This document shows positions 1 through 64,000 of a stretch of 64,000 nucleotides of DNA, in pieces. Numbering within the stretch: the stretch's first letter is position 1; every line of letters starts with the position of its first letter. Below the pieces are notes generated by a model that was given only the letters and a program-made list of their open reading frames with translations, was not told where the DNA came from and searched no databases. The translations under genes and the position numbers were made by a program. Source of the DNA: Alphaproteobacteria bacterium (GTDB taxonomy: Bacteria > Pseudomonadota > Alphaproteobacteria > UBA8366); the NCBI GenBank assembly GCA_965206405.1, contig CBDBJQ010000006.1, forward strand, positions 857,764-921,763. Direction: 5' to 3'.

Positions 1-67
1 CGTGCTGCAGGCACCGGCGGGCCAAATCGCAAGGCTGGCCTCTGCCTATGGCAGATCCGAGGCGTGA
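1..67 (+). CDS. rplJ: 50S ribosomal protein L10, 3' end only (gene starts upstream of the window)
   Basis: Frame 2 reads VLQAPAGQIARLASAYGRSEA then TGA at 65-67. It lies directly upstream of rplL as in the conserved rplJ-rplL pair. Only 21 codons are visible. Confidence 0.6.
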   Translation, partial: VLQAPAGQIARLASAYGRSEA

Positions 68-146
68 CACGGAACAGCGGATGCAGCCCGGCGTAAGGCC
101 GGATCCCAAAGGTTTCACACAGAACTAAAGCAGAGGTAATTCGGAA

Positions 147-530
147 ATGGCAGACCTGGAAAAAATTGTCGACGAGCTTTCCCAGCTCACCGTCATCGAG
201 GCGGCGGAACTGGCAACCCAGCTCGAGGAAAAATGGGGCGTTTCGGCGGCGGCTCCGGTCGCGGCGGTTGCCGCGGCACCTGACGGTGCTGACGGCGCGG
301 GCGCTGCGGCGGAGGAGAAGGATTCCTTCACCATCGTCCTCGCCGCCATCGGCGACAAGAAGATAAACGTCATCAAGGAGGTTCGGGCCTTGACAGGCCT
401 CGGGCTGAAAGAGGCGAAGGATCTTGTCGAAAGCGCACCGAAGTCGGTGAAAGAAGACGTCGCCAAGGACGAAGCCGAGGAGATCAAGACCAAGCTCGAG
501 GCTGTCGGGGCGACCGTCGAGCTACAGTAA
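147..530 (+). CDS. rplL: 50S ribosomal protein L7/L12
   Basis: 127-aa ORF with N-terminal helix [23 protein letters not shown], an Ala/Gly-rich hinge and a C-terminal domain [24 protein letters not shown]...[11 protein letters not shown]. Confidence 0.97.
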
Positions 531-556
531 CGGGGTTTGGCCGGGATTGCGACGAT

Positions 557-578
557 GAGGGTGTCACCAGGCACCCTC
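557..578 (+). terminator. Stem-loop in the rplL-rpoB spacer (possible partial terminator or attenuator)
   Basis: GAGGGTG (557-563) pairs with CACCCTC (572-578) across an 8-nt loop. No U-tract follows. The position matches the known rplL-rpoB attenuator site in other bacteria. Confidence 0.25.
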
Positions 579-681
579 TCCCGCCGCACCCGGCCGGTGT
601 CGGTATTGGTATCGGTATGCAGTGCACCCAGGCGAGTTTGAAGACTCCACCGGGTTGCGTAACAGAAGCGAGGATTTGACT

Positions 682-4845
<4,164 letters not shown>

Positions 4846-4885
4846 CGGGAATCCGGCAACGGAATCCCGATCGGGAGAAAATGAT

Positions 4886-7800
4886 ATGAACGACGTCATG
4901 GACATCATGCACCATCCGTTTGGCCAACAGGTCGCGGTGCAGAACTTCGACGACATCCGCATTTCGATTGCGTCTCCCGACCAGATGCGGTCCTGGTCCT
5001 ACGGCGAGATCAAGAAGCCGGAAACCATCAATTACCGCACCTTCAAGCCGGAGCGCGACGGCCTGTTCTGCGCCCGCATCTTCGGTCCCATCAAGGACTA
5101 CGAGTGCCTGTGCGGAAAGTACAAGCGGATGAAATACCGCGGCATTTTCTGCGAGAAGTGCGGCGTCGAGGTGACCCTTTCCAAGGTGCGCCGCGAGCGT
5201 ATGGGACATATTGATCTGGCGGCGCCGGTCGCGCATATCTGGTTCCTGAAATCGTTGCCCAGCCGTGTTGGCCTCCTGCTCGACATGACTCTCAAGGATC
5301 TCGAACGGATTCTGTATTTCGAGAGCTACGTCGTCACCGATCCCGGCCTGACGGATCTGGAGATGCATCAGCTTCTCAATGATGAAGAGCATGCCAACGC
5401 TCTCGACGAGTACGGCGACGATACATTCACGGCCGGAATCGGCGCCGAAGCGCTGAGGGGCATGCTGTCCGAGCTCGACCTCGATTTTCAGCAGGAGAAG
5501 ATCCGCGAGGATCTCAAGAACACCAAGTCCGAGGCAAAGCGCAAAAAGCTGGTCAAGCGACTGAAGATGGTCGAGGCGTTCCGCAAGTCGAACACCCGGC
5601 CGGAGTGGATGATCATGGACGTCATGCCGGTGATTCCGCCGGAACTTCGTCCCCTGGTTCCACTCGACGGCGGCCGTTTTGCGACCTCTGACCTCAACGA
5701 TCTTTACCGGCGGGTGATCAACCGCAATAACAGGCTCAAGCGCCTGATCGAACTTCGTGCACCGGACATCATCGTCCGCAACGAAAAGCGGATGCTCCAG
5801 GAAGCGGTCGACGCGCTGCTCGACAACGGTCGGCGTGGCAGGATCATCACCGGCGCCAACAAACGGCCGCTGAAATCCCTCAGCGATATGCTGAAGGGCA
5901 AGCAGGGCCGCTTCCGCCAGAATCTCCTCGGCAAGCGCGTCGATTATTCGGGTCGTTCGGTGATCGTCGTCGGCCCCGACCTGCTTCTGCACCAGTGTGG
6001 CCTGCCGAAGAAGATGGCGCTCGAGTTGTTCAAGCCCTTCATCATGTCGAAGCTCCAGCTCTACGGCATCACGACCACCGTCAAGGCCTCGCGTAAAATG
6101 ATCGAAGAAGAGCGTTCCGAGGTTTGGGACATCCTCGAGGAGGTCATCCGCGAGCATCCGGTCCTACTCAACCGGGCGCCGACGCTCCACCGTCTCGGCA
6201 TCCAGGCGTTCGAGCCGGTGCTGATTGAAGGCAAGGCGATCCAGCTGCATCCGCTGGTCTGCGCTGCGTTCAATGCTGATTTCGACGGCGACCAGATGGC
6301 GGTCCACGTGCCTCTGTCGCCGGAAGCCCGGCTCGAGGCGCGCGTGCTGATGATGTCGACCAACAACATCCTCTCGCCGGCCAACGGCAAGCCGATCATC
6401 GTTCCCTCCCAGGACATCGTGCTCGGCCTCTACTATCTTAGCTACGAGCAGGTCGATGGTAACCGGCCGGTGGTCGAATTCGACAATATCGAGGTGATCG
6501 AGGCCGCATTGACTAGCCACAACGTCATTTTGGTCGATCCCAAACACCCCCATGTCGAGGTCGTCGAGGACAGTGCTGAAAAGGCCCTGAAGGCCATTAA
6601 ATCCGGGAATCTGCGGGCGATCCGGGTGCCGAGCTACGGCTCGCGCGGCGAGATCGATCACGCGATCGCCACCGGAGAGGTTTCGCTGCATACGCGCATA
6701 CGCGCCCGCCGCCAATCCATCGACAACAAGGGGCAGGCCACGGTGGAGACCGTAACCACCACGCCCGGCCGGATGTACCTGGCTGCCCTGCTGCCGGAGA
6801 GTTCGGAGATTCCTTTTGATCTTGTCAACCGGCTTCTCACTAAGCGCGAGATCGGATCCCTGATCGACGAGGTTTACCGCCATTGCGGCCAGAAGGAAAC
6901 CTGCATTTTCGCCGACCAGATGATGCAGATGGGCTTCCACTACGCGACCCAGGCCGGCATATCCTTCGGCAAGGACGATTTGCTTGTCCCTGAGGCCAAG
7001 GGCGATCTGATCGCCAAGGCTCGCGAGGAGGTCAACCTCTATGAGCAGCAGTATATCGACGGGCTAATCACAAAGGGCGAGAAGTACAACAAGGTCATCG
7101 ATGTCTGGTCGACCTGCAGCGACGCTGTCGCCGACGAGATGATGCGCACCATATCCGGCAGCCAGGGCGGGCGGGTCAATTCCGTCTACATGATGGCGCA
7201 TTCCGGAGCCCGGGGGTCGCCCGCGCAGATCAAGCAGCTCGCCGGGATGCGGGGCCTCATGGCCAAGCCGTCGGGAGATATCATTGATACCCCGATCATC
7301 TCCAATTTCAAGGAAGGACTGAACGTCCTCGAGTACTTCAACTCGACCCACGGCGCCCGCAAGGGTCTCGCGGATACGGCGCTCAAGACTGCCAATTCGG
7401 GCTATCTGACCCGGCGTCTGGTCGACGTAGCCCAGGACGCGATCATCATTGAGCAGAACTGCAAGACCAAGAAAGGCTTGGAGGTGAGCACCATCATCGA
7501 CGGTGCCGAAGTCACCGAAAGCCTGTCGGAAAGGCTCATCGGCCGGTTTGCGCTCAACGACATCGTCGACCCGCTGTCCGGGGATCGTATCGTCAAGCGA
7601 AACACGATGATCGAGGAGGTCAAGGCCGAGGCGATCGAACGTGCCGGAATCGACACGGTGAAGGTGCGCTCGCCTCTGACCTGTGAGAGCAGCCGGGGTC
7701 TCTGTGCCTACTGTTATGGGCGCGATCTGGCCCGCGGAACCCTGGTCAACATCGGTGAGGCGGTCGGCGTGATTGCGGCGCAGTCGATCGGCGAGCCGGG

Positions 7801-9283
7801 AACGCAGCTCACCATGCGAACCTTCCATATCGGTGGTGCTGCCCAGCGCGGTGCCGAGCAGTCCTCGATCGAGGCATCTCTCGACGGGATGGTTGTGCTT
7901 CGGAATCTCAACGTGGTCAAAAATTCAAGAGGCCGCTCCGTCGTTGTGAGCCGTAACTGCGTCCTTGTTCTTGTTGATGAGACAGGCAGGGAGCGTGCGC
8001 GCCACAATTTGCGCTACGGCACCAGGCTACATGTCGAGGAAGGCGCGCAGGTGGCTCGCGGCACGGCTCTTGCCGACTGGGATCCCTACACGATTCCGAT
8101 CATCTCGGGCGTTGATGGCACCGCCCAGTACGTCGATCTGGTCGACGGTGTGTCGCTGAACAATGTCGAGGACGAGACGACCGGCCTGTCGACGAACGTG
8201 GTCGTCGACTGGAAACAGCAGTCGAAGGCCGAGGTGTTCAGGCCGCAGGTCGTGATCACCGACGATAAGGGCGAGCCGATCAATCTCGCCAACGGCAACG
8301 AGGCGCGTTACGCCATGTCGGTCGGCGCCATCATCTCGGTCCAGAACGGGCAGAAGATCAAGACCGGCGACGCCATTGCTCGGATTCCGCTCGATACCTC
8401 CAAGACCCACGATATCACGGGCGGTCTGCCCCGGGTTGCGGAGCTGTTCGAGGCCCGGCGGCCGAAGGATTACGCCATCATCAGCGAGATCGACGGTCGC
8501 GTTAAGTTCGGTAAGGACTATAAGGGCAAGCAGCGGATCATTGTTGTGCCTGAGGGAGAGGACGAGGAGAAGGAGTACCTAATTCCCAAAGGCAAGCAGA
8601 TCACCGTGCAGGAGGGCGAGCCCGTCCAGCGCGGCGACATGCTGGTGACCGGCAACCAGGTGCCGCATGATATTCTCGAGATTCTCGGTGTCGAGGCACT
8701 GGCGCATTACCTGATCAAGGAGATCCAGGACGTCTACCGCCTGCAGGGCGTTGCCATCAACGACAAGCATATCGAGGTGATGATCCGACAGATGCTCCAG
8801 AAAGTGGAGATCATTGATCCGGGTTCGACGTTCCTTCTGGCCGGCGAACAGGTCGATCTGAGCGAGCTTGAGGACGCTCAGCAGAAGATCCCGGGCAAAC
8901 GCACCCGCCTGCCCAAGTACCGGCCGGTACTCCAAGGGATCACCAAGGCGGCGCTACAGACGCGATCGTTCATCTCCGCGGCATCCTTCCAGGAAACGAC
9001 ACGGGTTCTCACCGAAGCCGCAGTCAACGGCCGCCTGGATCGTCTCCGGGGTCTCAAGGAGAACGTCATTGTCGGGCGCCTGATCCCTGCCGGCACCGGC
9101 AGCTACCTCAACGAGCTCCGAGGCTTGGCCGGCGAGCGTGACCGGGAGATCCAGCAGAAGCTGGACGAGGCAGAGAAGCTCGCGGCAGCAGAAGCCGAGG
9201 CTCTTGAGGCTGAGGCGGAATATGGCGGGGAGGCCACCAGCCGCGTTTTGCCGGAAAACCGGGAAACGCCAAGCACCCCCTGA
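4886..9283 (+). CDS. rpoC: DNA-directed RNA polymerase subunit beta-prime
   Basis: 1465-aa ORF with the zinc motif [20 protein letters not shown], the catalytic [16 protein letters not shown] and [14 protein letters not shown]. It follows rpoB after 40 nt. Confidence 0.98.
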
Positions 9284-9310
9284 TCAGGCACACCCTGACC
9301 CGGAAAGCGC

Positions 9311-9339
9311 CCGGCGCGCCCTGATCGAGGGCGCGTCGG
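9311..9339 (+). terminator. GC-rich hairpin 28 nt after the rpoC stop (candidate terminator, weak U-tract)
   Basis: CCGGCGCGCCC (9311-9321) pairs with GGGCGCGTCGG (9329-9339): 11 bp including one G-U, with a 7-nt loop. The downstream sequence is pyrimidine-rich but not a clean T-run. Confidence 0.3.
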
Positions 9340-9497
9340 TGCCTGCCCTGTGTTCTGCCCTGCCTGATTTTCGCCAAAGCATTCCGGTATGCGCCCGGGA
9401 ATGCGTTCCGGGGCACGCTCCCGGTTGCCTTCCCTGGTGTGAACGCGAATGACGACCTGTCCGTATCGGGCGTTCAGGATAATCTGTGCCGGAATCA

Positions 9498-10448
9498 TCA
9501 TTCGCTGATCGCCCTCGTTGCGGAATCAGATCGCCCCGGTAATTGGCGGCCGTTGGCGTTGCTTTTCGCTGTATCCGGAAGCTCGCTCGAATAGAGACGA
9601 GTAGCGTCGGGCCGGGTCGCATTGTTTGGGCCGCCCCGGGCCGCACTATCTTTCTTGTCCCAGCGCAGATGCTCGAGGATTGCCCCTCCTTCATCGGCCA
9701 GCATGACATCGTTCCGGCGCTTGCCATCAAACAGCCGGATCAGGGAGGGGCAGCTGCCATCGCGGTTCAGGGCGCGTCCGATCGAGAGGATAGCGCCGGC
9801 AGGATCAATGACTTCACGCCTCTATGCCATGGAAAGCGGGGAAGCGGGGTCGTCGGAAGGCGGCAGGGTTATGACCCGGGCAAAGCCTTTTTCAAAACGA
9901 ATCGTCCGGGTCCGGACGCCGCGGCGACGGCTGCGCCGGGATTCATACGAAGCGGGGCGGATTTCAGGGCAATCCAGCACCGAAAAGGCGCCTTCCGCCT
10001 CGATCTCGTAGCGCCAGCGCGCAAACAGATCGATTTCCCCGATTATCCGCGCAGCGAGCCTGATATGGTAACCTTTGCCATCCAGAAGAATCGCTCCGCG
10101 CGCCTTGCCGATCGGCAGACCCGCCCAATGCCCGACCACCTCGATAGTCCAGGAGGCCAGGGTGACGACAGGGGCGACGGAGGCGACGGAGGCGACGGAG
10201 GCGACGGAGGCGATCTCGGCACTGACGGTTGCCAGCATGGTGGCCGGAATCGCCGGCGCGGCCCCCTCCAATATCGCCCACGGCATACCCAAGATCACCA
10301 GATCGGAAACCGGCCGGGGATTGCAGGCTTTTCGTATTGCCTCGTGATCCGTGGCGCCACTGTGGGTTATCCCGGATTTTCGAAGGTCGGCGAGGATAGC
10401 ATAAGCCCCCGGAACCGCCTCCGAGAAACTATCCTGGGAGACCCTTCG
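9498..10448 (-). pseudogene. Antisense degenerate ORF (orfX) in the rpoC-rpsL spacer, with an in-frame TAG and no canonical start; family unassigned
   Basis: The minus frame reads ...RRVSQDSFSEAVPGAYAILADLRKSGITHSGATDHEAIRKACNPRPVSDLVILGMPWAILEG...GYHIRLAARIIGEIDLFARWRYEIEAEG...LSMA, then TAG (9822-9824), then continues RREVIDPAGAILSIGRALNRDGSCPSLIRLFDGKRRNDVMLADEGG... to TGA at 9498. No ATG/GTG/TTG precedes the protein-like N-terminal part; the first in-frame start codons are the GTG/TTG/ATG of DLVILGM at about 10284-10298. The 5' boundary is approximate. Confidence 0.45.
10173..10214. repeat. 9-bp tandem repeat GGCGACGGA, 4 perfect copies plus a partial copy
   Basis: Read directly: ggcgacgga at 10173, 10182, 10191 and 10200, then ggcgat. 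It is in frame with orfX (minus strand: SVA SVA SVA SVA). Confidence 0.95.
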
Positions 10449-10511
10449 GGAGGTTTCTCGAAGCCTCCCTGAAAGGTCGATTTTTCCTGCATTTATGGTG
10501 TGGATTCGGGG

Positions 10512-10540
10512 TTGACGGAAATCGTCGTCATCCCTATTAT
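10512..10540 (+). promoter_or_regulatory. Sigma70-like promoter candidate for the str operon (rpsL-rpsG-fusA-tuf)
   Basis: TTGACG (10512-10517), a 17-nt spacer, then TATTAT (10535-10540). This is about 255 nt upstream of the rpsL ATG. Confidence 0.4.
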
Positions 10541-10794
10541 CCCCCGGCTTTAATGCGGTGAGGACTGGCTGTAGGCGCTGATGGCCCTGTTGCTGTCGGG
10601 GCAGACCTAGACGTAGTCCGGCCAAACCAGACGCAGAGTGCGGTTTTTGCAGGCCGCAATTATTAAGTTTTCGGGATTCTGGGGTGTGGGTTGTTGCCCT
10701 GTCCGGGTCTCTCGTTGATGCTTGTTGCATCCTCGACTGACGGTGATTCCGTAGCGCGGATGCAGGGGAACAGACAGGGATTCGGAGACGTTTG

Positions 10795-11166
10795 ATGCCG
10801 ACGGTCAACCAGTTGGTCCGCAAGGGACGCAAAAACAAACCGGCTCGCAACAAGGTCCCGGCGCTGAATGCCTGCCCGCAAAAACGGGGTGTCTGCACGC
10901 GCGTCTACACCACGACCCCCAAAAAGCCGAACTCGGCTCTGCGCAAAGTCGCCCGTGTCCGTCTGACTAACGGCTTCGAGGTGACGAGCTACATTCCCGG
11001 TGAGGGGCATAACTTGCAGGAGCATTCGGTTGTCCTGATCCGCGGTGGCCGCGTCAAGGATCTGCCGGGCGTCCGCTATCACATCATTCGCGGCACCCTG
11101 GACACACAAGGTGTCGATGACCGCCGCCAGCGTCGTTCTAAATACGGCGCCAAACGGCCGCGCTAG
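10795..11166 (+). CDS. rpsL: 30S ribosomal protein S12
   Basis: 123 aa from ATG 10795 (the ORF-track TTG at 10792 adds one codon). Reads [12 protein letters not shown]...[36 protein letters not shown]. Confidence 0.97.
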
Positions 11167-11183
11167 GTCCGGGGGAAGATTCA

Positions 11184-11654
11184 ATGTCGCGACGTCGCCG
11201 TGCAGCCAAGAGAGATCTTCTTCCTGATGCTAAGTTCGGGGACGTTGTGCTGAGCAAGTTCATCAACAGTGTGATGCGCGATGGCAAGAAGTCGGTTGCC
11301 GAGCGCATCGTTTACGGTGCTCTCGACCAGATCAGCGCGCGAAACAGCGGCGATGTCGTAAGGCTGTTTCATGATGCGATCGAGAACGTCAAACCGGAGC
11401 TTGAGGTGCGATCCCGCCGTGTCGGCGGTGCCACTTACCAGGTTCCGGTGGCCGTTCGTGCCGAGCGGGCCCAGGCTCTCGCCTTCCGATGGCTCATCCA
11501 GATAGCGCGAAGTCGGTCTGAGAACACCATGACCGAGCGGCTTTCCGCAGAGCTCATGGATGCGGCCGGCAACAAGGGTGGGGCGGTCAAGAAACGGGAA
11601 GACACGCACCGAATGGCCGAGGCCAACCGGGCCTTTTCCCACTATCGCTGGTAA
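11184..11654 (+). CDS. rpsG: 30S ribosomal protein S7
   Basis: 156 aa: [19 protein letters not shown]...[17 protein letters not shown]... It lies 17 nt after rpsL. Confidence 0.97.
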
Positions 11655-11677
11655 CGCCAGCACCTAAGGTATTCCCA

Positions 11678-13756
11678 ATGTCTTCTCGCACCCCCATCGC
11701 TCACTGCCGCAATATCGGGATCATGGCCCATATCGACGCGGGCAAGACGACGACGACAGAGCGAATCCTCTATTACACCGGGCGGTCCCACAAGATCGGC
11801 GAGGTCCATGAGGGCAACGCCACTATGGATTGGATGGAGCAGGAGCAGGAACGCGGCATCACGATTACCTCGGCCGCGACAACCTGCAGCTGGCTCGATC
11901 ATCGTATCAACATCATCGACACGCCGGGCCATGTCGACTTCACTATTGAGGTCGAGCGCAGCCTGCGTGTTCTCGACGGTGCGGTCGCCGTTTTCGACAG
12001 CGTTGCCGGGGTCGAGCCGCAATCCGAAACCGTGTGGCGGCAGGCCGACAAGTACAACGTGCCGCGTCTATGTTTCGTCAACAAGATGGACCGGATGGGC
12101 GCCGATTTCTTCCGCTGTGTCGGAATGCTGTCCGATCGGCTTGGCGCCGTTCCCCTGACCCTTCAACTGCCGCTTGGCGCGGAAGCCGACTTCGTCGGCA
12201 TCGTCGATCTCGTCGCCATGAAGGCGGTGATCTGGAAGGACGAAACCCTCGGCGCCGAGTTCGAAATCACCGATATTCCCGATGATATGGCCGCCCAGGC
12301 GGCCGAGTATCGCAAGAAGCTGGTCGAGACGGCGGTCGAACAGGACGACACCGCGATGGAGGCCTATCTCGAAGGCGGCAATATCGACGAAAAAACCCTG
12401 CATGACTGTATCCGCAAGGGCACCGTTGCCGGCGCCTTCGTGCCGGTCCTGCTCGGATCGGCTTTCAAGAACAAGGGTATCCAGCCCCTGCTCGACGCCG
12501 TAGTGCACTACCTGCCCTCGCCGGACGAGGTCGGCAGCGTGATCGGGATTTCCGGTGGCGCCGACGCCGAGCCGGAAGAGCGCGAAAGCCGCGATGACGC
12601 GCCGTTTTCGGCCCTCGCTTTCAAGATCATGAACGACTCCTATGTCGGTTCGCTGACCTATGTCCGGATCTATTCGGGAACCGTGAAATCTGGTGACCAG
12701 CTCGTGAATGCGGGCAAGCGCAATCGCGAAAGGGTCGGCCGCATGTTGCTCATGCATGCCAACCATCGCGAGGATATCAAGGAGGCTCATGCCGGCGATA
12801 TCGTCGCGGTAGCAGGCCTGAAATCGACGACGACGGGCGACACGCTGTGCGATCCGCAGAAACCAATCATCCTCGAAAAGATGGAGTTTCCGGATCCGGT
12901 GATCGAAATCGCGGTCGAGCCGAAGACCAAGGCTGACCATGACAAGATGTCGACGGCTCTGCAGCGCCTCGCGGCGGAGGATCCAAGCTTCAGGATCGCC
13001 AATGACCCCGAGAGCGGACAGACCGTCATCAAGGGGATGGGCGAACTGCATCTCGAGATTCTCGTCGACCGAATGAAGCGGGAATTCAACGTCGCCGCCA
13101 ATGTCGGGGCTCCGCAGGTCGCCTATCGGGAGACCATCACGCGTCCGACATCGATTGACTACACGCACAAGAAACAGACTGGCGGCGCAGGCCAGTTCGC
13201 CCGCGTCGAAATGGAGTTCGAGCCTGGCGATGTGGGCTCCGGTGTTGTGTTCGATAGCAAGGTCGTCGGCGGCTCGGTGCCGCGTGAGTTCATTCCGGGA
13301 GTCGAGAAGGGAATGCGGGCGGCGAGCGAAACCGGCATTCTGGTCGGCTTCCCGATGATCGACTTCAGCTGCCGCCTCGTTGACGGTGCGTCGCACGATG
13401 TCGACTCCTCTGTCATGGCTTTCGAGATCGCGTCCCGTGCAGCTTTCCGGGAGGCGATGCAGAAGGCCGGACCGGTGCTTCTCGAGCCGATGATGGAAGT
13501 CGAGGTGGTGACCCCCGAAGAATACATGGGTGACATCATCGGCGATCTGAACAGCCGGCGCGGCAACGTGACCAGCATGGACCAGAGCGGCAACGGGCGC
13601 ATCGTCAAGGCCCAGGTGCCGCTAGCTAACATGTTCGGCTATATCAACACCTTGCGTTCATCCAGTCAGGGGCGGGCGCAGTTCACCATGCAGTTCGACC
13701 ACTACGCGAAAGTACCTCAGGCAATTGCCGAGGAACTGCGCGAGAATCTCGCGTAA
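11678..13756 (+). CDS. fusA: Translation elongation factor G
   Basis: 692 aa with GTPase motifs [28 protein letters not shown] and NKMD. Canonical position after rpsG. Confidence 0.98.
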
Positions 13757-13783
13757 CCAGTTCAATTATCCGGAGTTGAGGGT

Positions 13784-14974
13784 ATGGCAAAACAAAAATT
13801 TGAGCGCACGAAGCCGCACTGCAACATCGGCACGATTGGCCATGTGGATCACGGCAAGACGACGCTGACGGCTGCGATCACGAGGGTTTTGTCGGAGGCC
13901 GGCCAGGCCGAGGCGACGTCGTATGAGGAGATTGACAAGGCGCCCGAGGAGAAGGAGCGCGGGATCACCATCAATACGGCGCATGTTGAGTACGAGACAG
14001 ACCAGCGCCACTACGCGCATGTCGATTGCCCGGGCCACGCCGACTACATCAAGAACATGATCACCGGCGCGGCGCAGATGGACGGGGCGATTCTGGTGGT
14101 TTCGGCTACCGACGGGCCGATGCCGCAGACGCGCGAGCACATTCTGCTCGCGCGCCAGGTGGGTGTTCCGGCGATTGTGGTGTTCATCAACAAGGTGGAC
14201 CAGGTCGATGATGAGGAGCTGCTTGATCTGGTGGAGCTCGAGATTCGCGAGTTGCTGGATTACTACGAATTTCCGGGCGACGACATTCCGATCGTCCGCG
14301 GCAGCGCGCTTGCGGCCCTTGAGGGCGGCGATGCGGCGGCGGGAAGCGACGCGATCAAGAAGTTGATGGAGGCTGTGGATACCCATGTTCCGCAGCCGGA
14401 ACGTCCCAAGGACATGCCGTTTCTGATGCCGATCGAGGACGTGTTTTCGATTTCGGGCCGGGGGACGGTGGTGACGGGCCGTATCGAGCAGGGTGTCGTG
14501 CGCACGGGTGGCGACATTGAGATCGTGGGCATCAAGGAAACCTCGAAGACGGTGTGCACGGGCGTTGAGATGTTTCGCAAGATCCTCGACGAGGGCGAGG
14601 CCGGCGACAATGTCGGGTGCCTTCTGCGCGGTATCGACCGCGAGGAGGTGGAGCGGGGCCAGGTTTTGGCGGATCCGGGTACGATCACGCCGCACACGAA
14701 GTTCAGCTGCGAGTGCTACATCCTGGAGAAGGAGGAGGGCGGGCGTCATTCGCCGTTTTTCTCGAATTACCGCCCGCAGTTTTACTTCCGGACGACGGAT
14801 GTGACGGGTTCTGTGGAGCTTGGTCCGGACAAGGAGATGGTTCTGCCGGGAGACACGGTGAAGATGGACGTGTCGCTGATCGTTCCGATCGCGATGGACG
14901 AGGGGTTGCGTTTCGCCATCCGCGAGGGTGGCCGGACTGTCGGCGCCGGCGTCGTCACGGCCATCAAGGAATAA
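13784..14974 (+). CDS. tuf: Translation elongation factor Tu
   Basis: 396 aa with [18 protein letters not shown] and NKVD motifs. Confidence 0.98.
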
Positions 14975-15029
14975 AGCAGGGCGTCGCGTAACACCACGCA
15001 ATCGCGCGGGCAGGAAACGGACCGGGATA

Positions 15030-15338
15030 ATGGACAGTCAGAATATCCGCATCAATCTGAAGGCGTTTGATCATCGCATTCTCGATCAGTCCACGCAGGA
15101 GATCGTGAATACGGCGAAGCGCACGGGTGCCGAGGTTTGCGGGCCGATTCCGCTGCCGGTCCGGATCGAGCGCTATACCGTCCTGCGCTCGCCGCATATC
15201 GACAAGAAGAGTCGCGAGCAGTTTGAGATCAGGACCTACAAGCGGATACTCGACATCGTTGATCCGACACCCCAGACAATCGATGCCTTGATGAAGCTTG
15301 ACCTCGCTGCCGGGGTCAATGTGGAAATCAAGACCTAG
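15030..15338 (+). CDS. rpsJ: 30S ribosomal protein S10
   Basis: 102 aa from the internal ATG 15030 ([19 protein letters not shown]...). The ORF-track start at 14928 overlaps the tuf 3' end and is rejected. Confidence 0.95.
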
Positions 15339-15349
15339 GAGTGGGTGTG

Positions 15350-16234
15350 GTGCGTAGTGGACTCATAGCCCGAAAACTTGGGATGTCCCGCGTGTTCGAC
15401 GCCAACGGGACACATGTGCCCGTCACTGTGCTCAAGATCGATGAGTGCGAGGTGGTGGCGGTGCGCCGTCGCGAGATCCACGGCTACGATGCGGTCCAGC
15501 TCGGTGCGGAGAACGCTAAGGAAAAACACACAACGCGCCCCCAGCGCGGACACTTCGCCAAAGCGGGTGTTTCGCCGAAGCGCCGTCTCGCCGAATTCCG
15601 GGTGACGGAGGACACGTTGCTTGAGGTCGGCGCAGAGCTTACGGCAGCGCATTTTGTCGAGGGACAGTTCGTCGACGTCAGCGGTCGCAGTATTGGCAAG
15701 GGGTTTGCCGGGGCAATGAAGCGCCACGGCTTTTCCGGTCTCAGGGCGAGTCATGGCGTGTCGGTGTCCCATCGCAGCCATGGGTCGACCGGCAACAGCC
15801 AGGATCCCGGAAAGGTCTTCAAGGGCAAGAAGATGGCCGGGCATATGGGTACCCGCCGTATCACAACCCAAAATCTGAAGGTCGTCTCTGTTGACGCAGA
15901 CCGCGGCCTGCTTTTCGTCAAGGGAGCGGTGCCAGGCTCAAAGGGCGGCTGGGTCCTGATCCAGGACGCAATCAAGCGGAAACTTCCTGAGGAGGCACCA
16001 CTGCCGGCCGGGTTGCGCGGCGACCCGAATGCAGTCGACGCCACCAAGGGAACTGCCACCGAAGAAACATCTGCTGAAGAGACAGTAGAAGAGACCATCG
16101 CTGAAGAGGCGGCCGTTACCGAAGAAACAATCGTCAAAGAAACCTCCGCCAAGGAGGCGCCTGCTGAGGAAACCAGCGATGACAGCGCGGGCGGCGACGA
16201 GGCCGACAACAAGAAAAGCGGAGGCGGGGAGTGA
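15350..16234 (+). CDS. rplC: 50S ribosomal protein L3 with a long acidic C-terminal extension
   Basis: [17 protein letters not shown]... from GTG 15350 (AGGAG ends 9 nt upstream; GTG 15341 and 15347 are also possible). The core includes [18 protein letters not shown]. The tail from about nt 16016 is EET-rich. Confidence 0.93.
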
Positions 16235-16239
16235 ACGTC

Positions 16240-16860
16240 ATGAAGTGCGGCGTCATTTCCTTCGACAATAAGGCGGCCGGGGAGATTGAGCTTTCTGAGG
16301 CTGTGTTCGGCGCCGAGGTGCGCACCGACATCCTCGCCAGGACGGTGAACTGGCAGCTAGCCGGTCGCCGCGCCGGGACGCATAAAACCAAGGGTATGGG
16401 CGAGGTTAGAGGCACAACCGCGAAGTTCAGGCCCCAGAAGAAGACCGGGTCGGCGCGTGTCGGCTCCGCGCGCGCACCGCACCGACGCGGCGGCGGCGTG
16501 GTGTTCGGCCCCGTGGTCAGGAGCCACGCCCACAAGCTTCCCAAGCGCGTGCGCCGAATGGCCATGCGCTGCGTCCTGTCCATGAAGCGGAACGAGGGCA
16601 AGCTGGTTGTGCTCCGGGACGTGGTTTTCCAGAGTTCCAAGACGTCGGAGCTGGCCGAGCGGTTGCGTGAACTGGGATGGCAGAAGCCGCTGATCGTGGT
16701 CGGCGAAAACATGGACAAGAATCTTTCGCGCGCGGCGCGGAACCTCGCCGACGTGCAGATTTTGCCGGCCGCCGGTGCGAATGTTTTCGACATCATGCGT
16801 TGCGAGACTCTAGTCCTCACCCAGGGCGCGATCGCGGCGCTCGAGGCGCGGCTGTCATGA
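16240..16860 (+). CDS. rplD: 50S ribosomal protein L4
   Basis: MKCGVISFDNKAAGEIELSEAVFG...RPQKKTGSARVGSARAPHRRGGGVVFGP. ATG 16240 is preferred over GTG 16231, which overlaps the rplC stop. Confidence 0.93.
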   Translation: MKCGVISFDNKAAGEIELSEAVFGAEVRTDILARTVNWQLAGRRAGTHKTKGMGEVRGTTAKFRPQKKTGSARVGSARAPHRRGGGVVFGPVVRSHAHKLPKRVRRMAMRCVLSMKRNEGKLVVLRDVVFQSSKTSELAERLRELGWQKPLIVVGENMDKNLSRAARNLADVQILPAAGANVFDIMRCETLVLTQGAIAALEARLS

Positions 16861-17183
16861 GCTGGAAATACTACCGCAAGCAGACGGAATTGAGCTCCGA
16901 CCGAGTCTACGAGGTGCTTCGTTCGCCGGTGATCAGCGAAAAGGCGATGCGCAGCCTGGAAGATGGGCAGGTCACTTTTAAGGTGGCAATCGACGCGACC
17001 AAGCCCGAGATCAAAGCTGCGATCGAGAAGCTCTACAACGTCAATGTTCGTACGGTGAACACGATCCGGCAGAAGGGCAAGGCTGTGCGGTTTCGCAACC
17101 GTCCGGGCCGGCGCAGCGGTTACAAGAAAGCGGTCGTCAGGCTCGAAGAAGGCCAATCGATCGACGTGACGACGGGACTTTGA
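16857..17183 (+). CDS. rplW: 50S ribosomal protein L23
   Basis: 108 aa from ATG 16857 (ATGA overlap with the rplD stop): ...[24 protein letters not shown]... Confidence 0.93.
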
Positions 17184-17187
17184 CGCC

Positions 17188-18021
17188 ATGGCACTGAAAG
17201 TATTCAAACCAGTCACGCCTGGTCAGCGCGAGCTTGTCATCGTCGACCGCTCGGAGTTGCACAAGGGCAAGCCTGTGAAGACCCTGACGCGGGGGTTGTC
17301 GCAGAAGGCTGGCCGCAACAACACCGGTCGCATCACGGCTCGTCGTCGCGGGGGCGGGCATAAGCGCCGGTATCGTCAAATCGATTTCAAACGGCAGAAA
17401 ATGGACATGCCGGCAACGGTTGAGCGCATCGAATATGACCCGAACCGGACCGCGTTCATCGCCCTGGTTCGCTACGAGGACGGAGAGCTGAGCTATATCC
17501 TTGCGCCCCAGCGGCTGAATGCCGGCGACAAGGTCGTATCTTCGCGCAAAGCCGATATCCGGCCGGGAAACGCGATGCCGATGGACAGTATTCCCGTCGG
17601 CACGATTGTCCACAATGTCGAGATGAAGCCCGGCAAGGGCGGGCAGATCGCGCGCAGCGCCGGTGCCTACGTCCAGATTGTCGGACGGGATACAAGATAC
17701 GTTCAGCTAAAACTCGGCTCGGGCGAGGTGCGGATGGTGAACGCCGACTGCATGGCGACCATCGGCGCGGTCTCGAATCCCGATCAGGCCAACATCAAGC
17801 TCGCCAAGGCCGGCCGCAAGCGCTGGCTCGGCAAGCGGCCGTCGGTCAGGGGCGTTGCCATGAACCCGGTCGACCATCCCCATGGCGGTGGTGAGGGCAA
17901 GAGTTCCGGTGGCCGACACCCGGTGACGCCCTGGGGAAAGTCGACCAAGGGGTTGCGGACACGCAGCAAGAACAAGGCGAGCGACCGGCTGATTGTCCGT
18001 CGGCGCTACAAAAAGAAGTAG
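17188..18021 (+). CDS. rplB: 50S ribosomal protein L2
   Basis: 277 aa: [14 protein letters not shown]...[29 protein letters not shown]. Confidence 0.97.
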
Positions 18022-18036
18022 GCGGAGGATTAACTG

Positions 18037-18315
18037 GTGTCTCGTTCCGTATGGAAAGGTCCGTTTGTCGATGGCTATCTTCTCAAAAAAGCGGAGATCG
18101 TCAGGTCATCGGGGCGCAATGACGTCATTCGTACATGGTCCCGCCGTTCGGTCATCTTGCCGCAGTTCGTCGGCCTGATTTTCGGCGTCCACAACGGACA
18201 GAAGTTCATTCCTGTTCTCGTGACGGAGAACATGATCGGTCACAAGTTCGGCGAGTTCTCGCCGACCAGAACCTTCTATGGCCATGCGGCCGATAAGAAG
18301 GCACGGAGGGCCTGA
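18037..18315 (+). CDS. rpsS: 30S ribosomal protein S19
   Basis: 92 aa with a GTG start: [12 protein letters not shown]...[29 protein letters not shown]. Confidence 0.96.
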
Positions 18316-18319
18316 GGCG

Positions 18320-18700
18320 ATGGGTAAACAGAAAGCCGAGCGGCGCCTCGCTGACAACGAAGCAATGGCCTACGCCCGGATGCTGCGGGTGAGCCCGCAG
18401 AAGCTGAACCTGGTGGCCCAGATGATCCGCGGAAAATCCGCGAGTGCGGCACTGGACACCCTGGCCTTTTCTCGCCGCCGCATCGCCGCGGAGGTGAAGA
18501 AGGTGGTGGAATCGGCGGTTGCCAATGCCGAGAACAATCATGATCTCGACGTGGACAATCTGTATGTGAAGGAAGCGACAGTGGGCAAGAGCATAGTGAT
18601 GAAGCGGTTTCGGCCACGGGCCCGGGGGCGGGCTGGCAGGATCCAGAAACCGATCAGCAATCTGAGGGTTGTGGTCGAGGAACGTGAGGGGGCTGAGTAA
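18320..18700 (+). CDS. rplV: 50S ribosomal protein L22
   Basis: 126 aa from ATG 18320: ...[20 protein letters not shown]...[24 protein letters not shown]. Confidence 0.95.
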
Positions 18701-19392
18701 TGGGACAGAAGGTAAATCCCGTTGGTTTCCGGCTCGGCATCAACCGGACTTGGGATTCGCGGTGGTACGCGGAGAAAGGGTACGGGGCCCAGTTGCACAC
18801 TGATATCGCCATCCGCGAGCATGTATTCCAGAAGCTCGATCACGCCGCCATTTCGCGCGTTGTCATTGAGCGGCCGGCGAAAAAAGCACGAATCACGATC
18901 CACACGGCGCGGCCCGGGGTGGTGATCGGCAAGAAGGGCGCCGATATCGACGAGCTGCGCCGCGAGCTGAAGGCGATCGGCGGCGACAAGATCGATCTCG
19001 CCGATATCGCTGTCAACATTGTGGAGGTTCGCAAACCGGAACTCGACGCCAAGCTGGTAGCGGAAAACATAGCCTCCCAGCTGAGCCGGCGAGTGGCCTT
19101 CCGGCGGGCGATGAAGCGGGCCGTGCAGTCGGCGATCCGTCTCGGCGCTGACGGGATTCGAATCAAGTGCGGTGGCCGTCTCGGCGGCGCCGAGATCGCG
19201 CGCACGGAATGGTATCGCGAGGGGCGGGTGCCGCTGCACACCCTGCGCGCCGACATCGACTACGGCGTCGCCACGGCAAAAACGACCTACGGTACGTGCG
19301 GCGTCAAGGTATGGATCTTCAAGGGCGAGATCATGGAGCATGATCCAACCAGCTCCGAGCGCCGCCTCCAGGAGCGTCAACCGCGCCGCTGA
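18700..19392 (+). CDS. rpsC: 30S ribosomal protein S3
   Basis: 230 aa: [24 protein letters not shown]...[31 protein letters not shown]. Confidence 0.97.
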
Positions 19393-19416
19393 GGCTGCGC
19401 CGACAGGAAGCAATCG

Positions 19417-19845
19417 ATGCTGAGTCCGAAGAGAACCAAGTACCGGAAAGCCCACAAGGGGCGCATCCACGGTGTCGCCAAGGGTGGAACGGTGCTGAAT
19501 TTCGGCGCCTATGGCCTCAAGGCGATGGAGCCGGGCCGGATCACGGCGCGGCAGATTGAGGCTGCACGGCGCGCCGTGACCAGGTACATCAAGCGCGCCG
19601 GCAAGGTGTGGATCCGGATGTTCCCGGACGTACCGGTTAGTGGAAAGCCGGCCGAGGTTCGCATGGGCAAGGGCAAGGGTTCGCCGGAGTTCTGGATGTG
19701 CCGGATCAAGCCGGGCCGGGTGATGTTCGAACTTGACGGTGTCAACGAAGAGACGGCGAAGCGGGCCTTCGAGCTGGCTGCCGCAAAACTGCCAATCCGG
19801 TGTCGCTTCATCTCGCGCGGCGAGACGGGAGGTGTCGGACAATGA
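19417..19845 (+). CDS. rplP: 50S ribosomal protein L16
   Basis: 142 aa: [19 protein letters not shown]...[12 protein letters not shown]. Confidence 0.97.
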
Positions 19846-20072
19846 AGGCGGCAGAGTGGCGGCAGAAGAGCGACGACGAGCTCGCCAGCGAACTGGAGAA
19901 TTTGCAGAAGGAAGCGTTCAACATGCGCTTCCAGAAGGCGAACGATTTGCTTGAGAACACGTCCCGGGTGCGCATCGTGCGACGCGACATCGCCCGTATT
20001 AGGACGATCCAGGCTGTGCGTGGCGCGCAGCAGGGCGAAGCACCGGCACAGCAGGGCGGAGGAGAAGCGTAA
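19842..20072 (+). CDS. rpmC: 50S ribosomal protein L29
   Basis: 76 aa from ATG 19842 (ATGA overlap with the rplP stop): [31 protein letters not shown]... It has a short Gln/Gly/Ala C-terminal tail. Confidence 0.93.
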
Positions 20073-20317
20073 TGGCCAGACGCGTCATGCAGGGGCGGGT
20101 TCTCCGCGATGCCAAGGACAAGACCGTCCCGGTACTCGTCGAGCGAAGGGTCAAACACCCGCTCTACAAGAAATACATCCGGCGTTCGAAGAAGTTTCTC
20201 GCCCATGATGAGCAGAACACGTCGCGTGAAGGCGACATCGTCCGCATCATAGAAGCCCGACCGATATCGAAGAGAAAGCGCTTCGTTGTGGTCGCCGAGG
20301 CGACGCAGGAAAACTGA
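20072..20317 (+). CDS. rpsQ: 30S ribosomal protein S17
   Basis: 81 aa: [42 protein letters not shown]. The start overlaps the rpmC stop by 1 nt. Confidence 0.96.
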   Translation: MARRVMQGRVLRDAKDKTVPVLVERRVKHPLYKKYIRRSKKFLAHDEQNTSREGDIVRIIEARPISKRKRFVVVAEATQEN

Positions 20318-20329
20318 AGGCGCAGCGCA

Positions 20330-20698
20330 ATGATTCAGATGCAGACCAATCTTGGCGTTGCCGACAATTCGGGCGCCCGCAAGGTGCAGTGCCTGAAGGT
20401 GCTCGGCGGCTCGAAGCGTATGATTGCCGGAATCGGGGATGTGATTGTGATCTCGGTCAAGGAGGCGACTCCCCGCGGCCGAGTGAAGAAGGGCGATATT
20501 CACCGTGCGGTGATCGTACGCACCGCCAAGGAAGTGCGCCGCATCGATGGATCGAGCATCCGCTTCGACCGCAATGCTGCGGTATTGATCGACGACAACA
20601 ACGAGCCGATCGGGACGCGTATCTTCGGCCCGGTGACGCGGGAACTGCGGGCGCGCCAATTCATGAAGATTATTTCGCTGGCACCGGAAGTGATCTGA
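20330..20698 (+). CDS. rplN: 50S ribosomal protein L14
   Basis: 122 aa: [30 protein letters not shown]... Confidence 0.97.
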
Positions 20699-20725
20699 GG
20701 AAAAATCGGACAGGGTACGAGAACG

Positions 20726-21043
20726 ATGGCCGCGAAATTCAGGAAAGGTGACCGGGTCCAGGTCCTTGCGGGCAAGGACAAGGGCGCGGAGGGAGAGATC
20801 CTTCACATGCTCCCCGAGCGCCGGAAGGCGATCGTGCGCGGCATCAACATCAGCCGTCGGCACCAGGGCGCCACCCGCACCGGTCCTGGAGGGATGGTCG
20901 ACAAGGAAATGCCGATCGCGCTGTCCAATCTCGCACATCTCGATCCGGCCGACAGCAAGCCGGTACGGGTCGGGTTCAAATTTCTCGATGACGGCCGCAA
21001 GGTTCGCTACGCCAAGCGTTCCGGCGAAGTCATCGACGGGTGA
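20726..21043 (+). CDS. rplX: 50S ribosomal protein L24
   Basis: 105 aa: [26 protein letters not shown] (KOW motif). Confidence 0.96.
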
Positions 21044-21054
21044 GGAATCGAGCA

Positions 21055-21612
21055 ATGGCCGAAAATGGTTACATTCCCCGCCTTCGGGAACTCTACGATA
21101 CAACGGTGCAGCCGGCTCTGATCGAGCAGTTCGGCTATACGAATCCGCTGATGGCGCCGCGTGTCGAGAAGATCGTCGTCAATATGGGCGAAGGCGGCGC
21201 CGCAGACGACAGGAAGAAGATCGACGCGATCTGCGGCGACCTTGCCCTGATTACGGGACAGAAACCCCAGGTGACGAAGGCCCGCAAGTCGATCGCGAAC
21301 TTCAAGCTGCGCGAGGGTATGGCTATCGGCGCCAAGGTCACCCTGAGGCGGAACAGGATGTATGATTTCCTCGATCGTCTGGTGACGGTCGCGCTGCCTC
21401 GCGTCCGCGATTTTCGCGGGCTGCCGCCGGGCAGTTTCGACCGTCGGGGCAACTACAATTTCGGGCTTCGCGAGCAGATCGTGTTTCCCGAGATCGACTA
21501 CGACAAGGTCGATGTTATCCGTGGCATGGACATCGCCATTTGCACGACAGCACAAACTGACGAGGAAGCGAAGGCCCTTCTGTCCGGCTTCAATTTGCCG
21601 TTCAGGACCTGA
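21055..21612 (+). CDS. rplE: 50S ribosomal protein L5
   Basis: 185 aa from ATG 21055 (GAGGA 8 nt upstream): [45 protein letters not shown]... Confidence 0.95.
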
Positions 21613-21633
21613 GGGAAGGGCTAAGGGAGAATC

Positions 21634-21939
21634 ATGGCTAAAAAGAGCGCCATCGAGAAGAACAAACGGCGGGCAAGACTGGTCCGTCGCCATGCGGCCC
21701 GGCGTGACCGACTCCGCGCAGTCGCCAACGACCGCACGGTGTCGGCGGAGGAGCGCTATACGGCCCGGCTTAAGCTCGCTGAGATGCCGAGGAACTCCTC
21801 GCAGGTCCGGGTTCGCAATCGTTGTCACATGACGGGGCGTCCCCGAGGCTTCTATCGGAAGTTCGGGATTTCCCGGATGGGTCTCCGTGAACTGGCTCTA
21901 AAGGGCCAGGTACCCGGTATGACCAAGTCGAGCTGGTAA
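21634..21939 (+). CDS. rpsN: 30S ribosomal protein S14 (long form)
   Basis: 101 aa: [13 protein letters not shown]...[43 protein letters not shown]. Confidence 0.96.
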
Positions 21940-21965
21940 AAGAAACGGACTGGGGAATTGTTGCG

Positions 21966-22364
21966 ATGACGATGAGCGATCCTCTCGGAGATATGCTGAC
22001 CCGGATCCGCAATGGCCAGCGGAGCGGAAAGACGACGATCGTCTGTCCGTCCTCCCGGCTGCGCACCAACGTGCTCGAGGTTCTCAAGCGCGAAGGCTAC
22101 ATCCGCGGTTATAGCTGGGCCGAACTCCGCGCCGGTCTCAGCGAGCTGACGATTGAGCTCAAATACCACAATGGTGAGCCGGTAATCCGGGACATCAGCC
22201 GGATATCGACGCCGGGACGGCGGGTTTATTCCAGGGTCAAGGACCTTTCGATCATCTATAACGGGCTCGGCATCTCGATCCTGTCGACTCCGTGCGGCGT
22301 CCTCTCTGACGCCGAGGCGCGTGAGAAGAACGTCGGCGGCGAAATCCTGTGCCAGGTGTTTTAG
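21966..22364 (+). CDS. rpsH: 30S ribosomal protein S8
   Basis: 132 aa: MTMSDPLGDMLTRIRNGQRS... Confidence 0.96.
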   Translation: MTMSDPLGDMLTRIRNGQRSGKTTIVCPSSRLRTNVLEVLKREGYIRGYSWAELRAGLSELTIELKYHNGEPVIRDISRISTPGRRVYSRVKDLSIIYNGLGISILSTPCGVLSDAEAREKNVGGEILCQVF

Positions 22365-22377
22365 GAGAAATCGGATA

Positions 22378-22917
22378 ATGTCGCGTGTAGGTCAGAGCCC
22401 GGTTGCCATTCCCGACGGTGTCGAGGTGTCGACTGCCGCCGGTGTGCTGACGGCCAAGGGCAAGCTCGGCACCATGGTGGTGCCGCTGTCCGACGAGGTG
22501 ACGGTCTCGGTGGAAAACGGCAACGTCGTCGTGAAAAACCAGAGCGATTCGCACCATTCCCGTGCCATGTGGGGAACGATGCGCAGTCTCGTCAGCAACG
22601 CCGTGACCGGCGTGTCGGAAGGGTTCACCCGCCGTCTCGAGGTCAATGGTGTCGGTTATCGGGCGCAGCTTCAGGGCAACAATCTCAACCTCCAGCTCGG
22701 CTACAGCCACGACATTGTCTACAAGCCGGCCGAGGGGATAAAGATTTCTGTCGAGGGAGATCGCGGCAGCATCATCGCCGTAACCGGTGTCGACAAGCAG
22801 GTTGTGGGCCAAGCGGCGAGCGACATCCGCTCTTTCCGCAAACCGGAACCCTACAAGGGCAAGGGTATTCGCTACGAGAACGAGATTGTACTGCGCAAGG
22901 AAGGCAAGAAGAAGTAG
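22378..22917 (+). CDS. rplF: 50S ribosomal protein L6
   Basis: 179 aa from ATG 22378: MSRVGQSPVAIPDGVEV...GVGYRAQLQGNNLNLQLGYSH...PEPYKGKGIRYENE. Confidence 0.95.
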   Translation: MSRVGQSPVAIPDGVEVSTAAGVLTAKGKLGTMVVPLSDEVTVSVENGNVVVKNQSDSHHSRAMWGTMRSLVSNAVTGVSEGFTRRLEVNGVGYRAQLQGNNLNLQLGYSHDIVYKPAEGIKISVEGDRGSIIAVTGVDKQVVGQAASDIRSFRKPEPYKGKGIRYENEIVLRKEGKKK

Positions 22918-22929
22918 GCGTATCGGGAT

Positions 22930-23292
22930 ATGCAGGACAAGAAATATCTTTTCAAAAGACGCAAGCAGCGCATACGCCAGCGGTTGCGCCGGGCGGTCGG
23001 AAACAGGCCCCGGCTTTCGGTATTCCGTTCAAACAGGCACATCTATGCCCAGATTATCGACGATGCTGCGGGGCGCACCCTTGCGGCGGCGTCCTCGCTC
23101 GAGAAAGCCGTGCAGGGAGAGTGCCCCAAGAGTTGGGATACGGAAGCGGCCAGTGCTGTTGGACGACTGATCGCCGAGCGCGCGCAGAGCGCCGAGGTTG
23201 TCGATGTGGTTTTTGACCGTGGCGGCTGTCCCTATCACGGCCGGGTTAAGGCGCTGGGCGACGCAGCCCGGGACGCCGGACTGAATTTCTGA
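22930..23292 (+). CDS. rplR: 50S ribosomal protein L18
   Basis: 120 aa: ...[20 protein letters not shown]...[28 protein letters not shown]. Confidence 0.96.
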
Positions 23293-23308
23293 CGGGAGAG
23301 CGGAAGTA

Positions 23309-24238
23309 ATGGCGCGAGCACCAAGTCGAGCACCATCTGAACGGTATGGCCGAGAGGCCCGCGGCGAAGGGTCCGACCTGATGGAGAAGCTGGTCGCGAT
23401 CAACCGGGTCGCGAAGGTCGTCAAGGGTGGCCGGCGGTTCGGATTTTCCGCGATCGTGGTCATCGGCGACGGTAGCGGCCGAGCTGGTTTCGGCACCGGC
23501 AAGGCGCGCGAGGTGCCGGAAGCCATCCGCAAGGCGACCGAACAGGCCCGCCGGGGTATGGTCAGGGTGCCCCTGCGCCAGGGTCGGACGCTGCATCACG
23601 ATGTCACGGGCCGCTACGGTGCGGGCAGGGTGGCGTTGCGCAACGCACCTCCCGGAACCGGTATCATTGCGGGCGGGCCGATGCGCGCCGTTTTCGAGGT
23701 GCTCGGGATCCAGGACGTGGTTGCCAAGTCGATTGGTAGCTCCAATCCCCACAACATGGTCCGGGCCACCTTTGCGGCTCTTGCCAACTGCTCATCGCCG
23801 AGCCGTATCGCCGCCAAGCGCGGTAAGAAGGTTGCGGAGGTTTTCGCTAACCGGGAGCCTGAGGCCCGCCAGGCGGCGGCGCGCGCAGCCGAACAGGAAG
23901 CCGCCGCAGCCACCGAAACCACCGAAATGCCGGCAGCCGAGATTCCCGAGACCCCGGTAGCTGAAACTCCGGTAGCCGAGACTCCCGAGGCCACCGCAAC
24001 TTCTGACGCTCCCGCAGCGACTGCCGAAGTGGCTCCCGCAACGCCTGAGGCCCCCGCGGCCGTCGATGGATCCACAGAAACACTTGCAGAAGCACCCGCA
24101 GAAGCTGCGGCATCTGAGGCCCCGGCCGACGAAACTTCGGCAGCCGAGACTCCGGCAGCCGAGACTCCGGCAGCCGAGGTTTCCGGGGATGCCGGAGAGG
24201 TGAAGGACGAGAAGGCGAAGGGCAAGGACGATGGCTAA
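23309..24238 (+). CDS. rpsE: 30S ribosomal protein S5 with a C-terminal repeat extension of about 130 aa
   Basis: 309 aa. The S5 core is [49 protein letters not shown]...[13 protein letters not shown]. From about residue 181 the sequence is an Ala/Glu/Thr/Pro low-complexity tail. Confidence 0.95.
23948..23992. repeat. 15-bp tandem repeat x3 inside the rpsE tail ([15 protein letters not shown])
   Basis: gagaccccggtagct / gaaactccggtagcc / gagactcccgaggcc, read directly. Confidence 0.9.
24131..24180. repeat. 15-bp tandem repeat x3 plus a partial copy inside the rpsE tail ([16 protein letters not shown])
   Basis: gaaacttcggcagcc / gagactccggcagcc / gagactccggcagcc / gaggt. Same consensus unit as the block at 23948-23992. 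Confidence 0.93.
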
Positions 24239-24425
24239 GGCACCCAAGACCCTGCGGGTCACCCAGACCGGGAGCCCGATCCGGAGGCCTGGAAAACAGC
24301 GTCAAACCCTGATTGGCCTTGGCCTCAACAAAATGAACCGCACGCGCGAGCTTGAGGATACCCCGGCTATTCGTGGCATGATCCGAAAAGTTAGCCATAT
24401 GGTACGTATCGAGGGAGAAAACTGA
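24231..24425 (+). CDS. rpmD: 50S ribosomal protein L30
   Basis: 64 aa: [51 protein letters not shown]. It overlaps the rpsE end by 8 nt. Confidence 0.94.
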
Positions 24426-24468
24426 ACACCGCATGGTGTTCGGAAAACAGGTGGACTCAGGTAAACCG

Positions 24469-25116
24469 ATGAATCTGAACGAATTACAGGACCGTCCAGG
24501 ATCGCGTCATTCTCGGATCCGCCGTGGACGTGGCATCGGTTCCGGCAAGGGCAAGACCTCGGGACGCGGCCACAAGGGACAGAAATCCCGCGCCGGAGCC
24601 TCTATCAAGGGCTTCGAGGGCGGGCAGATGCCCCTCTATCGTCGGGTTCCCAAGCGTGGGTTCTTCAACTCCTTCCGCAAGCATCTCTCCGAAGTGAATA
24701 TTGGCCGGATACAGAAGGCGATCGACGCCGGCCTGCTCGATTCCACCAACACGGTCGACGGAGAAGCTCTCCTGGCAGCCGGAGTCGTGCGCCGCGTCCG
24801 GGACGGGATCCGGATTCTTGGCAACGGAACCCTGTCGACCAAACTCGTGGTCGAGGCGGAATCGGCATCGAAATCCGCAGCACAGGCGATCGAGGCGGTC
24901 GGAGGGGAACTCAGGCTCACGCGTCCTGCGAAGGACGAATCCAAAGATCCTGGCAAGAAGAACGAAAAGAAGCGGGCCAAGAAAGCCGCAGCGCCGGAAG
25001 AGGATGCTGAACAGGCCGAGGGGGCGGATGCGCCTGCTGGCGACGGGGATGACGCCCAAAGTGACGTCGCCGATGCGGGCGATGATTCTTCGGATAAAGA
25101 GCCTTCGGGCGGCTGA
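24469..25116 (+). CDS. rplO: 50S ribosomal protein L15 with a charged C-terminal extension
   Basis: 215 aa from ATG 24469: MNLNELQDRPGSRHSRIRRGRGIGSGKGKTSGRGHKGQKSRAG...GGQMPLYRRVPKRGF. The tail after about residue 152 is Lys-rich and then Asp/Ala-rich. Confidence 0.94.
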   Translation: MNLNELQDRPGSRHSRIRRGRGIGSGKGKTSGRGHKGQKSRAGASIKGFEGGQMPLYRRVPKRGFFNSFRKHLSEVNIGRIQKAIDAGLLDSTNTVDGEALLAAGVVRRVRDGIRILGNGTLSTKLVVEAESASKSAAQAIEAVGGELRLTRPAKDESKDPGKKNEKKRAKKAAAPEEDAEQAEGADAPAGDGDDAQSDVADAGDDSSDKEPSGG

Positions 25117-25165
25117 GCGGGGGCCGGTATCGGGCCTGATATACTGAAAACCAGAACGGGACATC

Positions 25166-26508
<1,343 letters not shown>

Positions 26509-26512
<4 letters not shown>

Positions 26513-27168
26513 GGCTTGTTTTCTTGGGTCCTCCGGGCTGTGGCAAGGGCACCCAAGCTGGCATCCTGGTCGAACGCCACGCCATTGTGCAGCTGTCGAC
26601 GGGCGAGATGCTGCGGGTCGAGGTCACGTCCGGCAGCTCTCTCGGACAGGACGCAAAGAAAGTCATGGATGCCGGCGGCCTCATGCCGGACAGCATCATG
26701 ACCCGGATCGTCGCCTCCCGGATCGACGAGCCGGATTGCGCCAACGGCTTCGTGCTCGACGGTTTTCCCCGGACACTACCCCAGGCCGAAAGCTTGGACG
26801 GGCTGCTGGCGGAAAGGAATCTGACACTCGATACGGCGATCGAGTTGCAGGTTGATGAGGAGGAGCTTGTCCAGCGGATCTCGGGGCGGTTCAGCTGCGC
26901 CAACTGTGACGCCGGCTATCACGATCACTTCCGGCCCCTGGCGGTCGAGGGAGTCTGCGACCGATGCGGAGCCGGTGAATTCGAGCGGCGTTCGGACGAT
27001 ACCGAGAAGGCGGTCCAGTCGCGGCTCCAGATCTATCGGGAGCAAACCGCTGAAATCATTACCTATTACCGGGATGCGGGGAGGCTTTATGCCCTCGATG
27101 GCCTGGGCGAGATCGAGGAAGTTGCGGGGGCGATAGAGGGTATTCTGGCGCCCCTCAAGAAGTCTTGA
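26509..27168 (+). CDS. adk: Adenylate kinase (long form with a Cys4 lid)
   Basis: 219 aa with a GTG start overlapping the secY stop. P-loop GPPGCGKGTQ; lid CANCDAGYHDHFRPLAVEGVCDRCG. Confidence 0.96.
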
Positions 27169-27183
27169 GGGCGGTTGTGGGGT

Positions 27184-27211
27184 TTGACACGGGGCTTTGG
27201 ATCGTTATGAT
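27184..27211 (+). promoter_or_regulatory. Near-consensus sigma70 promoter candidate for the alpha operon (rpsM-rpsK-rpoA-rplQ)
   Basis: TTGACA (27184-27189), a 16-nt spacer, then TATGAT (27206-27211). This is about 108 nt upstream of the rpsM start. Confidence 0.5.
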
Positions 27212-27318
27212 CAGTTGAATCGGCAGTTCGGGGCGGAATGTCGAGGATTTCGAGTACAGAAAACAGCCGGGCGGGTCTGGAAAGGCCTTTGTCCGCTAAG
27301 CTTTGAGGAGCAGCGATC

Positions 27319-27693
27319 GTGGCGCGCATTGCTGGCGTGAACATCCCGACGCAGAAACGCGTCGAGGTGGCACTGACATACATTCACGGCATTGGCCGTA
27401 GCAAAGCCGCAGAAATCTGCGGCAAGTGCAATATTCCTACAGAACGCAGGGTTCAGGATCTGGGCGAGGATGAGGTCAGCCGCGTCCGCGAGGTCATGAA
27501 CGATTACACGGTCGAGGGCGATCTGCGCCGGACCGTTGCCATGAATATCAAGCGGCTGTTGGATCTCGGTTGCTATCGCGGGGTCCGGCACCGCAAGGGC
27601 CTGCCCGTGAACGGACAGCGCACGCATACAAACGCTCGGACCCGCAAGGGGCCGGCGCGGCCGATCGCCGGCAAGAAGAAGGTAGCCAAGTAA
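27319..27693 (+). CDS. rpsM: 30S ribosomal protein S13
   Basis: 124 aa with a GTG start and GAGGAG upstream: [26 protein letters not shown]... Confidence 0.96.
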
Positions 27694-27694
27694 G

Positions 27695-28084
27695 ATGTCG
27701 AAGCCGGCAACACGGGTGCGGCGGCGGGAACGCAAGAACATCACCGCCGGGGTCGCCCATGTAAGCGCCTCGTTCAACAATACCGTCATCACCATCACCG
27801 ATGCCCAGGGCAACACGATCTCTTGGTCGTCGGCCGGTAGCATGGGTTTCAAGGGAAGCCGCAAGTCGACTCCCTATGCAGCCCAGATGGCGGCCGAGAA
27901 AGCCGGGCAACAAGCGATGGAGCACGGCATGCAGACGCTGGAAGTGAACGTCAAAGGCCCAGGGTCGGGACGGGAATCGGCCCTGCGGGCACTGCAGGCG
28001 ACCGGCTTCGCGATCACCAGTATCCGTGACGTCACGCCGGTTCCGCACAATGGCTGCCGGCCTCCCAAGCGTCGGCGAGTCTGA
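27695..28084 (+). CDS. rpsK: 30S ribosomal protein S11
   Basis: 129 aa: ...[46 protein letters not shown]... Confidence 0.97.
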
Positions 28085-28200
28085 GATTTAAGTCGGATTT
28101 AACAGGCGGTCCAACGGACGGACCGCCATCCCTGATTGTAAAACCACACGGGTGGGATCGTTCATCCCGGCCGTGCGTTGCCACCACGAGGTAGACCAAG

Positions 28201-29217
28201 GTGATTCAGAAAAACTGGCAAGCACTGATCAAGCCGAAGAAGCTCGACGTTCAGAAAACCGAAAGAACGGAAACCCATGCCACGGTGGTGGCTGAGCCGC
28301 TCGAGCGGGGGTTCGGTCACACGCTGGGCAACGCGCTTCGCCGGGTGTTGCTGTCGTCCCTGCAGGGTGCCGCAGTGACAGGTATCCAGATTGAGGGTGT
28401 TCTGCACGAGTTTTCCTCGATCAACGGTGTCCATGAGGATGTCACTGATATCATCCTGAACATCAAGCAGCTCGCACTGCGCATGCATAGCAACGACACC
28501 AAGCGCATGGCCTTGAAAGCCAAAGGGCCGGCCGAAGTGACGGCCAGCATGATCGAGACCGGGCACGATATCGAAATCCTGAATCAGGATCTGGTCATCT
28601 GCAATCTCGACAAGGGCGCTGCCATCAACATGGAGCTCACTGTCGGCACGGGGCGGGGCTATGTCCCGGCAACGCAGAACAGGCCGGCAGGCACTTCGGT
28701 CGGCTTCATCCCCGTAGATTCCGTCTTCAGTCCGGTGCGCAGCGTGACCTACAAGGTCGAGAACAGCCGGGTCCAGCAGGTCACCGACTATGACAAGCTG
28801 TCGCTCACGGTTGAAACGAACGGGACGGTGACGCCGGACGACTCGGTGGCGCTGGCGGCGCGCATCCTGCAGGACCAGATGCAGATGTTCGTGAACTTCG
28901 AGGATCCCCAGGCCCGTATCGAGGATCGCGCTGCATCCGAGCTGCCCTATAACAGGCATCTTCTCAGCCGGGTTAACGAGCTCGAGCTGTCGGTCCGGGC
29001 GGCCAATTGTCTACGCAATGACAACATCATCTGGATTGGCGATCTCGTGCAGAAAACCGAGAGCGCATTGATGCGGACGCCGAATTTCGGCCGCAAATCT
29101 CTGGAAGAGATCAAGGAAGTTCTCGAAGGAATGGGCCTCAGCCTTGGTATGGAGGTTCCCGACTGGCCGCCGGAGAACATCGAAGCCCTGGCCAAGAAAA
29201 TAGACGAGCTGTACTGA
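28201..29217 (+). CDS. rpoA: DNA-directed RNA polymerase subunit alpha
   Basis: 338 aa: [15 protein letters not shown]...[29 protein letters not shown]...[45 protein letters not shown]. Confidence 0.97.
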
Positions 29218-29274
29218 CGGCTCAGAAGACTGCACTGGCCCGGGATATTTCGCCGGGTTGTCGGGAGGTATGCC

Positions 29275-29700
29275 ATGCGTCATGGAATGAGTGGACGCAA
29301 ACTCAACAGGACGAGTGAGCATCGCAGGGCGATGTTTGCCAATATGGCGGCGTCCCTGATCAAGCACGAGCAGATCACGACGACCGAAGCCAAGGCGAAA
29401 GACCTGAAGCCGATCGTCGAGAAACTGATAACTCTCGGCAAGAAGGGCGGGCTGCATCACCGCCGTCGCGCCGATTCCTTTCTCCGGGACGACGCCATGA
29501 CGGGGAAGCTGTTCTCTGTCTTGGCTGGACGCTACGCCAACCGCAATGGTGGATATGCGCGCGTCCTGAAGGCGGGGTTTCGCTATGGGGACAGTGCGCC
29601 GATGGCAGTGGTCGAGTTGATGGACAGGGATCCGGAGGCCAAGGGCGCCGATTCGGGTCCGACTCAGGAGCAGTCGACCGAAGTGGCAGAGGAAACCTGA
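29275..29700 (+). CDS. rplQ: 50S ribosomal protein L17
   Basis: 141 aa: [46 protein letters not shown]... It has a short acidic tail. Confidence 0.96.
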
Positions 29701-29798
29701 GGAGAATTCTCCTGAGGGAAATTCGGGACCGTCCCGGGAATTTTTCTGCTGGGCCGTATCTAGCCCTCCTGACGGTTGCATTCCTGTCTGCGGCGATC

Positions 29799-31151
29799 TT
29801 GGCTGCCCCGGCTCCGGCGACCGGACAGGTTTCACGGGATGCCCCGCCGCGCATTGCAGCAGGCTTCTCCTATGCGCCGATCGTCCGTAATGTCGGCCCC
29901 ACGATCGTCACCATCTACGCCAAAAAGATCGTCGAACGCCGCGTCAGCCCGTTCTTCGACCGTTTTTTCGGCTCTCCCTTCGGAGAGGGTTTCCCGGGTC
30001 TGCGCAGGCGCGGGGTCGAGAATTCGCTTGGCTCCGGCGTCATCGTGCGCCCCGAGGGTCTTGTCGTCACCAACAGTCACGTCATCGAGGGTGCACAGGA
30101 CATCACCGTCGTCCTGTCCGACCGACGCGAGTTTCCAGCAAAAATCCTGCTTTCCGACGATCGTACCGATATCGCTGTCCTGCGCATCGATGTTGATGAG
30201 AATCTTCCGGCCGCGATTTTCGCCGATTCCGAAAGCCTCGAGGTGGGCGATGTCGTCCTTGCCCTGGGAAATCCTTTCGGGGTTGGTCGCACCGTGACCA
30301 GTGGCATCATCTCAGCCCTGGCCCGGACGTCGGTTGGCGGTGCTGACTATCGTTTCTTCATTCAGACGGACGCTGCCATCAACCCCGGGAATTCTGGTGG
30401 CGCGCTGGTCGACATCAACGGCAATCTAGTCGGCATCAACACCATGATCTACTCGCGTGACGGAGGCTCGCTCGGTATCGGTTTTGCGATTCCAAGCAAT
30501 CTGGTCCGGATTGTCGTCAACAGCGCAGCCAAGGGCGACCCGCTGGTGCGACCATGGTTGAGCCTTTCCGGCCGCGCCGTGGATGCGGATCTCGCAGCGG
30601 CGCTGGGAATGAAGTTTCCTGCCGGCATGCTGGTTGAGCACGTCATTCCGGGAGGTCCGGCGGAGCGCGCCGACATCAGACCAGGGGACGTGATTCTGTC
30701 GGTCGAGGAAAGGCCGATTGAGGACAAGCAGACTCTTCGCTTCCATCTCGCCGTGCGGCCTCTCGAGGAGAGCGTCAGGATGCGGATAATGCGCGACGGG
30801 GACATCCTGACAGCGGATTTCACCCTGGTTCCGCCGCCCGAGGATCCGCCGCGCAACGAGACCTTGCTGGATCAACCCCATCCATTGTTCGGAGCGACCG
30901 TTGCCAACATGTCTCCGGCGCTGGCGGCGGAAACGGGGTTCGATGAGACGGTGATTGGTGTCGTGATCCTCCAGGTAGCGAGAAATTCCCCCGCTGCCCG
31001 CTATGGTTTCCGAAGCGGTGATATCGTCCTGGGTGTCTCGGGGCAACGGATCGAACGTGTGCGCGATCTGGTTGCGGCACTGGCCGATGAGGGCCGGTCG
31101 TGGCATTTCATTATCCGGCGCGACGGCAGGACGATTGAGATGCGGATGTAG
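29799..31151 (+). CDS. HtrA/DegP/DegQ-family periplasmic serine endoprotease (protease domain plus two PDZ-like regions)
   Basis: Triad contexts TNSHV (His), DIAVLRI (Asp) and GNSGGALVD (Ser). The coordinates use the first canonical start (TTG 29799). The true start is probably upstream and non-canonical, because the in-frame signal-peptide-like sequence lies at 29757-29816 (see findings). Confidence 0.9.
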   Translation: MAAPAPATGQVSRDAPPRIAAGFSYAPIVRNVGPTIVTIYAKKIVERRVSPFFDRFFGSPFGEGFPGLRRRGVENSLGSGVIVRPEGLVVTNSHVIEGAQDITVVLSDRREFPAKILLSDDRTDIAVLRIDVDENLPAAIFADSESLEVGDVVLALGNPFGVGRTVTSGIISALARTSVGGADYRFFIQTDAAINPGNSGGALVDINGNLVGINTMIYSRDGGSLGIGFAIPSNLVRIVVNSAAKGDPLVRPWLSLSGRAVDADLAAALGMKFPAGMLVEHVIPGGPAERADIRPGDVILSVEERPIEDKQTLRFHLAVRPLEESVRMRIMRDGDILTADFTLVPPPEDPPRNETLLDQPHPLFGATVANMSPALAAETGFDETVIGVVILQVARNSPAARYGFRSGDIVLGVSGQRIERVRDLVAALADEGRSWHFIIRRDGRTIEMRM

Positions 31152-31225
31152 CGGGCAGGTGATGGCCTGCCAGACGTATCCGTATCAAATGCGCCTGTAT
31201 CAAAAAAAAGAAGTAAGCATCTGCG

Positions 31226-32581
31226 ATGGCAAGGGAGCGCCTCGAGACAGACACCCTGTTTGAAAGCGGTGCGATGCGGCCGCTCGCCGATCGCCTGCGC
31301 CCGACCAGCCTTGAGGAGGTGCTTGGCCAGGATCACCTGATTGGCGCCGATGGCCCGCTGAGGCGAATGGTCGAGGATGAGCGCCTGGCTTCGTTGGTGC
31401 TCTGGGGGCCGCCGGGGTCCGGGAAGACGACCATTGCCCGGTTGCTGGCGAATATGATCTCGCTCGAGTTCGAGCCGCTGTCGGCGGTGTTCTCCGGGGT
31501 TGCCGATCTGCGTAAGGTGTTTGACCGGGCGCGGGAGCGTCGGAGCGGTGGTCGCGGTACTCTGCTCTTCGTTGACGAAATTCATCGCTTCAACCGGGCC
31601 CAACAGGACAGCTTCCTGTCCTGTGTCGAGGACGGAACCGTCGTGCTTGTCGGAGCGACCACTGAAAACCCGAGCTTCGAGCTCAACGGTGCTCTTTTGT
31701 CCCGCTGCCAGGTGTTCGTTCTCGAACGGCTTGAGGACGACGCGCTCGAAGAGCTTGCGGCGCGGGCGGAGGTCGCCGAGGGGCGCGGCCTGCCGCTGAC
31801 ACAGGAAGGCCGGAATGCGCTTTTCAAGATGGCCGATGGTGACGGACGGTTCATGCTCAATCTGTGCGAAGAGCTGATGCACCTGCCGTCAGCAGAATTG
31901 CTCGGGCCGGAAGCACTTTCTGCGGTGGTCCAGCGCCGAGCACCGCTTTACGATAAGAACCGCGAGGGTCACTACAACCTGATCAGCGCTCTTCACAAAT
32001 CCTTGCGTGGCTCGGACGCCGACGCCGCCCTCTACTGGCTTTCCCGGATGCTAGTGGGCGGCGAGGATCCTCGCTACATCGCCCGCCGCCTGCTGCGGTT
32101 CGCCTATGAGGATGTCGGGCTTGCCGACCCGCAGGCCGCGGTGCAGGCTCTGACGGCATGGGAAACCTATGAGAGGCTCGGATCACCGGAAGGGGAACTC
32201 GCGCTTGCCCAGGTGGTCATCTATCTCGGGACCGCGCCGAAATCGAACGCCGCCTACAAGGCCTTCGGAAGAGCCCATCGAACTGCCAGAGAGGGCGATT
32301 CCCTGATGCCGCCCAAGCACATTCTGAATGCGCCGACGGCGTTGATGTCGGGTCTCGGCTATGGTGACGGCTATGCTTACGACCACGATACCGAGGAGGG
32401 TTTTTCGGGTCAGGATTATTTTCCCGAGGGCATGGCGCGGGAGGCGTTCTACGATCCGGTCGAGCGCGGTTTTGAGTGTGAGATTCGCAAACGCCTGGAT
32501 TACTGGAAGCGGCTGCGCGACGAACGTCAGGCGGAAGAGGAATTTGGGTCAGGCCCCTCATCAGAGGAGTCTGATGATTGA
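31226..32581 (+). CDS. rarA: Replication-associated recombination protein A (AAA+ ATPase, MgsA/RarA)
   Basis: 451 aa with Walker A GPPGSGKTT, LFVDEIHRFN and a C-terminal MgsA-type region YDKNREGHYNLISALHKSLRGSD. Confidence 0.93.
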   Translation: MARERLETDTLFESGAMRPLADRLRPTSLEEVLGQDHLIGADGPLRRMVEDERLASLVLWGPPGSGKTTIARLLANMISLEFEPLSAVFSGVADLRKVFDRARERRSGGRGTLLFVDEIHRFNRAQQDSFLSCVEDGTVVLVGATTENPSFELNGALLSRCQVFVLERLEDDALEELAARAEVAEGRGLPLTQEGRNALFKMADGDGRFMLNLCEELMHLPSAELLGPEALSAVVQRRAPLYDKNREGHYNLISALHKSLRGSDADAALYWLSRMLVGGEDPRYIARRLLRFAYEDVGLADPQAAVQALTAWETYERLGSPEGELALAQVVIYLGTAPKSNAAYKAFGRAHRTAREGDSLMPPKHILNAPTALMSGLGYGDGYAYDHDTEEGFSGQDYFPEGMAREAFYDPVERGFECEIRKRLDYWKRLRDERQAEEEFGSGPSSEESDD

Positions 32582-32648
32582 GCCTGTTCTGCCATCGGCA
32601 TAGGGCCTGCCAGATAATTGCGGACTGGCGAGGAGCTGGGGGAAGCGG

Positions 32649-33029
32649 ATGAAACTGGTTTTCGCGATTGCCCTTGGTGGCGCGGTCGGTGCCGTCGCCC
32701 GGCACCTGGTCGGCCACCAGATGGCGGTCTGGCTGGGTGCCGGCTTCCCGTGGGGCACCCTGACCGTCAACGTGGTGGGCTGTTTTGCCATGGGTGCCCT
32801 AGTCGAGACCATGGCCCTGGTCTGGTCGCCGGGGGCCGCCCTGCGTGGGTTTCTGACCGTTGGTCTGCTCGGTGCGTTTACCACCTTCTCCGCTTTCTCG
32901 CTCGATATCGCGCTCCTTCACGAACGTGACGAGATGGGCCTAGCGCTGGCCTATTGCCTGCTTTCGGTCAGCCTCTCCATCGGCGGTCTGTTCGCCGGCC
33001 TCGCGGCGACCCGCCTAGTCTTGCACTGA
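32649..33029 (+). CDS. crcB: Fluoride ion channel CrcB/FEX
   Basis: 126 aa, 4 TM: MKLVFAIALGGAVGAVARH...FPWGTLTVNVVGCFAMG...LGAFTTFSAFS. Confidence 0.9.
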   Translation: MKLVFAIALGGAVGAVARHLVGHQMAVWLGAGFPWGTLTVNVVGCFAMGALVETMALVWSPGAALRGFLTVGLLGAFTTFSAFSLDIALLHERDEMGLALAYCLLSVSLSIGGLFAGLAATRLVLH

Positions 33030-33073
33030 GCCAATATTCGCGTTCTCGATTTTCCTGTAAACTTGGTTCTCCT

Positions 33074-34111
33074 ATGAGCAACACCAGTTTCCGTGAAATT
33101 ACGATCGGCGAAGACGGGGAACGTCTCGACCGTTGGCTGCGCAACCTCCTCCCGCATCTCTCCCACGCTCATCTCCAGAAACTTTTGCGGACGGGCCAAA
33201 TTCGCGTCGATGGGAGCCGTGCCCGACCATCGCTGCGTCTCCGGCAGGGCCAGAATGTCCGTCTGCCGCCCGTTGCGGCATCTCCTGCGCCAGAGGTTGC
33301 GCCACCGGGGGTGCAACCGGGCGGGGAACGATTGGGAGAGACAGGCGCGATGCGGCCCTTTCCGCCGGAGCGGGTTCTTCATATCGATGACGAGATGATC
33401 GTCATCGACAAGCCGGCGGGGCTAGCGGTTCAGGGCGGAAGCGGTCTTCGCGAACATCTCGACGGCATGCTTGATTCCCTGCGTTTCGGCGCCGATGAGA
33501 GACCCCGACTGGTCCACCGGTTGGACAAGGATACGAGCGGTATTCTACTGCTTGCGCGTAACCCCGCAGTTGCACGCCGTCTCGGGGACTTGTTTCGTTC
33601 TTCGCGACTGGTGAAGACCTATTGGGCCGTCGTCGCCGGAGTACCCGAGGTGGGCGAGGCGCTGATCGACATGCCCCTGATCAAACGTCCCCAGCAGCAG
33701 GGGGAGAAGGTAGTCGTGGATCACGGGGACGGGAAGCGGGCCGAAACCCGTGTGCGGATCGTCGAGTGTGTTGGCGACCGCCTCGCCCGGGTTGCCCTCA
33801 GGCCGCTCACCGGACGGACCCATCAATTGCGAGTTCACTGCGCGGCGATGGGCTGGCCCGTTCTTGGCGACGGCAAATACGGCGGCCGCGCCGCCTTTGT
33901 CGGCAGCGTGACCAAAAACAAAACACGGCTTCACCTTCACGCCGCGTCGATCGCCGTCCCGCGGGCTGACGACGCCGGCATGCTGCGCGTTGCGGCACCA
34001 CTGCCGCCGCACATGGCGGCCACCTGGCGTGCGGTCGGTTTTTCCGGGCCGGAAGATGATCCGTTTGGGGGTGGGCCGTTCGGAGATGGATCGTTTGAGG
34101 ACAATGCCTGA
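33074..34111 (+). CDS. RluA-family 23S rRNA pseudouridine synthase (RluC/RluD-like, S4 domain at the N-terminus)
   Basis: 345 aa from ATG 33074. S4-like RLDRWLRNLLPHLSHAHLQKLLRTGQIRVDG and catalytic motif HRLDKDTSGILLLA. The ORF-track start at 32954 overlaps crcB and is rejected. Confidence 0.88.
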   Translation: MSNTSFREITIGEDGERLDRWLRNLLPHLSHAHLQKLLRTGQIRVDGSRARPSLRLRQGQNVRLPPVAASPAPEVAPPGVQPGGERLGETGAMRPFPPERVLHIDDEMIVIDKPAGLAVQGGSGLREHLDGMLDSLRFGADERPRLVHRLDKDTSGILLLARNPAVARRLGDLFRSSRLVKTYWAVVAGVPEVGEALIDMPLIKRPQQQGEKVVVDHGDGKRAETRVRIVECVGDRLARVALRPLTGRTHQLRVHCAAMGWPVLGDGKYGGRAAFVGSVTKNKTRLHLHAASIAVPRADDAGMLRVAAPLPPHMAATWRAVGFSGPEDDPFGGGPFGDGSFEDNA

Positions 34112-34844
34112 AGCCGCCGGGCAGAAGCCGAAGCGTTTTTACAAATCGGTTGGAGCCGAAGCTCGCGCTTCCGGTCATGCAGTGACGCTCGATGGCCGGA
34201 TTCTGCAGACACCGGGCGGCCGCGAACTCCTGTTGCCAACGGCCGCCCTGGCGGCGGCGATCGCGGATGAGTGGGAAGCGCAGGAAGAAGAGATCGACCG
34301 TGCCGTCATGCCGATGACGGGTCTCGCTTCGGCTGCCATCGATCACGATGATCGCGAGAGGATTATCTCGGATATCATGGGCTACGGGGAGACCGATCTT
34401 CTCTGTTACAGGGTAGCGCAGCCCGAGGCTCTGGCCCAACAGCAGGATGCGCTCTGGCAACCCATGCTGGACTGGCTCACGGACGCTCACGGGGCGTCCC
34501 TTGCGGTGACCCGTGACATCCGGCATGTGGCCCAGGACGCCGCCGCCCTGGATCGCCTGCGCGGAGCCGTCAAAACCCTCGATGCGTTCGCTCTCGCCGG
34601 CCTGCGGGTGCTGGTTCTAGGCACCGGCTCGATTGTGCTTGGGCTTGCGGCGCTCGGTGGCCGCCTCGATGCCGGGGAAACGGCGACGCTCAGCCAGCTC
34701 GATGAGACGTTTCAAGCCAAGACCTGGGGAGAAGATCCGGAAGCGGCGGCGCGGCGGGAAGAGATTGGCCGTGAATTCGAAGAGGCGGCACGGTTTCTCG
34801 AGCTGCTTGCTGCCGGCCCGACAAGCGCCTGGAAGCCCGGATGA
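34104..34844 (+). CDS. ATP12-family F1-ATPase assembly chaperone
   Basis: About 246 aa: KRFYKSVGAE...VTLDGRILQTPGGRELLLPTAALAAAIADEWEAQEEEIDRAVMPMTGLA...ETDLLCYR is the ATP12 pattern. ATG 34104 overlaps the upstream stop; ATG 34086 is also possible. Confidence 0.8.
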   Translation: MPEAAGQKPKRFYKSVGAEARASGHAVTLDGRILQTPGGRELLLPTAALAAAIADEWEAQEEEIDRAVMPMTGLASAAIDHDDRERIISDIMGYGETDLLCYRVAQPEALAQQQDALWQPMLDWLTDAHGASLAVTRDIRHVAQDAAALDRLRGAVKTLDAFALAGLRVLVLGTGSIVLGLAALGGRLDAGETATLSQLDETFQAKTWGEDPEAAARREEIGREFEEAARFLELLAAGPTSAWKPG

Positions 34845-34935
34845 CGCCCGGGCGACCGAAACCGGCGGTGTGCGCTTATTGTCTGCCCATTGAGGGGCGA
34901 TAGACTGCGTTGTTTGCGGTCAGGAGACGGAATTC

Positions 34936-36468
34936 ATGAAGGATATTGCGCGTCAACTTCAGGAAAGGCGGGAGCAGGCACATCTCGGCGGCGGCAAACG
35001 CCGGATCGAGGCCCAGCACGCCAAGGGCAAGCTGACCGCGCGCGAGCGCCTCGATGTACTGCTCGACGAAGGATCCTTCGAGGAATGGGATGTGTTTGTC
35101 GAACACGGATCCAGCGATTTCGGGATGGAGAAGCAAAAAATCCCCGGCGACGGGGTGGTTACCGGCTACGGCACCATTTCCGGGCGCCTGGTCTTCATAT
35201 TCAGCCAGGACTTCACCGTGTTCGGTGGCTCTCTTTCAGCCGCTCACGCCCGCAAAATCGTCAAGGTCATGGAACAGGCAATGAAGGTCGGCGCGCCGGT
35301 GATCGGTCTCAACGATTCCGGCGGCGCACGTATCCAGGAAGGGGTTGCCTCTCTCGCCGGCTATGCCGAGGTGTTCCAGCTTAATGTCCTGGCCTCCGGC
35401 GTGATACCGCAGATTTCGCTGATTATGGGTCCCTGTGCCGGCGGCGCCGTCTATTCACCGGCGATGACCGATTTCATCTTCATGGTGCGGGATTCCTCCT
35501 ACATGTTCGTCACCGGTCCGGATGTGGTCAGGACAGTGACCCACGAGGATGTGACCCATGAGGAACTCGGCGGTGCGAGTACCCATTCGACGGTCTCGGG
35601 TGTCGCCGACAACGCTTTCGAGAACGATGTCGAGGCTCTGTTGCAGGTACGTGCATTCATGACGTATCTGCCGGCGTCCAACAGAGAGGCGCCGCCGGTG
35701 CGACCGACCGACGATCCGATATCGCGGCAGGAAGCCTCGCTCGACACCCTGATTCCGGCAAATCCGAATGAGCCTTATGACATCAAGGAATTGATCGGGG
35801 CTGTCGTCGACGAGGGTGCGTTCTTCGAGATTCAGCCGGACTATGCGGCTAACATCATTATTGGTTTCGCCCATATGGATGGCCGCCCGGTTGGAATCGT
35901 TGCCAATCAGCCGATGGTCCTGGCTGGATGCCTCGATATCAATTCTTCGCGAAAAGCCGGACGGTTTGTTCGCTTCTGCGACTGTTTCAACATTCCGATC
36001 CTGACCTTTGTCGATGTGCCGGGGTTCCTTCCCGGTACCGATCAGGAGTACAACGGCATTATCAAGCAGGGTGCCAAGCTGCTCTTCGCTTATGCCGAGG
36101 CGACGGTGCCGAAGATAACGGTCATTACCCGCAAGGCCTATGGCGGCGCCTATGACGTGATGAGCTCGAAGCACCTTCGGGGCGACGTCAATTACGCCTG
36201 GCCGACGGCGGAGATCGCGGTGATGGGACCGAAGGGCGCCGTGGAGATCATTTTCCGCGAGGATATCGGTGACGAGGAGAAGATCGCCCGCCGCATCGAG
36301 GAATACCGCACTCAGTTTGCCAATCCCTTCGTCGCTGGAGGCCTCGGCTTCATCGATGATGTCATCATGCCGCGAGCGACCCGCCAGAAAATATGCAGCG
36401 CGCTGCAGATGCTGGATGGCAAAGAACTCGAAAATCCATGGAAAAAACACGACAACATTCCCCTGTAG
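34936..36468 (+). CDS. pccB: Propionyl-CoA carboxylase beta chain (carboxyltransferase)
   Basis: 510 aa: ...[22 protein letters not shown]...[20 protein letters not shown]...[13 protein letters not shown]...[17 protein letters not shown]. Confidence 0.93.
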
Positions 36469-36689
36469 GGAAATCCGGAGGGGAGCCGGGAGAGGAGCCC
36501 GGACGGCGCCGTTTCAGGATTTTTGCCTGGCATCTGGGCGGTTATTTCCTCGTCGTGGGCGCGTCCGTGCTTCTCAACCTGGCGACTGGGCGCGAGACGC
36601 CCTGGTTCCTGATCCTCATGCTTGGATGGGGGCTTCCGCTCGCGCTTCATGCCGCCTGGGTGATGGGGCTGATCGGCCGGCGGCGCTGA
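36438..36689 (+). CDS. Small 2TM-domain membrane protein
   Basis: 83 aa from the only available in-frame start (ATG 36438, overlapping the pccB end by 31 nt): [61 protein letters not shown], two hydrophobic spans flanked by Arg. No clear SD. Confidence 0.5.
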
Positions 36690-36812
36690 GATTGATCCTC
36701 CCGAATTTCAATCCTCCCGGGCCCGCATCCGGCTTGCCCGATGCGCTGTTTGCTGGTGTGATGACGGCCCCGTATCCGTGGCTCGAATGGCCCGAATATC
36801 CCGACAGCTCCG

Positions 36813-37868
36813 ATGACAATGACGATGGCAATGATTGATCTCTATAGCGATACCCAAACCAAACCCACCCCGGCCATGCGCCAAATAATGGCCGAAGCCA
36901 AGGTTGGCGACGAGCAGCAGGGGACCGATCCCACGGTAAACCTTCTCTGCGAGAAGGCGGCCGTGCTGCTTGGCAAGGAGCGGGCGGTGTTCATGCCTTC
37001 GGGAACGATGTGCAACCAGATCTCGGTTGCCGTCCATTGCCGACCGGGCGACGAGGTGATCGCCGATGCGAGCGCCCATGTCGTCAACACCGAAGGCGGC
37101 GGGCTTGCGGTGTTCGCTGGCTCCCTGGCACGGGTCATCGACGGCGATCGCGGTGTCTACAGCGCCGATGCGCTGGCCGCCGCAATCCGCATGCCACGGC
37201 GCCATGCGCCACGGTCACGACTGGTCGTGGTCGAGCAAACTTCGAATGCTGGCGGCGGCACCATTTGGCCGCTGGAAGCGATCAACGCGGTCGCCAAAAC
37301 GGCCCGCGAACACGACCTTCTTCTGCATATGGACGGTGCGCGGTTGATGAACGCGGTAGTTGCCACCGGTGTATCAGCAGCAGAGTTCGCGGCGCCGTTT
37401 GATTCGGTCTGGCTGGATTTCAGCAAGGGACTCGGCTGTCCCGTCGGCGCGATCCTTGCCGGCAGCAACGAATTTATCCATGAAGCCTGGCAGTGGAAAC
37501 AGCGCATGGGGGGCGCCATGCGCCAGGCCGGCATCATAGCTGCTGCCGGCATCCACGCGCTTGACGAGATGGTCGATCGTCTAGCCGAAGACCACGAAAA
37601 CGCCCGCTGGTTTGCCGAGGCGCTTGGCAACATACCGGGAATTCGCGTCGAGGAGGGAGTTGACACCAATATGGTGTTTTTCAATATCGAGGGAACTGGC
37701 GTTACCGCAGAGGATTTCTCCAGCCGCTTGATCGAGGGGCACGGTATCCGCATCGGCGCTAATGACCGCTTCAGGATGAGGGCCGTTACGCATCATGACG
37801 TTGCGCGCAACGATCTTGAGCAGGCCGCCGCCGCGGTGCGTGAGGTCGCGCACGCCGTGGCCGCCTAA
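36813..37868 (+). CDS. ltaE: Low-specificity L-threonine aldolase (PLP-dependent, beta-eliminating lyase fold)
   Basis: 351 aa: IDLYSDTQTKPTPAMRQIMAEAKVGDEQQGTDPTVNLL...FMPSGTMCNQISV...LHMDGARLMNA...DSVWLDFSKGLG (Lys in SKG). The start could instead be ATG 36831. Confidence 0.8.
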   Translation: MTMTMAMIDLYSDTQTKPTPAMRQIMAEAKVGDEQQGTDPTVNLLCEKAAVLLGKERAVFMPSGTMCNQISVAVHCRPGDEVIADASAHVVNTEGGGLAVFAGSLARVIDGDRGVYSADALAAAIRMPRRHAPRSRLVVVEQTSNAGGGTIWPLEAINAVAKTAREHDLLLHMDGARLMNAVVATGVSAAEFAAPFDSVWLDFSKGLGCPVGAILAGSNEFIHEAWQWKQRMGGAMRQAGIIAAAGIHALDEMVDRLAEDHENARWFAEALGNIPGIRVEEGVDTNMVFFNIEGTGVTAEDFSSRLIEGHGIRIGANDRFRMRAVTHHDVARNDLEQAAAAVREVAHAVAA

Positions 37869-37904
37869 CTGACCGGATTTCCGGTCCAGAGAAGAGAGAT
37901 TGGT

Positions 37905-39896
37905 GTGTTTCGCAGGATCGCGATTGCCAATCGCGGCGAAATCGCCTGCCGCGTTATCCGCACGGCCCGGCGCCTCGGTATTGCAACGCTGGCCGTTTAT
38001 TCCGAGGCCGACGAACAGGCCAAGCACGTCGAAATGGCGGACGATGCGGTATGCATCGGCCCCGCGCCCTCGGCTGAAAGCTATCTGGCGATTGATCGGA
38101 TCGTCGAGGCGGTAAAGGCAGCCGAGGCTGACGCGGTCCATCCCGGTTATGGTTTCTTGTCCGAAAACGCCGCTTTTTCGGACGCTCTCGCCGCTGCCGG
38201 CATTGTCTTTATCGGCCCTCCCTCGACGGCAATTGCCGCCATGGGCGACAAGATCGAATCGAAGAAACTGTCGAAGGAAGCCGGGGTCAACACTATTCCG
38301 GGGCATCCCGATGCGGTCGCCGATGCCAAGGAGGCGGGCAAGATCGCCGACAAGGTCGGTTTTCCGGTGATGATCAAGGCGTCCGCCGGCGGTGGCGGAA
38401 AAGGCATGCGGATTGCCCGTAGCGCGAAAGAGGTGAGCGAGGGTTTTACCTCGGCGGCCAGCGAGGCTCAAACGAGCTTTGGCGATGACCGGGTCTTCAT
38501 CGAGAAGTTCATTGAAGAGCCACGGCATATCGAGATCCAGATTCTTGCTGACCAGCATGGCAACGTCGTTCATCTCGGCGAGCGCGAATGCTCGATCCAG
38601 CGCCGCCACCAGAAGGTGGTCGAGGAGGCGCCATCGCCTTTTGTCAATGACGAATTGCGCAAGGAAATGGGTGCACAGGCAGTCCGGCTGGCCCGCGCGG
38701 TCGCCTACCAGTCCGCGGGGACCGTGGAATTCATCGTCGACCGGGATCGTAATTTCTATTTTCTTGAGATGAACACGCGCCTGCAGGTCGAACACCCGGT
38801 GACCGAATGTGTGACCGGGCTCGACCTGGTTGAGCAAATGATCCGGATCGCGGCCGGGGAGCCCCTCGGTTTCGGCCAGAATGACATCACCCTCGATGGC
38901 TGGGCCGTCGAGACGCGTATCTATGCCGAGGATCCGCTCAGGAACTTCATGCCCTCGACGGGCCGGTTGTCCAGTTTCCAGCCGCCGAAGGAGAATGACG
39001 GGGTGAGAATCGACGCCGGTGTGGCCGAGGGTGGGCAGGTTTCGATGTTCTACGACCCGATGATCGCCAAGATGATCACCTCCGGGGCGTCACGCGAAGA
39101 GGCGGTGGACGGAATGCGTGCGGCGCTGGACGCCTTCAGGATCAGGGGCGTGGAGAACAACATTGCGTTTCTTGCCGCAATTGTGAGGCATCCGCTGTTC
39201 GTGGCCGGAGACCTCACCACCGATTTTATCGACCAGGCCTTTCCCGGAGGATTTTCCGAGGCCTTTCTCGAACCCGGCGACTGGGAGCTGTTCGCCGCTA
39301 TTGCCGCCGTGATCGACCGGCTCGTTCGGCTTCGCAACACCACGGGGCATAGTCACTGCATCGCGTTCTTTGGTGCTGACGACAGGGATGGTGTCGCACT
39401 GGCGGTCGAGGCGCTTGATGAGGATGTCTGGTCTGTCCAGATCGGCGATGCCGGCGATGCCAAGGGTGCTGGCGGCCGGGCGCTGACATTGCAGATAAAA
39501 TGGCGGCCGGGCGACGGCATTCTCGAGGGTATCGTGGACGGCAATCGGGTAACCATGCAGGTTGACCCGAGCAAGATCGGCTATGTGCTCGGTTGCGGTG
39601 GCCGGCGTGCCGACATCCGGACCGTCGATGCCCATGTTGGGTCGCTGCAGCGGCGGATGCCGGTGAAAGTGGCGCCGGACATGTCCCGCTTCCTTCTCTC
39701 GCCGATGCCGGGCCTGTTGATGCGCGTCGCCGTCGCCGCCGGGGATGCCGTCAAACCCGGCCAGGAACTCGCCGTCGTCGAGGCCATGAAGATGGAGAAC
39801 GTGCTGCGGGCGATACAGGACAGGGTCGTCAAAGAGGTTCATGCAGAAGAGGGTGCCGCTCTCTTCGTCGACCAGAAAATCCTCGAATTCGAGTAG
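37905..39896 (+). CDS. pccA: Propionyl-CoA carboxylase alpha chain (biotin carboxylase plus BCCP domains)
   Basis: 663 aa with a GTG start: MFRRIAIANRGEIACRVIRTA..., ATP-grasp KASAGGGGKGMR, and C-terminal biotinylation motif EAMKMEN. Confidence 0.92.
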   Translation: MFRRIAIANRGEIACRVIRTARRLGIATLAVYSEADEQAKHVEMADDAVCIGPAPSAESYLAIDRIVEAVKAAEADAVHPGYGFLSENAAFSDALAAAGIVFIGPPSTAIAAMGDKIESKKLSKEAGVNTIPGHPDAVADAKEAGKIADKVGFPVMIKASAGGGGKGMRIARSAKEVSEGFTSAASEAQTSFGDDRVFIEKFIEEPRHIEIQILADQHGNVVHLGERECSIQRRHQKVVEEAPSPFVNDELRKEMGAQAVRLARAVAYQSAGTVEFIVDRDRNFYFLEMNTRLQVEHPVTECVTGLDLVEQMIRIAAGEPLGFGQNDITLDGWAVETRIYAEDPLRNFMPSTGRLSSFQPPKENDGVRIDAGVAEGGQVSMFYDPMIAKMITSGASREEAVDGMRAALDAFRIRGVENNIAFLAAIVRHPLFVAGDLTTDFIDQAFPGGFSEAFLEPGDWELFAAIAAVIDRLVRLRNTTGHSHCIAFFGADDRDGVALAVEALDEDVWSVQIGDAGDAKGAGGRALTLQIKWRPGDGILEGIVDGNRVTMQVDPSKIGYVLGCGGRRADIRTVDAHVGSLQRRMPVKVAPDMSRFLLSPMPGLLMRVAVAAGDAVKPGQELAVVEAMKMENVLRAIQDRVVKEVHAEEGAALFVDQKILEFE

Positions 39897-39900
39897 GTTT

Positions 39901-40596
39901 TCAGCGCCTGAAGACGTCCTTGAACGCCGCCTTCAGGGCGGCGTCGATGTCTTCGGTTGCGACCGGAAAGCCGAGTTCGGCCAGTGATGTGACGCCGAAT
40001 TCCGGCGCGTTGATCCCGCAGGGATCGATGTTCGCAAAGCGCCCGAGGTCCGGGTCGATGTTGATGGCGATTCCGTGATAGGTCACCCAGCGGCGGATGC
40101 GCACGCCGATCGCCGCGATCTTGTCCTCGCGGCCCTGTCCCCTGTCAATCCAGATGCCAACGCGGCCTTCCCTGCGCATCCCGACGAGATTGAACGCCGC
40201 AAGGGTGCAGATGATCCATTCCTCGAGTCCATGGACGAAGGCGCGCACGTCGCGACCGTGCTGCCCGAGGTCAAGCATGACATAGACAATGCGCTGGCCG
40301 GGTCCGTGATAGGTGAGTTGCCCGCCGCGACCGGTCTGGTAAACGGGAATGTTTTCGCCTGAAGGGATGGCGTCAGGCGGAGTGCTCGCACCGGCGGTGT
40401 AGAGGGGAGGGTGCTCGAGGAGCCAGACGAGCTCAGGGGCCTCTCCGGCAGAAATCTGCGCCACCCGGTCTTCCATTATCCGGACCGCACCGGGATAAGC
40501 GATGGGAGCGCTGTCACACCGCCATTCGAGATTCCGGAGCCCCGGACCCCGAAGAGGTTGGGATCGTTCGCTTATGGCCGAGGGAGCCTGCAACAC
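39901..40596 (-). CDS. lipB: Octanoyltransferase (lipoyl(octanoyl) transferase)
   Basis: About 231 aa from GTG 40596 (TTG 40593 is also possible): ...[11 protein letters not shown]...[21 protein letters not shown]...[22 protein letters not shown]. The 432-aa ORF-track version runs through the tRNA gene and is rejected. Confidence 0.88.
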
Positions 40597-40834
40597 GCCT
40601 GTCCGCTTCTGTTCTACCGTATCGGCCAAGTGTATCGGTATGCCGAATCCGGTCAATTGGTGGACGGGCAAGGAGGCCGGATAAGGGCTGGGTAGAACCG
40701 GCAAGGGGACCGAAAATCTGTGCGGTATCAGGGGTGGGCTGGCCTGGCCCGTTGCCTGTATCGGGTGGGTCTGGTATGTCCCTGCCGTCGGAATGGCGAT
40801 GCTTGCAGGCAAGTCACTGCTGTCAAAGCCAGAT

Positions 40835-40921
40835 GCGGTCGTGGCGGAACTGGTAGACGCGCATGGTTGAGGGCCATGTGGGGGCAACCCCTTGAGAGTT
40901 CGAGTCTCTCCGACCGCACCA
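40835..40921 (+). tRNA. tRNA-Leu (anticodon GAG), long variable arm, CCA encoded
   Basis: Acceptor GCGGTCG/CGACCGC, D-arm TGGCGGAACTGGTAGACGC, anticodon stem CATGG/CCATG with loop TTGAGGG, variable arm GGGGGCAACCCCTT, T-arm AGAGTTCGAGTCTCT, then A-CCA. Confidence 0.93.
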
Positions 40922-41055
40922 AATCCGAACTGAAAACCGACAAAACAGACAATGGTGATCGCAAGGAAGCCTGCGGGGGAACGTTTGGATTCCACTCCGG
41001 CAGCCCGGTCGCTTTTGCCCCGACTGCTTTCACATTCACGAAGCGGGATGCGGCC

Positions 41056-42444
41056 ATGGCACTGAATCCACATATTCAGCCCGGCGGCGACCACAGCGAC
41101 AGCCATGGGCCGCCTTCGGAGGTGTTTGTCGAACGCGTCCTGGGCGCCCTGCAGGACGGGCAAACCGAGGAAACGGCGCGCCTTGTCTCGACATTGCATG
41201 CAGCGGACTTTGCCGACGTCCTCGAGCAGTTGCCCTCGGTATCCCGGGCCGCGCTTGCCGAGGCGTTAGGCGGCGTTCTGGATGCCGAGGTCTACACCCA
41301 TCTCGACGAGGCGGTTCGCGAGGAAATCGTTGCGTATCTCGATGCGGAAGCTCTTGCCGGCGTGGTGTCCGGGCTCGCAAGCGATGATGCCGTCGATTTC
41401 ATTGAAGATCTCGACGAGAGCGAGCGTTGCGAGGTGTTGGATGCGATGCCGGCCGAGAGCCGCATCCTGCTCGAGGACAGCCTGCGCTATCCCGAGGACA
41501 GCGCCGGCCGGCTTATGCGGCGCGAATCGGTCATTATTCCCTCATTCTGGAATGTCGGTCGGATCATCGACTACCTGCGCTCGGAGACGGGGGCACCGCG
41601 GGATTTTCACCTGATCGTCGTTGTCGGCCCGACCAGCCATCCGCTTGGCACGGTGCAGCTGAGCCGTCTGCTCCAGGCGCGGCGGGAAGTCGATGTGACC
41701 GAGATCATGGAGAGCGAGCTGCGGAAGATTCCCGTGTCGATGGACCAGGAAGAGGTTGCGTTCCTGTTTCGCCACTACGGCCTGGTTTCCGCTCCGGTGG
41801 TCGATGACACTGGCCGGATGCTCGGGGTGATTGATATCGACGATGTCCTGCATGTGATGGATGAGGAGGCCGAGGACGACCTTCTCAAGCTCGGTGGGGT
41901 GCGCGAGGACGATTTCTATGAAGCCGTTGTGGACACGACGCGGTCGCGATTCTCCTGGCTTCTGATCAATCTCATGACAGCGCTGGCGGCTTCGGTGGTG
42001 ATCGGGTTTTTTGATGCGGCGATCGAGCAGGTTGTTGCCCTGGCGGTGCTGATGCCGGTGGTGGCGTCGATGGGCGGTAACGCCGGGACCCAGACGTTGA
42101 CGGTTGCGGTGCGGGCACTGGCGGTCAGGGAACTCACCCCTGCCAATATGTCCAGAATCATTGGCAAGGAAGTGATTGTTGGCGGCATCAACGGGATTCT
42201 GTTCGCCATGGCCGCTGGAATCGTTGCCTGGGTCTGGTTTGGGAGTCTGGAAATCGGCGGCGTGATTGGGGCGGCGATGATCCTAAACCTCGTCGTGGCG
42301 GGGTTCGCCGGCGTCATGATTCCACTGATTCTCGACCGGATGGATATCGACCCGGCCGTCGCATCGACCGTCATTCTGACGACGGTGACCGATATCGTCG
42401 GATTCCTCGTCTTTCTTGGCCTCGGCGCGATGATCCTGATTTAG
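41056..42444 (+). CDS. mgtE: Magnesium transporter MgtE
   Basis: 462 aa from ATG 41056. N-domain, CBS pair (...[48 protein letters not shown]...) and TM domain ([15 protein letters not shown]...TVTDIVGF). The ORF-track start at 40720 crosses the tRNA and is rejected. Confidence 0.92.
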
Positions 42445-43937
42445 GCTTGCCCCTCGCGTTCGCTCCAGCCGCGCTCGAGATAGTGTCGCCCCCCGAATTT
42501 GGTGCGGGACAGGAACGATCGATGGCCGGCAGCCCCCTTGGCATCGGCGATGATCGTTTTTGGCTCCGGCGGGATGGAGGAGGGCGCCGTGTCAGGGAAG
42601 GCCTCGGCGAGGACGCGGCCCTGTATGTGGTCCGGTACGGCGATACCCATCAGGTGCAACGCGGTTGGCAGGATATCGACAACGCCACAGGGCAGTGGCG
42701 ATTCGAAACCCTGGTGTGCCGCCGGCGCCGACAGGGCGAGCCAGGAGGACAGCTCCCGATGGTGTAGCCCGCCATGGGTGCCGCCGCCCGTTGGATAGAT
42801 ACCGCTATGCCGGGTTTGCCCCGGCGTGTCGTGGACGCTCGTCTCGTCGTCGGATTTCAGAATCAGCCCGATATCCGGCGCCCGGAGATGATCGAGTTCC
42901 AGGTCCGCATGGCGCAGGGCATTATGGCCGTCGCGCGTGAAGACTGGCCCGCACCAGGCTTGTTCTTGAAGCCAGGCGAGCAATTCGGCGGCCAGCTCGG
43001 AATCGGAACTGGACCCGGACCCGCGCAGATAGAGACCACCGGAGGTGCCCGTGACGGCGCGGATTGCCGCCTCCGGATCATCGGTATCACCGCAGGCAAA
43101 GCCCGCATCGGCGAGTAATGCCGCAACATCAACAGGATCACCCGCGGTGGTTAGCTGCCCGTGATCCGACATAGTGATGATTGCAGGCCTGTCCTCATGT
43201 GCCATGGCATCAAGACGGTCGAGGATGCGCCCGAACTGCCTGTCGGTCTCGCGCATCGCCGCCAGGCTTTCCGGACTCCCGGGCCCGTATGCGTGATAGC
43301 TGTTGTCCGGTTCGCAGAACCACAGGATCGTGGCGTCGGGCCGCCAGCGCGGCTCCAGCCAGTCGAGATAGACGTCCGTTCCATAAGCGAGCCAGGCGAG
43401 TGAGGGTATGGCATGGGGCGGCACCGGCCCGAACCGTTCTGATATCTCGGTATAGGCATCCGCCGGCACCGTGGCGTCCGGCCGGTGCAGAGAGAACCGA
43501 AACCCGCCGATACGCTCGGCCGCATGATGGAGAATACGGGCACCGCCCGGCGTGCCGGTGCTGATCGAAGCAAAACGCTTGTTCTGCGCGGTGAGCATCT
43601 CCCCGATCGTGGGCACGCCGATGAGTTTGCCGCCGAGCCTGTCATCGGCCGCCCGCAGCTGCGATTCATCGCCGGTGTTCAGCAGGCCGTCGGTGGCCTC
43701 TGGGTCGAAAAACTTGTTGCCGACGATGCCATGCCGGCCCGGGTGGCAGCCGGTTATCAGCGAGGTCTGGTTGACCCTGGTTTCGGTTGGATAGGTCGCC
43801 CGGGCATGTGGGAAGGAGGTGCCCAATTCGGCAAAGCGGCACAGGTTCGGCATCAGCTCAGGGGTGACCATGTCCGGGCGCAGGGCGTCGAAGGAGACGA
43901 TGAGAAGGCGGCCGCTGCCGGCTGTGTTTGCAGACAT
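42441..43937 (-). CDS. Alkaline-phosphatase-superfamily enzyme, nucleotide pyrophosphatase/phosphodiesterase (NPP)-like
   Basis: 498 aa from ATG 43937: LLIVSFDALRPD...YPTETRVNQTSLITGCHPGRHGIVGN (metal-ligand Asp and nucleophile Thr contexts) ...MSDHG. No signal peptide is visible. Confidence 0.75.
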   Translation of the reverse strand: MSANTAGSGRLLIVSFDALRPDMVTPELMPNLCRFAELGTSFPHARATYPTETRVNQTSLITGCHPGRHGIVGNKFFDPEATDGLLNTGDESQLRAADDRLGGKLIGVPTIGEMLTAQNKRFASISTGTPGGARILHHAAERIGGFRFSLHRPDATVPADAYTEISERFGPVPPHAIPSLAWLAYGTDVYLDWLEPRWRPDATILWFCEPDNSYHAYGPGSPESLAAMRETDRQFGRILDRLDAMAHEDRPAIITMSDHGQLTTAGDPVDVAALLADAGFACGDTDDPEAAIRAVTGTSGGLYLRGSGSSSDSELAAELLAWLQEQAWCGPVFTRDGHNALRHADLELDHLRAPDIGLILKSDDETSVHDTPGQTRHSGIYPTGGGTHGGLHHRELSSWLALSAPAAHQGFESPLPCGVVDILPTALHLMGIAVPDHIQGRVLAEAFPDTAPSSIPPEPKTIIADAKGAAGHRSFLSRTKFGGRHYLERGWSEREGQA

Positions 43938-43944
43938 TGTCAGG

Positions 43945-44703
43945 TCAATTTTCGAGGGCAGGTTCCACGCCGAAGCTGCGCACCAGTTCGGCCACCTCGT
44001 CGGCAACCTTGTCGAGCACGACCTCGTCGGTGCCGCGCATCACCAGGCTCGTACCGCCGAGACCCTTGCGATAATAGGGGTAGCTTCCGAGATCGACGTC
44101 GGGATAGCGGCCCTGGATGACGCCGAGACCCTCGGCAACGACGCCTTCCCCGATCGAGCATGTCAGGGTCCGGGAGCGGACCGGCATGGCACCCTTCAAG
44201 GTTTCCTTGGCGCTATCGATCATCACCTGGGCGATCTGGGGAACGCCGGCCATGACGTAGACGTTCTCGACCTTGAAGCCGGGTGCAACGGAGATATCGT
44301 TGTCGATCAAATCGGCGCCTTCAGGCGTGTTTGCCATCCGGAGTCGTGCTTTGTTCAGCTCCATGCCGGTCTGTTCGTAGCGTTCGACCATGCGATGATA
44401 GGCCTCGGGATGGCGAATCAGCTTGCGCCCGAAAGCCTTGGCGACGCTTTCGGCGGTGATATCGTCATGGGTCGGTCCGATACCGCCTGTGGTGAAGACG
44501 TAGTCGTATTTGCCGCGAAGCGTGTTCACCGTCTCGACGATGATCTCCTCGACATCGGCGATGACACGTGCCTCGGTGAGGCGAACGCCAACCTCGTTGA
44601 GAGCAGTCGCGATATAGGCGAGATTCGCGTCCTGGGTGCGCCCGGAGAGAATCTCGTTTCCGATAATGATCAGCGCCGCGGTGACGACGGGTTCTTCGCG
44701 CAT
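43945..44703 (-). CDS. CinA-like competence/damage-inducible protein, N-terminal MoCF-type (COG1058) domain only
   Basis: 252 aa from ATG 44703: AALIIIGNEILSGRTQDANLAYIA...YVFTTGGIGPTHDDIT... It ends 7 nt upstream of the NPP-like gene. The 682-aa ORF-track version is rejected. Confidence 0.85.
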   Translation of the reverse strand: MREEPVVTAALIIIGNEILSGRTQDANLAYIATALNEVGVRLTEARVIADVEEIIVETVNTLRGKYDYVFTTGGIGPTHDDITAESVAKAFGRKLIRHPEAYHRMVERYEQTGMELNKARLRMANTPEGADLIDNDISVAPGFKVENVYVMAGVPQIAQVMIDSAKETLKGAMPVRSRTLTCSIGEGVVAEGLGVIQGRYPDVDLGSYPYYRKGLGGTSLVMRGTDEVVLDKVADEVAELVRSFGVEPALEN

Positions 44704-45042
44704 GAAATCTGTCCGGGGGCGGGAGATAGCGGAAAGCATACTCCGCGGGCCCGAGCGGGGAAAGTGCGGCACACTTGCGGACTCCGTGTAATCACGGTGA
44801 ATTCCGGGTGAACCCCAGGTGAATTCCGAGGCTCTGGCGGGTGCTGCAGGGGGCCTGAGGGTATTTCCCAAGCCGGTTCCTTGCGCCTTGTGGGGTGGGC
44901 CACGTTGCATGGCCGAGTCTGTATAATAAACCCCGTTGATGCGAGCCGTCGAGCCGTCGGGGCGAGGCGATATGGCGCAGCGCAGGCGATATGGTTCGGG
45001 TAGTGCGATGATAGGGCGGCAACAGGCTAGGGACTTCGGGAC

Positions 45043-45945
45043 ATGCTGATCGGAATCGATGTCGGTGGAACCAAGCTTGAGGTCGCGGCCCTGAACGAAG
45101 AGGGCCGCATTCTGTTTCGCGAGCGGAGTGCGACGCCGGCCGGAGACTACGATGCGATCGTCAGGGTCATTGCCGACCTCGTGGCCAAGGCGGAGAAAAC
45201 GGTCGGCGACGAGGGCCGGGTCGGGATCGGCATTCCGGGAACGATGTCGCCGGCCACGGGGCTGGTGAAGAACGCCTACAATCTGGCTCTCAATGGCCGT
45301 CCCTTTGACCGTGATGTCGCCGAAGTGCTCGGGCGGCCGGTCCGTGTGGTCAACGACGCCAACTGTTTTGCGCTCTCGGAAGCGGTCGATGGTGCCGGTG
45401 CCGGGAAGGGCGTGGTCTGGGGGATCATCCTTGGAACCGGGTGCGGCAGCGGTATCGTCGTTGATGGTCGCGTGTTCTCCGGGGCGAACGCCATTGCCGG
45501 TGAATGGGGGCACAACCCGCTGCCGTGGCCGGGGATAGATGAGCTGCCAGGCCTGGACTGCACCTGCGGGAAAAAGGGGTGCATCGAAACTTTCATTTCC
45601 GGGCGGGGGCTGGAACGTCACCATGAGCGGGATTCCGGGGAGACGCTCAGGGCGCCAGAAATCATCGCCCGGGCGGAAGCGGGGGACGATGTGGCGGAAC
45701 GAAACCTGGCCCGCTTCGAGAATCGTCTTGCGCGGGCGCTCGCCTCGGTGATCAACCTTCTTGACCCCGATGTGATCGTTCTCGGCGGCGGTATGTCCAA
45801 TACCCGGCATCTTTATGATCGGATGCCGGAGCTTTGGGGAGAGTGGGTTTTCTCGGATCGGGTCGACACGCCGCTCCTCGAGCCCCGCTACGGAGATTCG
45901 AGCGGCGTGCGTGGCGCCGCCTGGCTGTGGGCGCAAGGCGAGTAG
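45043..45945 (+). CDS. ROK-family sugar kinase (NagK/Mak-like, no HTH domain)
   Basis: 300 aa: MLIGIDVGGTKLE..., NDANCFALSE, GTGCGSGIV, and zinc motif GEWGHNPL...CTCGKKGCIETF. Confidence 0.85.
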   Translation: MLIGIDVGGTKLEVAALNEEGRILFRERSATPAGDYDAIVRVIADLVAKAEKTVGDEGRVGIGIPGTMSPATGLVKNAYNLALNGRPFDRDVAEVLGRPVRVVNDANCFALSEAVDGAGAGKGVVWGIILGTGCGSGIVVDGRVFSGANAIAGEWGHNPLPWPGIDELPGLDCTCGKKGCIETFISGRGLERHHERDSGETLRAPEIIARAEAGDDVAERNLARFENRLARALASVINLLDPDVIVLGGGMSNTRHLYDRMPELWGEWVFSDRVDTPLLEPRYGDSSGVRGAAWLWAQGE

Positions 45946-45950
45946 GCACG

Positions 45951-47243
45951 ATGACTGACCCGACACGCTGGCTGTGCCGGGACTGCCTTGCAACGGATCT
46001 TGCCCCGGTGCCGGAGCATTGCCGGGTCTGTCACTCGACCCGCATCGTCGCCCATGCCGAACTCGACGATATGGTAATCGCCCATATCGATTGCGACGCG
46101 TTCTATGCCTCGGTCGAGAAACGGGACAATCCCGATCTTCACGACAGGCCAGTGGTAATCGGCCGCGGACATCGCGGGGTGGTAGCAGCGGCCTGCTATG
46201 TGGCCCGCATGTACGGCATCAGATCCGCGATGCCGATGTTCAAGGCCCTGGAGGCCTGTCCGCAGGCTGTTGTCATTCCTCCCGACATGAACAAGTACCG
46301 GGCCGCCGGCGAAGCTGTCCGAAGCCTGATGCAGGAAGTCACACCCCTAGTCCAGCCTCTGTCGATCGACGAAGCCTTCCTTGATCTGTCGCCGAGCATG
46401 CAGGGAACGGACAGTAGTTCCGCCATGCTGCTCGCGGCGCTGGTGCTCAGGATCGAGGAGAAAGTCGGGGTGACCGCGAGTATTGGCCTGAGTTATGCCA
46501 AGTTCCTCGCCAAGATCGCATCTGATCTCGACAAGCCGCGCGGGTTTGCCGTGATCGGTCGTAGCGAGGCGCGCACGTTCCTTGCCGACAAGCCTGTTTC
46601 CCTGCTCTGGGGCGTCGGCCCCGCCATCGCGCAGCGCCTGCGCCGAGCCGGAATTACCAAGATCGGGCAATTACAGGATCTCAATGTCGCCAACAACAAG
46701 ATCATGGATAGTTACGGCGTTCTCGGCCAACGCATCATCCGTCTCGCTCGTGGCGAGGACGACCGCAAGGTCGAGCCCTTTCAGCCGACCAAAAGCGTGT
46801 CGGCTGAAACTACCTTTGCCGAGGATCTCAAGGATCTTGAGGCGCTCGAGGCCCGTTTGCGACCGCTCGTCGACCGGGTCGCTGACCGTCTTGATCGCAA
46901 AAATCTTGCCGGTAGAACCGTGACCCTGAAGCTGAAGCAGTCCGATTTCCGCCAACTGACCCGGAGTCGGAGCTTGCAGGCTCCGACGCTGCGGGCGGAC
47001 GACATCTTTGAGATCGCCCGCACCCTGCTGCAGCCCGAGACGGACGGGCGCAGCTATCGGCTGATCGGTGTGGGGGTGAGCGAGCTGGAGGAAACGGCCC
47101 AAGCTGCGCCGTCGGATTTGTTTGAGATATCTGGCATGGGCGCCGACGCGAACCTTGGAATGGGACCCGAGGTGAGTCCGAGCATGAGTTCAAAAACAAA
47201 TCTGGAAGCCGATCCGGGAGCTGATCTGGGCGACAGGCGCTGA
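45951..47243 (+). CDS. dinB: DNA polymerase IV (Y-family) with an N-terminal CxxC...CxxC extension
   Basis: 430 aa from ATG 45951: ...IAHIDCDAFYASVEKRDNP..., SIDEAFLD, GVTASIGLSYAKFLAKIASDLDKP. The ORF-track start at 45834 overlaps the ROK gene and is rejected. Confidence 0.9.
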   Translation: MTDPTRWLCRDCLATDLAPVPEHCRVCHSTRIVAHAELDDMVIAHIDCDAFYASVEKRDNPDLHDRPVVIGRGHRGVVAAACYVARMYGIRSAMPMFKALEACPQAVVIPPDMNKYRAAGEAVRSLMQEVTPLVQPLSIDEAFLDLSPSMQGTDSSSAMLLAALVLRIEEKVGVTASIGLSYAKFLAKIASDLDKPRGFAVIGRSEARTFLADKPVSLLWGVGPAIAQRLRRAGITKIGQLQDLNVANNKIMDSYGVLGQRIIRLARGEDDRKVEPFQPTKSVSAETTFAEDLKDLEALEARLRPLVDRVADRLDRKNLAGRTVTLKLKQSDFRQLTRSRSLQAPTLRADDIFEIARTLLQPETDGRSYRLIGVGVSELEETAQAAPSDLFEISGMGADANLGMGPEVSPSMSSKTNLEADPGADLGDRR

Positions 47244-47329
47244 ACCGTTGCCATGCTGGACAAAATGCCCTCGTCGGGAAATTTTAGCACTGGATCCCGG
47301 TGCCAGACCGGGTCAGAAGGAGATCGAAG

Positions 47330-48295
47330 ATGGCAGAAAAACCAGTCCTGTGGCTGACCCGGCGGTTGCCCGAGGCGGTCGAGGCGCGGGCGGCGCGTGA
47401 CTATGAGGCTGTTCTCAATCCCGAGGACGTCCAGTACGACGCTGCTGCGATCATCGAGCGCAGCCAGGATATGGATGCCATCCTCACCTGTGCCACGGAG
47501 CGTTTTGACGCTGCAGTAATCGAGAAGCTCGCGCGAAGGGTGCGCGTGGTTGCGACCTATTCGGTCGGCTATGAGCATATCGACACCGAGACCGCGACGC
47601 GGCGGGAACTACTCGTCACCAACACCCCCGATGTTCTGACCGCGGCAACCGCCGATCTAACCCTGTTGCTGATCTTGGGCGCGGCTCGGCGGGCCCATGA
47701 ATGGGGTTCATTGCTCCGGGACGGAAGGTGGGGGCGGTGGAATGCGATCGATCTTCTCGGCACCGACGTGACCGGCCGCCGGCTCGGTATTTTTGGCATG
47801 GGCCGCATCGGCCAGGCTGTCGCCGAGCGGGCGAGCGGGTTCCGTATGAAGATCCATTACCACAATCGCAACCGGCTCGCGCCGGAGATCGAGGGGGATG
47901 CCGTCTGGCACGATAATGTGGAGAGTCTCCTCGGCGTTTCCGAAATCCTGTCGCTCAATTCGCCGTCCACGCCGGAAACCGAGGGTTTTCTCGATGCTCG
48001 CCGCATAGCGCTGTTGCCGGACAGCGCCATCGTCATCAATTCCTCGCGGGGAAACGTCATTGACGACGATGCCCTGATCGCAGCACTGAAAGACGGCAAG
48101 CTGGCGGCGGCGGGTCTCGATGTGTTCGCTGGCGAGCCGATGCTCGATCCCCGTTATCTGGGTCTGCCAAACGCCTTCCTGATGCCGCATATCGGCAGCG
48201 CAACGCTGGAGACGCGCAACGCCATGGGTTTCCGGGCGCTCGATAATATCGACGCTGTATTCGCCGGCCGCGAACCGCCTGACCGGATCGCCTGA
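47330..48295 (+). CDS. D-isomer-specific 2-hydroxyacid dehydrogenase (glyoxylate/hydroxypyruvate reductase-like)
   Basis: 321 aa from ATG 47330 (AAGGAG 9 nt upstream). NAD motif GIFGMGRIGQAVA and catalytic contexts NSSRGNVID and MPHIGSAT. Confidence 0.88.
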   Translation: MAEKPVLWLTRRLPEAVEARAARDYEAVLNPEDVQYDAAAIIERSQDMDAILTCATERFDAAVIEKLARRVRVVATYSVGYEHIDTETATRRELLVTNTPDVLTAATADLTLLLILGAARRAHEWGSLLRDGRWGRWNAIDLLGTDVTGRRLGIFGMGRIGQAVAERASGFRMKIHYHNRNRLAPEIEGDAVWHDNVESLLGVSEILSLNSPSTPETEGFLDARRIALLPDSAIVINSSRGNVIDDDALIAALKDGKLAAAGLDVFAGEPMLDPRYLGLPNAFLMPHIGSATLETRNAMGFRALDNIDAVFAGREPPDRIA

Positions 48296-48352
48296 CGCCA
48301 GATCACCTGACGCCAGATCGCCTGATGCCAGATCGCCTGACGCCGGACCGCC
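48286..48352. repeat. 15-bp tandem repeat, about 4.5 copies (GATCGCCTGACGCCA), starting in the last codons of the dehydrogenase gene
   Basis: gatcgcctgacgcca / gatcacctgacgcca / gatcgcctgatgcca / gatcgcctgacgccg / gaccgcc, read directly. It fills the whole gap to the convergent aspS stop at 48354. Confidence 0.95.
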
Positions 48353-48353
48353 T

Positions 48354-50138
48354 TTATTCGGTGGTGTCGGGCGGTGGATCGACGCGGAGGTGCAGTTCTT
48401 CGAGATGCTCGGATGGTACCTCCGAGGGGGCGCCCATCATCAAATCCTGGGCCTGCTGGTTCATCGGGAAGGCGACAACCTCACGGATATTGGGCTCGTC
48501 GGCTAGCAGCATCACGATGCGATCTATGCCCGGAGCCGAACCACCGCAGGGCGGCGCGCCGTAGCTTAGCGCCTCGACCATGCCACTGAACTCTCGGTCG
48601 ACCTCTTCCTGGGTGTAGCTGGCGATCGCAAAAGCCTCGTACATGATATCGAGGCTGTGGTTCCTGATCGCGCCGGAGGACAGCTCGACGCCGTTGCAGA
48701 CGATGTCGTACTGGTACGCCTTGACGGCGAGGGGATCCGGGCCTTTCAGCGCCTCAAGGCCACCCTGCGGCATCGAGAACGGGTTGTGGCTGAAGCCGAC
48801 TTTCCCCGTCTGCCGGTCGGGCTCATACATCGGATAATCAACGATCCAGCAGAACTTGAACGGGCCATCCTCGCGGACTCCCAGGTCCTCGGCGAGGCGG
48901 TCGCGCACGAGACCGGCGAGGCGGGCGGCGTCCTCCGCCTCGTCGCAGGCGAAAAATACCGCGTCACCATCCTCAAGGCCGGCTGTCGCGCGCACCGCTG
49001 CAACCCGTTCGGGCTCGAGATTGCGGGCGATCGGGCCAGTGCCGCCGCCATCGGTACAGACGATGTATCCAAGGCCCGGCGCACCTTCGTCGCGCGCCCA
49101 GTCGTTCAGCCGGTCGAACCAGCTACGCGGCTGCGCCGCGCCACCAGGCGCCGGAATTGCCCTGACCACGGCGCCGCTCTCGATAGCCTTGGCGAATATG
49201 CCGAAGCCGGAGCCGCGGAAGGCCTCGGTGACATCCGTGATCTCGATCGGGTTGCGCAAATCCGGCTTGTCGGATCCATATTTGAGCATCGCCTCATCAA
49301 AGGGGATGCGGGGAAAGGGCGGCGCGGTCACCTCCCGGCCGCCGGCGAACTCGACGAAGGTGCCGGCGAGCACGGGCTCGATTGTTGCAAACACGTCTTC
49401 CTGGGTCGCGAAGGCCATCTCGAAATCGAGCTGATAGAACTCGCCCGGTGACCGATCGGCCCGGGCGTCCTCGTCACGAAAGCACGGGGCGATCTGAAAA
49501 TAACGGTCAAAGCCCGCCACCATCAGCAGCTGCTTGAACTGCTGGGGGGCCTGGGGCAAGGCATAGAAACGCCCGGGATGGAGCCGGCTCGGGACCAGAA
49601 AATCGCGCGCCCCTTCCGGTGAGGAGGAGGTCAGGATCGGCGTCTGGAACTCGGTGAAACCGGCCTCGACCATGCGCCGGCGGATCGATGTGATGACCTG
49701 CGAACGCAGCATGATGTTGCGGTGTGGAGCCTCGCGCCGCAGATCGAGAAACCGGTGTTTCAGCCTGATGTCCTCGGGATATCCCGCTTCCTGATTGACC
49801 GGCATCGGCAGTGATTTCGCCGTGGAAATGGTCTCGAGGGTGGCGACCCGGAGTTCAATTTCTCCGGTTGGAAGTTCCGGATTGACGGTATCGGCGGTTC
49901 GCGGTTGCACCTCGCCAGTCACGGTGATCACGGTTTCGTTACCAAGCTGTTCGACCTCGGCGAAGGCGGGGTCGGAGGAATCAGTCACACATTGGGTGAT
50001 GCCGTAGTGATCGCGCAGATCAATGAAGAGGAGATGGCCATGGTCGCGGATCCGGTGGACCCAGCCAGACAGGCGTGCCGTCTCGCCGGCGTGCTCGCCC
50101 CGGAGTTCACCGCAGGTATGGGTGCGGTAGGGATGCAT
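48354..50138 (-). CDS. aspS: Aspartyl-tRNA synthetase
   Basis: 594 aa from ATG 50138: [13 protein letters not shown]...[22 protein letters not shown]..., motif 2 [19 protein letters not shown], motif 3 [12 protein letters not shown]. Confidence 0.95.
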
Positions 50139-50323
50139 GGTTGAAATATCTCGAAGCAATTTTTGGAGACCCGCGGCCAGGGCCGGGTTTGGTCAACCCT
50201 GTGCGGGGAAGGTCCGGGCGGCATAGGTCAATCTCAGGCCTTGATTGTCAAGAAAAATGAAGAAGATACCCCGTGTCGGTAGGCTCTTTTTGCCCTATAA
50301 TCCGGCCCTTGATGACTTCCCCC

Positions 50324-51478
50324 ATGATCACGAATAGCGATGCCCTAGCCCGATTCTGCAGCGAGCAACGCGGGGCCGGTTTCGTTGCCATCGACACCGA
50401 GTTCATTCGCGAACGGACCTACTGGCCCGTGGTGTGCCTGATCCAGGTTGCGGGACCGGAAGAGAGTGTGATTGTCGACGCCCTCGCCCCCGGCATCGAT
50501 CTCTCGCCGATTGGCGCGCTGGCTGCGGATCCCGATATCGTGAAGGTGTTCCATGGCGGACGTGAAGATCTCGCTATCTTCCTGCGGCTCTTCGGAAATC
50601 TTCCGACTCCGGTTTTCGACACCCAGGTTGCGGGCATGGTTTGCGGTCTCGGCGAGCAGGCGTCGTTCGAGAAAATGGCGGCGCAGCTATTGAATGTACG
50701 TATCGAGAAAACCGCCCAGCGGGCCGACTGGTCGCGCCGGCCGCTGGATAAGGAGATGATCCATTATGCGCTTGGGGATGTGGTGCATCTGCGCGACGCC
50801 TATCTCAGGATCATTACCGATCTGGATAGCTCCGGACGGTGGGGGTGGGTTGAGGAGGAACTCGCTGGCCTGATCAATCCGGAGCTGTACGCAACGGAGC
50901 CCGACACGGCCTGGCGGAGGCTGAAAATCAGAACCGGATCTCCCCGGTTTCTGGCAGCCCTGCAGGCAGCCGCGGCATGGCGCGAGCGCGAAGCGCAACG
51001 CAAGGATCTGCCGCGGCAATGGGTGCTTCGGGATCAGGCGCTGATCGAACTGGCGCGCCTTCAGCCACGAACACCGGCGGCGTTATCGAAAATTCGTGAT
51101 GTCTCCAAGGGTTTTCTGCAAAGCCGGGGAGCCGCTGAATTGATCGAGGTGGTCCACCGTGCCTCGAAGTCCGACCCGGTCGATCCCATACCGCCGCTAC
51201 GCGAGGACAACCGGCGCCGGAAACCGCCGGAAGCGGTGGTGGAGCTGCTAAGAGCGCTTCTCTCGGTGGTCTGCCGCGAAGCGGGGGTGGCGCCGAAACT
51301 GGTGGCCGATTCAGCCGATCTCCGGCATATCGCCGCCGATGGCGAGATCGATATCCCGGCCATGCGGGGCTGGCGTCGCGAACTTTTCGGCGAGAAAGCG
51401 CTGGCCCTGCGCGAGGGGAAGGTCGGACTTTCGGCAGAGGGTGGCGAGGTGCACATCGTGCCCCTCGTGCGGCACTGA
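50324..51478 (+). CDS. rnd: Ribonuclease D
   Basis: About 384 aa: DEDD exonuclease motifs AIDTEF, HGGREDL and YALGDVVHL, then an HRDC-like region. The start is ATG 50324 or 50312. Confidence 0.88.
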   Translation: MITNSDALARFCSEQRGAGFVAIDTEFIRERTYWPVVCLIQVAGPEESVIVDALAPGIDLSPIGALAADPDIVKVFHGGREDLAIFLRLFGNLPTPVFDTQVAGMVCGLGEQASFEKMAAQLLNVRIEKTAQRADWSRRPLDKEMIHYALGDVVHLRDAYLRIITDLDSSGRWGWVEEELAGLINPELYATEPDTAWRRLKIRTGSPRFLAALQAAAAWREREAQRKDLPRQWVLRDQALIELARLQPRTPAALSKIRDVSKGFLQSRGAAELIEVVHRASKSDPVDPIPPLREDNRRRKPPEAVVELLRALLSVVCREAGVAPKLVADSADLRHIAADGEIDIPAMRGWRRELFGEKALALREGKVGLSAEGGEVHIVPLVRH

Positions 51479-51544
51479 CGCGCTATAATTGCACGCAGCA
51501 CAGACGGTGCCGATAACGGCATGCAGCGCTACGCGCCTGGAAGA

Positions 51545-53068
51545 TCAGGAGGCGGCCTGTCGCGGAATTCGCGCGGTGCTCTCCAGATGAACCACAGGTT
51601 TGCAGCCGACGATATCGGCAAGGGCGCGGAAACGGCGCTCGACCACATCGCTGACCAGCAGCCGCTCGTAATCCGGCACGGTCAGGGTCAGTTCCTTGCC
51701 CTTGCGGGTCAGGGAGATTTCCTCCAGAAGCCGGATGGCGCCGCCGGAGACGGTGTAGGCAAGACGGAGAACCATTCCGATTGCCTGCGCTCTGGCTTTT
51801 TGCTTTTTCGTAAGCAGCTTGCCGACTCCCCAGCGTTTGATGATCCCATCCATCGCCGCGTGGCGCGATGCGACGGCGATTGCGAGCATCGTGCGTTCGC
51901 TGTGGTCAATACCGCTCAGGGGCATGCGCAGGATGCGCAAGAACACCTGCTCGGCGCGGTAATCGGGATGTTCCGACCAGCCAATATCGGCGAGATGGCA
52001 GGCAGCCAGGCGAAGACGGGCGGTGCGCGCCTTGTATTTTTTGAACGGAGCCGCAGTCCAGCGCCACAGTAGCTCGCCATCGGCGGTCTGACGACCCATT
52101 CGTTCTGTCATTTCGATACACATCGCGATCAGGGGATCCTGCGACCGTTGCTGTTTTGGAATCTTGGCGAACAGACATCCCTCGCGGAGCCCGAGAGCGG
52201 AAATCATTACTTCTTTCACGCCTGAGGCCTGGACCAGGCTTTCCAGTAGCCTTGCGGCCGGAACCACCGTTTCGGTGCGCTGGCGGGCGAAACCTTCGAT
52301 CTGGGCCATGTGTGTCGCTGGCTTTGTCGCAGCGATGTCGGCGATCATGGCGACATCCCGGGCCGGGATCCGGTAGCCATGGAGAACCCGCAACGGGTAG
52401 TTCTTGTGTTCCATGTGGATGCGCGCCAGAGCCCGCCAGGTACCGCCGACAGCATAAAAGACCCGCTCCTGGCCATGTTGCAGCCAGGGCAGGCGCTTGA
52501 GTTGCGGGTCGAATAGTTTTTTGGGCATGTCCTTGACCGCAATCCCGCTCTCCAGCAGGCGCAGGGTGCCAAAGGGGAGGGTCTCACGTTTGGCTATTTG
52601 TCCTTCCGCGATCTTGACCAACTCGATGCTGCCGCCGCCGAGATCGCCCGCTATTCCGTCCGCCGCGGGGATTCCCGACAGCACGCCGAGACCCGAAAAT
52701 CGGGCTTCCTGCTGACCCGAGAGCACGGTGACAGAGAGGCCGCATTCATGGGCGATCCTGGCGATGAAGGCGGGACCGTTCTCGGCGATCCGAACCGCCG
52801 CAGTGGCGACAGCCTCGATGTGGGTGACCCCAAGCGAGTTAGTCAGCGAGACGAAGCGATGCAGGCTCTGCATCGCCAGCGTGATGGCCTCTTCCGGCAT
52901 TCGGCCGGTCGCGTCGAGACTGCGGCCGAGACCGCACAGGACTTTCTCGTTGAAGAGCGGCAGGGGGGCTCGTTCCAGCCTGCTGTAGACGACAAGCCGG
53001 ATCGAGTTGGATCCAATGTCGATCACAGCGACCGGAGGTTCTCCCTGCCGGTTGAGTACTCCCGGCAT
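51545..53068 (-). CDS. ppx: Exopolyphosphatase (Ppx/GppA family)
   Basis: 507 aa from ATG 53068 (4 nt after the ppk stop): VAVIDIGSNSIRLVVY...GDLGGGSIEL... Confidence 0.9.
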   Translation of the reverse strand: MPGVLNRQGEPPVAVIDIGSNSIRLVVYSRLERAPLPLFNEKVLCGLGRSLDATGRMPEEAITLAMQSLHRFVSLTNSLGVTHIEAVATAAVRIAENGPAFIARIAHECGLSVTVLSGQQEARFSGLGVLSGIPAADGIAGDLGGGSIELVKIAEGQIAKRETLPFGTLRLLESGIAVKDMPKKLFDPQLKRLPWLQHGQERVFYAVGGTWRALARIHMEHKNYPLRVLHGYRIPARDVAMIADIAATKPATHMAQIEGFARQRTETVVPAARLLESLVQASGVKEVMISALGLREGCLFAKIPKQQRSQDPLIAMCIEMTERMGRQTADGELLWRWTAAPFKKYKARTARLRLAACHLADIGWSEHPDYRAEQVFLRILRMPLSGIDHSERTMLAIAVASRHAAMDGIIKRWGVGKLLTKKQKARAQAIGMVLRLAYTVSGGAIRLLEEISLTRKGKELTLTVPDYERLLVSDVVERRFRALADIVGCKPVVHLESTARIPRQAAS

Positions 53069-53072
53069 TGCC

Positions 53073-55238
53073 TCAGACGCTCCTGCGTGCTGTCGGCGTC
53101 GACGGGCGGGATGTCTCGATAGCACTGCCGCGGCCTGACAGGCTCGGATTGGTCATGAAATAGACATGAGCCGAGAAGTCTCCCGGCTCTTCCGCAATCC
53201 GGGTGTATGTACCGTCGGGTTGCATGTTCCAGCTCTGGGCCCGGTCGCTCCGGTTGGCGAGCATGATCTGCTCGATCAGTTGCTGCTTGATCGTTTGTGT
53301 CTCGATCGGAACCAGGGTCTCGATCCGGCGTCTCAGATTGCGCGGCATCCAGTCAGCAGAGGACAGGAACACCCGGCATTTCTCGGAGGGCAGGGCGTGG
53401 CCGTTACCGAAACAGATGATACGACTGTGTTCAAGGAACCGGCCGACGATGCTCTTGACGCGGATGTTTTCCGACAGTCCTTCGATGCCCGGTCGCAAAC
53501 AGCATATGCCACGCACGAAAAGCTCTATCTTCACCCCGGCCTGGCTGGCCCTGTACAGGGCGTCGATGATCTCGGTGTCGACCAGGGCGTTCATCTTGGC
53601 CCAGATACCTGCCGGTTTGTCGGACCGGGCGAGCGCGATCTCATCGTCGATCAGCTCGAGGAGGCGCGGGCGCAGGGTGACCGGCGCGTAGATCAGCTTT
53701 TCCATATCCTTCGGTGTCGCATAGCCGGTGATGTAGTTGAATAGTGCCGTGGCATCGCGCCCCAGGGCCTGGTCGGAGGAGAAGAAACTGAGATCGGTGT
53801 AGACCTTGGCGTTGACGGGATGGTAGTTCCCGGTCCCGAAATGGATGTAGGTACGCAGCTCGGTTCCTTCCCGCCGGACGACGAGGGACGTCTTCGCGTG
53901 GGTTTTGAGATCGAAAAAACCGTAGACGACCTGGACGCCGGCCCGTTCGAGTTCTCGGGCATGGCGGATATTGATCTCCTCGTCGAAGCGCGCCTTCAGT
54001 TCGATCAGCGCGGTGACCAGCTTGCCTGACTCGGCGGCCTCGATCAGCGCTTCGATGATGGGCGAGTTCTCGGTCGTGCGATACATCGTGTGCTTGATGG
54101 AAACGACGAGAGGATCCTGTGCGGCCTGGTGCAGGAACTCGACGACCACGTCAAAGCTCTCATAGGGATGGTGGACGACGAAGTCCTTGGCCCGGATTGT
54201 GGCCATGATATCGCCACCGTTCTCCCGCACGCGTTCGGGATAGCGCGGTTGCATCGGCGCATAGAGGAGATCTTCGCGATCCTCGGCCACGATATTGTGT
54301 ATATCAGTAAGACCGAGCATTCCCTCGACGATCAGGATATGGGTGAAGCGGACATCGAACTGCTCGATGATGAATTTCTGGAAAGTTTCCGGCACATTGG
54401 CGGCCACCTCGATGCGGATGACATGGCCGCGGCGGCGGCGCTTCAGCATGGTCTCGTAGGTCTGGACCAGGTCTTCCGCTTCCTCGTCGATTTCGACCTC
54501 GCTGTCCCGGATAATGCGGAACAGGCCGTGATGGTGAATGCCAAAGCCCGGGAATAGCCGGTCGAGATGCAAGGCGATGACGTCCTCAAGGGCAATGAAG
54601 CGTGTCTCCGGCCCTGGCAGCCGCACGAAACGATCGAGTTGTGGAGGCATCAGGATGATGCCGTTCAGTTCCCTGTCGTCCTCCGGCCTGTTGAGTCGCA
54701 GTGCAAACAGAAGGCTGCCGTTCTGGATGAAGGGGAAGGGGTGGAACAGGTCGACGGCAAGCGGCGTGAGGACGGGGAAAATCTGGTCGTTGAAGAAGGA
54801 AGACAGCCAGGCACGGGACAGATCGTCGAGCGCGTCCTCCTTTACGACCGTGATGCCGGCATCGCAGCACTGCTCCAGAAGGTCGGTGAGGCAGGCATCC
54901 TGGCTGGCGAACAATGCCTCAACGTCGCGCCGGATCGCATCCAGCTGCTGTTCCGGCGTCATACCGTCGTTGCTCTTGTCGTGGATTCTGGACGCGGCCT
55001 GTCCGATTAGCCCGGCGACGCGGACCATGTAGAACTCGTCGAGATTGCTGGCCGAAATCGAGAGGAAGCGAATCCGTTCCAGCAGGGGGGTGTGTTCGTT
55101 TTCTGCCTCTTCGAGCACCCGCTTGTTGAATTTGAGCCAGGACAGCTCTCTATTGATGAAGCGATCCTGCGGCAGAGTTGCGGAAGCGGTATTTCCGCGA
55201 GGCAGATCGGCAACTTGCTGCTTGTTGTTCTTGGTCAT
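53073..55238 (-). CDS. ppk: Polyphosphate kinase 1
   Basis: 721 aa from ATG 55238: RFINRELSWLKFNKRVLEEAENEHTPLLERIRFLSISASNLDEFYMVRVAG...; the His site is in DLKTHAKTSLVVRRE. Confidence 0.94.
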   Translation of the reverse strand: MTKNNKQQVADLPRGNTASATLPQDRFINRELSWLKFNKRVLEEAENEHTPLLERIRFLSISASNLDEFYMVRVAGLIGQAASRIHDKSNDGMTPEQQLDAIRRDVEALFASQDACLTDLLEQCCDAGITVVKEDALDDLSRAWLSSFFNDQIFPVLTPLAVDLFHPFPFIQNGSLLFALRLNRPEDDRELNGIILMPPQLDRFVRLPGPETRFIALEDVIALHLDRLFPGFGIHHHGLFRIIRDSEVEIDEEAEDLVQTYETMLKRRRRGHVIRIEVAANVPETFQKFIIEQFDVRFTHILIVEGMLGLTDIHNIVAEDREDLLYAPMQPRYPERVRENGGDIMATIRAKDFVVHHPYESFDVVVEFLHQAAQDPLVVSIKHTMYRTTENSPIIEALIEAAESGKLVTALIELKARFDEEINIRHARELERAGVQVVYGFFDLKTHAKTSLVVRREGTELRTYIHFGTGNYHPVNAKVYTDLSFFSSDQALGRDATALFNYITGYATPKDMEKLIYAPVTLRPRLLELIDDEIALARSDKPAGIWAKMNALVDTEIIDALYRASQAGVKIELFVRGICCLRPGIEGLSENIRVKSIVGRFLEHSRIICFGNGHALPSEKCRVFLSSADWMPRNLRRRIETLVPIETQTIKQQLIEQIMLANRSDRAQSWNMQPDGTYTRIAEEPGDFSAHVYFMTNPSLSGRGSAIETSRPSTPTARRSV

Positions 55239-55481
55239 GTTTTTTCTGCTGCAGGTCGTTGTCGTCGACCTTTCAGGTGTTGGGGGCGGCAGGTGTCGGG
55301 GAATGGTTGCGTGCGCCGTATTCAGCGACCGCGCCACATCATACCAGCTTATATCATACCGACGCTGCCGGTTTTGCGCACATCAGGCGGGTGTTTCGGT
55401 CGCCTGCATCCTGTCCGCCGGCATTCCCGGCGTATATCCCTCATAGAGGAATGATTCCCTGGATGGAATGGGAAATTCGCC

Positions 55482-55991
55482 ATGCCCATGCTCTACATTC
55501 TGCGCCATGCCAAGGCCGCCGCGCTCGCGGCGGGTGCCGAGGATTTTGACCGTCCACTGGCTGAAAGGGGCATCGAGGATGCCGCTGCGCTCGGGCAGCG
55601 GTTGGGGGATGAGGGATTCGCCCCGGCGTTGGTCCTGTGTTCGGCGGCTCGCAGGGCACGCGAAACCCTGGCCGGGATCCTGCCCGGCATCGAGGGTGAG
55701 TGCCATATCGAGATCCGGGCCGACCTTTACACCTTCAATGCGAATGCGGTGCTGTATCGCGTATCGGAGCTTCCGGCCGATATCGGGTCGGTTCTGGTTG
55801 TCGGGCACAACCCCGCTCTCGAAGAGACTGCGCGGGTGTTGGCGGGACACGGCGCAACGGGCGCCATGATAGCGCTGGGGAAAAGTTTTCCGACCTGCGC
55901 CTTTGCCGAACTTTCCGTAGCCGGGGATTCCTGGTCGTCGCTGGGCCCGAAATCAGCCGCCCTGGAGCGGCTGATCACGCCCGACCGGTAG
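55482..55991 (+). CDS. sixA: Histidine phosphatase family protein (SixA-like)
   Basis: 169 aa: MPMLYILRHAKA...RPLAERG...CSAARRARET...VVGHNP. Confidence 0.75.
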   Translation: MPMLYILRHAKAAALAAGAEDFDRPLAERGIEDAAALGQRLGDEGFAPALVLCSAARRARETLAGILPGIEGECHIEIRADLYTFNANAVLYRVSELPADIGSVLVVGHNPALEETARVLAGHGATGAMIALGKSFPTCAFAELSVAGDSWSSLGPKSAALERLITPDR

Positions 55992-56055
55992 CGTCCTGCT
56001 CCGTACAGCGGCCAGCGAGCGGCGCGTTCCCGCCGCGCGGCGTTGCGGCCGTGCG

Positions 56056-56835
56056 CTACATTGTGCTGTTGAAGGCTCCACCGTCGAGAAGCAGGTTCTG
56101 CCCGGTGATGAAGCCCGATTGAGCAGAACAGAGGAACGCGCAAGCATCGCCGAACTCTTCTGCGGTGCCAAACCGGCCGGCCGGGTTTTCCGAGGCTCGA
56201 AGCTCGCACATTTCCTCGAAGGTCGTTCCCGCCTTCTCTGCCTGCACCCGCATGTTGTGATGCAGCCGGTCGGTCGCGAAGGGACCGGGCAGGATGTTGT
56301 TGATGGTAACGTTATGCCGCACCGTCTTGCGGGCGATGCCGGCCATGAATCCGGTGAGGCCCGCCCGTGCGCCGTTGGACAGCCCGAGGATGTCGATCGG
56401 GGATCTCACCGCCGCCGAGGTGATATTGACGATGCGGCCGAACTTGCGGTCGAGCATGCCGTCGACCGTCGCTTTCATCAGGAAGATCGCGGTCAGCATG
56501 TTGGCGTCCAGTGCCTTGATCCAGTCATCGCGTTCCCAGTCGCGGAAATCGCCCGGCGGTGGCCCACCGGCGTTGTTGACCAGGATATCGGGGTTCGGGC
56601 AGGTATCCAGCACCGCCTTGCGTCCCTCTTCGGTCGTGATATCGGTGGCAACGGTGGTTACCTCGACGCCGGTCTCGGAGCGGATGTCCTCGGCCGTGGT
56701 CTCAAGTGCATCGGCGGTCCTGCTGTTGATCACCAGCGCTACGCCTTCACGGGCGAGCGAGATCGCGCAGGCGCGGCCAAGCCCTTTCGATGCGGCGCAG
56801 ACGATGCCTTTCTTTCCGGAAATTCCGAAATCCAT
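56056..56835 (-). CDS. Short-chain dehydrogenase/reductase (SDR) family oxidoreductase
   Basis: 259 aa from ATG 56835 (AAGGA upstream): GKKGIVCAASKGLGRA..., NNAGG, IVNITSAA... The substrate is not inferable. Confidence 0.85.
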   Translation of the reverse strand: MDFGISGKKGIVCAASKGLGRACAISLAREGVALVINSRTADALETTAEDIRSETGVEVTTVATDITTEEGRKAVLDTCPNPDILVNNAGGPPPGDFRDWERDDWIKALDANMLTAIFLMKATVDGMLDRKFGRIVNITSAAVRSPIDILGLSNGARAGLTGFMAGIARKTVRHNVTINNILPGPFATDRLHHNMRVQAEKAGTTFEEMCELRASENPAGRFGTAEEFGDACAFLCSAQSGFITGQNLLLDGGAFNSTM

Positions 56836-56935
56836 GTCGTATTCCTTCTGTGATCGGCTGGCGGCCGCATCCATATTGTATGGCCGGATGCTATGTGGCC
56901 CGGCGCTGGCATCCGGCAAGGGCAGGGAGGCGTCG

Positions 56936-57661
56936 TCAGGCTTGGCAGTCGCCCCGTTTCTCTGACAGGGCCTCGTCATCGGGCAATCCCTCAAATACTG
57001 CGCGGGCCAGCGGGATGGTGATGCGGCTTTGTTGCGACAGCGCCGCTCGGTCGAGCGTCCGGGCCATCGTCACAACAGCTTCGAAGGATCGCTCGATGCG
57101 GGCCAGGAGATAGCGGATCACCGCTGAATCGATTTCGATTCCCATATCGCGGAAGACCTTGGTGAACACGGCTTCCAGTAGCTCGTCGTCAGGTGCTGTG
57201 ATTTCGGCAGCCGGTGCGGCGGTGAAGCGGGATGACAGATCCGGTAGGTCGATATTCCAGCGGGCCGGTGGTTCGCGGGCGGCGATCAGTATGTGGCCAC
57301 CAAGTTCGGCTGCAGTGTTGTAGAGGTGGAGCAGGGCAGTCTCCCTGGCATCGCCGACGATGCCGTCGATGATGCAGGTGCGCTGCGCCTCGAGAAGATC
57401 GTGCGGAGGGGTGCTGTCGATATCTTCAGTCGTCAGGCGGGAAGCCTGTGTGCGGTGACGCCAGACCTGGGCGAGGTGAGTTTTTCCGCAACCTGTCGGT
57501 CCGTAAACGATGAGTGCGGGGCTCGGCCAGTCAGGCCATGCGTCGATCCATCTGATTGCCTCGCTGTTGCAGGCGTTGACCAGAAAATCTTCCCGGCCCA
57601 GGGCCGGCCTGTGGGGAAAGGTGAAGGCGAGTTGCCGGTTTCGGGATATCTGCCTCGCCAC
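56936..57661 (-). CDS. hdaA: DnaA regulatory inactivator HdaA
   Basis: 241 aa with a GTG start: RQLAFTFPHRPALGREDFLV...YGPTGCGKTHL (Walker A) ...DELLEAVFTKVFRDMGIEI. Confidence 0.85.
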   Translation of the reverse strand: MARQISRNRQLAFTFPHRPALGREDFLVNACNSEAIRWIDAWPDWPSPALIVYGPTGCGKTHLAQVWRHRTQASRLTTEDIDSTPPHDLLEAQRTCIIDGIVGDARETALLHLYNTAAELGGHILIAAREPPARWNIDLPDLSSRFTAAPAAEITAPDDELLEAVFTKVFRDMGIEIDSAVIRYLLARIERSFEAVVTMARTLDRAALSQQSRITIPLARAVFEGLPDDEALSEKRGDCQA

Positions 57662-57664
57662 CGA

Positions 57665-58768
57665 TCAGGCTCCGTCGGCGTCCCCGGTTTTTGAATTTCC
57701 CGGATTCCTAGCCTTCGCGCCGTCGCCATAAAGGGGGCTGGCAAGATAGCGGGCGAGGGAAAAGCGGATCAGGACACCAAGCACCGCGGCGACCGGAACG
57801 GCAATGAGAATGCCGGTGAAACCAAATAAAGCACCGCCGGCCATGAGCGCGAAAATGATCCAGATCGGATGCAGATTGATTTTCTTTCCGACGATCCGGG
57901 GCGTGAGGAAGTTGCCTTCCAGAACCTGGCCGATAATGAAGACCCCGGCCACGATGGCGACCTCGGTGAAGCTCCCGAAATGCGCCACCGCGATCCCCAT
58001 GCCGACAGCGAATCCGGCGAGCATGCCAACGAAGGGAATGAAGCAGAGAAAACCCGTAACCAGGCCGATGACGGCGCCGAACGGCAGCTGCGCTGCAGTC
58101 AATCCGGCGGCGTAGAACAGGCCCAGCAACAGGCAGACAATGAATTGGCCTCGCATGAAGCCCGAGAGCATGCGGTCGACTTCCCGCACCTGTTCGCGAA
58201 TTACCGGCGCCTGGCGGCGCGGCAGCCAACCGTTGATGACCGAGATCAGCCGGTCCCAGTCGCGCAGGAGATAAAAGGTCACAACCGGTGTGACGATGAG
58301 GAGGGCCACGAGGTTAAACAGTGTTTCGAAACCGGTTGCGACCCGGAGCAGAAAGTCGCCGAGGATCTTCAGGGCGTCGCCGGCGTATTTTTCGGCTACA
58401 TCCCAGAGTTTTGTGGAAGCTTCCCCTTCGCCAATGCCCATGCGTTCGAGCAGGGGAGCCGCCTTGTCCCGGACAGCGGCGCCGATGTTTGGAACCTGTG
58501 CGATCAGGTCGGTTATCTGGGCGTAGAGTACCGGTATCAGCAGGGCGGCAACGACGCCGCTGGTGACAAAGAAAACAATGGTGACGATGGTGGTCGCCAT
58601 TGTTCGCGAACAGCCCCGCTCCTCAAGCCAGTCGCAGACCGGATCGATGAGATAAGCGATCACCAGGCCGACCACGAAGGGCAGCAGGATTGCCTCGAAC
58701 AGAATCAGGAGCACAAAAAACGCGGCGCCGATGACGAGCCAAACGAGAGTTCGGTTGCGGGCGCTCAT
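57665..58768 (-). CDS. AI-2E family transporter (PerM-like permease)
   Basis: 367 aa, polytopic: ...ILLPFVVGLVIAYLIDP...FIPFVGMLAGF...GALFGFTGILIAVPVAA. Confidence 0.85.
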   Translation of the reverse strand: MSARNRTLVWLVIGAAFFVLLILFEAILLPFVVGLVIAYLIDPVCDWLEERGCSRTMATTIVTIVFFVTSGVVAALLIPVLYAQITDLIAQVPNIGAAVRDKAAPLLERMGIGEGEASTKLWDVAEKYAGDALKILGDFLLRVATGFETLFNLVALLIVTPVVTFYLLRDWDRLISVINGWLPRRQAPVIREQVREVDRMLSGFMRGQFIVCLLLGLFYAAGLTAAQLPFGAVIGLVTGFLCFIPFVGMLAGFAVGMGIAVAHFGSFTEVAIVAGVFIIGQVLEGNFLTPRIVGKKINLHPIWIIFALMAGGALFGFTGILIAVPVAAVLGVLIRFSLARYLASPLYGDGAKARNPGNSKTGDADGA

Positions 58769-59442
58769 GGCTGATCCTCCTCTACGGAAATCTTGGCGGT
58801 CGGGATCGCTGTGGCCGTGGCTGTCGCTGTCACAGCTGTCGTGGCCGCAGCTGTCGTGGCCGCAGCTGTTGCGGCCCCAGCTGCCGCAGTCGGGGCTGCC
58901 ATTGCCGGTGCCTCGAATCCGGACACCCAGCGGACTAGATACAGAATTCCCGACAGGATCGTCGTCAGTGCCGTGGCATAGACCAGAACCGCGATGACGA
59001 TGACCGGCACCAGGCCGAATCCGGTATCGGCAAGCACGGCGCCTGCCAGGATGACCTGGATCACGGTGTTGAGCTTGCTTGTGAAGATTGGCTCGATGCG
59101 AATAGCGAGAGAGAGAATGTAGGACAGGGCGACTCCGCCAAGGATGAGAATGTCACGGATGACGATCAGGCAGACCAGCCACCAGTCGATCTGTCCGATA
59201 TAGCCGAGGGCGGTATAGGCGGCGACGAGGAGCATCTTGTCGGCCAGTGGGTCGAGACGGGTTCCAAGTTCAGTGATGGCACCGAAACGTTTGGCGATGT
59301 AACCGTCGAGCGCGTCGGTGAACCCTGCGGTGATGAAGAGCCAGAACGCGGCGATCGCATGACCGGACAGCAGCAACCACATGATGATCGGAACCATCAG
59401 GATGCGTAGGATGGTGAGGATGTTTGGAAGGGTGCCGGCCAT
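58765..59442 (-). CDS. CDP-alcohol phosphatidyltransferase (PgsA-like) with an Ala/Thr repeat tail
   Basis: 225 aa from ATG 59442 (TTG 59445 in the track). Signature DALDGYIAKRFGAITELGTRLDPLADK. The C-terminal tail is AAPTAAAGAATAAATTAAATTAVTATATATA. Confidence 0.88.
   Translation of the reverse strand: MAGTLPNILTILRILMVPIIMWLLLSGHAIAAFWLFITAGFTDALDGYIAKRFGAITELGTRLDPLADKMLLVAAYTALGYIGQIDWWLVCLIVIRDILILGGVALSYILSLAIRIEPIFTSKLNTVIQVILAGAVLADTGFGLVPVIVIAVLVYATALTTILSGILYLVRWVSGFEAPAMAAPTAAAGAATAAATTAAATTAVTATATATAIPTAKISVEEDQP
58834..58908. repeat. 15-bp tandem repeat (2 perfect plus 3 degenerate copies) in the 3' end of the PgsA-like gene
   Basis: agctgtcgtggccgc x2 (58834-58863), then agctgttgcggcccc, agctgccgcagtcgg, ggctgccattgccgg. 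Confidence 0.85.
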
Positions 59443-60713
59443 CAACTCTGTGCTTTCTTTGGCCGGTTTTGCTGTTTCTTTTCCTGTTTTTTGCGCAGCG
59501 GGTCGTGGAGAATGTACGCACCGGTGTCGGCATCGACGGTGATGGTGATACCGAGCTGAATCATTGCCTGCTTGAGCGCGGCCAGCTCGCCGGCATGGCG
59601 CAGCCTGACCTGCGCTTCCGAGGTGGACAGGCTGTCGACGGTGAGCGCGACGACCGGCGGCAGGGACTCCAGTTGCGCGCGCAGGGAGACCCAGCTGGAC
59701 AGCGAGTTCAGCGGGATGCGCAACAGGATGTTCGATTCCTTGTTGAGGGCGATCAATGTGCGCTGCTTCCAGTCATCGGATAGGTGGGTCGCAAGGGCAT
59801 CGGCGATCTCGTACAGCGCGGGGCCGAGTTCAGAGTCCGCCGGGATTTTCCGGGTCGGCATCGCGATCTTTGTCACCGGGGCGTAGTGCAAGACCGAGGC
59901 GGAAATGGTGTCGGGCCGTTTTCGCAACCCGCGCCGGTGCCTGGCCTGAATCACCAGGACCTGTTTGGCCCGGTATTTTCGGGCAATCGCCGCAAGAGAG
60001 GCGTCCTCTCCCCGCAGTGCCTGCCGGGCGTTGATGATGCTGATATCGGAAAAATTGCCTTCCGGCACCAATAGCGGCATCAACCGGTCGCCCTGCGGCA
60101 GGTCACGCCATGCCGCCAGCCATGGATTGGATGCATCCCATAGGAAGGTTGCGCCTGCAGCCTGGTAGACGGGAAGGACGAGAACCGGCCTGCTAACCGT
60201 TTCGGAGAATGGGATATTGGCGCCCTGGAGCCAGTCGCGCACCGCCTTTTTGTGGAATCGCACGGTCAGCTTGGCGATATAGCGACCACCGCCGTATTTC
60301 TCCTCATCGACGGTGTAGTCGCGGATCGTGGTGCGCACCACGCCGGCATTGATTTCCGGCAGTTTGTCGCGGTCGGCGGCCAGGGTGATGCGCTCGATCA
60401 GGGTTTCAAGGGCCTGGCGCTGGCCCGTGAGGGTCGCTTCCTGCTTGGCGGCAAGTTCGTCGAGCGCCCTCTGGTCGACCTCGATGGGCGTCACCGTGTA
60501 AGGGTCGCGTGGCTCCCATGGCTGCTGGGCTTGCCCGGGAGCGGCCCCGCAGAGGAGTCCGGCAAGCATTACAACGACGATACCAACGGCGACACCAATG
60601 GTCGGGATGGTCTTCGGGAAGGGGTCGGGACAAGCTCGCCGCGGCCCGGGAAGCGGTGCCGTTGATGCGTTGCAAACGCTTGCGGAAGCAGTATCTTCGG
60701 GCCTTGGTGACAT
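59442..60713 (-). CDS. Conserved exported/membrane-anchored protein (DUF2066-like), divergent from purM
   Basis: A 423-aa ORF with one hydrophobic span (TIPTIGVAVGIVVVMLAGLLCGAAPGQAQQ) and a long soluble domain. This arrangement next to purM is common in alphaproteobacteria. The family call is from memory of that synteny, and the start is uncertain (60713 or 60569). Confidence 0.6.
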   Translation of the reverse strand: MSPRPEDTASASVCNASTAPLPGPRRACPDPFPKTIPTIGVAVGIVVVMLAGLLCGAAPGQAQQPWEPRDPYTVTPIEVDQRALDELAAKQEATLTGQRQALETLIERITLAADRDKLPEINAGVVRTTIRDYTVDEEKYGGGRYIAKLTVRFHKKAVRDWLQGANIPFSETVSRPVLVLPVYQAAGATFLWDASNPWLAAWRDLPQGDRLMPLLVPEGNFSDISIINARQALRGEDASLAAIARKYRAKQVLVIQARHRRGLRKRPDTISASVLHYAPVTKIAMPTRKIPADSELGPALYEIADALATHLSDDWKQRTLIALNKESNILLRIPLNSLSSWVSLRAQLESLPPVVALTVDSLSTSEAQVRLRHAGELAALKQAMIQLGITITVDADTGAYILHDPLRKKQEKKQQNRPKKAQS

Positions 60714-61810
60714 GTTGCGGCTTATACAAAGTTCTTGGTGAGGATGCCATAGTTCCTAAGCAGCCCGGCGCCTCGCTGACCTATGCGGATGCGGGAGTCG
60801 ATATTGATGCCGCGGCGCGCTTGGTTGACCGGATCGAGCCGCTCGCCCGGGCTACGGCACGGCCGGGATCGGAAGCCAGCCTCGGCGGTTTCGGGGGGCT
60901 TTTCGACCTCAAAGCCGCGGGTTTTACGGATCCGCTTCTGGTCGCCGGCACTGACGGTGTCGGCACCAAGCTGAAAATTGCTTTCGAAACCGGAATCCAC
61001 GACACCGTCGGCATCGATCTTGTCGCGATGTGCGTCAACGATGTTGTGGTGCAAGGCGCAGAGCCGCTCCTGTTTCTGGATTATTTCGCCGTCGGCCATC
61101 TCGATACCGAGGTTACCGAGGCTGTGATCGGTGGCATTGCCGCCGGATGCCAGACTGCCGGTTGCGCCCTGATCGGCGGTGAGACCGCAGAGATGCCGGG
61201 CATGTACCCCGAAGGGGAATATGACCTCGGTGGTTTCGCCCTTGGTGCTGTCGAGCGCGATGCGTTGCTCACCGGAACCTCGGCGCGGGCCGGTGATGTC
61301 GTTCTGGGTCTTGCTTCGAACGGCCTGCATGCAAACGGCTATTCTCTGGTGCGCCATCTCGTCGGGCAACGTGACTTCGACCTTGCTGCGCCAGCGCCTT
61401 TTGAGAACGACCAGACCCTTGGCGCGGCCCTCCTGGAGCCCACCCGAATCTATGTGCGATCCTGTCTTGCCGCACTGCGTACCGGCGGGGTTTCCGCGTT
61501 GGCGCACGTGACCGGGGGTGGGCTGGTGAACAATCTTGCCCGGACCTTGCCGACGGAGCTGGGCATCGCGTTGGTGCGCGGCAGTTGGCCGGAGCTCCCG
61601 GTGTTCTCCTGGATTCGTGAGGCCGGCCAAGTCAGCGAGGAGGAGATGATCCGCACATTCAACATGGGGATCGGCATGACGGCAGTAACTCCGGCGGACG
61701 CCGCCAACCAGGTCATCAAGGCATTCGAGGAGGCCGGGGAGACAGTGTTTCGCATCGGCACGGTCACGGCGGGCCAGGCCACCGATGCCAGGGTCGCCTT
61801 CGGGCGCTGA
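60707..61810 (+). CDS. purM: Phosphoribosylformylglycinamidine cyclo-ligase (AIR synthetase)
   Basis: LTYADAGVDIDAA...GGFGGLFDL...AGTDGVGTKLKIA...DLVAMCVNDVV... The start is uncertain: GTG 60707, TTG 60704 or ATG 60665. No canonical start lies closer to the conserved LTYADAG. Confidence 0.9.
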   Translation: MTCCGLYKVLGEDAIVPKQPGASLTYADAGVDIDAAARLVDRIEPLARATARPGSEASLGGFGGLFDLKAAGFTDPLLVAGTDGVGTKLKIAFETGIHDTVGIDLVAMCVNDVVVQGAEPLLFLDYFAVGHLDTEVTEAVIGGIAAGCQTAGCALIGGETAEMPGMYPEGEYDLGGFALGAVERDALLTGTSARAGDVVLGLASNGLHANGYSLVRHLVGQRDFDLAAPAPFENDQTLGAALLEPTRIYVRSCLAALRTGGVSALAHVTGGGLVNNLARTLPTELGIALVRGSWPELPVFSWIREAGQVSEEEMIRTFNMGIGMTAVTPADAANQVIKAFEEAGETVFRIGTVTAGQATDARVAFGR

Positions 61811-61815
61811 TTTCG

Positions 61816-62475
61816 ATGGCGAAGCGGCTACGTGTTGCGGTGCTGGCTTCCGGACGGGGAAGCAATCTTCAGGCCCTGATCGATGCCTGCGCGGATGCCG
61901 CGTTCCCGGCCGATATCGTCTGTGTAATCGTGAACGAGCCGGATGCCTTTGCCGCCGAGCGGGCCCGCAACGCCGGCATCGCCGCGATTGTCGTTCCGCA
62001 CCGGGACTATGACTCACGCGAGGCGTTCGAGTCGGCCCTCGACCATGAACTCCGTGCGGCTGCCACGGAACTGATCGTCCTGGCCGGCTTCATGCGCCTG
62101 CTGACGGCGGATTTTGTTGCGGCGTGGCCGGATCGGCTGGTTAACATCCATCCATCTCTGCTGCCGGCGTTCAAGGGGCTCGATACGCATCATCGCGCGC
62201 TCGACGCCGGGGTTTGCTTCACCGGCTGCACCGTGCATTTCGTTCGCCCGGACATGGACAGCGGTCCGATTATTGTTCAGGCTGCGGTTCCGATCCTCGC
62301 AGACGACGATGAAGAGGCTCTGGCGGCGAGGGTTCTGGAGCAGGAGCATGCAATCTATCCGCTGGCGGTGCGATTGATCGCCGAAGGCCGAGTCTCCCTC
62401 GGTGCCGATGACCGGGTAGTGATCGCGGGTGCGATGGGTCCACCGCCGCCGCCGGCCGTCAACCTGGCATCGTAA
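61816..62475 (+). CDS. purN: Phosphoribosylglycinamide formyltransferase
   Basis: 219 aa: RVAVLASGRGSNLQALIDA...VLAGFMRLL...NIHPSLLPAFKG...TGCTVHFV..D.GPII. Confidence 0.94.
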   Translation: MAKRLRVAVLASGRGSNLQALIDACADAAFPADIVCVIVNEPDAFAAERARNAGIAAIVVPHRDYDSREAFESALDHELRAAATELIVLAGFMRLLTADFVAAWPDRLVNIHPSLLPAFKGLDTHHRALDAGVCFTGCTVHFVRPDMDSGPIIVQAAVPILADDDEEALAARVLEQEHAIYPLAVRLIAEGRVSLGADDRVVIAGAMGPPPPPAVNLAS

Positions 62476-62611
62476 TCCGGGTTGGTCATCCGGCATAGGC
62501 GGGTTGGCTCTTGATATAGCGGTGCCGTTCGAGGTTTTCTGCCAGGGAGCGGGCTGGTATACTCAGGGCCTGTAACACGCACGAAACACGGCGTGACGAA
62601 GGAGATTTTCG

Positions 62612-62746
62612 ATGGGACCGGAACTGCAGTATCGCAAGGCTCCGCAGGAGCAGCTTCAAACGTGGTCTCTGGTTCTCCGGATCTTCACATGGACCTCCAT
62701 CGGCGCCGCGATCGTGCTGTTGTTGATGGCCTGGTTCCTGGTCTGA
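62612..62746 (+). CDS. 44-aa single-TM protein (possibly aa3-type cytochrome oxidase subunit IV-like); absent from the ORF track
   Basis: ATG 62612 with AAGGAG ending 7 nt upstream: MGPELQYRKAPQEQLQTWSLVLRIFTWTSIGAAIVLLLMAWFLV, then TGA 62744-62746. It reads in a different frame from the 68-aa track ORF at 62593-62799. Confidence 0.5.
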   Translation: MGPELQYRKAPQEQLQTWSLVLRIFTWTSIGAAIVLLLMAWFLV

Positions 62747-62814
62747 GGACGATTGCGCTGCTGCTCAATGCGGCGGGACAGGTTTTGCCAGGACTTTAGG
62801 ACTGTAGCCGGGGC

Positions 62815-63252
62815 CTACCCGGCGTTGCACAGGTTGGCGAGTTCCATCCCGGAAAAGAAATAGGCGGTTTCCCACTCCGCAGTCTCCGGAGAATCGGAGC
62901 CGTGCACCGAGTTCGCCTCTATCGACTCCCCGAAATCCTTGCGGATCGTCTTGGGTTCGGCATTGGCCGGGTTGGTAGCCCCCATGATATCCCGGTTGCG
63001 CGCGATCGCATTCTCTCCCTCCAGCACTTGTATGACGACTGGGCCGGAGGACATGAACGTGCAGAGATCGTTGAAGAACGACCGCTCCTTGTGGACATGG
63101 TAGAAGGCCTCCACTTGCTGGCGGTCAAGACACATTCGTTTCTGGGCGAGGATACGGAGGCCCGCTTCCTCGAAGCGCATGTTGATTGCTCCCGTCAGAT
63201 TCCGCCGGGTTGCATCCGGCTTGATGATCGAGAGGGTGCGTTCGGTAGCCAT
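62815..63252 (-). CDS. ndk: Nucleoside diphosphate kinase
   Basis: 145 aa from ATG 63252: [23 protein letters not shown]...[18 protein letters not shown]...NSVHGSDS (active-site His). Confidence 0.95.
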
Positions 63253-63459
63253 AGAGCAGATTCTCCAAGGTCGTTGCTTGTGCATATTCGCGCATATGTG
63301 CCAGCGCGATGGTTCCGCAGGGTCGCGTTTTCACCAGAGCGGTGTATGCGCGGGATTGTGTTTTTTAGGTTGCGTGTTTTCCGGAGTTTCTCGGAATGCG
63401 GGCGGTTTATAGGTGCGTGACCGAACTGCCGCAAGTATTGCCGCCAATGCAGCTTGCGC

Positions 63460-63939
63460 TTATTCCGACTTGTCGGCGGGCTTACCGGTTTCGTTGCGCA
63501 TTGACCATGCGCCCTGCTCGTCCTGTTGCCAGTAGGTTAGATGGAAGCCGGCCTCTCGCCAGGTTTTCCAGTCCTTGCGCGCCCCCTCAACGATATCGCC
63601 GTTGCGACCGTCGAAAAGCGTGCAGCAGAGGCTGTAGGCACCAGGATTGGCTGTCTTCGCGCCGTCGACGAGAAAGGCGATGTCGGCGCCGTTCGGATTT
63701 TCGTCCTCGCCGCTTAGCCAAACCGGCTGGCGCTCGGGAAAGCCGTCGGCCTTGCTTCCGTGCGGGAGAAAACTGTCACGGGAACTGGTCCAGAGTAGCA
63801 TGCTGAGCTGTTCCGCCCGCTCGTCCGAGCCGGCCAGGATGACCGCTTTTCGGGTCTGCTCGAGGACTTTCCCGATCAGCCGGGGTAGAACCGTCTCGAG
63901 TGGCGAGCGGGTCAGATGATAGAAGCGGATTTCGGTCAC
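63460..63939 (-). CDS. holC: DNA polymerase III subunit chi
   Basis: 159 aa with a GTG start: MTEIRFYHLTRSPLETVLPRLIGKVLEQTRKAVILAGSDERAEQLSMLLWT... It has the typical pepA-holC GTGA start/stop overlap. Confidence 0.85.
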   Translation of the reverse strand: MTEIRFYHLTRSPLETVLPRLIGKVLEQTRKAVILAGSDERAEQLSMLLWTSSRDSFLPHGSKADGFPERQPVWLSGEDENPNGADIAFLVDGAKTANPGAYSLCCTLFDGRNGDIVEGARKDWKTWREAGFHLTYWQQDEQGAWSMRNETGKPADKSE

Positions 63940-64000
63940 CGGCGCCGGGATGTCTCGCAGTTGTCGCGCACGAAGCGGTTGAGCAGCCGGACGCCAAACC
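63936..64000 (-). CDS. pepA: Leucyl aminopeptidase, 3' end only
   Basis: The minus frame reads FGVRLLNRFVRDNCETSRRR then TGA (63938-63936), overlapping the holC GTG. Only 20 codons are visible; the call rests on the C-terminal pattern and the pepA-holC synteny. Confidence 0.5.
   Translation of the reverse strand, partial: FGVRLLNRFVRDNCETSRRR

Follow-up and report, generated by a model that had tools for sequence, protein, structure and literature searches.

The locus raises the question of what fills a wide gap in an otherwise compact gene array. Throughout the stretch of alphaproteobacterial DNA analysed here (64,000 nt, hereafter the window), the genes of a 29-kb RNA polymerase and ribosomal protein array stand close together, with 40 nt between rpoB and rpoC, 17 nt between rpsL and rpsG, 23 nt between rpsG and fusA, and 27 nt between fusA and tuf, but 1,511 nt separate the rpoC stop, which ends at 9283, from the rpsL ATG at 10795. 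These distances, first given in a sequence-only reading of the window, all proved correct. We conclude that the junction is very probably an ordinary operon boundary, at which the rpoBC operon ends and the str operon starts, and which has gained one extra gene that is now dead. This view is built on the homology of the antisense frame to a known family, the lesions within it, the conservation of the promoter and leader of rpsL, and the variability of the junction across Alphaproteobacteria. The extra sequence that separates the RNA polymerase operon from that of the ribosomal proteins amounts to ~1.1 kb, and the pseudogene is oriented convergently with rpoC and divergently from rpsL (Table 1).

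Table 1. Features in and around the rpoC-rpsL junction, in window coordinates.
Feature	Position	Strand	Basis or description
rpoC (RNA polymerase beta')	4886..9283	+	ORF of 1465 aa; left border of the junction
Strong GC hairpin	9309..9341	.	26 nt past the rpoC stop, between convergent rpoC and pseudogene
DUF3108-family (PF11306) full-length pseudogene	~9427..10286	-	Profile, phmmer, tblastn, codon usage
Lesion 3: TGA for the conserved Trp of the 'GEIWF' motif	9526..9528	-	Plus strand 'tca'; alignment A1
Lesion 2: frameshift, 1-nt deletion	within 9612..9665	-	Interval holds the run gcggcccggggcggccc
Lesion 1: in-frame TAG	9822..9824	-	Plus strand 'cta'; homology on both sides
9-nt tandem repeat GGCGACGGA x 4.6	10173..10213	-	In frame; Tandem Repeats Finder, 100% matches
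Terminator-like element	10440..10485	+	Bulged hairpin 10440-10478 (-23 kcal/mol), GA, TTTTT 10481-10485
rpsL (str operon) promoter	10512..10540	+	TTGACG, 17 nt, TATTAT; 10/12 consensus matches
rpsL 5' leader hairpin	10558..10623	+	Covariance models R1 and R2
rpsL (ribosomal protein S12)	10795..11166	+	ORF, ATG at 10795; right border of the junction

The antisense coding-like sequence that had been noticed in the gap is real and does belong to the minus strand, but its proposed extent (9498-10448) was wrong, as homology runs from ~10250/10286 to ~9427. Bar a single TAG, the minus-strand frame stays open from 10898 to 9498, and from ~9520 to 10240 its codon usage ranks highest among the six frames. 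Here, the log-odds values range from -0.08 to 0.39 and are mostly positive, falling below zero around the TAG (for comparison, rpoC gives 0.25-0.44). Between 10240 and 10780, none of the frames carries a coding score. The candidate start codons are the ATGs at 10286 and 10238, and upstream of the pseudogene start the frame remains open for 169 further codons (P about 0.012). We treated this extension as a product of chance, given that its codon usage is negative and that it overlaps the conserved promoter and leader. A 309-aa ORF on the plus strand (9543-10472) was set aside as a shadow of the minus-strand frame. At the opposite end, a C-terminus that continues in the same frame through to 9498 is also wrong, as tblastn with the homologues places a change of frame near 9640. 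Accordingly, what we call frame A (codon starts 2 mod 3) applies down to ~9640, and frame B (0 mod 3) from ~9639 to ~9427.

To which family this frame once belonged was judged from several searches. Among the raw ORFs of both strands, the Pfam and NCBIfam profiles gave only a sub-threshold DUF3108 match of the minus-strand ORF. The N-terminal ORF alone scored 12.9 bits against Pfam DUF3108, and with the TAG read through the score was 25.6 bits (E = 1.3e-5), which is 0.4 bits under the gathering cut-off of 26 bits, over profile positions 5-145 of 209 in a match that spans the stop. Moreover, no match to the read-through translation was found in a word-indexed search of 5.8 billion proteins. Because of this sub-cut-off score and empty search, the case for membership of the family is made by phmmer, run exhaustively, and by the Pfam labels that its matches bear. 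In fact, among 1.84 billion representatives, phmmer returned 277 proteins at E<=1e-3, 16 of them at E<=1e-10, of which the top three (3.1e-26, 5.8e-21, and 3.0e-19) all carry the precomputed annotation PF11306, and the nearest known member is only 38% identical to the pseudogene. With two of the homologues (P0001 and P0002) as tblastn queries, two collinear HSPs in different frames were obtained (10244/10250 to 9636/9693, and 9639 to 9433/9427), which together cover residues 1-264 of the 264-aa P0002 and show '*' at 9822-9824 and 9526-9528. Against a family profile of 279 positions, the repaired translation scored 171 bits over positions 17-266, a somewhat circular value since the profile was built from 150 matches to the pseudogene sequence.

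The copy in the window resembles other DUF3108 homologues in length (about 260-290 aa) and in the order of conserved blocks, these being an N-terminal hydrophobic leader, 'Y.v..gG...G', 'W....e..G', 'lDP.SA', 'G.C....pvFDGrrR', 'RC...eR.aGf', 'vW', and 'PvR...t..G'. It differs from them in having two stop codons and a frameshift, and in lacking both the second conserved Cys and a stop codon of its own. More precisely, in alignment A1 the copy retains the FDG motif and the first of two near-invariant Cys residues, Tyr replaces the second Cys, and the codon of the common Trp of 'vW' has become TGA, losses that fit the decay of a former DUF3108 member. Its setting is different as well, as the nearest homologues adjoin ThiC, or GCS2/AstE, in neighbourhoods that are unrelated to one between rpoC and rpsL. 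For DUF3108, an outer-membrane beta-barrel or YmcC-like fold has been described (PMC4364669); this fold assignment is taken from the literature, and a search of the PDB with the sequence profile found no chain. A metagenome scan with the repaired protein also returned nothing.

With regard to the lesions, homology continues across the TAG, where '...PLSMA*RREVIDPAGAIL...' is aligned to '...LPEDARRGVLDPASAVL...' in a homologue. The frameshift is placed by the homologue alignment, which leaves frame A at 9636 and resumes in frame B from 9639, and at the TGA the segment 'ITGAI*FRNEGD' is aligned to 'FGGEIWFEKTDD' and 'MKGEIWFRAYGD'. The original stop codon has been lost, and the final frame runs without one until 9103. 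Translated, the tandem repeat gives (SVA)n within what is presumed to be the signal peptide, and the N-terminus is hydrophobic and without the basic residues of the homologues, so that the signal peptide looks degenerate. Since it is homologous to functional genes and carries lesions that block a full-length product, this sequence is very probably a pseudogene, and it would make no functional protein. Of the earlier proposals, namely an insertion scar, a decaying regulator, or a source of antisense RNA, what stands is a gene remnant with at least three disabling lesions, one that is not a regulator and that gives no sign of an antisense-RNA function. In annotation, the minus-strand interval ~9427-10286 is thus better described as a DUF3108 pseudogene than as two short hypothetical ORFs.

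These lesions might instead be sequencing or assembly errors, in which case the DUF3108 gene would be intact in the organism and the junction would hold an ordinary gene. The frameshift does fall in a G/C-rich run (gcggcccggggcggccc), and such runs are a typical place for indel and assembly errors; moreover, the codon usage is still gene-like, and the homologues can be aligned over the whole length. Nevertheless, two of the lesions are stop-making base substitutions, one of them at the conserved Trp, and errors of this kind are rare. All three are crowded into 860 nt, whereas rpoB, rpoC, fusA, tuf, and the ribosomal protein genes of the surrounding 29-kb array are all uninterrupted, which argues against a generally error-prone assembly. 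Further signs of decay, i.e., the Cys-to-Tyr replacement, the missing stop codon in the expected range, and the signal peptide without basic residues, speak against errors as well. We consider this explanation improbable, and the three lesions probably real.

Beyond the pseudogene, the ~350 nt of the junction next to rpsL have the look of a native spacer as found between rpoC and rpsL in compact relatives. In order, they are occupied by a hairpin and T-run of terminator type, by the promoter of rpsL, and by a leader with conserved structure. The hairpin that had been marked at 10447-10468 was indeed found, as the core of a longer stem that is followed by the T-run (Table 1). This order of hairpin and T-run fits the pattern of an intrinsic terminator, and the element would be expected to terminate transcription, though a simple terminator scanner missed it because of its bulges. 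It lies 26 nt upstream of the -35 box of rpsL, and a hairpin with a T-run is likewise placed 35-86 nt upstream of the -35 in five other loci (L001, L086, L093, L091, and L134). By position, the element corresponds to the rpoC terminator of compact-spacer relatives. As for the promoter candidate of the sequence-only reading, it was borne out by its consensus matches and by a position that is conserved in relatives. It aligns with TTGACG-17-TAGTAT of L001, and a TTGAC box occurs 36-46 nt upstream of the leader hairpin in 26/26 loci that carry this hairpin. On the rpoC side, two hairpins had been proposed. The arms of the first (9311-9322 and 9328-9339) are 92% complementary, and with -39.1 kcal/mol and z = -4.1 it folds strongly; no T-run was found on either strand, and we view it as a candidate bidirectional terminator or stabiliser of RNA 3' ends. 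The second (9379-9404) exists as an inverted repeat, but its folding is no better than that of shuffled sequences (z = -1.15).

How the junction varies was surveyed in 160 other alphaproteobacterial loci downstream of rpoC, and in 98 of these rpsL was matched downstream by tblastn. The gap between the two genes is at most 600 nt in 45 of the 98 loci and exceeds 600 nt in the other 53, where it reaches up to 5.6 kb. In a further 48 of the surveyed loci, no rpsL occurs within at least 1.5 kb of rpoC. A gene running against the flow of transcription at this place had been thought unusual, a view that the survey contradicts, as gaps above 600 nt are common and opposite-strand, Pfam-confirmed genes (SLT, GT2, rhamnosyl transferase, and DinB) are frequent in the expanded ones. 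Much like the window, other lineages have a slot that opens after the rpoC stop and closes ahead of the rpsL promoter, with 1-6 genes on either strand. Its contents include an SLT transglycosylase in a Magnetospirillum sp. (L006), a GT2 (L059), DinB in Ruegeria (L055), rhamnosyl transferases (Shimia, L060; L079), EamA-like ORFs, and a cupin-like ORF (L095). Unlike these, the gene inserted here comes from a different family and is dead. An intact gene at the same site in relatives was not found, as 0/160 of the rpoC-downstream loci contain a DUF3108 homologue, and when the gap was divided in three and compared with 163 loci by blastn, only the leader of L001 showed similarity. The C-terminal part of RpoC shares 60-72% identity with alphaproteobacterial RpoC, and among the matches listed in a protein search and in genome and metagenome scans, no relative exceeded ~72%; an exact look-up of RpsL gave no record.

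Taken together, the rpoC-rpsL boundary is a recurrent insertion site in Alphaproteobacteria, while the module of terminator, promoter, and leader beside rpsL remains in place. The odd 1.5-kb gap is then explained by a decaying gene in a slot that is often filled by unrelated genes. The DUF3108 gene would have arrived by insertion upstream of the old terminator and promoter module. Flanking direct repeats, target-site duplications, and traces of mobile elements were looked for, and none was convincing. A position that faces read-through from the highly transcribed rpoBC may then have favoured the loss of the gene.

The remnant could alternatively have been kept for a function, be it as a long 3' UTR of rpoC, as a source of antisense RNA by which the end of rpoBC or the beginning of str is tuned, or as an insulator between the operons. 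Consistent with this, the hairpin directly after rpoC has no T-run, and the terminator-like element beside rpsL is the sole canonical hairpin-plus-T-run terminator on the plus strand and lies downstream of the remnant, which means that rpoBC transcripts may run antisense through it. On the other hand, none of the relatives surveyed carries the remnant sequence, and the only promoter-like site of the minus strand (10071-10042, 9/12 matches) falls inside the remnant itself. An Rfam family was not matched either; with Rfam 15 at E<=1, the sole match in positions 9000-11200 was to gntR-DTE, at chance level and inside the pseudogene. In other lineages the same slot is empty or has unrelated genes, which argues against a required function for the remnant sequence. 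We hold a retained function to be a quite unlikely reading.

Two other explanations can practically be dismissed. According to one, there is no gene at all, and high G+C has by chance kept an antisense frame open in a mere long leader or spacer. The GC3 of this frame (0.65) is indeed below that of the real genes in the window (0.72-0.81), ORFs of more than 300 codons exist on both strands, and the word-indexed protein search was empty; however, 277 homologues, down to E = 3e-26, align in register over the full length and bear PF11306 labels, and the phmmer, tblastn, and repaired-translation profile results refute this reading. According to the other, the gene is expressed through programmed recoding, either by stop read-through plus a frameshift or by use of UGA for Trp, and the TGA does lie exactly at a conserved Trp position, as would be the case under genetic code 4; yet UGA as Trp is rejected because rpoC itself ends in TGA (9281-9283) where its homologues end, in-frame TGA at Trp positions is not visible in the ribosomal array genes of the window, the TAG and the frameshift would need two more independent recoding events, and no nonsense change is commoner than TGG to TGA.

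More interesting than the pseudogene is the leader hairpin of rpsL, which starts about 10-15 nt into the predicted transcript. Its outer stem (GGACUG/UAGUCC) and inner stem (UAGG/CCUA) both covary and flank a conserved internal loop, and an extended hairpin forms the apex; the internal loop reads GCUG / GACG here and GUGG / GACG in most relatives. In a covariance search of 1.6 Mb, with both strands scanned, 26 matches were found, all on the plus strand, and 25 of these lie 113-178 nt upstream of rpsL. The hairpin recurs at the same position in 25 relatives from Rhodospirillales-like lineages, behind a TTGAC-17-TAnnAT promoter, and in Azospirillum oryzae it is found upstream of rpsJ instead. 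The pairing holds for 92.8% of cells, against at most 52% when slid, and compensatory changes in 12/14 pairs amount to strong covariation. The structure is seen by comparative analysis only, single-sequence folding of the leader being not significant (z about 0 to -1.3). Searched with Rfam 15 at E<=10, the spacers of two of the other loci (L092 and L085) gave only noise, and none of the Rfam 15 families matched the leader hairpin of the window.

We know of no ribosomal-protein-binding leader of the str or str-S10-spc unit in the class. Tentatively, and with somewhat less than an even chance in our estimate, the hairpin could be an undescribed ribosomal-protein leader, acting as a binding site for one of the str/S10/spc array proteins or as a 5'-end stability element; the whole terminator-promoter-leader module would then be under selection and for this reason have been spared by the insertion. 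Among known elements, it is comparable to the 'Candidatus Pelagibacter ubique' rpsL motif (PMC2704228), as both sit in the rpoC-rpsL interval, in the 5' UTR that precedes the leading gene of a long ribosomal protein array; the hairpin described here is backed by covariation. That motif has a bulged P1 stem with a three-stem junction and has been found solely in this organism and marine metagenomes (PMC2704228), whereas the leader of the window, which belongs to Rhodospirillales-like lineages, forms one hairpin whose 4x4 internal loop is conserved. The S7 site of E. coli is situated in the S12-S7 intercistronic region of the str operon (PMC3616713), and would have no room here, as the corresponding rpsL-rpsG spacer is so short (17 nt). 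Should binding of a ribosomal protein be borne out, the leader hairpin would count as an additional regulatory RNA of the str (or str-S10-spc) transcription unit.

From stop codon to start codon, the gap between rpoC and rpsL measures 1,511 nt, and in this, as in the short neighbouring junctions of the plus-strand array, the region is as the sequence-only reading had stated. Its antisense coding-like sequence is likewise borne out by an open frame and by codon usage. On the minus strand, a frame runs from 10898 to 9498 with a single TAG as its only stop, and when all six frames were scored by codon-usage log-odds, with the genes of the window itself as the training set, this one scored highest over about 9520-10240. 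Here, its values ranged from -0.08 to 0.39, being mostly positive and slightly below zero around the TAG (rpoC, 0.25-0.44), and none of the six frames was positive over 10240-10780. A plus-strand ORF (9543-10472) was rejected as a gene, as it is a shadow of the minus frame, the second codon position being common to both.

When compared with Pfam, the N-terminal ORF alone gave a weak match to DUF3108 (PF11306) of 12.9 bits, and reading through the TAG gave 25.6 bits (E = 1.3e-5), with the match then crossing the stop. With the read-through translation as query, a search of 5.8 billion proteins by word index returned no match. Exhaustive phmmer against 1.84 billion representatives returned 277 proteins at E<=1e-3, the top three of which (3.1e-26 with 38% identity, 5.8e-21, and 3.0e-19) all carry PF11306. 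The phmmer alignments all cross the TAG and end near query residue 200, the matched proteins being about 65 residues longer, because the homology moves there from one minus-strand frame (A) to another (B). On the window, tblastn of homologues gave one HSP in frame A (10244/10250 to 9636/9693) and a second, collinear with it, in frame B (9639 to 9433/9427), and therefore the remnant spans the entire length of a 257-264-aa homologue. Moreover, a profile of 279 positions made from 150 hits was matched by the repaired translation over positions 17-266, at 171 bits; a PDB search with the sequence profile found no chain. Among the interpretations offered earlier, that of a gene remnant was right, since full-length DUF3108 homology is interrupted by three lesions, and that of a regulator is not supported, the sequence being an inactivated DUF3108-family member. 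The remnant thus belongs to a known family, of which it is a divergent and inactivated member, and it occupies a permissive boundary between operons.

All three lesions are disabling, and the TGA among them is one step from TGG. Further signs of decay are that the first stop in frame B comes only at 9103, that Tyr replaces a near-invariant Cys, and that no basic residues occur in the presumed signal peptide, which also carries a 9-nt repeat in frame, (SVA)n, possibly expanded by slippage once selection had relaxed. As the essential genes around the remnant are uninterrupted, a generally error-prone assembly is an unlikely source of the lesions, which are probably real. The remnant shows no evidence of a present function, and its proposed role as an antisense RNA source finds no support either. 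Separately, no stop interrupts the remnant frame over 169 further codons upstream (10287-10898, minus strand), a stretch that crosses the rpsL promoter and leader and reaches into rpsL. A Markov simulation puts the probability of such an opening at about 0.012 in that frame and at 0.047 in any of the six, and the opening was treated as chance because its codon usage is negative and it has no family match.

Among the matches listed from the collections searched, the organism appears to be without a close relative: its RpoC C-terminus reaches at most 72% identity with those listed from GTDB species genomes and JGI metagenomes, and at most 72% in the 5.8-billion-protein set, and its exact RpsL sequence is not on record. 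The nearest lineages among the matches listed are Rhodospirillales-like (Fodinicurvata, Stellaceae, Azospirillum, Magnetospirillaceae, and Kiloniellales), and the gap in most nearest relatives is 240-520 nt. Among 160 loci fetched from downstream of rpoC in Alphaproteobacteria, rpsL follows rpoC in 98, with a gap of at most 600 nt in 45 and a longer one, up to 5.6 kb, in 53; for 48 further loci, rpsL is absent within at least 1.5 kb. Expanded gaps elsewhere hold unrelated genes on either strand, those on the opposite strand confirmed by Pfam being SLT, GT2, rhamnosyl transferase, and DinB. It is therefore common for this slot to hold a gene, even one running against the flow, and the arrangement does not bear out the label of unusual. 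The slot content varies across the class, and because different Alphaproteobacteria hold different genes there, this suggests a recurrent insertion site beside a fixed rpsL promoter module. EamA-like ORFs are also among the genes filling the slot. The DUF3108 gene itself is lineage-specific here, with no homologue at the site in any of the 160 loci, and its nearest homologues lie in unrelated neighbourhoods. The closest (P0001) sits on a short contig (L081), where a convergent gene at 868-945 (minus strand) with an acidic tail, ...EEEGGGECREREARADHPGAAFRRM, overlaps its 3' end. Should this short gene be an RpoC C-terminus, the relative would have the same synteny.

The dead gene is bordered on one side by the rpoC stop and on the other by a conserved module of terminator-like element, promoter, and leader. 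Of the three hairpins that had been proposed around the gene, 9311-9339 proved strong (-39 kcal/mol, z = -4.1), 10447-10468 forms the core of a longer stem, and 9379-9404 was no more stable than shuffled sequence. The terminator-like element, which our simple terminator scan missed, precedes the rpsL -35 box by 26 nt. In several relatives, a hairpin and T-run occur 35-86 nt upstream of the -35, presumably serving rpoC, and the element looks like the rpoC terminator of these compact-spacer relatives, with the pseudogene now between it and rpoC. The promoter noted earlier is present, and together with the first ~100 nt of the leader it aligns with L001, a MAG locus with a 398-nt spacer, where TTGACG-17-TAGTAT stands opposite. 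The last ~350 nt of the gap thus behave like the native spacer. We infer that the gene entered by insertion at a point upstream of the former rpoC terminator, and that it would have brought along ~150 nt from its upstream side together with its 3'-end hairpins. A search around the remnant found neither flanking repeats nor traces of a mobile element. Transcripts of rpoBC would end at the T-less hairpin 9309-9341, or run antisense through the remnant to 10485. Transcription of rpoBC would interfere with a gene convergent with it in that position, and this may have made the gene easier to lose.

Coordinates of features in the window and, for L-numbered rows, in the fetched loci
Feature	Position	Strand	Remark
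rpoC	4886-9283	+	stop TGA
Lesion: TGA	9526-9528	-	Trp of 'GEIWF' in homologues; inside second HSP
Lesion: frameshift equivalent to 1-nt deletion	within 9612-9665	-	stretch includes G/C run
Lesion: TAG in frame	9822-9824	-	crossed by homologue alignments
Perfect 9-nt tandem repeat GGCGACGGA x 4.6	10173-10213	-	(SVA)n in frame, presumed signal peptide
Terminator-like element	10440-10478; 10481-10485	+	bulged hairpin; TTTTT
rpsL promoter	10512-10540	+	TTGACG-17-TATTAT
Leader hairpin	10558-10623	+	start of rpsL 5' leader; covariance-model match
rpsL	10795 (ATG)	+	
L095 gap (second-closest relative)	2855-3442	+	cupin-like ORF
L006 gap	8460-9464	-	SLT transglycosylase
L059 gap	3140-4189	-	GT2
L060 gap	7929-8774	-	rhamnosyl transferase
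L055 gap	6964-7563	-	DinB
Leader hairpin, L085	7012-7057		
Leader hairpin, L092	7055-7100		
Leader hairpin, L049	7044-7090		
Leader hairpin, L010	4795-4838		
Leader hairpin, L091	7040-7081		
Leader hairpin, L088	7067-7110		
Leader hairpin, L002	7067-7115		
Leader hairpin, 18 further loci			

The leader hairpin is a lead separate from the pseudogene and deserves follow-up. A second covariance model, built from five short forms (the first was from three sequences), gave 26 matches in 1.6 Mb with both strands searched, all 26 on the plus strand. In these alphaproteobacterial loci the hairpin is always preceded by a TTGAC-17-TAnnAT promoter, lies 36-46 nt downstream of the TTGAC box in all 26, and is 113-178 nt upstream of rpsL in 25. 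Two stems flank a conserved internal loop (GUGG / GACG), the form being GGGRCUG-GUGG-UAGnnn-loop-nnnCUA-GACG-CAGYCCC. In an alignment fitted to the model, which somewhat favours the structure, 92.8% of cells pair (at most 52% with partners slid), 12 of the 14 pairs show compensatory changes, and double-change cells number 61 against 16.8 +/- 3.3 in shuffles; a five-sequence MAFFT alignment is 94% paired, with 6 of 14 pairs compensatory. Comparative support for the predicted structure is strong, and the hairpin is a candidate ribosomal-protein leader or 5' stability element. It matches no family in Rfam 15, and a 2020 ribosomal-leader survey lists none for rpsL in Alphaproteobacteria (PMC7247131). 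The Pelagibacter rpsL motif has been described as a three-stem junction (PMC2704228), whereas the leader in the window is a two-stem hairpin. In Azospirillum oryzae (NZ_FXAK01000007.1; L005 11596-11640), the hairpin is found after tuf rather than upstream of rpsL, 243 nt upstream of rpsJ and behind a TTGACA promoter, a position hinting that the gene for its putative partner, if there is one, would lie in the S10/spc part of the array rather than being rpsL or rpsG.
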